IMG/VR virus record: IMGVR_UViG_3300046681_000127
Strand: one strand, 5' to 3'
DNA length: 27,143 nt
Origin: an uncultured virus (IMG/VR IMGVR_UViG_3300046681_000127)
Taxonomy: Duplodnaviria > Heunggongvirae > Uroviricota > Caudoviricetes
This document shows, in pieces, positions 1 to 27,143 of the stretch. The notes below the pieces were generated by a model. That model worked only from the letters and a program-made list of their open reading frames with translations, had not been told where the DNA came from and ran no database searches. The position numbers were made by a program, and so were the translations under genes. Position 1 is the stretch's first letter, and each line of letters opens with the position of its first letter.

Positions 1-2
1 CC

Positions 3-1376
3 GTGCTGTACCACTGCGAGCGCCCTAAGCGGTGCACGCCCCGGCAGGGCCGCCAGTTGGATGCGATGCGCGCCGAAGTGCTGGTGCCCGTCTACCAGGA
101 GGACGTCGGCTACCTGCGTGCCACTCTCGCCTCACTACTGGCCCAGACTCGGCTGCCGGATGCGGTGCATGTCGTGGACGACGGCTCGACCATCGACTAC
201 GCGGAGGTGCGGGCCTGGTTCGAGCAGGCAGCAGCAGCGGCCGGTGTGGAGGTGACGTGGCAGCGGCAGGCCAACGCCGGGAAGCGCCACGCCCAGGGTG
301 CTGGGGTGCGGGTCTCGCCGAACGCCCGCGTGTACATCACCGTCGACTCCGACGCAGACCTGGACCCGCGCGCCATCGAGGAATTGCTGATCCCACTCGT
401 CGACCCGCGGGTGCAGTCCGTCGCCGGGATCGTCCTCGCCGCGAACAACCGCGGCCCCGCCCGCCCTGACTTCGTGCGGCCGGAAGGTAGTCCGACCCGC
501 AAGGCCCGGCGCGAGGCGAAGTGGGCGCACCGCCGGCGGCTCGCCGACTGGCGCGGCTCACAACTGCTGTGCCGCATCACGGATCTGTACTACGTCACCG
601 GGCAACTCACCGACCGTTCCGCCCTGTCGGCAGCGGGTAGCGTGCTGGTCAACTCGGGGGTGCTGGCCGCCTACCGGGCGGAGATCATCCGCGACAACCT
701 CGACGGCTACCTGTCCGAGACGATCGCCGGCCGCCCGGTCACGTTCTCCGATGACAGCATGCTCACCCTGTACGCGCTGCTTCGCGGCAAGACTGTCCAG
801 CAGCCGTCAGCGGTCGTCTACACGGCAATGCCCGAGCGGGTCGATCACGCGGTCCGGCAGTACCTGCGATGGATGCGTGGATCAACGATCCGTAGCCTGT
901 GGCGTCTGCGTTATCTCGAGCCGGCCCGGGTCGCGTACTGGCTGCACCTGATGCGGTGGATGCAGATGGCCGTCGCCACCGTCGTATTCGCCTACCTGTT
1001 CATCGCCCAGCCCGCCGTCGGCCACGCCCCGCCGTGGACCGTCGCCCTCGCCCCGATCCTCATCGGCTACGCGCAAGGCCTCCGCTACCTGACCGTCCGC
1101 CGCCCCGATGAGACGCTCCGATCCCAGCTCGCTACATGGGCCCTCGCCCCGCTGGCCGTGCTGTGGGCGTGGACGGTACTGCGGTCGGTCCGCTGGTACG
1201 CCATGGCGACCTGCCTCAAGACCGGCTGGGGCACCCGCCAGAACGGCGCGGAGGTGTCCCTCGCGCCCGCCATCCCCATCCCGCGCCCGGACGCCGTCAC
1301 GGCCCCGCTGAAGCTCCTGGACCCGCTGACGGACACCACGCTGGAGATGCGGCTCGACGGCCGCGGCGCCGCGTAG
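3..1376 (+). CDS. Processive family 2 glycosyltransferase, hyaluronan synthase/NodC-like; probably 5'-truncated by the window edge
   Basis: Motifs VVDDGS, GKRHAQ, VDSD, SDD, QYLRW (QxxRW), C-terminal hydrophobic helices and GWGTR. Confidence 0.9.
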   Translation: MLYHCERPKRCTPRQGRQLDAMRAEVLVPVYQEDVGYLRATLASLLAQTRLPDAVHVVDDGSTIDYAEVRAWFEQAAAAAGVEVTWQRQANAGKRHAQGAGVRVSPNARVYITVDSDADLDPRAIEELLIPLVDPRVQSVAGIVLAANNRGPARPDFVRPEGSPTRKARREAKWAHRRRLADWRGSQLLCRITDLYYVTGQLTDRSALSAAGSVLVNSGVLAAYRAEIIRDNLDGYLSETIAGRPVTFSDDSMLTLYALLRGKTVQQPSAVVYTAMPERVDHAVRQYLRWMRGSTIRSLWRLRYLEPARVAYWLHLMRWMQMAVATVVFAYLFIAQPAVGHAPPWTVALAPILIGYAQGLRYLTVRRPDETLRSQLATWALAPLAVLWAWTVLRSVRWYAMATCLKTGWGTRQNGAEVSLAPAIPIPRPDAVTAPLKLLDPLTDTTLEMRLDGRGAA

Positions 1377-1389
1377 CGACACTGGACCC

Positions 1390-1614
1390 ATGCCTGCCGA
1401 CGATTCGCCCCTGTGGAGTCTCCCGAACGAGACTCCGCGGGGGCGCCCGCTTGTCACCTGCGCCCTGTGCAGTGAGCCTCTGGAGGCGTCGGAGTCCCGC
1501 CGCTGGAAACTCGGACCGCGCTGCCGGCGGAAGCTCGGGCTGATGTCCGGGCCGGGCGTCGGACGGTTCGAGGTGCCGCAGGACGGGCTGTTCGGCGCTA
1601 TACTGGACGAGTAA
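1390..1614 (+). CDS. Small Zn-ribbon protein, DUF6011-like
   Basis: CxxC-L-x5-S-x3-LGPxC pattern (CALCSEPLEASESRRWKLGPRC). Confidence 0.7.
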   Translation: MPADDSPLWSLPNETPRGRPLVTCALCSEPLEASESRRWKLGPRCRRKLGLMSGPGVGRFEVPQDGLFGAILDE

Positions 1615-1642
1615 GCCCCGGATCACAGTCACTGCGCGAGCA

Positions 1643-1668
1643 CACTGCCCGGGGCAGTGCCATTTTTT
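1643..1668 (+). terminator. Intrinsic terminator
   Basis: Inverted repeat CACTGCCC/GGGCAGTG followed by a T6 run; a second hairpin (agcccccg...cgggggct, 1680-1706) lies between the convergent genes. Confidence 0.55.
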
Positions 1669-1721
1669 GAGCATGACGAAGCCCCCGAGTCCAGGGACCG
1701 GGGGCTGACTGTTGCGCGCGA

Positions 1722-1961
1722 CTACTCGCCAGGCGTCGGCTTCCGCGCGAGCCACCGCTGGATCCAGGCGACGGGCCGCTCATGCCACCGGGCCGCCACG
1801 ATCCCCAGCGCCACGTCGGTGACGGCCATGGCGGCCACGCTCCGGTCGGTCGCCGCGTAGACCAGGCAGCAGGCGATGGTGGCCAGCGGGATGACGGCAG
1901 CCGCGTACAGGGTGAGGGCGATGCGGAACGGGAGGAGACCCTGGGCGGGCTGGTCGCTCAC
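1722..1961 (-). CDS. Small membrane protein
   Basis: GTG start overlapping the upstream stop (GTGA), GGAGG RBS, two hydrophobic segments. Confidence 0.65.
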   Translation of the reverse strand: MSDQPAQGLLPFRIALTLYAAAVIPLATIACCLVYAATDRSVAAMAVTDVALGIVAARWHERPVAWIQRWLARKPTPGE

Positions 1962-2401
1962 GACGCCTCCTGCTGACTGGCCCGCCACACCTGCACCGCC
2001 GTCTTCCCCATCACGGTCACCGTCTGCGCGGCCTCGGTGGCGAGCTTGATGGCCGTGTCCAGGTCGAACCGGTGCGCGGCCTGCCAGGCGTCCTCGGCGG
2101 CGTTGTGGTCGTCCATCTCGACCTCGGTCTCAGGCTCGGCCGCACGCCCGTCGCGGTACCACTGGAAGCCGTAGGACCAGGCGCCGTCCAGCCCGAGGAA
2201 TGCGCTGCGGTGTCGGACCACCCATACGCCGTCGTGGCGCACTTCCAGGTGGAGCGTCCACATGTCGCCGTCGGGGAAGTCATCCGGCAGGGCGGAGACG
2301 CGGAACGCCTTCGGGGTGAGCGTCACGGCAGGCACGGCGTCGGGCTGGGGGATGGACAGGTCCCGGGTGCCGGTGAGCATCCACGCGGGGAGGCCGGTCA
2401 C
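1958..2401 (-). CDS. Hypothetical phage protein
   Basis: GTGA coupling to 2398..3024, GAGG RBS, high GC3; Trp-rich core ending HRFDLDTAIKLA. Confidence 0.7.
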   Translation of the reverse strand: MTGLPAWMLTGTRDLSIPQPDAVPAVTLTPKAFRVSALPDDFPDGDMWTLHLEVRHDGVWVVRHRSAFLGLDGAWSYGFQWYRDGRAAEPETEVEMDDHNAAEDAWQAAHRFDLDTAIKLATEAAQTVTVMGKTAVQVWRASQQEAS

Positions 2402-3024
2402 GGCGTCACCTCGGCGGTCGTCAGCCGCTCCAGCTCGCAGCGCGGGCAGATCGGCTCCCCGTCGCGCATGGGGATGTCGAGGCCGTCCCGCCCGTGCCAG
2501 TGGAAGCCGCATTCCTCGTGGCTGTAGAAGCGGCTCAGCGGGGCCTCGGTCGCCCCCGTGAGGATGTTGAGGACGTCGGCTGGGTCTACTGCGACCTGGT
2601 CCAGTCGCGCTTCGAGGTACTCGTGCACGCGCTCAAGGACGGCCCGGTCGGCGGTCGCGGGCAGCACGGTCGGCGCCGTGTCGGCGAGGGCGGCGAGGGC
2701 TTGGGGCCAGTTCTCGAAGCGGACGGCGCGGTCGTCGAGGTAGGCGGTCGCGGCGAGCTTCTGGTTCGTGATGAGGAGGATGCCGCGCTCGTTCCAGAAC
2801 GGCCCGTCGTAGTGAGTCGTGCAGAAGAAGCCGAATTGGTCGAGCCACTTGCGCACCTGCACCGGCTCGCGGGTGGTGAAGATGAACACGGCGTGCTGCT
2901 CCATGAGGGCGCGCAGGCCGTCGAGGGCGCCGGGGAGCGGCGGGTCGTAGATCGTGCCGTCCTGCCAGCCACGCGAGTACTGGTGCACTACTCCATCGAA
3001 ATCTACGGCGATCGTCATGGTCAT
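2398..3024 (-). CDS. HAD-superfamily hydrolase with C-terminal Cys/His extension
   Basis: Motif I IAVDFDGV, motif II FTTR, Lys, motif IV YLDD; AGGAG RBS; tail HEECGFHWH...CPRC. Confidence 0.8.
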   Translation of the reverse strand: MTMTIAVDFDGVVHQYSRGWQDGTIYDPPLPGALDGLRALMEQHAVFIFTTREPVQVRKWLDQFGFFCTTHYDGPFWNERGILLITNQKLAATAYLDDRAVRFENWPQALAALADTAPTVLPATADRAVLERVHEYLEARLDQVAVDPADVLNILTGATEAPLSRFYSHEECGFHWHGRDGLDIPMRDGEPICPRCELERLTTAEVTP

Positions 3025-3143
3025 TATCTCCTAGTTTGAGTTGATTCCAGTGTCCCGCGAACCGCCCCCGACCGCACCCCTGTTGACGGCATCGGTGCAG
3101 GTCGACGGGGTGATTGGGGTCACGCGGAAAGGTGTTCGGACGC

Positions 3144-3181
3144 AACACAAAGGCGCCCCGCCAGAAGATGGGCGGGGCGCC
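3144..3181 (-). terminator. Intrinsic terminator
   Basis: 11-bp stem GGCGCCCCGCC/GGCGGGGCGCC followed by TTTGTGTT on the minus strand, just after the stop of 3198..3521. Confidence 0.65.
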
Positions 3182-3197
3182 GAGGAAACGCGGCCGA

Positions 3198-3521
3198 CTA
3201 CGGCCTGAACTGCCCGGTGCACGCCAGGCATATCAGCGAGCTGCCCCACTCCGCCCGCGCCGAATCCGCAGCCTCCGCCCGGCCGTGCGTCACCACACCC
3301 CACACCACGCCACCCAGCACCAGCAGCAGGCCCGCCATGGCGCCCTGAGCCACCGCGAACACGCCGAACAGGGCCGCGCCGACCGCCACCAGGTACTGGG
3401 CTTGGACGGCCGGCGGCTGGGCGAGTGACGCCTTCAGCGGGGAGTCCGACGGGAGGGAGGCCCAGTAGTTCGGCAGGCTCTCGACGTTCGACGATCCGCA
3501 TTTGCCTGACGGACAGATCAT
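3198..3521 (-). CDS. Small membrane protein with split Zn-ribbon
   Basis: CPSGKC at N-terminus, CLAC at C-terminus, two TM helices between; AAGGGGG upstream of ATG. Confidence 0.7.
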   Translation of the reverse strand: MICPSGKCGSSNVESLPNYWASLPSDSPLKASLAQPPAVQAQYLVAVGAALFGVFAVAQGAMAGLLLVLGGVVWGVVTHGRAEAADSARAEWGSSLICLACTGQFRP

Positions 3522-3846
3522 GGTCCGGCCCCCTTGTCGCCACGGTGAGGACGCCAGGGTGGCCGGGCGTTGCGGAGGTGGCAACGGGGCGGGCGGTAGG
3601 TGTGAGCGGCGTCACCGAGGTCATGACAACAGGTTGCGCATCAGCCACGGGGACACCTCCAGTGCGAATCGAGTCGTCATCGGTGATCAGCTAGCGAGCC
3701 TGCTTGCCTGCCCGCGTTTTCGGCCTCGCGCGCGTGCGTACACGCGAAACACGGCGAGGAGGCCCGCAAGCTTTCGTATTAGCCAGCTTCGTCTTTTGCC
3801 GCCAGCTCCGTCTTTAGTAACCCCGTTGTTTGTAATAAGGCCGGGG

Positions 3847-3895
3847 TGGTGAACCCTTCATGGGTGTGGTCCTCATACTCATGAAGGGTTCACCA
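3847..3895. repeat. Perfect 16-bp inverted repeat
   Basis: TGGTGAACCCTTCATG (3847-3862) / CATGAAGGGTTCACCA (3880-3895). Confidence 0.95.
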
Positions 3896-3913
3896 GTGTC
3901 GACCTCATGGAGA

Positions 3914-4249
3914 TCACTTTTGCGGGGTGTCGTACACCGCCATGATGGTCACGAAGTCGCCGCCGTTCGGCTGCCCCTTGGGGATCCGAGCCTTCTCCCG
4001 GATCAAGTAGCCGAACTCCTCCAGCTCCGCGAATGCGAGCCGATAGGCACGCCTACTCTCGGCCCTCGCACCCCGGTGGCGGTTGGCGGTCTCCCAGAGC
4101 TTCGCCGCGTTCGTCTGCCAGCCGGGAGGCCGCGCCACGATCTCCGCGAGGACCGAGCGGGCGATCCGCCCCAGCCGCTCATCGAAGACCGATCCGTTCG
4201 GCAGCTTCACGTAGTTCGTCTTCGGGTTCGAACGGTGGACGATCAGCAC
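3914..4249 (-). CDS. Winged-helix protein resembling the N-terminal domain of actinophage replication initiators
   Basis: YVKLPN..FDERL..ARSVL..I..RPPGW...FAELEEFGYL pattern; GGAG upstream. Confidence 0.65.
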   Translation of the reverse strand: MLIVHRSNPKTNYVKLPNGSVFDERLGRIARSVLAEIVARPPGWQTNAAKLWETANRHRGARAESRRAYRLAFAELEEFGYLIREKARIPKGQPNGGDFVTIMAVYDTPQK

Positions 4250-4388
4250 GCCGTCACTCCCGTCTGGCCACAGCGGGCATTGCTCAGTACAGTCAAGTCA
4301 GCTCCTAGGTTGCGCGGATGTGGGTCCGCTGATCTGACAACGGCCGGGCGGGACGCCAAATCTCCCCGGCCGTCGGCGTGTCCGCCCA

Positions 4389-4670
4389 CTACTCCGGCAT
4401 CGCGATGTAGCCGACCTCGACCAGCTCGGCGAGGTACTCGTCAATGTCCTCAGGCAGGTAGTCGGGCCGCTTCCGGCGCTCCATCTCGGCGGCCTTCGCA
4501 GCGTCGATGTCGAAGTCGCCCTTTCGGACGATGAGTTCCCACAGCATCCCCTTGCCGCCCAGCGTCAGCCGGCGGTCGCGCATGATGGCGTTCGGGATGC
4601 CCGTGAAGCCCTCCGGGACCTCGCCCTCGGGCACGCCCTCGAAGCACGCGGGGCTCAGGATGATCTGCAC
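4389..4670 (-). CDS. Second winged-helix protein of the same family
   Basis: FTGIPNAIMRDRRLTLGGKGML...LAELVEVGYI; AAGGGA RBS. Confidence 0.65.
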   Translation of the reverse strand: MQIILSPACFEGVPEGEVPEGFTGIPNAIMRDRRLTLGGKGMLWELIVRKGDFDIDAAKAAEMERRKRPDYLPEDIDEYLAELVEVGYIAMPE

Positions 4671-4739
4671 GTTGGTTCCCTTCGATCGTCACTATGAGAA
4701 CGACCGGGCAGGCTGAATCCCGCCCGGTCGCAGGGTGGT

Positions 4740-5543
4740 TCAGGCGCTCAGTTCCTCCTGGCCGCCCGACTCGAACAGCCGGATGATGTCGGCGAGTCCG
4801 GCGTAGATCTGCTCCAAGAGCGGTCGGTCCTCCTCGGAGTACACGACCACCTTGTCGATCCGGGAGCCGGCCGGGCCCGGGATCTTCTCGGGGCGGCGGC
4901 CGTGCAGCTTCAAGTACGCGTTCGAGACGCGCGAGCCGAATCCGGACTGGAACTTCGTCACCGTCGCGGGCTTGTGGCCCTTCTCGGCCAGGAACGTCGC
5001 GGCGTACAGCGGGGTCTCTGACGGGTCGAGCTCCGGGCGCTCACCCATGGCGCGGGCGACGATCACCTTCGCCGTGGCGGTCACGTAGAGCGCGGGGAGC
5101 AGCGGACTCAGGATCACGAGGAGCTCGGCCTGCGCGCGCGGTGGCTGCACGCCCATCAGGGAGGAGTTGAGTTCCTTCGGCGTCTCGGGTGGCGCGACCT
5201 CGAAGCGGCCGTTCTTGCGGATCTGCGGTATCACCTCGTGCGTGATCCACCGCTTGAACGCTTTCGCCTGCGGCTTCCGCGACCGCAGGATCAGCGAGTA
5301 CAGGCCCGGCTCATTCACCGTGACCATGTCCTGCGAGCCGCCGGGGGTGTCCATGGCGTGGACCCCCTTCTCGTCGTCGTCCAGGAGGGCGAGCGAGGAG
5401 CGCATGTTGCCCAGTTCCAGGGCATCGCCGATGTCGCGGGCGACCCACCAGGGATCACCTTCGACCATCAGAGACCGCACGGTCTGCGCGGTCTCGGGGA
5501 ACACGTACACCAGCGGTGCGCTGGTGGATGGGACCATAGGCAT
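4740..5543 (-). CDS. Bro-N domain phage antirepressor
   Basis: GDPWWVARD...DEKG...TPGG.Q...VNEPGLYSLILRSRKPQAKAFKRWITHEVIPQIRKNG; start set at the ATG after GGAG. Confidence 0.92.
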   Translation of the reverse strand: MPMVPSTSAPLVYVFPETAQTVRSLMVEGDPWWVARDIGDALELGNMRSSLALLDDDEKGVHAMDTPGGSQDMVTVNEPGLYSLILRSRKPQAKAFKRWITHEVIPQIRKNGRFEVAPPETPKELNSSLMGVQPPRAQAELLVILSPLLPALYVTATAKVIVARAMGERPELDPSETPLYAATFLAEKGHKPATVTKFQSGFGSRVSNAYLKLHGRRPEKIPGPAGSRIDKVVVYSEEDRPLLEQIYAGLADIIRLFESGGQEELSA

Positions 5544-5629
5544 GGTCCACTCCGATCTGTTGCTGACAGAGGGGTTGCTGGACAGGGGCCCGCCTCGTAC
5601 TTGGCCGTTCTGGGGCGGGCCCACCGCTA

Positions 5630-5710
5630 TGAAGTTACACTATTCGGGATGCAACTCAAGTCAAGACGATGCAACTACGTGTGGAAGTTGCCGCCCGAAT
5701 CTGGCACTAT
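5630..5710. promoter_or_regulatory. Divergent promoter/operator region of a repressor switch
   Basis: GATGCAACT direct repeat (5648, 5668), GCAACT-N9-AGTTGC inverted repeat (5671-5691), TTGACT-N16-TAGTGT on the minus strand. Confidence 0.6.
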
Positions 5711-6152
5711 GAGTCCCATGGACGCCGACCAGCAGGACACGCCACTCAACCGCCTTGCCGCCATCGCGAGGACGCGACGACACGAACTCGGCATGTCGAT
5801 CAATGCCCTGGCTGCGGCGGCCGGCACCTCCGTCAACACCTACCGCCGCATTGAACGAGGCGAGTTCGCCAGAGAAATTGGCTACATGAAGATCGAGCCC
5901 GTTCTCGGCTGGGCCCCTGGGTCGATCTCCGACATCCTCAAGGGCGCCCCCGGTCCGACCCTGATCGAAGATGAATCCGAAGAGGTCACCTACACCGAAG
6001 TCCCCAAGCGCGTCCTCGAAGACGAGGACATCGCCCAGGCGGTAACCAGTGCCGTAGTTGCCTCGACTGACACCCTCACGATCGCGCAGGTCCGGGAAAT
6101 CACCGCCCATGCAGTGGCCGAACTGAAACGCCGAGGGCTTCTCGGGGAGTGA
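5709..6152 (+). CDS. XRE-family HTH repressor (alternative, possibly leaderless, start at 5718)
   Basis: RRHELGMSINALAAAAGTSVNTYRRIERG HTH and LGWAPGS motif typical of actinophage repressors; divergent from Bro-N gene. Confidence 0.88.
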   Translation: MSPMDADQQDTPLNRLAAIARTRRHELGMSINALAAAAGTSVNTYRRIERGEFAREIGYMKIEPVLGWAPGSISDILKGAPGPTLIEDESEEVTYTEVPKRVLEDEDIAQAVTSAVVASTDTLTIAQVREITAHAVAELKRRGLLGE

Positions 6153-6169
6153 TGTGCGTCAAGGATGCA

Positions 6170-6202
6170 AGGGCCGGGAGATCTGGACGATCTCCCGGCC
6201 CT
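6170..6202. terminator. Bidirectional terminator-like hairpin
   Basis: 14-bp perfect stem AGGGCCGGGAGATC/GATCTCCCGGCCCT between convergent genes. Confidence 0.7.
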
Positions 6203-6209
6203 CGTCGTG

Positions 6210-6629
6210 CTACGCCTCCGCGAGTAGCCCGGTGAGCGCCCGCACCCGCTGGGCGTGGGCCTCAAGGCCGACAGCCACGGACTCGGCGAGTGCGGCGTCC
6301 AGCGGCATGCAGTCGCCGTTCGACGAGACGAGCGAGAGGTACGGGGCGCGCTCCGCCGGCTTCTCGGAGAACGGCCACGAGGTGAGCTGCACCGTGACGG
6401 CCGCCTCCGCACCGTTCAGACCGGGGAGCGTGAGCGCCACCTCCGCGCCCTGGTGCTGGATGTCCTCAAGCACGACGACCGCGTCACCGTTGCAGCCGGT
6501 GCACCACTCGGGGTCCTCGATGCGGACCGGGGAACCGCAGACCGTGATCGTCACCCAGCGCAGGGGCGGCGTGACCGGAGCCACGGGGGCAGGGATGAGG
6601 GTAGATACTTCGGCGGTACGCTGAGACAC
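6210..6629 (-). CDS. DUF6907-like protein
   Basis: DPEWC...EDIQH motif, AAGGAG RBS before GTG. Confidence 0.65.
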   Translation of the reverse strand: MSQRTAEVSTLIPAPVAPVTPPLRWVTITVCGSPVRIEDPEWCTGCNGDAVVVLEDIQHQGAEVALTLPGLNGAEAAVTVQLTSWPFSEKPAERAPYLSLVSSNGDCMPLDAALAESVAVGLEAHAQRVRALTGLLAEA

Positions 6630-6731
6630 AGAGGTCTCCTTCCGTGAAGGGTGGGAACTTCTTGATCAGCGGCGGGAACCGCTGGTCTCTCGGCCGATCG
6701 GGCTTCCATCCCGGTCGGCCGTTCTGCTGCC

Positions 6732-7559
6732 TCAGATGAAACGGCAGAAGGCTGCAGTGGCGTCGTCGTAGGTTTTCGTCCGCGGCCACTTTGTGCAGGT
6801 CGGGTCTTCGTCTTCGGCGGCCCGAACCTGCCGGATCAGTTCGGCCGGCCCGTGCAGGTCGAGGGTGTCGAGTAGCTCATCCCAGGTGGCGAGGCCGAAG
6901 TCGTGGAGTCGTGTCGCGCCGTCGGTGAGGACTGCTGCGCGGCGGATGTGGCGGACGCGGCCGGTCACGGCGTGCGCTGCGGCCTCCGGGTCAGTGGACG
7001 CGATCCAGTACCCGCCGGGGACGTTCCGCGCCGCCCGCCGTTCCGCGATCATCGCCCGGCGCCGCTCCGCATGGGTCGCGTCATTGGTCGCCGTGGCCAG
7101 CACTACGCCCGCCAGCTCGACGGCCGTCGCATCCACGCGCGAGTCCTGGATGACCTGCATGCCCTGGAGGGTGTCCAGGATGACCGCCGAGTCCGACAGC
7201 ACCAGGTATTCCACCAGTCCGAACGACCGCAGGATGGCCACGGTCGAGGCTGGCGTGCCCGGGTGGGTGAGGTCGCAGGTGTCGGCGTGCAGGGCGCTCA
7301 CCTCCGCGATGCTCTCGGCGAGCAGGTCGGCGAGAGGGGTGCGGTCCTGCGATTCGGTGCCGACCTTGACCAGGAGACGGGTCCCGAGCTGCTGCACGTA
7401 CCAGGGCGTGCCGTGTGCGCACCCGGTCTCCATCCCGGCAGGGACGGACACGCCGTCGAGGACAACCACGGCGTGCGCGGTGGCGGCTACGAAGTCCTCA
7501 CCTAGGAGTCGGCCGCCGCGAGGGCTGGGGCGGGTCGCGAACTGAATATCTTTGAACAT
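6732..7559 (-). CDS. PP2C-like (PPM) phosphatase
   Basis: GED, VVLDG, PAST, LSDS, VLTDG and DDATA motifs; ATG 2 nt after the upstream stop. Confidence 0.88.
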   Translation of the reverse strand: MFKDIQFATRPSPRGGRLLGEDFVAATAHAVVVLDGVSVPAGMETGCAHGTPWYVQQLGTRLLVKVGTESQDRTPLADLLAESIAEVSALHADTCDLTHPGTPASTVAILRSFGLVEYLVLSDSAVILDTLQGMQVIQDSRVDATAVELAGVVLATATNDATHAERRRAMIAERRAARNVPGGYWIASTDPEAAAHAVTGRVRHIRRAAVLTDGATRLHDFGLATWDELLDTLDLHGPAELIRQVRAAEDEDPTCTKWPRTKTYDDATAAFCRFI

Positions 7560-7561
7560 CC

Positions 7562-8392
7562 TCAGCTCCCGTGGCGATAGATCGGCGAGATCAGGTTGGC
7601 TGACGTGACGCGCAGAGACTCGGCGTCGTAGGCGCATTCGACGAGGGCGGAGAAGCGCTTCGTCTTGACCTTGTGGTACAGGTCCGGCAGTGATGTTTCG
7701 AGGTAGGCCACGGCCCCTTGCGTTCCTGTGGCGTGGATCCCTGCGCAGATGAGGAAGGTGCCGCGACCGTCCGGGCGGGGCAGCCGGCCGATGTAGCCGA
7801 TGTCGCGTGGCTCGCCGTCGTCGCGGAGCGCTCGGTAGTCCACGCCAGCGGTGTGGTCCCGCACGTACCAGAGTCCGGCGTCGTCCTTGTGGAAGCGCAG
7901 GTGTGGGTCACCGTCGAGGATCTGGCCGACCAGCGGGAACAGGCGCGGCCCGGCCAGGATGACCAGGTTCTCCTTGTTGAGCTCGACGATCCCAGGTGGC
8001 GGGACGTACTCCTCCGTGGAACTCAGTTGGTAGTCGGAGGCCAGTTTGCCCAATCGGTTCGCGGCGATCGTCGTCTCCTGTGCGACGACCGGGCGCCCCT
8101 TGCCCTCCTCGCGCTTCTGCCCGATGACGATCGTCAACAGGCCGTCGCCAAGGAACGCCCGCTCGGGGGACGGGCCAGCCTTGAGGAGCTGACCAATACG
8201 CCCGCGGGTGACACCGAGCAGTTCGGCAACCTCTGTCTGCTTCATGCCTTGCGTGAGTTCAGCCAGGGCCTCGCGGCGAATGCGGGCGAGCTCGTCGATC
8301 GCATCCTGGCGTGCGCCCATCAGGCTTATCGCCTTCTTGGCTCGCTTTAGGGGATCGGGCTCGTCTCGCAGGGCCCTGACTTCGGGATCCAA
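7562..8392 (-). CDS. Transcriptional regulator: sigma-70 region 4-like HTH plus C-terminal alpha/beta putative ligand-binding domain
   Basis: GMKQTEVAELLGVTRGRIGQLL HTH; C-terminal NLVILAGP...DIGYIGRLPRP...LICAGIHATGTQGA; AAGGAG RBS before TTG. Confidence 0.8.
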   Translation of the reverse strand: MDPEVRALRDEPDPLKRAKKAISLMGARQDAIDELARIRREALAELTQGMKQTEVAELLGVTRGRIGQLLKAGPSPERAFLGDGLLTIVIGQKREEGKGRPVVAQETTIAANRLGKLASDYQLSSTEEYVPPPGIVELNKENLVILAGPRLFPLVGQILDGDPHLRFHKDDAGLWYVRDHTAGVDYRALRDDGEPRDIGYIGRLPRPDGRGTFLICAGIHATGTQGAVAYLETSLPDLYHKVKTKRFSALVECAYDAESLRVTSANLISPIYRHGS

Positions 8393-8413
8393 CTCACTCT
8401 CCTTCGTTGTTGG

Positions 8414-8442
8414 TTGACAAGACCGTAGCTCCCCCCTACCGT
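8414..8442 (+). promoter_or_regulatory. Housekeeping-sigma (HrdB-type) promoter of the transfer operon
   Basis: TTGACA (8414-8419), 17-nt spacer, TACCGT (8437-8442). Confidence 0.75.
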
Positions 8443-8486
8443 CGTTGTACAGTCCCCCTCAACAAATCGGCGAGGGAACAACAAAA

Positions 8487-8559
8487 CGGCCCCGCCCGGG
8501 TGCATCACCACCCAAACGGAGCCGAGGGTCCTGGCCCGGTGCATCACCACCGGGCCAGG
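8487..8559 (+). repeat. Twin hairpins sharing a 14-nt core GGTGCATCACCACC
   Basis: Direct repeat at 8499-8512 and 8538-8551, each closing a CATCAC loop. Confidence 0.85.
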
Positions 8560-8593
8560 CAGCCAGCCCACCTGCCACTAACAGGGAGCCAGC

Positions 8594-8752
8594 ATGCCGA
8601 ATGATATCGGTGCGCCCGTGACGGCGCGCACCACCCCGTTGCAGCCGAGTCCTGCGCCGGCCAGCCCCATCGTCGTCGCCTCGGGCCTTTCCGCCTCCGG
8701 CCTCGACGCCCTCAAGCGGCTTCTCGTCGCGACGGACCGGTGGTCCCAGTGA
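8594..8752 (+). CDS. 52-aa hypothetical protein (below the ORF-track cutoff)
   Basis: AGGGAG RBS, ATG, MPNDIGAPV...DRWSQ; stop overlaps the next GTG. Confidence 0.55.
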   Translation: MPNDIGAPVTARTTPLQPSPAPASPIVVASGLSASGLDALKRLLVATDRWSQ

Positions 8753-8967
8753 CCACCTTCGCCATGAGCCGCGCCGACATCGAGGCCCACGAGGCCGCCT
8801 CCTACGTCCGACCGCTCCCGAAGCGCGTCCCGGGTGAGGCCAAGAAGGCCAGCGAGGTCGAGGACGCCTACCTGGAGCGCGCGGAGCAGATCGCCGCCAA
8901 GCTCGCCACCTGGGTCGCATTCGACCGCAGCAGCTACGAGCTTGCCGCCGGTGGTGAGGAGCTGTGA
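8749..8967 (+). CDS. Hypothetical protein
   Basis: GTGA coupling at both ends, high GC3, RPLPKRVPG motif. Confidence 0.7.
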   Translation: MTTFAMSRADIEAHEAASYVRPLPKRVPGEAKKASEVEDAYLERAEQIAAKLATWVAFDRSSYELAAGGEEL

Positions 8968-9158
8968 GCCACCTTCCGTCTCCCGCCTTCGCCGCCGAGG
9001 AGCAGAACCGTGCCAACGGTCTGGCCGCGCGGATCGTGGAGATCCAGGCCACGCCCGGTCACCCGTCGGCTGGGAGTGTCGGCCACTACCAGGCCGCCTA
9101 CCAGGACGCGTCGGGGAACGCCGCCAAGCACGGCGAGCAGCCCGGGGGTGTGCGATGA
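8964..9158 (+). CDS. Hypothetical protein
   Basis: GAGGAG RBS, coupled start and stop. Confidence 0.65.
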   Translation: MSHLPSPAFAAEEQNRANGLAARIVEIQATPGHPSAGSVGHYQAAYQDASGNAAKHGEQPGGVR

Positions 9159-9367
9159 GCGAGCAGTTGACATCGAGTGACCTCTACGCCGAGTTGCGCA
9201 TCGTCCAGGACGAGGCCCGGAAGCTGCAGAACGGGCTGAACTACTTCACGGTTCCGGCTGGCGAGCGGCCTGCGCTTCGGGAGCAGCTGCTCGTGCTGCT
9301 TGAGCGGGCGGCCAGGCTCCGGGAGTCTGCGGACCGGCTCGCCGAGACCGAGGCGGGTGTGCGATGA
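9155..9367 (+). CDS. Small coiled-coil hypothetical protein
   Basis: ATGA coupling at both ends; MSEQLTSSDLYAELR... Confidence 0.65.
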   Translation: MSEQLTSSDLYAELRIVQDEARKLQNGLNYFTVPAGERPALREQLLVLLERAARLRESADRLAETEAGVR

Positions 9368-9459
9368 GCAACCTCCCGCCCGCCATCCCGCCCCTGCCGC
9401 CGAGGTTCGCGCTCGCCAGGGCGCTGCGTCGACTGGCCGCCGCCGTGCGGGGGTGGTGA
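9364..9459 (+). CDS. 31-aa basic amphipathic peptide
   Basis: ATGA coupling; MSNLPPAIPPLPPRFALARALRRLAAAVRGW fills the operon gap exactly. Confidence 0.45.
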   Translation: MSNLPPAIPPLPPRFALARALRRLAAAVRGW

Positions 9460-9590
9460 GGGTGACCACCGCATCCGATCAGGGCGCCGCCGCCCGTGCG
9501 CTGGCCGAGCAGACCCGTCAGCGACTCGCCGAGATCGCCCGCGCCCAGAAGGCCATCGAGGACGCCCGACGCGCACAGGGAGGCCAGTGA
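9456..9590 (+). CDS. Small helical hypothetical protein (start 9456 or 9462)
   Basis: GTGA coupling, high GC3. Confidence 0.55.
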   Translation: MRVTTASDQGAAARALAEQTRQRLAEIARAQKAIEDARRAQGGQ

Positions 9591-9775
9591 TGACCGACCC
9601 CCAGCCCCGTGAAGTGACCGCCTACGAGCTGACCCGCCCGGACGGATCCACCTCGATCGTGCTGCCCGGCTTCCAGAACGCCTACGACGGCCTGGACGGC
9701 CACACCGTCCGCGAAGTCCGAGGCAACACGACCGAGGACGGCACCGGCTTCCGGATCACCGGCCGCACCACCTGA
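9587..9775 (+). CDS. Hypothetical protein
   Basis: GGAGG RBS, coupled start, high GC3. Confidence 0.7.
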   Translation: MMTDPQPREVTAYELTRPDGSTSIVLPGFQNAYDGLDGHTVREVRGNTTEDGTGFRITGRTT

Positions 9776-9987
9776 GACCGCCGGGCTTGATGCGGACCAC
9801 CGCTCCGACGACCCGCCAAGCCCGGCAAGAACCGCCGGGGTTCTGGGTGGTTGACCGGCTCCCCCAGCCGAACCCAGGACCCCGGTGCACGACCCCGCCG
9901 CTGACCCAGCCCGCGGTGCTCAGCCCCCGGGGTGAGCACCAAGGAGAACGGTTCGCGACCCCGACCCGCCTCAACGAGAGGACCACC

Positions 9988-10233
9988 GTGACCACCGACA
10001 AGCCCGCCCAGGACCGTGACGACAGCATCGCCTACTGGATCTTCGCCGCGATCGCCCTGTTCTTCGCCGCCCTCCTCGGCCGCGAGATGTACCTGCACCA
10101 CCTGCCGTTCACCGTGGGCCTGTTCGCGGGACTGTCCAGCTTCACCGGCGTCTACATGGGCCTCGGCCACCTGTGGGCCGGCTGGCAGCGCGCGCAGACG
10201 ACCGTCGCCAAGGACCAGAGCACCGAGCACTGA
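9988..10233 (+). CDS. Small two-TM membrane protein (Spd-like)
   Basis: GAGAGGA RBS before GTG; two hydrophobic helices. Confidence 0.7.
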   Translation: MTTDKPAQDRDDSIAYWIFAAIALFFAALLGREMYLHHLPFTVGLFAGLSSFTGVYMGLGHLWAGWQRAQTTVAKDQSTEH

Positions 10234-10267
10234 CCCACCCCACCCCCACCGCATGAAGGAGACCGAC

Positions 10268-11431
10268 GTGACCGCCAACCAGGTGAACGGCCAGAGGGTG
10301 CCGCTTGCCATGCCCGTGTTCGGCGAAGTGTGGCCCGTCACGCCTCCCCAGCCCGACCCGCAAGCCGAAACAGACCGCGCCGAGGCCGCGGCCCTGCTCG
10401 CCAAGGCCAACGAGATGCATGAGCAGGCCCAGCGCGACGCCGACAGCATCAAGCAGAAGGCGCAGGAGGAAGCCCAGCACCACATCGAGACCGCGAAGGG
10501 CCTGCGCGCCCGCACTCTCTCCGCCGCCGACCACGAAGCCCGCCAGATCCGCGAAGCCGTCGCGGCCGAGACCGACAAGGAGAAGAAGACCGCCGCCCAA
10601 CTCGACGTGTGGGCTGCCCGTGTCGTCATCGCCGGCGCCGTCGGTCTCACCGCATCCGGCGAGTACTCCCTCGCTCTCATGGTGGGCTTCAAGCCGCTGT
10701 CGGCGTGGCTGCTGCCGCTCGTCATCGACGTGTACGTCATCCAGGCGTTCCGCCGGCACCGCGACATCCTGCAGGCGATCGGCCTCACCATCGCCGCGAA
10801 CGTCATCTATCACCTTGCCGCGGTGGGCCTGTTCGGTCTCACACCGAAGGGCAAGCCGGAGTGGTGGTTGATCGCGGTGGTGGCGTCGATCGCGTCTCTC
10901 ATCCTGTGGCGGATGCACCTCATGATCGCGCCGCCGCGAGAGCAGAAGGCGAGGCGGCGCGACCGCGTCCAGGCGCCCGCCGAGACGCCCGTTCGCGCGC
11001 CCGTAGTCGTCGAGGTTGAGCGCCCAGAAGTGAGCGCCGAACCTGAGCGCCCGGCGCTCACCGAAGCCATGGTTGAGCGCGCTCAGATCGAGCGCCCGGT
11101 GAGCGCCCAACCCGAGCGCGCTGAGCGCGCCCAGAGTGGGCGCCCGCCGAAGCCCGCGACCGAGCGCCGCGAGCGCGCTCAGAGCAAGCCCAAGAAGAGC
11201 GCCCCCAAGTCGGTCGCCGACCGACGCCGCGAGCGCGTCCGCGCCCTGTACGCCGATCTTGGCAAGCGCCCGGAGTGGACGGAGATCCGCGACGAGCTCG
11301 TCGCCGCGAAGCTCGCCGACAAGACGATCTCCCGCTCCTCGTGCCAGCGGATCCGTGACGCCATCGAAGCCGACCACCCCGAGCTCGCCGCGCTCGGCTC
11401 ACCCAACGTCCGCTCCATCACCGGAAGCTGA
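10268..11431 (+). CDS. SpdB/DUF2637-like plasmid spread membrane protein
   Basis: AAGGAG RBS; N-terminal coiled coil, four TM segments (GEYSLALMVGF..AWLLPLVID...AANVIYH), Pro/Glu/Arg repeat linker, C-terminal HTH-like region. Confidence 0.75.
   Translation: MTANQVNGQRVPLAMPVFGEVWPVTPPQPDPQAETDRAEAAALLAKANEMHEQAQRDADSIKQKAQEEAQHHIETAKGLRARTLSAADHEARQIREAVAAETDKEKKTAAQLDVWAARVVIAGAVGLTASGEYSLALMVGFKPLSAWLLPLVIDVYVIQAFRRHRDILQAIGLTIAANVIYHLAAVGLFGLTPKGKPEWWLIAVVASIASLILWRMHLMIAPPREQKARRRDRVQAPAETPVRAPVVVEVERPEVSAEPERPALTEAMVERAQIERPVSAQPERAERAQSGRPPKPATERRERAQSKPKKSAPKSVADRRRERVRALYADLGKRPEWTEIRDELVAAKLADKTISRSSCQRIRDAIEADHPELAALGSPNVRSITGS
11018..11236 (+). repeat. Cluster of 12 GAGCGC direct repeats (candidate clt)
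   Basis: Copies at 11018, 11032, 11045, 11075, 11090, 11101, 11114, 11123, 11162, 11171, 11197, 11231. Confidence 0.8.
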
Positions 11432-11440
11432 GGACCCGCC

Positions 11441-11671
11441 ATGACCGATGAGACCCAGAGGCCCTTCGTCGTCGCCGTCGATGAGGCGGCGCCGTTCCTG
11501 AGCAAGCCTCGTTCGGGGAAGACCAATGCCGCCGTGATCGTGGCGCTGCAGGATCTCCTCCTGCTCGGCCGAAAGAGCGGTGTAGCCGTGCGAATCTCCC
11601 CTCCGAATCTGGTGCGCGTCCAGTACCCGACCGTCGAGGAACTGACCTTCAGGGCGGACCGCAATGCCTGA
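11441..11671 (+). CDS. 76-aa protein resembling the Walker-B region of TraB/FtsK ATPases
   Basis: GAGGA RBS; FVVAVDEAAPFL...LGRKSGVAV...QYPTVEEL. Confidence 0.7.
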   Translation: MTDETQRPFVVAVDEAAPFLSKPRSGKTNAAVIVALQDLLLLGRKSGVAVRISPPNLVRVQYPTVEELTFRADRNA

Positions 11672-11933
11672 GCAGTCCGCTGACCTGCCGTTCTCTACCC
11701 CCGACCGCGACAAGCCGCTGTCCGTGAAGCGCGCGGAGCGGAAGGCCCGTCGCGCGCTGCGGTGGGGCCCCCGGGCTGAGGCGGCGAAGACCGCCGGCCC
11801 CGCTGAGGCGGCGGTCGTGGAGTTCGACTGGACCCGCGCGAGCTTCAAGCGCCTGTCCGGCCCGGACGCCGAACGAGCGTGGGGCGCGCTGGCGGAGGCT
11901 CTCGCGCGAGTCCGCGAGGAGCACGCACAGTGA
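11664..11933 (+). CDS. Hypothetical protein
   Basis: Overlaps the upstream stop, high GC3. Confidence 0.6.
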   Translation: MPEQSADLPFSTPDRDKPLSVKRAERKARRALRWGPRAEAAKTAGPAEAAVVEFDWTRASFKRLSGPDAERAWGALAEALARVREEHAQ

Positions 11934-11941
11934 CCGCCGCC

Positions 11942-11981
11942 GAGTAACGAGACCAGTAACAGACCGAGTAACAGCCGTAAC
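11942..11981 (+). repeat. Intergenic GTAAC direct repeats
   Basis: GTAAC at 11944, 11956, 11968, 11977 (plus one at 12043). Confidence 0.8.
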
Positions 11982-12077
11982 CAGCAGGGACTCGTGCGGC
12001 TGCGCGCACCCGCGAGTGCGCGCGCGCGAGAGTACACACACCGTAACCATCGATCAAGTCCAGACAGGGAGATCAAA

Positions 12078-12551
12078 GTGTTTGAACCAGGCGCCGTCGG
12101 CGCCGCATCCGGAGGAATGTGCCTCGGCCTGGCCGGGCTCGCATTCGCCGCCGAACGGCTGCCCGGCATCAACCGCATCACCAACAAACTCCACACCGAC
12201 CGCATGCAGGCCGTACTGCTCCTCACCGCGTCGTTCGGGATCATCTCCACCCCCGCCGGCCGCTGGTGGCACAACGCCGTCAATGCCATCAACGGCTGGA
12301 TGTCGGGCATCGCCGGCCATTGGACCGGGCTCGCATTCACCGGGGTCCTCGCCCTGCTGTGCCTGCTGTACCTCATCAACGACCTGGTGACGCGGCGCGT
12401 GGAGATGCGCACCCGGCTCCTCGCCTGCGTCGTACCGGTACTGGCCGCGTCGATCCCCGGCACGGTCGGCACCATCGTCACGTCGGCCCTCGGCTACGTC
12501 GCCAGCGCGGTCGCCTGGTGCGTGGGCCAGCTCTTCGGGATCGGGGGCTGA
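12078..12551 (+). CDS. Multi-pass membrane protein of the transfer operon
   Basis: AGGGAG RBS before GTG; 4-5 hydrophobic segments. Confidence 0.75.
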   Translation: MFEPGAVGAASGGMCLGLAGLAFAAERLPGINRITNKLHTDRMQAVLLLTASFGIISTPAGRWWHNAVNAINGWMSGIAGHWTGLAFTGVLALLCLLYLINDLVTRRVEMRTRLLACVVPVLAASIPGTVGTIVTSALGYVASAVAWCVGQLFGIGG

Positions 12552-12552
12552 C

Positions 12553-13608
12553 ATGGAACTCCTCGTCCTGGCCGCGATCGCCTACGCCGCCGCCCGCGGC
12601 ATCGAGCAGATCACCGACGACTTCAAGGCCAGCTACAAGAACAAGGTCGCCGACGCCACGGTGAAGAAGGCCGCCAAGAACACGACCACCCCCACGGCCA
12701 CCGTCGCGGGGGTCGCGCCCGGCAGCACCTTCTCGGCCAAGGAGGCGGCGCCGCGCACGGCCACGATCGGCACGAAGACCGCCGCAGCGATCGCCGCTGG
12801 CGTTCAAGCCGGCGCCACGTTCCGGAAGTCCTACCTGGAGGGCTACCGGGAGGCGTGGCCGACCGCCCGCGAAGAGGCGCAGAAACGGCAGGTCGAGAAG
12901 GCCAAGCGCAGGCAGGCCGAACACGAAGCGAGGGCTGCAGAGCGGCGCGCTGAGGCCGCCGAGAAGAAGGCTGCGGATGCCAAAACGCCGCCGCCCGCCG
13001 CGATCGTCGTGACGACGGTCCCGCCGAAGACGGAGACGACGCCCCCGAAGGCCGCCCCCGCCAAGCCCGAGGAGAAGCCGGCCAGCACCCCGGCCGCCAC
13101 CCCGCCGGCCGAGGTTCAGCCGGTTGAGCCCCAGCCCATGACCGACGTCCCGGCCAAACCCTCCCTGGTCCTCGTCAAGGACCCCAACCCCAACCCCGCC
13201 CCTGCCCCCATAGCGCCCGGAGACACCGTGACCATCCCCGAAGTCCGCACCCTCGACGGCCTCCTCCACGCCCTCCAGATCATCAACGCCGTCTCCCTGA
13301 TGCGCGCCGAGGAAGCCGCCGCGATCGCCGCCGACGACGCCCAACTCGCCGCCCAGCTCGACGCGTTCGAAGCATCGCTGGTCGACCAGGAGGTCGACAC
13401 CAAAACCCTCGCGGAGATCGGCGCGCTCCGCGAGCTCATCTCCGTGCAGGCCACCACCGCCCAGCAGTACCAGGCCGCCGCCCAGAACGCCGCCGACATG
13501 GCCTCCGGCACAGCCAGCGCCGCCCACAAATCCCACGGCGGCATCAACGAAGCCGTCCAGTCGTCCCCGATCCCCGCCGCCGCCCAGGCCGGCTACTACG
13601 AGCGCTGA
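12553..13608 (+). CDS. Transfer-associated protein: N-terminal anchor, Ala/Lys/Pro linker, C-terminal helical domain
   Basis: Long high-GC3 ORF; C-terminal 126 aa paralogous to the next gene (IPEV...EVD...HGxIxEAV...P.P.A....Y). Confidence 0.8.
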   Translation: MELLVLAAIAYAAARGIEQITDDFKASYKNKVADATVKKAAKNTTTPTATVAGVAPGSTFSAKEAAPRTATIGTKTAAAIAAGVQAGATFRKSYLEGYREAWPTAREEAQKRQVEKAKRRQAEHEARAAERRAEAAEKKAADAKTPPPAAIVVTTVPPKTETTPPKAAPAKPEEKPASTPAATPPAEVQPVEPQPMTDVPAKPSLVLVKDPNPNPAPAPIAPGDTVTIPEVRTLDGLLHALQIINAVSLMRAEEAAAIAADDAQLAAQLDAFEASLVDQEVDTKTLAEIGALRELISVQATTAQQYQAAAQNAADMASGTASAAHKSHGGINEAVQSSPIPAAAQAGYYER

Positions 13609-13618
13609 GGAGCGTCCC

Positions 13619-14011
13619 ATGCCCGTCACCGCAATCCCCGAAGTCACCAACCACAGCGCCCTCCTCGCCGCCCTCGCGATCATCCGCATGGAAGTCGAGG
13701 CCCGCCAGGAAGACGTCCGCGCCCTCGCCGCCGGCGCCCAGCAGATGGCCGCCCGCACCCGGCGCATGGGTGAGGAGCTCAAGGGCCTGGAGGTCGACAA
13801 CATCACCGTCGGCAACATCAACGCCGTCGCCGACACCATCGAAGGCCAGGCCGCCGCAGCGATCCGGTACGCCTCGCACACCGACTCGACCGTGTCGCAG
13901 GCCGAGCAGGCATCCCGCACCGCGGTCCGTAACCACGGCGCGATCGAGGAGGCCGTCAACGGCGCGCCCGTCCCGATGGCCCAGCCCGCGTTCTACACCG
14001 AACCCGCCTAA
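13619..14011 (+). CDS. Small helical transfer-associated protein
   Basis: GAGGAG RBS; paralogue of the upstream C-terminal domain; directly precedes traB. Confidence 0.8.
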   Translation: MPVTAIPEVTNHSALLAALAIIRMEVEARQEDVRALAAGAQQMAARTRRMGEELKGLEVDNITVGNINAVADTIEGQAAAAIRYASHTDSTVSQAEQASRTAVRNHGAIEEAVNGAPVPMAQPAFYTEPA

Positions 14012-14034
14012 ACCCGATCTGGAGACCTGCCGCC

Positions 14035-16008
14035 ATGCCCCGCAAGCCCGTACTGGCCGTCAAGGCCGCCACCCCGGCGAACGCCAAGAAGGCCGCCGTT
14101 GAGGAGCGGCTGCGCGCATGGCTGTCCACCAACCGTGTACGGCTCGCCCCCGTCTCCATGGCGCTGTCGATGCCCGTGGAAGGACTCGTCCTGCACGCGA
14201 TCGATGACGGCTGGAAGACGGCGGCCGCGCTCGGCCTCGGTGGCGTCGCATGGGCCGGGACGTGGGGCTGGGCAGCCGGCGCCGGCAGGTTCACCCGGGC
14301 GCTGCCTGAGGTCCGGGACCGGTGGATGGCCCTCACGGGTGCCGTCACCGGTTCCGGCCTCATCACCTCCATGGCGCTGACCGGGCCGCCCGACCTGGGT
14401 GGTAATCCGTACTGGGGTCTCATCGCCACCTGGGGCGGCGTGTACGGCACCTGGTGGTGGAAGCGCGCCGGCCGCGCCGGCGCCGCCGCCGACCTGGCCC
14501 CGCTCGCCGAAGACATCCTCATCTGGGACAAGCACGTCGCCAACCCCGGCGGCGCCCTGCCGCGCAGCGAACTCATCGAGATAGAGCCCGTACCCGGCAA
14601 CGGCTGGACCGCCATCGTCCTGGCCGAACGCGGCAAGAAAGCCATCGTCGACCCGGGGGCCATCGTCTCCGCCTACGACACCGACGCATCCCTCGTCGAC
14701 TACGAGTGGAACGTCAACCAGCCGCGCCGCGGCCGGGTCCGCGTCATGAAGCACAACCCGCTGCAGAAGGGCAGCGTCTTCACGGACCCGCACATCCTGG
14801 ACCGGGCGACCGGGCGTGCGGTCGTCGGCGCCTACACCGACGGCGACGCCACCGGCTACCAGTTCTACTACGACGGCAACGGCGGCTCCGGTGTCGTCCA
14901 CAGCTTCATCGTGGGCACCACTGGCTCCGGCAAGTCGCGGTTCCTCGACCAGCTCCTGGCCATCGAACGCCACAACGGGATCATCTCGTGGATCTGTGAC
15001 CCGCAGGGCGGCCAGTCCCTCCCCGACTGGACCGAGGCCGCCGACTGGTTCGCGCCGACCGCCGAGGACGGCTACCGGATGCTGCTGGCCGCGCAGCGCG
15101 TCGTCGAGGAGCGCTCCAACCGGTACGCGCGCATGCAGTGGACCGACGAGAAGGGCCGCACTCGCCGCGGCAAGGCTTCCTACCACCCCGACGCCCCGGG
15201 CATGGACCCGATCCTGTCGCTGACCCTCGAAGAGGCCCCTGCGCTCATGGCCATCCATGGCGCTGCGGACATCGCCGCGGACATCGGCAAGCGGGGCCGC
15301 AAGTGCGGCGTCAAGCTCCGCCTGGTTGCGCAGGTCCCCAACCTGGACGAGCTCGGCAACAAGGCCAGCCTGCGGGCGATGCTGCAGTCCGGGAACATCA
15401 TCCTGCTCCGCACCGACTCCTCCAGTGGCAGCCGTCTCGCGCTCGGCAACGCCATGGACTCCATCGACCCCAACGCCATCCCCAAGTACTGGCCCGACCG
15501 CACCCCAACTGGTGGCCTCGGCTACATCTCCGGCCCCGACGGACGCTCCGGCATGTTCCGCACCGCCTTCCTCGCCGACCCCTACGACTACGCGTCCACC
15601 GGCGAAACCGTGCACCTGGAGAAAGCCAGCCACGACGCGGCCGGCACCCACTACCTGGAGGCCGAGGCCCGCATGCAGGCGCACCTCAACGGCGAGGAAT
15701 GGACCAGCGCCGAAGCAGCCCCGGCACCCACCCAGGCACCGGTCGCGGTCACCCCCGCTGCCGCCTCGGTTGTAGCCGCAGCCACGACCGCGCCCGTCGG
15801 CACCGCGAAGAAGATCGTCGACTTCCTGTACGCCGCCGGACGGCCCGTCGCCCGCGCCACCATCGCCCACAAGCTCGGCCTCACCGGCCCCCAGGTCGGC
15901 ATGGCCCTGAAGCGTGAAAAGGACCGCCAGCCGCCAGCGGTGGTGCCCCTCGGCAATGGCGCCTGGGTCCACACCACCATCGCCCACGAGTACGCCGACG
16001 CCGCCTAG
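14035..16008 (+). CDS. traB: TraB-like FtsK/SpoIIIE conjugative DNA translocase
   Basis: N-terminal TM helices, Walker A GTTGSGKS, DPQGGQSLPDW, Walker B LTLEEA, GRKCG..L..Q, C-terminal winged helix (RATIAHKLGLTGPQVGMALKR...GAW). Confidence 0.88.
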   Translation: MPRKPVLAVKAATPANAKKAAVEERLRAWLSTNRVRLAPVSMALSMPVEGLVLHAIDDGWKTAAALGLGGVAWAGTWGWAAGAGRFTRALPEVRDRWMALTGAVTGSGLITSMALTGPPDLGGNPYWGLIATWGGVYGTWWWKRAGRAGAAADLAPLAEDILIWDKHVANPGGALPRSELIEIEPVPGNGWTAIVLAERGKKAIVDPGAIVSAYDTDASLVDYEWNVNQPRRGRVRVMKHNPLQKGSVFTDPHILDRATGRAVVGAYTDGDATGYQFYYDGNGGSGVVHSFIVGTTGSGKSRFLDQLLAIERHNGIISWICDPQGGQSLPDWTEAADWFAPTAEDGYRMLLAAQRVVEERSNRYARMQWTDEKGRTRRGKASYHPDAPGMDPILSLTLEEAPALMAIHGAADIAADIGKRGRKCGVKLRLVAQVPNLDELGNKASLRAMLQSGNIILLRTDSSSGSRLALGNAMDSIDPNAIPKYWPDRTPTGGLGYISGPDGRSGMFRTAFLADPYDYASTGETVHLEKASHDAAGTHYLEAEARMQAHLNGEEWTSAEAAPAPTQAPVAVTPAAASVVAAATTAPVGTAKKIVDFLYAAGRPVARATIAHKLGLTGPQVGMALKREKDRQPPAVVPLGNGAWVHTTIAHEYADAA

Positions 16009-16017
16009 GAGGCAGCC

Positions 16018-16281
16018 ATGCCCGCCGTACCCCCGCAGTACGAGTTCACCGCCACCACCGCGCAGGAAGCCACGACGCTGCTGGACGCCGCCGAGAAGCT
16101 GCTCCAAGCGCACCTGATGATGCTCGCGCCCGACGACAACATGGTCCGCATCGAACTACGGAAGCGGACCCGGGTCGCCATGAAAATCACCCTCGACCTC
16201 GGCAACATCGTCCGCACGATCAGCGAGGTCGAGACGCTCAACGAGCAGATGCAGTCCCCGGCCACCGACCCCGCCGAATAG
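16018..16281 (+). CDS. Hypothetical protein
   Basis: AGGAGG RBS, high GC3. Confidence 0.75.
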   Translation: MPAVPPQYEFTATTAQEATTLLDAAEKLLQAHLMMLAPDDNMVRIELRKRTRVAMKITLDLGNIVRTISEVETLNEQMQSPATDPAE

Positions 16282-16294
16282 CCAGGAGCCCGCC

Positions 16295-16762
16295 ATGTAC
16301 CGACAGCAGCCCACCCCGTCCCCGCCCCCCGGGTGGCCCACCATCGACGACTACGACCCCGACGCGCCCCCGCGCGTGGAGAAGGCGCCGCCCGGCATGG
16401 TGTGGGCACTCGCGCCCAACGGCGACCGCGTCCTCGCCTACCTCCCGCCCGATCAGGAGGTCGACCGGCCGCCCCCGGTAGCGCGCGAGCCCGACCCGTG
16501 GCCCACGCGGATGCTCGCCGGCGGGGCATCTACCGCCGCGGTCCTCGGCGTCATCGGCCACTACGGACCCGGACTGTCCCAAGCCGGCCACGCCGCGGAG
16601 ATGGCCGGCATCGGTGTGGCAGCCACCTGCGCCGGGCTGGGTGCGCTCGTGATGCTCGTCAAGGGCGGCGGCTCCAAGTCCGGCCAGAACGTCCACGTGA
16701 GCGTCAACGTCCACGCCACCGGCGGGAACGCCCGGGCGAGCAGCCGATCCAGAAGCAAGTGA
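16295..16762 (+). CDS. Pro-rich membrane protein (Spd-like)
   Basis: AGGAG RBS; two hydrophobic segments; VHVSVNVHA tail. Confidence 0.75.
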   Translation: MYRQQPTPSPPPGWPTIDDYDPDAPPRVEKAPPGMVWALAPNGDRVLAYLPPDQEVDRPPPVAREPDPWPTRMLAGGASTAAVLGVIGHYGPGLSQAGHAAEMAGIGVAATCAGLGALVMLVKGGGSKSGQNVHVSVNVHATGGNARASSRSRSK

Positions 16763-16783
16763 GCCACCCCGCCCCGCCACATC

Positions 16784-16810
16784 GAGGCCCCCGCTTTCGG
16801 CGGGGGCCTC
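16784..16810. terminator. Terminator hairpin closing the transfer operon
   Basis: 11-bp stem GAGGCCCCCGC/GCGGGGGCCTC with TTTCG loop. Confidence 0.7.
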
Positions 16811-16979
16811 AGCCGTCGGCGGGCTCGCCGTCGTCGCCCCGTGGCTCGCAGCGCTGCATCAGGCGGGCCCGTGCCGTGATCCCGTGCACCGGCTGCCCCA
16901 CCGGCAGCATGCCGTGAGCAGCCAGCCACTCAGCCAACTCCGCCTCGTCATCACCCAACGCCCACAACGCGACCGCCAT
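16809..16979 (-). CDS. Possible 56-aa leaderless protein
   Basis: MAVALWALGDDEAELAEWLAAHG...; CACACT 6 nt before the ATG; ends at the hairpin. Confidence 0.4.
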   Translation of the reverse strand: MAVALWALGDDEAELAEWLAAHGMLPVGQPVHGITARARLMQRCEPRGDDGEPADG

Positions 16980-17124
16980 AGGTTGAGTGTGGCGGGCTGA
17001 ACCGGCGCACGGTGGGGAGATTGTGCAATCTGTGCAGTCGTTGGCCCGGATGTCACGCAGGGTGTGCATCATTACAGTCAGAGACTGAGCACCTCGTACC
17101 GCCCGCACCCGAGGAGCACCGCCC

Positions 17125-17472
17125 GTGATTCGCGCCTACGTTCACGAACCAGACCGCCTCATGGCCCGCATCGACATCTCGATCGTCGACCACCAGGGTG
17201 AGCAGCCCGAACGCATCATGCGCCTCGGCGACGACGGCCAGCCCGTCTGGGAGGCCATCGACCGGGACGGCCCGAGCATCGAACCGACCCTGACGCTTCC
17301 GCCCACCGCTGGCCGGGCATTGCTGGACGCATTGGCCTTGCACTACAAGGGGGCCGAAGATTCACGGCAGTTGAGGAAGGACTACGACGCCGCGCTGATC
17401 CGGCTCGATGCCCAGACCCTGGTCCTCGCCGATGTAGTTCGCGCGCTCGCCAGCAAGGCGGTCACCCCGTGA
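17125..17472 (+). CDS. Hypothetical phage protein
   Basis: GAGGAG RBS; PTLTLP..GRALLDAL...LRKDY pattern. Confidence 0.75.
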   Translation: MIRAYVHEPDRLMARIDISIVDHQGEQPERIMRLGDDGQPVWEAIDRDGPSIEPTLTLPPTAGRALLDALALHYKGAEDSRQLRKDYDAALIRLDAQTLVLADVVRALASKAVTP

Positions 17473-17747
17473 CCACTCCGACCGAGGCGACCATCGCCCA
17501 CTTCAAGGCCGAGACGGAAGCCATCGCCGAGGTGATGCGCGAACAACTCGACGGCCAGCCCGAACGAACCCAACTCTTCATCGCCGGAATGCTCTTCGGC
17601 CTCGTGATTGGTGGCCGCATCCTCAAAGGCGGCAGCGCCGAGGACGCCCTCGACGAGATGGAAACCCACCTCCACGCAGCCATCGGCAAGGCCTACCTGG
17701 GCGGCAGGATCGCCACCGATCAGCCAGCACCGCCTTTGGTCGGATGA
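17469..17747 (+). CDS. Hypothetical protein
   Basis: GTGA coupling, high GC3. Confidence 0.7.
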   Translation: MTTPTEATIAHFKAETEAIAEVMREQLDGQPERTQLFIAGMLFGLVIGGRILKGGSAEDALDEMETHLHAAIGKAYLGGRIATDQPAPPLVG

Positions 17748-17758
17748 GCTGAGCTGCC

Positions 17759-17947
17759 ATGCCGCAGCCGACCGTGACCGTGTACGTCACCGCAGGCGAA
17801 CCCCGCCGGACATGGTGCAACACCTGCCAGACCGGCGGTGGCATCGAAATCGACCTCTACGCCCTCTCCGGGCTCACCGTGACCCGGATCGCCACTCACC
17901 GCACCTGCACGACCTGCGAGGAGAACGACGATGCACGACCCGATTGA
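17759..17947 (+). CDS. Small Zn-ribbon protein
   Basis: WCNTC and TCTTC pairs. Confidence 0.65.
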   Translation: MPQPTVTVYVTAGEPRRTWCNTCQTGGGIEIDLYALSGLTVTRIATHRTCTTCEENDDARPD

Positions 17948-18620
17948 GGACAGCTATGAGTGGCCGCGTTGCGTCGCCTGCAGCAAAGAACTGTGGGCCG
18001 ACGAGGTTGATCGGTGGGCGTGTCGTCCCTGCCAGGACCGGACGGGGAAGCGACTGGCCGAACTCCCCGGCCTATTCGCCCGCATCAACTCCACCGCCGC
18101 CCTCGTCCGGGGCTCCCGACGCGGAACCGGCATGCCCACCGGCTCACGCGTCCCCCCGATCCCCGCCAACGCCGAAGTCCTCAACCTCGCCGCAGCCGGC
18201 GGTGTCGCAACCCGCCTGCAGGTGATCGAGGACGCGTGGCGGCAGACCCTCGGCTGGACCGTCACCCCGTGGCGCGGCAACTCCGGCCAGTCCCTGCCCA
18301 GGCAGATCGAGTTCCTGAGCAACAACCTCGGGTGGGCGTGCGAGAGGTACGAAGAGGTCGGACAGGACGTCGAGGAGATCCGACGGGTGCACGCCGAGTG
18401 CACCGCTGCTCTATCGCCGGACCGGAGGATCGGTCCCATCCGCATCGGCGCCTGCCCAGTCCTCACCGTTGACGGCCCGTGCAAACGTCAGCTCACCGCG
18501 TCCACCCGGAAGGAAGCCATCAAGTGCCAGGGCTGCGGCACCGAATGGCCCGACCGCGAAGCGTGGGAGAAGCTCCGTGACGCCCTCCGTGGCGCCCCTG
18601 GAGAATCGGTCGCAGCTTGA
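17931..18620 (+). CDS. Zn-ribbon phage protein, putative late-gene regulator
   Basis: CVAC/CRPC at N-terminus, PPIP.N.EVL core, C-terminal CP..C..CQGCG..W; sits just ahead of the late/packaging block; GAGGAG RBS. Confidence 0.75.
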   Translation: MHDPIEDSYEWPRCVACSKELWADEVDRWACRPCQDRTGKRLAELPGLFARINSTAALVRGSRRGTGMPTGSRVPPIPANAEVLNLAAAGGVATRLQVIEDAWRQTLGWTVTPWRGNSGQSLPRQIEFLSNNLGWACERYEEVGQDVEEIRRVHAECTAALSPDRRIGPIRIGACPVLTVDGPCKRQLTASTRKEAIKCQGCGTEWPDREAWEKLRDALRGAPGESVAA

Positions 18621-18701
18621 CCGGCATGCCTCTTGACAGACCCGCTAGACAAAGATCGACCCAGAATGTCACAATCGGCACCAGCAGCACACGTGTCTTC
18701 T

Positions 18702-18730
18702 GAGGCCCCTACCGCACCGGTAGGGGCCTC
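18702..18730 (+). terminator. Strong hairpin (terminator or attenuator) upstream of the HTH gene
   Basis: 13-bp perfect stem GAGGCCCCTACCG/CGGTAGGGGCCTC. Confidence 0.55.
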
Positions 18731-18751
18731 GGCGCATTCCGGGAGGTGAAC

Positions 18752-18982
18752 ATGCCTGCCGACCCGATCTACTGCGACGAGCAGAACCTGATCCCCGCCT
18801 GGGAAGCCGAACGCGAATACGGCGTGCCGCAGCAGGTCATCAGGAAGTGGGCCAGCCGAGGCAAGATCAACCGATTTCCCGGCCAGCGCAACGCCGACGG
18901 CACCTGGTACGACCGGTTCGAAGTCGCCACCATGGCCGCTCGGTACAAGGCCACACCCCAACGAGCGCCACGCGCCGCGTAA
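18752..18982 (+). CDS. Small MerR/excisionase-like HTH DNA-binding protein
   Basis: EAEREYGVPQQVIRKWASRGKI...WYD; GGAGGT RBS. Confidence 0.8.
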   Translation: MPADPIYCDEQNLIPAWEAEREYGVPQQVIRKWASRGKINRFPGQRNADGTWYDRFEVATMAARYKATPQRAPRAA

Positions 18983-19139
18983 CCCCCATCTCCTCGCGGT
19001 CCGGTTGAGTGCTTGCGGGGCGCTCCCGGACCGTGAGGACACAACCCCGGCGCTCGCACCCCGAGCGGGCGCCGGAACCCCGCTGCCCGGTCATCACTAC
19101 GCCCGCCGGGCAGCGGGCCCCCATGTCAGGAGGCGGCCG

Positions 19140-19376
19140 ATGGCAGGCATGAGCGCCGCCGACCAGAAGTTCCTGAGCGCCATGATCGAACACCATCAGG
19201 CCGCGCTGACCATGTCGCAGCAGTACCTCGACAAGACCAGCCCCCGCCTCCGGCAAGCCCGCATCGCCGAACTCGCCCGCGCCATCATCACCGCCCAGAC
19301 CGGTGAGATCGCGAAGATGCGGGGCTGGTTGAAGCAGGCAGGTGTCACCCCGGCCAGCGGCGGCATGGATATGTGA
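19140..19376 (+). CDS. Single-repeat DUF305 (ferritin-like) protein
   Basis: DQKFLSAMIEHHQAALTMS...LARAIITAQTGEIAKMRGWL; AGGAGG RBS. Confidence 0.85.
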   Translation: MAGMSAADQKFLSAMIEHHQAALTMSQQYLDKTSPRLRQARIAELARAIITAQTGEIAKMRGWLKQAGVTPASGGMDM

Positions 19377-19411
19377 CCGCGCCGGCCAGCACCTCTGACC
19401 CTGGAGACCCA

Positions 19412-19639
19412 GTGCGCGTTCGCGCCCTCACCGCCGCAGCCGTGGCCGTGCTCGCCCTCGGCAGCCTCGCTGGCTGCGGCAACAAGCATCCCGAGCCGGG
19501 ACCTTCCGGGACGGCGACCACGGCGCGGCCGACCGTCAGCCCCAGTCGCAGCGCCTCGCCGAGCCCGGCCAGCCCGTCGCCGAGTCACTCGCCGTCGGGA
19601 AGCGACACCCCCGAGCCCAGCGGGCCACCCTCGGCCTGA
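19412..19639 (+). CDS. Small Pro/Ser-rich lipoprotein (alternative start 19373)
   Basis: Signal peptide with lipobox LAG-C; GGAG RBS. Confidence 0.7.
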   Translation: MRVRALTAAAVAVLALGSLAGCGNKHPEPGPSGTATTARPTVSPSRSASPSPASPSPSHSPSGSDTPEPSGPPSA

Positions 19640-19664
19640 GAACACCCGACGGGAGGCATCCACC

Positions 19665-20966
19665 GTGCCATTCCCGACCGGCGCCTCCACAATCACGCTC
19701 ACCATCAACGCGCCCATCCCGGCCGGCGGCGGCGCCAACAACGGGCGCATCGTCTTCACGCCATCCACGGTCCTCGTCGACTCCACCCACAAAGCGATCT
19801 ACTCCGGCTCCGGTGCGGCCACCCTCGACTCCACCAGTGCGGCCAGCATCGTTCTCCTCACCAACGACTCCGCAGGCGTCCTGCCCGCCGGATGGCGATG
19901 GCAAGTCGACGAGCAGATACCCGGTGCCCGCCGCACCTACTGGATCGACCTGCCGTCCACGCTCGGCTCGACCATCGACCTGTCCGCCCTGTCGCCGGTC
20001 TCCGGGCCGGACGGCTCCGGCGGCAGCCTCCCGCCCACCGGGCCTGCCGGAGGAGCCCTCTCCGGCACCTACCCCAACCCCGGACTGTCAGCATCCACCG
20101 TGGCGCTGTTCGACGCGGCCGGGGCGGCAGGAATCGCCCAGACGAACGCCACAACGGCGGCAGCGGCAGACGCCACGGCGAAAGTCGCCGCACACCGGAC
20201 CGCCACCGACCCCCACGGCGACCGCACCTACACAGACACGGCCATCGCCGCCCGCCCGGCATTCCTCACCACCAGCGGCCAGCCCGACAACGCCCTCGGC
20301 ATCAACGGCGACTGGGCCATCGACCCCGGGGCGCGCCGCCTCTACGGGCCGAAGACCGCAGGCGCATGGGCGACCTGGTCGCAGATCACCGCCCCCACCG
20401 GTGCGACCTGGCAGCTCAACGGCCAAGCCGCCCTGACCGGCAGCGACCTGTACCTCACGCACGCCACCGACGGCTTCGGCGCCGGAACCTGCTGGAACAC
20501 CACCCTCCAGCCCACCGACGGCCTCGACGTCACCTTCGAAGTCGAGATGTCCGGCGGGACCGGGGCCGACGGCATCACCTTTGCGCTTGCCGATCCGGCG
20601 ACCGTGGCCACGTTTGTCGGCGGAGGCGGCGGTGACCTCGGGCTCGTCGGCTGCACCGCTGTAGCGCTGGCCCTGGACACCGGAGCCGGTTCGAGAGCCC
20701 GCCTCGTCACCACCGATGCGACCACCATGACGGCCCTCGTCACCTACGGCGGCGTCCTCACCCTCCGGCCCGCGCCGGTTCACGTCCGGATCCGGTACCT
20801 GAGCGGCGTGTTCACCGCGTGGATCGACGGCGTTCAGATCGTCAATCAGGCCGTGGTCGCGACGTCGAGCGCCCGCATCGGCTGGACGGGATCCAACGGC
20901 GGCGCCAACGACAACCACATCGTTCGCAACGTCGCCTTCACGCCCCGCGGCGGACTGCCGCTCTGA
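19665..20966 (+). CDS. Fibre/decoration-like virion protein with C-terminal L-type (legume/ConA) lectin domain
   Basis: N-terminal anchor (GRIVFTPS...GWRWQVDEQ...IDLSALSPV), H..ATDPHGDR, G.P...G..GD..ID...LYGPK, lectin motifs GADGITFAL and IGWTGSNGG. Confidence 0.78.
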   Translation: MPFPTGASTITLTINAPIPAGGGANNGRIVFTPSTVLVDSTHKAIYSGSGAATLDSTSAASIVLLTNDSAGVLPAGWRWQVDEQIPGARRTYWIDLPSTLGSTIDLSALSPVSGPDGSGGSLPPTGPAGGALSGTYPNPGLSASTVALFDAAGAAGIAQTNATTAAAADATAKVAAHRTATDPHGDRTYTDTAIAARPAFLTTSGQPDNALGINGDWAIDPGARRLYGPKTAGAWATWSQITAPTGATWQLNGQAALTGSDLYLTHATDGFGAGTCWNTTLQPTDGLDVTFEVEMSGGTGADGITFALADPATVATFVGGGGGDLGLVGCTAVALALDTGAGSRARLVTTDATTMTALVTYGGVLTLRPAPVHVRIRYLSGVFTAWIDGVQIVNQAVVATSSARIGWTGSNGGANDNHIVRNVAFTPRGGLPL

Positions 20967-21000
20967 ACGCCACATAGATCACAGACGGAGGTGAGCGGCT

Positions 21001-21297
21001 ATGGCCACCTACGCCGGCAGCCGCATCCAGCACCAGATCCTCACCGCCTCCACCGTCGACACCGTGACCTTCGACGCCGACTACACCTCCGTCGAGATCG
21101 TCAACCGTGACGGGGCGGCGGAAATCTACGCGACCGTCGACAGCGGCATCACCCCCACCGTCGGCGGCGCCGGCTGCGACGTCCTGCCCGCAGGCATGAG
21201 TTCGCTCATCGTCAACGCGTCCGGCTACGGCTCGCCCACCAGCATCAAACTCATCAGCGCCGGGACGCCCGCCTACACCGTCAAGGGCCTGCTGTGA
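21001..21297 (+). CDS. Small beta-rich putative structural protein
   Basis: GGAGGT RBS; Thr/Val/Gly rich; coupled to the next gene. Confidence 0.75.
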   Translation: MATYAGSRIQHQILTASTVDTVTFDADYTSVEIVNRDGAAEIYATVDSGITPTVGGAGCDVLPAGMSSLIVNASGYGSPTSIKLISAGTPAYTVKGLL

Positions 21298-22964
21298 CGG
21301 CCGCGACCCAGCAGCGAGTCTTCCTCGGCGGCGGAAGCAGCGGCAGTCGCAGCACGCCCTGGGTGTTCGACGTCACCGCCCCGGCATACGGGGCGGTCGG
21401 TGACGCACAGGTCGTCGGCGACGGGGCGATGTCGTCCGGCGTCGCGGTCCTCACCAGCGCAACCGCCAACTGGCCCACGAGCATCGTCGGCAAGTCCATC
21501 TCGGTGAAAGGCGCTGCGGCGACCGGCGTCACAACGCTGGTCACGACCGTTGCGAGCCGACAGAGCTCCACGCAGATCACGCTCAACGCGGTGAACGCCT
21601 CCGCAGGCGCCGTGTCCAATGCGGTTGTCATCTGGGGCACCAACGACCAGGCCGCGATCCAAGCGGCGGTCGACGCCGCCGAGGCCTACCTCGCTGCCGG
21701 TCACACCTACGCGCAGGTCTACTTCCCGCCGAGGCCGTTCATCGTTGCCGGGGCGCTCAACACCAGCAAGAGCGGCAACGGGCAGATCGTGTTCGGCGCG
21801 TACTCCACGACCGGCACCAAGAAGATCCTGGAGTTCGCCGGCGCAACCGACGGCGCCGCAGCCGTCCGCCACTGGCTGTCGACGGTTCCGCAGTTCGCCG
21901 GATCATGCATCATCAGCCTCGGCGTCTACGCATCCACGTCCGCGCAGATCACCAGCATCAACGCCGCCGGCAACCCGGGCGTCATCTGCGGCCCCAACGA
22001 AGGCTCCGGGTACGGCGTGGCTGCGGCGTTCAACAATGTCATGGCCGTCGTCAAGAACCTGGCCATCCTCACCGCGCACAGCTCGTTCGGCCTCACCTAC
22101 GGCGCCGCGAACCTCTGGGGATGCGCCAACGCCCACGTGGAGAACGTCGGCTACGGCACCGCTGGAACTGTCGCCTCGCCGAGCACCGACTACTCCAGCC
22201 CCGGCACCTTCGGCACCGGCCTGTCCATCGGCCTCCTGTTCCCGGCGCCCGGCAACAACGACCACGTCATCGGCAACAACATCTCGTGCGGTGGCGGCTA
22301 CACCTACGCGATGTTCCTCACCGAGCACGCGGTGGTCGACCGGTACATGGCCCTGTACTGCTGGGCCGGGCTGTGCGCCGTCGGCACCTACGCGGGCTCA
22401 GTCGGCTCCGTGCACGCCATGCACGTCACCTCCGCATCCATCGAGGCGTGCACGCACGAGTTGTACATCGTCGGAGCAGGCTCTCAAGGCGTCGGCCCGA
22501 CGATCTACGCCGCGATCTCCACCGAGTCCAGCACCCCCAACATCGCCGGAACCTCGGCGGGGGCCATGAACGCTGGCCTCGGGCGCGTTATCTGGACGGG
22601 CCTGTTCACCGAGTCCGGCATGAGCGTTTCCAACCCGACCGGCATCGAGATGGTCAACGGCCAGGTCCCGCGCGCCATCAAACGGAAGACGACCACGTTC
22701 ACCGCCAGCCCCATCGACCGCACCCTGGTCTGCGACACCACGTCCGCCGGGTTCACCGGGACGCTGCCCGCCGCCGACTTCTGCCCGACCGAGTACGCGT
22801 TCAAGAACGTCGGCGCCAACACGCTCACCGTCGGGACGACCAGCAGCCAGCTCATCTACACGACCAGCGGCACCGGAGCCACCACAGCCACCGTCGCTAC
22901 CGGCGCCACACTCCGCGTCCAGGCCCTCTACAACGGCAGCTCGTGGGGCTGGTACGCCGTCTGA
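21294..22964 (+). CDS. Tailspike-like pectin-lyase-fold (beta-helix) protein, possible depolymerase
   Basis: FDVT..YGAVGD, GTNDQAAIQAAVDAA, VYFPP; Gly/Asn/Thr-rich core; C-terminal FTASPIDRTLVCDT..FTGTLP domain. Confidence 0.75.
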   Translation: MTAATQQRVFLGGGSSGSRSTPWVFDVTAPAYGAVGDAQVVGDGAMSSGVAVLTSATANWPTSIVGKSISVKGAAATGVTTLVTTVASRQSSTQITLNAVNASAGAVSNAVVIWGTNDQAAIQAAVDAAEAYLAAGHTYAQVYFPPRPFIVAGALNTSKSGNGQIVFGAYSTTGTKKILEFAGATDGAAAVRHWLSTVPQFAGSCIISLGVYASTSAQITSINAAGNPGVICGPNEGSGYGVAAAFNNVMAVVKNLAILTAHSSFGLTYGAANLWGCANAHVENVGYGTAGTVASPSTDYSSPGTFGTGLSIGLLFPAPGNNDHVIGNNISCGGGYTYAMFLTEHAVVDRYMALYCWAGLCAVGTYAGSVGSVHAMHVTSASIEACTHELYIVGAGSQGVGPTIYAAISTESSTPNIAGTSAGAMNAGLGRVIWTGLFTESGMSVSNPTGIEMVNGQVPRAIKRKTTTFTASPIDRTLVCDTTSAGFTGTLPAADFCPTEYAFKNVGANTLTVGTTSSQLIYTTSGTGATTATVATGATLRVQALYNGSSWGWYAV

Positions 22965-22984
22965 CCGGGCGAAAGGTCCCACCC

Positions 22985-23176
22985 GTGGCTCGCATTCAAG
23001 TCCTCGCCCTGCCCTCCACCCACGACGACGAGGCACCGTTCGTGCTGGTCATCGATCAGGTGGACTACGAGAAAGCCGAGTGGCTGTTCGGAGACCCAGA
23101 CAACCTCACCCGCTTCAAGGACATGTGCGGGGCCCGCGCCGTCCTCGTCACCGAAGGCGTTCTCGACGCGATCTGA
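22985..23176 (+). CDS. Hypothetical phage protein
   Basis: GAAAGG RBS; ARIQVLALP...PFVLVIDQ...GARAVLV. Confidence 0.7.
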   Translation: MARIQVLALPSTHDDEAPFVLVIDQVDYEKAEWLFGDPDNLTRFKDMCGARAVLVTEGVLDAI

Positions 23177-23187
23177 ACGGAGCCCGC

Positions 23188-23472
23188 ATGCCCATGCCGA
23201 GCGTTGGCGGCATCGTGCACTACTGCTCGTATGGCACCCCAGGCGGCGAGTACACCTCGCAGTGCCGCGCGGCCATCGTGACCGCAGTCCCCGACATCCT
23301 GTCCGGCGGGCTGTACGGCAAGGTCCCCGACGTGCACCTGTGCGTCCTCAACCCCGAAGGTTTCTTCTTCAACCAGAACGTGCAGTACGACGAGCCGTAT
23401 GACGGCGAGGTACATCCTGGTAGCAGCCACCTCACCGGCGGCACCTGGCACTGGCCCGAGCAAGTCGAATGA
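23188..23472 (+). CDS. Conserved-looking hypothetical phage protein
   Basis: PSVG.IVHY.SYGTPGGEY..CRAAIVT...GTWHWPE; GGAG RBS. Confidence 0.78.
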   Translation: MPMPSVGGIVHYCSYGTPGGEYTSQCRAAIVTAVPDILSGGLYGKVPDVHLCVLNPEGFFFNQNVQYDEPYDGEVHPGSSHLTGGTWHWPEQVE

Positions 23473-23708
23473 GGAAGCACAAGCCCCCGCTTCGACAGCC
23501 GCGCGGACCCCGAGCCACACTGCCGAAGCCGATGCCGACGTCACCCGGACCGCCATGCGGACCCAGCCCGTACCCGGAAGTCAGCGCAGATCCGTGGTGG
23601 GCCCACAACGGCAACCTGTGCGCGTGCTGGCACCTCCACGACGAATGCCCCTGCAACCTCGTCGCTCACACGGATGCCCACCTCGCGGCAGACTGCTCCT
23701 GCCGCTGA
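23469..23708 (+). CDS. Cys/His-rich small protein
   Basis: ATGA coupling; CAC.H...CPC...H...H...CSC. Confidence 0.5.
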   Translation: MRKHKPPLRQPRGPRATLPKPMPTSPGPPCGPSPYPEVSADPWWAHNGNLCACWHLHDECPCNLVAHTDAHLAADCSCR

Positions 23709-23709
23709 G

Positions 23710-23931
23710 CTACTGGCCGCCGCCCCGCCGCCACGGCCGGTCCTTCCCGCCCGGCCGCAGCGTGACCTCCGGATCCGGCCCCGTCCGCCGCTGCCGCGCC
23801 GTCGCCGCCACCGCGCCCAGCATCAACAGGCCGCCGACCACCAGCCAGACGACCGTGAACTCGGTGATCACACCGAACATCAGCACGACCAGACCCACCA
23901 CGAACACGCCCAGCGCAGCATCGCTCCGCAT
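23710..23931 (-). CDS. Small two-TM membrane protein on the opposite strand (moron-like)
   Basis: GAGGGG RBS; two hydrophobic helices, basic tail. Confidence 0.7.
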   Translation of the reverse strand: MRSDAALGVFVVGLVVLMFGVITEFTVVWLVVGGLLMLGAVAATARQRRTGPDPEVTLRPGGKDRPWRRGGGQ

Positions 23932-24020
23932 GGCACACCCCCTCGCCCCTTGAGGCGACCAAGGTACGGCAGGAATCGCCGACCACACCCCATACGCCCG
24001 CAGATTGATCCCTGCGGGAA

Positions 24021-24053
24021 GGAAGCCCCGGCGTTCCAGGCGTCGGGGCTTCC
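24021..24053 (+). other. Leader hairpin
   Basis: GGAAGCCCCGGCG/CGTCGGGGCTTCC stem just upstream of the RBS of 24072. Confidence 0.55.
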
Positions 24054-24071
24054 GCGTTCCCTGGAGACGAC

Positions 24072-24932
24072 ATGGACATCCGACCCATCGACCTGCCCGA
24101 ACTGCGGGCTGACATCGTCAGCAACTTCATCGGCCCCAAAGCTCAAGCCCTATGGGCAGATGCAATCGCAAAGATGGGGTTGCCCGCCGAGGGGGCCCTG
24201 CCTATCGCGTCAGCGTTCCACGACGCAGCCAGGCTCGCCGAGCTGTATCACGTATCGCCCGACATGTGTCGGCTTGCACAAGCTGCCGGACGGACGCTAG
24301 ACCGGTTCATACCAAGCCGCCAGGATGCGCCGTCAGAGAGCGGCCTGATGGTCTTTGGGGGAGAGATCCCGCTAGTCGTGACGTTCGGCGACGGCAGTAA
24401 GACCGGTGTGTGCGGAGTCCTTTGGGGCTTCCACGGGGGGACGTTCCAGTTTCTGCCGCTCATCGACGCCAGAGAGTTCGCCTCCCCGTGGTTCCGTGGC
24501 GCGGCGCTGGCCGTGCCGCATGCATGGTTCACCGCGCCGACCGAAGAATCCAATGAGGCGGGATGGAGTGAGCGGCCGTCGCACGTGGCTGGGCAAGTCC
24601 TTCCCGTTATGCTGTCGGCTTGGCTGTTGATGCAGCAGAACCTCGCGCGCGTAACGGAGGCGGAACCAGATCGAGCGGCGCGCAAGCGTCTGCGTCGCAT
24701 GGGACAGGAACCAAAGCCCGTGCGGATCATCGAACTTCGCCGCCCCGCGCACAGCGGCTCCGGCGATGGCTCGCGCGAGTTCCACCACCAGTGGATCGTC
24801 AAGGGCCACTGGCGGCAGCAGTGGTACCCGGCCCGTGAAGTCCACCGCCCCGTCTGGATCGCACCCCACATCAAGGGCCCCGAAGGCGCACCACTCATTG
24901 GCGGCGAGAAGGTCTACGCCTGGAAGAGGTGA
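24072..24932 (+). CDS. Hypothetical phage protein with His/Trp-rich C-terminal motif
   Basis: GGAG RBS; HQWIVKGHWRQQWYP...HRPVWIAPHIKGPEGAPL. Confidence 0.8.
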   Translation: MDIRPIDLPELRADIVSNFIGPKAQALWADAIAKMGLPAEGALPIASAFHDAARLAELYHVSPDMCRLAQAAGRTLDRFIPSRQDAPSESGLMVFGGEIPLVVTFGDGSKTGVCGVLWGFHGGTFQFLPLIDAREFASPWFRGAALAVPHAWFTAPTEESNEAGWSERPSHVAGQVLPVMLSAWLLMQQNLARVTEAEPDRAARKRLRRMGQEPKPVRIIELRRPAHSGSGDGSREFHHQWIVKGHWRQQWYPAREVHRPVWIAPHIKGPEGAPLIGGEKVYAWKR

Positions 24933-24937
24933 GCGCC

Positions 24938-25321
24938 ATGCCGAGACGTGGAGGCTGGCGAGTCTGCTCGAAACCCGGCTGCCCAGAGTTCACTCAGAGC
25001 GGTCGCTGCGAAGACCACCGACGCGAAGCCGAAGCCAAACGCGGCACCGCCAAGCAACGCGGATACGGCGGCCAACACCTCACCCGCTTCCGCCCCGGCG
25101 TCCTCGCCAAGAACCCGACGTGCGTCTGCACCGAGGAAGGCCACGACCATCCGGACCCATGCGGCCAGCCATCCAAGCACGCCGACCACTGGCCACTCAG
25201 CCGACGCGAACTCGTCGAGCGAGGTGGCGACCCCAACGACCCCAAGCACGGGCGTGGCTTGTGCCACTCGTGCCATAGCAAGGAAACCGCGCGGTACCAA
25301 CCCGGAGGAATCGGCGCATGA
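24938..25321 (+). CDS. Phage packaging-type HNH endonuclease (alternative GTG start 24929)
   Basis: CSKPGC..GRCEDH...RG...RGY...VL...P.C...C...ADH...GLCHSCHSKET, the pattern of terminase-associated HNH proteins. Confidence 0.82.
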   Translation: MPRRGGWRVCSKPGCPEFTQSGRCEDHRREAEAKRGTAKQRGYGGQHLTRFRPGVLAKNPTCVCTEEGHDHPDPCGQPSKHADHWPLSRRELVERGGDPNDPKHGRGLCHSCHSKETARYQPGGIGA

Positions 25322-25557
25322 CCACCAAGCCCAAGCCGGAAGCCAAAGCTGACGACCAGGTCGAGGCAGAGCAGGCAGTCCAGCCCGCACAGCCCGAGCC
25401 GGCGGCCGTCGAGGTACCGCTGTGCGGCGCACCGCACTTCCTGCCCGTCCTCGCCGGACACGTCGCCTGCCAGCTGGATGCTCAAGACCTAGAGCCTGGC
25501 GAGGCTGGGCACGAGCACCGGCGCCAGGACGGCGACGAGCTCTACACCTGGCGCTGA
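25318..25557 (+). CDS. Hypothetical protein
   Basis: ATGA coupling, GGAGG RBS, CGAPH...C...H.H motif. Confidence 0.7.
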   Translation: MTTKPKPEAKADDQVEAEQAVQPAQPEPAAVEVPLCGAPHFLPVLAGHVACQLDAQDLEPGEAGHEHRRQDGDELYTWR

Positions 25558-25597
25558 GCCAGCCCCCATGAACACTCGCCGCTGATCCCGGCGAGCA

Positions 25598-25627
25598 GAA
25601 GCCCCCGCCGATCTCAACGGGGGCTTC
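25598..25627. terminator. Bidirectional terminator-like hairpin
   Basis: GAAGCCCCCG/CGGGGGCTTC between convergent genes. Confidence 0.65.
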
Positions 25628-25632
25628 GCTGC

Positions 25633-26106
25633 TCAGTCCGTTCCATAGAGGAGCGGATTTCCTTGACCGTACTTAGCCAAGAAGCGCTCACCACGTTTAT
25701 GGAACCGCTCGTAACTGCCAAGCTCCGTGTTACAAGTTCCGCAGAGCAGCGCCCGCACTCGCCCGGACTCGTGGCAGTGGTCAACCACCAAGGGGCGTCC
25801 CCCGTCGGGCGTTTCCCGGCAGACCGCGCACGCGTAGCCCTGGCTCCGCAGCAGCATTTCGTACTGCTCCAGCGTGATTCCATAGCGCGACATCAGCCGA
25901 TAGCGGCGCACCGCTTCGCGGGTTGGCTTGCTCGCCCTCGATGCAGATGGACGCGATGGCCTTGTCCGCGCTCGGCATTCCGCGCACCGCGCGTTTCGTC
26001 GACTCAGCCCCATGCGATGGAATGCCTCTGCGGGTTTGGACACACCGCAGCTGAGACATACCCGGTCTGGTTCTCTCGGGGTAGGCGGCGCGATACTCTC
26101 GCTCAT
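25633..26106 (-). CDS. Endonuclease VII-domain protein (homing-like)
   Basis: YGITLEQYE.LL..QG..CAVC...LVVDHCHESGRVRALLCGTCN; N-terminal CxxC pairs. Confidence 0.9.
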   Translation of the reverse strand: MSESIAPPTPREPDRVCLSCGVSKPAEAFHRMGLSRRNARCAECRARTRPSRPSASRASKPTREAVRRYRLMSRYGITLEQYEMLLRSQGYACAVCRETPDGGRPLVVDHCHESGRVRALLCGTCNTELGSYERFHKRGERFLAKYGQGNPLLYGTD

Positions 26107-26286
26107 GTCAGCCTGCTCTTTCAGGTTGGCCACGCCCCGGGACGGTTGCCTCCGTCGCCGGGGTCTCTTACGTTCAATTCTCCCATGGCGGGCGGCAGTT
26201 CGCCGTCAATTCCGCAGGTCACCGCCTATGGAAGCGCCGGTCTTCCATGAAGGCGGTCGGGGGCTTCGTCACACCCGGAGAACGCC

Positions 26287-27102
26287 ATGAGAAGCCGAGC
26301 AGACTCACCCACCAAGACCTGTGCCGAGGCCGGATGCGGCAACGCACTGCGAGCCCGCGGCCTGTGCTCCACGCACTACAACCAGCAGCAGCCAGGCCGG
26401 CACAAGCCGACGGCCGCGGCATGCAGCGTCTGTGGAGCCGAATGCAGCAAGGGCAGAACACGCGAGCGAGTCGTCTGCTCCTTCGCCTGTCGCTGGTTCC
26501 TGCAGAACGAGCAGCACAGCAGCCCCGTGTCGTTCCCCGCCTGCGAGTGGTGCGATGCCACGTTCGCCACTCGGCTACCTGGAGCGCGCTGGTGCTCGGA
26601 CGCATGTCGGTTCACGGCCCAGCGCACCGAGTGGCCGACGTGCCAGGTCTACTACGCATCCTGCAGCTGGTGCGAGGCGCCCTTCACCACCTGGCATCCG
26701 GGGCAACGATGGTGCACGCCACGATGTGCAGGGCGTGGTGGCAGGGCTGCCCGTCGGGCGCTTGAACGAGGCGCCGCCGGAACGTTCACGTGGGCAGAGG
26801 TCATCGGTCTCTTCATCCGGTTCGGCCGATGCTGCGCCTACTGCAGACGACAAGTCGACGGCCAGCCGGACCCGGACCACGTCGTGCCGCTCAGCCGAGG
26901 CGGATCCAACTCGATCACCAACATCCTGCCGGCATGCCGGAGATGCAACGGCGACAAGCGCGACCTGTCTCTCGATGAGTGGACGGCCGATCGTCGGCGT
27001 CGCAATCTGCCAGCCGTCGTGACGACCTGGGCCGTCGGCGACCCCAAGTATCTCCACCTCGCGATCTCCCGCTCGGTCACTCAAGGTGACTTGGCGGCGT
27101 GA
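26287..27102 (+). CDS. HNH endonuclease with multiple N-terminal Zn-ribbon repeats
   Basis: CAYC...DHVVPLSRGGSNSITNILPACRRCNGDK; three CxxC...CxxxC repeats; GGAG RBS. Confidence 0.9.
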   Translation: MRSRADSPTKTCAEAGCGNALRARGLCSTHYNQQQPGRHKPTAAACSVCGAECSKGRTRERVVCSFACRWFLQNEQHSSPVSFPACEWCDATFATRLPGARWCSDACRFTAQRTEWPTCQVYYASCSWCEAPFTTWHPGQRWCTPRCAGRGGRAARRALERGAAGTFTWAEVIGLFIRFGRCCAYCRRQVDGQPDPDHVVPLSRGGSNSITNILPACRRCNGDKRDLSLDEWTADRRRRNLPAVVTTWAVGDPKYLHLAISRSVTQGDLAA

Positions 27103-27143
27103 CCGACCCGGGGGGCCAGGGTGAACCGAGCAGGTCAGAGGAC

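Follow-up and report, generated by a model that had tools for sequence, protein, structure and literature searches.

Conjugation in Streptomyces depends on a single FtsK-like pump, TraB. Its known transcriptional control is kil/kor, and to our knowledge transcription is the only level at which the control of TraB is understood. LAP1 and LULL1, the eukaryotic activators of Torsin AAA+ ATPases, consist of a whole ATPase-like fold that has lost nucleotide binding but not its arginine finger, and they act in trans on the ATPase. The D2 and D3 domains of EccC/EssC are catalytically weakened copies that are believed to regulate the active domain. MicroProteins such as LITTLE ZIPPER and Id are small stand-alone proteins, each evolved from a single interaction region within a larger parent protein, and are regarded as dominant-negative partners of that parent. 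For Streptomyces plasmids, the passages of PMC4447253 on small tra/spd proteins report that Orf108, Spd79 and Orf140 of pSVH1 interact mutually and with TraB in two-hybrid experiments, and that Spd proteins are defined by function (pock size and spreading) through their mutant phenotype.

Here, we analyze a 76-aa mini-protein, ORF76, encoded in a 27,143-nucleotide stretch of viral-record DNA (the window) that also carries traB, together with the protein family to which it belongs.

The ORF76 gene and its family

ORF76 (P0001; 11441..11671, + strand) runs from an ATG at 11441 to a TGA at 11669-11671. A Shine-Dalgarno-like GAGGA (11430..11434, +; read from the sequence) lies 6 nt 5' of the ATG and overlaps the TGA stop (11429-11431) of the upstream gene (10016..11431, +; start codon uncertain), which shows a weak match to DUF2637 (PF10935; E = 0.0049, 17.2 bits, below the Pfam cut-off of 22.8). 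At the other end, the ATG (11664) of the next gene, ORF89 (11664..11933, +), overlaps the ORF76 stop by 8 nt (ATGCCTGA), an arrangement that suggests translational coupling. The GC content by codon position (0.68/0.45/0.81) follows the coding pattern seen in the neighbours. A first-pass annotation of the window had described the same reading frame with its own ribosome-binding site and an overlap with the following gene, and all of these features stand: ORF76 is a real gene. Related plasmids have DUF2637 genes at the first position of the same operon and ORF89 homologues at the same place. Scans for repeats, promoters and terminators around ORF76 revealed nothing notable.

Searches with ORF76 alone returned little. 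A near-length protein search found only ORF76 itself and a sister allele (P0003), and none of 230 longer candidates (134-2000 aa) was significant. A representative library returned only ORF76 and P0004, a 1542-aa tandem-repeat protein that we rejected as spurious because its score adds up a weak match of 25 residues across at least 9 repeats. Nothing was found for ORF76 alone in genome contigs and metagenome contigs, and phage records queried with ORF76 or P0009 gave no match. The family as a whole comprises 108 clusters of stand-alone relatives at E ≤ 1e-3, with lengths of 50-104 aa and no Pfam domain in any of them; all source-named relatives are Streptomyces "hypothetical proteins". ORF76 matches the family profile with 94 bits (E = 1.7e-21). 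The family is unnamed in Pfam, NCBIfam and PHROGs, and a full-text literature search, with subscription journals outside its coverage, found no paper describing it.

Relation to the FtsK/TraB motor

The first-pass annotation had aligned ORF76 by eye with the Walker B/GRK/Q segment of the TraB encoded in the window. This TraB (P0002, 657 aa; 14035..16008, +) is an FtsK-like conjugative DNA translocase that matches PF01580 FtsK_SpoIIIE (E = 1.7e-5, 24.8 bits, cut-off 24) and NF041214 plasmid_TraB (E = 2.2e-13, 49.6 bits, far under the cut-off of 800). In a pairwise comparison, the resemblance is marginal: BLASTP gave 20.4 bits and E = 0.013 for 16/44 identities with an 8-residue gap, covering ORF76 residues 29-72 on TraB 409-444 and leaving the Walker B part unaligned. 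At the family level, it becomes far stronger. An hhalign comparison of 108 mini-proteins with 31 TraB motor domains yielded a probability of 90.7% (P = 1.3e-6) and placed mini-protein residues 8-70 on TraB residues 392-442 (PILSLTLEEAP...GRKCGVKLRLVAQVPNLDELGN; 15208..15360, +), and a comparison of 14 with 14 sequences gave 91.5% (P = 8.7e-7).

Other libraries led to the same segment. The best solved-structure match of the family profile was E. coli FtsK (2ius_A, E = 0.0089) over VVLVDEFADLMM...KARAAGIH, and that of a 14-sequence profile was a HerA protein (E = 0.09) over the same motifs. ORF76 alone matched two PADLOC HerA models (E = 0.006 and 0.013) with residues 7-52. The lack of any profile match to FtsK ATPases had been named in the annotation as grounds for abandoning its proposal; FtsK, TraB and HerA were all matched. 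Across 401 Streptomyces genomes, three of the six weak matches (L030, L031 and L032) come from long open frames, where the aligned part is a Walker-B-like segment; L030 and L031 are FtsK_SpoIIIE proteins according to Pfam, and L032 is near-identical to L031 across the matched stretch. Among six-frame ORFs of the window and 16 loci, 11 of the first 12 matches beyond the family (members, two L005 frameshift pieces and the L015 remnant set aside) were TraB ORFs, with the match inside the stretch from Walker B to GRK or immediately ahead of it. No Pfam or NCBIfam threshold was reached: Pfam contained no match for ORF76 at E ≤ 1, PF01580 was not matched by any of 14 members at E ≤ 10, and NCBIfam gave no match for ORF76 and only TraC-F-type hits for other members (E = 0.1-0.2). 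As a lead only, an Atlas feature search pointed to FtsK/SpoIIIE fragment clusters at 0.93 and 0.91.

ORF87 (16018-16281), which directly follows traB, was considered as a further relative and rejected, as its comparison with the family showed no relation (hhalign P = 0.079). It occupies the site where pSRP1-type plasmids have a long mini-protein.

Residue counts over the 108 family members (ORF76 numbering) show which parts of the segment are kept. The Walker-B-like strand FVVAVDEAA (pattern hhhhDE, residues 9-17; 11465..11491, +), with VVAVDE as the motif in ORF76 itself, aligns with LSLTLEEAP of TraB and VVLVDEFAD of FtsK. Its first acidic column holds D in 81/108 members and a gap in 25, while the catalytic-Glu column holds E in 14/108, D in 89 and A in 4. 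A helix leading into a GRKxG motif follows (AAVIVALQDLLLLGRKSG, residues 30-47; 11528..11581, +), in which R44 (codon 11570-11572, +) is R in 104/108, G43 is G in 100/108 and G47 is G in 105/108. R44 is aligned with the R of KARAAG in 2ius_A and with the GRK of TraB. By our residue count on the FtsK alignment, it maps to the canonical arginine finger of FtsK, Arg620, as its putative counterpart; Arg620 is named in the relevant part of PMC9410874. In the strand after GRKxG, the mini-proteins are 5-10 residues longer than TraB and FtsK owing to an insertion. The segment ends with QYPTVEEL (residues 61-68; 11621..11644, +), which hhalign makes the counterpart of QVPNLDEL in TraB and which would correspond to QRPS in FtsK; Q61 is conserved in 100/108 members, Y62 and P63 in 93 each and T64 in 100. 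The Gln of QYPT is paired with the TraB Gln by hhalign, but the ungapped HMMER alignment to FtsK instead puts the family's RRPL on QRPS.

The string PRSGKT (residues 23-28; 11507..11524, +) had been singled out as Walker-A-like. It is present in ORF76 but not conserved. It is located after the Walker-B-like strand within a lineage-specific 6-residue insertion that is missing in 12/14 aligned members and occurs in 2/108 of the family, and the eight residues there read SKPRSGKT, not [AG]xxxxGK[ST]. GK[ST] occurs in 2/108 members and the complete Walker A P-loop in 0/108. No member, at 50-104 aa, is a complete RecA-like core. The mini-protein cannot be an ATPase, because it has no P-loop, has mostly lost the catalytic Glu and represents a quarter of the RecA-like core. 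As judged from these alignments, it is a protein derived from a parent ATPase and devoid of the parent's catalytic parts, and at the family level its match to the Walker B-to-arginine-finger stretch of an FtsK/TraB-type translocase, from which the family descends, is clear.

Possible action on TraB and alternative explanations

Every mini-protein locus that we read in context has traB in the same operon. A TraB homologue is present in all 8 Streptomyces genomes that gave a strong match; in 7 of them traB shares contig and strand with the mini-gene and closely precedes it. The window differs in that ORF76 lies 2.4 kb upstream of traB with four genes between, while the mini-gene is downstream in all other loci. 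Strong matches occur in 8 of the 64 TraB-positive genomes among the 401 surveyed; the centre genome was picked for having the mini-gene, and the count is therefore 7 of the other 400. Four of the five closest TraB relatives fetched are without it. The mini-gene is dispensable to many TraB systems and not universal. Patchy distribution and fast evolution would fit an accessory modulator.

Our best explanation of the family as a whole, to which we give an even chance, is that of a TraB-docking, non-catalytic accessory subunit. The family would have a single origin in part of an FtsK/TraB-type ATPase core, the stretch beginning at the Walker B strand and continuing over the next helix and the arginine finger to Q-x-P, with the longer members retaining the helix before Walker B as well. 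Selection would have retained the Arg that in FtsK reaches the ATP site of the neighbouring subunit, the Gly after it and the Gln, and because these residues appear to be kept by selection, we propose that the mini-protein docks on TraB. Having no stable fold alone, it would dock at or near the inter-subunit nucleotide site and, as a non-catalytic accessory subunit, modulate how the DNA pump assembles into a ring or turns over ATP. The residue pattern (R44, G47 and Q61 kept; Glu and Walker A lost) fits such a trans-acting, non-catalytic part. Whether the mini-protein acts on TraB at all is, in our estimate, evenly poised. Among the conceivable modes of action, we only tentatively suggest that it brakes or caps TraB, be it for timing, against self-toxicity or in interference with related plasmids, and we consider it rather unlikely that it helps TraB as an arginine-finger donor or assembly factor. 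A more specific and likewise speculative picture is that of arginine-finger micro-proteins, P-loop-less splinters that would insert Arg/Gln at the inter-subunit ATP site of TraB and gate dsDNA transfer, either by self-limiting a toxic motor or by blocking the pumps of competing plasmids.

AlphaFold2 monomer models reached a pLDDT of 66.5 for ORF76 and 56.8 for a 104-aa member and contained helices only, with the helix of ORF76 at residues 26-45; in these models, the mini-protein has no confident fold alone. A complex prediction of TraB 150-540 (31 rows) with the mini-protein (108 rows) scored 0.00 in both runs, which lacked controls, and speaks neither for nor against binding. The annotation had further described the mini-protein as copying a segment of the TraB in the window, and a likeness specific to its own TraB is not supported. 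The window's mini-protein is identical to its own TraB at 13/39 anchor positions (score 57) and scores 62 with the TraB of another plasmid, and pSV2-type mini-proteins score 24-45 with their own TraB and 39-72 with pSRP1-type TraBs. Mini-proteins are thus no closer to their own TraB than to others, and there is no sign of co-evolving mimicry. The low pLDDT, this absence of cognate mimicry, the dispensability, the raised omega and the unusual position in the window all weigh against our best explanation. Two core strands and two helices are also not expected to reproduce the parent's surface.

The alternative that fares best, although we rate it as fairly unlikely, is an exapted ATPase fragment with a role apart from the ATP site of TraB. 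It would then serve the transfer and spreading apparatus as a small adaptor or regulator whose partner might be another Spd-type protein, DNA or the cell wall, and Arg, Gly and Gln would form part of the new contact. The lack of cognate mimicry and of a confident ATPase-like fold and the insertion in the strand after GRKxG would suit this role, as would the mutual interactions of small tra/spd proteins, several of which bind peptidoglycan in the account given by the relevant passages of PMC4447253. However, conservation is highest at the residues important for the nucleotide site in the parent ATPases, which a wholly new function gives no reason to keep, and the linkage is specifically to traB.

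A slowly decaying relic, i.e., an old partial translocase duplicate that is still open in GC-rich DNA and has little or no function, appears improbable. The dN/dS comparison proposed in the annotation gave a median pairwise omega of 0.32 for the mini-gene (GY94, maximum likelihood), 3-4.5 times the 0.07-0.11 of neighbour genes. NG86 estimates (about 1.2 for the mini-gene and 0.35 for traB) were set aside because they are inflated by GC3 bias. The raised omega is compatible with decay, and so are the nearly even spread of differences between copies over the three codon positions, the patchy distribution, the low pLDDT, and one frameshifted (L005) and one truncated copy, the latter (L015) beside an IscB insertion. 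Stop-to-stop frames around the gene span 150-295 aa, and openness alone therefore proves little. Yet omega stays below 1 in 14/15 pairs, and the gene is under purifying but relaxed selection. The same start, length class and stop are kept across 108 clusters, 12/13 members inspected have an SD-like motif (GGAG, GAAGGAGAA and similar) ahead of the start (L002, with a GTG start, has no clear one), and length differences among members preserve the frame, the exception being 1 frameshifted copy among roughly 25 read as DNA. Conservation also centres on GRKxG and QYPT, within the family at large as well as between the two alleles: all 13 aa changes in the sister allele (P0003, also in run X4) fall within residues 2-34 and 56-60, and residues 35-55 and 61-76, which hold GRK and QYPT, are unchanged. 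With 108 stand-alone relatives and conserved residues, ORF76 is therefore not a decaying fragment. The search for stand-alone homologues near traB, which the annotation had put forward, thus turned up small proteins in their own right rather than pieces of a longer gene falling apart, and its view of a maintained stand-alone relative of the Walker B/GRK/Q segment of FtsK-type translocases holds.

We regard it as very improbable that the family is real but unrelated to FtsK/TraB and resembles them by chance or convergence, since acidic-ended hydrophobic strands, helices and GRxG turns are common. Single-sequence scores for ORF76 are weak, as given above for BLASTP, Pfam and NCBIfam; pairwise BLAST also puts parts of mini-proteins on the Walker A helix of TraB-like proteins (E = 0.01-0.03), and ABC-transporter and ribosomal-protein chains are among the weak PDB matches. 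Against this stand the profile-profile P of about 1e-6 and a control on the 63 core columns, whose real score of 41.2 was reached by 0/300 column shuffles (mean 12.4, sd 2.1, max 20.6). This control replaced one on the full-length alignment, in which 6/200 shuffles scored 133-144; the one such alignment viewed in full was an artefact with 4-18% identity and gap-only columns at the end. Furthermore, the rival hhalign alignment to Walker A reaches only P = 0.04-0.16, four independent libraries agree at the same segment (PDB FtsK and HerA, PADLOC HerA, and genome-wide FtsK_SpoIIIE), and the match of long members extends to the helix before Walker B.

Finally, that ORF76 is not a separate gene but the C-terminus of the upstream DUF2637 protein, made by read-through or once fused to it (the two share a frame, as 11441-10016 is a multiple of 3; the TGA and 9 nt, or three codons, lie between), is extremely unlikely given the search of longer proteins without a significant hit, the position of all other members read in context after traB, the SD of its own, and the run X4 variant, which differs upstream of 11437, has AGGAGAA and, if its TGA is the upstream stop, places it 16 nt from the ATG and out of frame by our reading.

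Comparison with known systems

The mini-proteins share the order of motifs over about 55 residues with FtsK/SpoIIIE-HerA ATPases and Streptomyces TraB (PF01580; NF041214): a hydrophobic strand with D[DE] at its end, a helix, then G/A-R-x-x-G at the arginine-finger position of FtsK and finally Q-x-P-[ST/N]. Their genes are in the same operon as traB, and long members share the pre-Walker B helix. They differ in size, with 50-104 aa compared to a RecA-like core of about 200 aa within an FtsK/TraB protein of 650-770 aa. Unlike FtsK/TraB, they are without membrane, alpha or winged-helix domains and without Walker A, and they have the Glu in 14/108 members; ORF76 has no full-length match to Streptomyces TraB, which NF041214 describes with a membrane N-terminus, a motor and a C-terminal winged helix. 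Spd/Orf proteins are, like the mini-proteins, small and encoded in tra/spd operons, and the passages of PMC4447253 that deal with them describe none as a fragment of TraB.

A conserved family of roughly 65-aa proteins that derives from the nucleotide-interface part of a pump and is encoded in the operon of that pump on many plasmids makes a concrete, testable hypothesis. If the arginine-finger reading were true, there would be protein-level control of Streptomyces conjugation alongside kil/kor. Should the mini-protein act on TraB, bacteria would offer a case in which part of the interior of an ATPase has become its regulator, and there might be a way to influence how plasmids compete in antibiotic-producing bacteria; otherwise, the family remains one that lacks annotation.

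The degenerate D2/D3 domains of EccC/EssC (type VII secretion; L031, L032) belong to the same superfamily, and the mini-protein profile matches the same segment in them; they are complete domains fused in cis, whereas the mini-protein is a free fragment. LITTLE ZIPPER and Id derive from autonomous dimerization domains of transcription factors, whereas the mini-protein comes from the interior of an ATPase core and is encoded on bacterial plasmids. With LAP1/LULL1, the likeness is an arginine finger in an ATPase relative that is unable to bind nucleotide, with the difference that the mini-protein is a fragment only and that TraB has a finger of its own.

ORF76 and its operon

The 76-codon frame of ORF76 (11441-11671, +), which encodes the mini-protein P0001, runs from ATG to TGA and reads exactly as quoted in the first-pass annotation. 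The ribosome-binding site and gene overlap claimed there are also present, as GAGGA at 11430-11434, 6 nt ahead of the ATG, and as 8 nt shared between the ORF76 stop and the ORF89 start at 11664. GC content by codon position (0.68/0.45/0.81) follows the pattern of the neighbouring genes in this ~70% GC element (0.68/0.53/0.91 for TraB). Two long opposite-strand frames (11399-12481 and 11179-11664) do not appear in the GC frame plot, which tracks + strand frames.

ORF76 sits inside a long + strand operon comprising, in order, a gene with a weak DUF2637 match (10016-11431), ORF76, ORF89, ORF185, ORF351 (12553-13608), ORF130 (13619-14011), traB (14035-16008), ORF87 directly after it (16018-16281), and ORF155. 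The encoded TraB matches FtsK_SpoIIIE in Pfam (E=1.7e-5) and plasmid_TraB in NCBIfam (E=2.2e-13, far below that model's cut-off). ORF351 and ORF130 each match both genes preceding traB in relatives, with cross-matches at E about 1e-10 to 1e-14, and thus appear to share a domain. ORF87 has a homologue at the same position in genome G148 (L064 10818-11078, 33% identity); it could be assigned to no family and is not significantly related to the mini-proteins. Elsewhere, the element encodes a family-2 glycosyltransferase (3-1376), a Bro-N domain protein (4740-5624, -), a DUF6907 protein (6210-6629, -) and an HNH endonuclease (26287-27102). Judged by the sequencing runs that contain it, the window derives from a rhizosphere or root metagenome.

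A family of stand-alone Streptomyces proteins

Used as sole query, P0001 retrieved one 76-aa relative, the sister allele P0003 (83% identity), and no longer one; a representative-library match to a tandem-repeat protein was spurious. A tblastn search against plasmids identified a 64-aa ORF (41% identity) on a plasmid of Streptomyces yangpuensis, where a TraB-like ATPase is encoded two genes earlier. Searching with this ORF in turn yielded small ORFs labelled "hypothetical" on 18 plasmids of Streptomyces, pSV2 and pSLE2 among them (query coverage of at least 80% in 16). A 100-104 aa form lies directly 3' of traB on pSRP1-type plasmids, in 11 further Streptomyces records. Profile search of a 5.8-billion-protein collection gave 108 mini-protein clusters (E≤1e-3), from Streptomyces wherever a source is named, all labelled "hypothetical protein" and none with a Pfam domain. 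Most are 60-69 aa (82/108) or 94-104 aa (12/108) long; the 76-aa type is represented by P0001 and P0003 only. The family is named in no library searched, including Pfam and NCBIfam, and we found no description of it in open-access papers and preprints.

The pSV2-type plasmids share a fixed gene order: large protein, ~145-aa gene, traB, 62-aa membrane protein, mini-protein, ~165-aa gene. Of 13 mini-gene copies inspected, 12 have an SD-like motif ahead of the start codon, and the exception (L002) begins with GTG. Given these features and the many stand-alone small relatives, ORF76 is not a recent, decaying fragment of some longer gene, the outcome that would have undone the original proposal. 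Directly 3' of the TAG stop of the mini-gene, a C-rich stretch of ~35 nt (CCCCGCTCCCCCACCCCTCGCGCCCTCCCCGCC-like; L001 8190-8230) is conserved across pSV2-type plasmids, at equivalent places in L002-L004 and L006-L011, and might be a regulatory or clt-like site.

Strong matches (E≤7e-16) occurred in 8 of 401 Streptomyces species genomes, effectively 7 of the other 400 because the centre genome was chosen for having the mini-gene. At least 64 of the 401 carry a TraB homologue at E≤1e-10, the count being a lower bound because that search applied a stricter filter. All eight mini-gene genomes are TraB-positive; in seven, the mini-gene lies on the traB contig and strand, at most ~1.1 kb downstream of the region matched in traB, and in the eighth on a 1.8-kb contig. 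Among the five closest TraB relatives of the window fetched with flanks, only one has the mini-gene, and phage records gave no mini-protein match. Only in the window does the mini-gene come ahead of traB, next to the DUF2637 gene on its 3' side. That position is occupied in pSRP1, pSV2 and a relative by a conserved 53-aa membrane protein, unrelated in sequence, ending DHGxxCWWCHPRLLPxKRR (L013 3358-3519, L007 191-352 and L008 97-258).

Several individual copies are disrupted or altered. On a Streptomyces globosus plasmid (NZ_CP030863; L005 6950-7200), a frameshift splits the mini-gene over two frames, and only a 40-aa ORF is annotated. On a Streptomyces canus plasmid (NZ_CP108710; L015 5278-6703), a gene annotated as an IscB RNA-guided endonuclease directly after traB occupies the place of the long mini-protein in relatives, of which only a C-terminal remnant is detectable (frame 6437-6703, E=0.0021). 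A divergent copy in L027 (G267:C8), with TGHRDD for TGRRNG and a C-terminus changed after QYPT, may be decaying.

Selection was estimated for 15 pairs of copies, drawn from six plasmids of the pSV2 type, under the GY94 codon model (F3x4); NG86 values were set aside as unusable in this GC-rich DNA, since omega was 0.35 even for traB. Median omega for the mini-gene is 0.32, with 14 of 15 pairs below 1; values for neighbours range from 0.068 to 0.11 (62-aa neighbour, 0.068; traB C-terminal half, 0.074; two others, 0.11 and 0.081). A second allele of ORF76 is present in sequencing run X4, where, of the 13 amino-acid changes that separate P0001 from P0003, 9 are accounted for by nine of the listed base differences; three listed ones are silent. 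All 13 replacements fall in residues 2-34 and 56-60 (codons assigned by hand), leaving residues 35-55 and 61-76, which contain GRK and QYPT, unchanged. Third positions account for 13/23 of the listed X4 differences in ORF89 and 4/13 in ORF76. From omega and the allele comparison, the mini-gene is therefore constrained, mainly in two C-terminal motifs, yet its rate of evolution is 3-4 times that of the genes around it. The X4 variant of ORF89 additionally carries two pairs of compensating one-base indels (window 11786-11790 and 11872-11876), each shifting the frame for 1-2 codons only.

Relationship to the FtsK/TraB ATPase segment

The by-eye match of ORF76 to TraB in the first-pass annotation stands at the family level (hhalign P about 1e-6) but is only marginal for the single pair. 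BLASTP of ORF76 against the window TraB gave 20.4 bits (E=0.013) over residues 29-72 only, P0001 has no match in Pfam or NCBIfam, and pairwise BLAST could equally align mini-protein parts to the TraB-like Walker A helix (E=0.01-0.03). Because this likeness is barely beyond chance, relatives were needed to decide. Alignment of 14 mini-proteins with 14 TraBs by hhalign gave a probability of 91.5% (P=8.7e-7), with the match continuing into the helix that precedes Walker B in long members, and 108 mini-proteins against 31 TraB motor domains from other genomes gave 90.7% (P=1.3e-6), aligning P0001 8-70 to TraB 392-442. The competing Walker A alignment reached only P=0.04-0.16. Over 63 core columns the real score was 41.2, against a mean of 12.4 (sd 2.1, maximum 20.6) in 300 column shuffles. 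This control replaced one on the full alignment, in which 6 of 200 shuffles scored 133-144, the one inspected in full being a gap-column artefact.

The expected profile match to FtsK/TraB was obtained: the best solved structure for the 108-member profile was Escherichia coli FtsK (2ius_A, E=0.0089), followed by EssC-type 4nh0_A (E=0.21) and Pseudomonas aeruginosa FtsK (2iuu_A, E=0.83), among 14 chains listed that include unrelated proteins. The 14-member profile placed a HerA protein first (E=0.09), and P0001 alone matched two HerA models in PADLOC (E=0.006 and 0.013). Three of six weak profile matches in the 401 genomes lie in long open frames at Walker-B-like segments: L030 and L031 are FtsK_SpoIIIE proteins by Pfam, an assignment covering these two, and L032 is near-identical to L031 over the matched stretch. 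Of the remaining three, one is a Mutator transposase and the others are frames of 180 aa (unassigned) and 51 aa. When the window and 16 loci were searched in six frames, TraB ORFs made up 11 of the first 12 matches below the family itself, aligned within the stretch from Walker B to GRK or immediately ahead of it. A language-model Atlas, a lead only, ranked FtsK/SpoIIIE fragment clusters second and third. These independent libraries point to one segment of one superfamily, and by sequence comparison the mini-proteins are very probably true homologues of the FtsK/TraB ATPase segment.

Across the 108 members (P0001 numbering), P8 (102), L20 (102), L39 (103), G43 (100), R44 (104), G47 (105), Q61 (100), Y62 (93), P63 (93), T64 (100) and L68 (99) are conserved. 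In the Walker B Asp column, 81 members have D and 25 have a gap; in the catalytic-Glu column D predominates (89), with E in just 14 and A in 4. A Walker A motif is absent from all members; PRSGKT, initially read as a Walker-A-like string, lies within a 6-residue insertion confined to P0001 and P0003 and is therefore a coincidence. In the profile alignment, R44 falls on the R of KARAAG in FtsK, and we infer that its counterpart is Arg620 of P. aeruginosa FtsK, 24 residues past the Walker B Glu. Arg620 is described as the canonical arginine finger in PMC9410874, whose placement of Asp599 and Arg632 agrees with this count. After GRKxG the mini-proteins carry 5-10 additional residues compared with TraB and FtsK, and the register there differs between methods: the ungapped HMMER alignment sets family RRPL, not QYPT, on FtsK QRPS, whereas hhalign sets QYPT on TraB QVPN.

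Possible action on TraB

The mini-protein appears to have lost the residues for ATP binding and splitting within a subunit and keeps, almost invariant, the one that in the parent enzyme would reach the neighbour's ATP. Given also the strict traB linkage, the simplest interpretation is an accessory protein that partners TraB without catalytic activity, to which we give an even chance; within it, a braking or capping role seems somewhat more likely than a helping one. Monomer predictions gave no confident fold (pLDDT 66.5 for P0001, 56.8 for a 104-aa member), with helices at FtsK helix positions and no strands, as would be expected if two interior strands had been taken out of a sheet, which suggests folding on a partner.

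Against a TraB partner stand the dispensability of the mini-gene in many systems, its relaxed selection and the absence of cognate mimicry: anchor-block scores put every mini-protein nearer window/pSRP1-type TraBs than its own TraB, a pattern that favours a single ancient origin over co-evolution. An exapted adaptor, whose role has no link to the ATP site, would accommodate this missing mimicry and leave the retained arginine aside; we regard it as possible but unlikely. A slowly decaying relic, consistent with the relaxed selection but not with the constrained C-terminal motifs, is improbable. Chance resemblance to FtsK/TraB, conceivable from the single pair, is very improbable against the column shuffles, and read-through of the upstream gene can practically be dismissed for a frame with its own ribosome-binding site.

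Operationally, the mini-protein falls outside the FtsK/SpoIIIE family: on testing, it lacked Walker A and stayed below the family score. If it works at all, it would do so in the manner of a microProtein or degenerate subunit of the enzyme it descends from.
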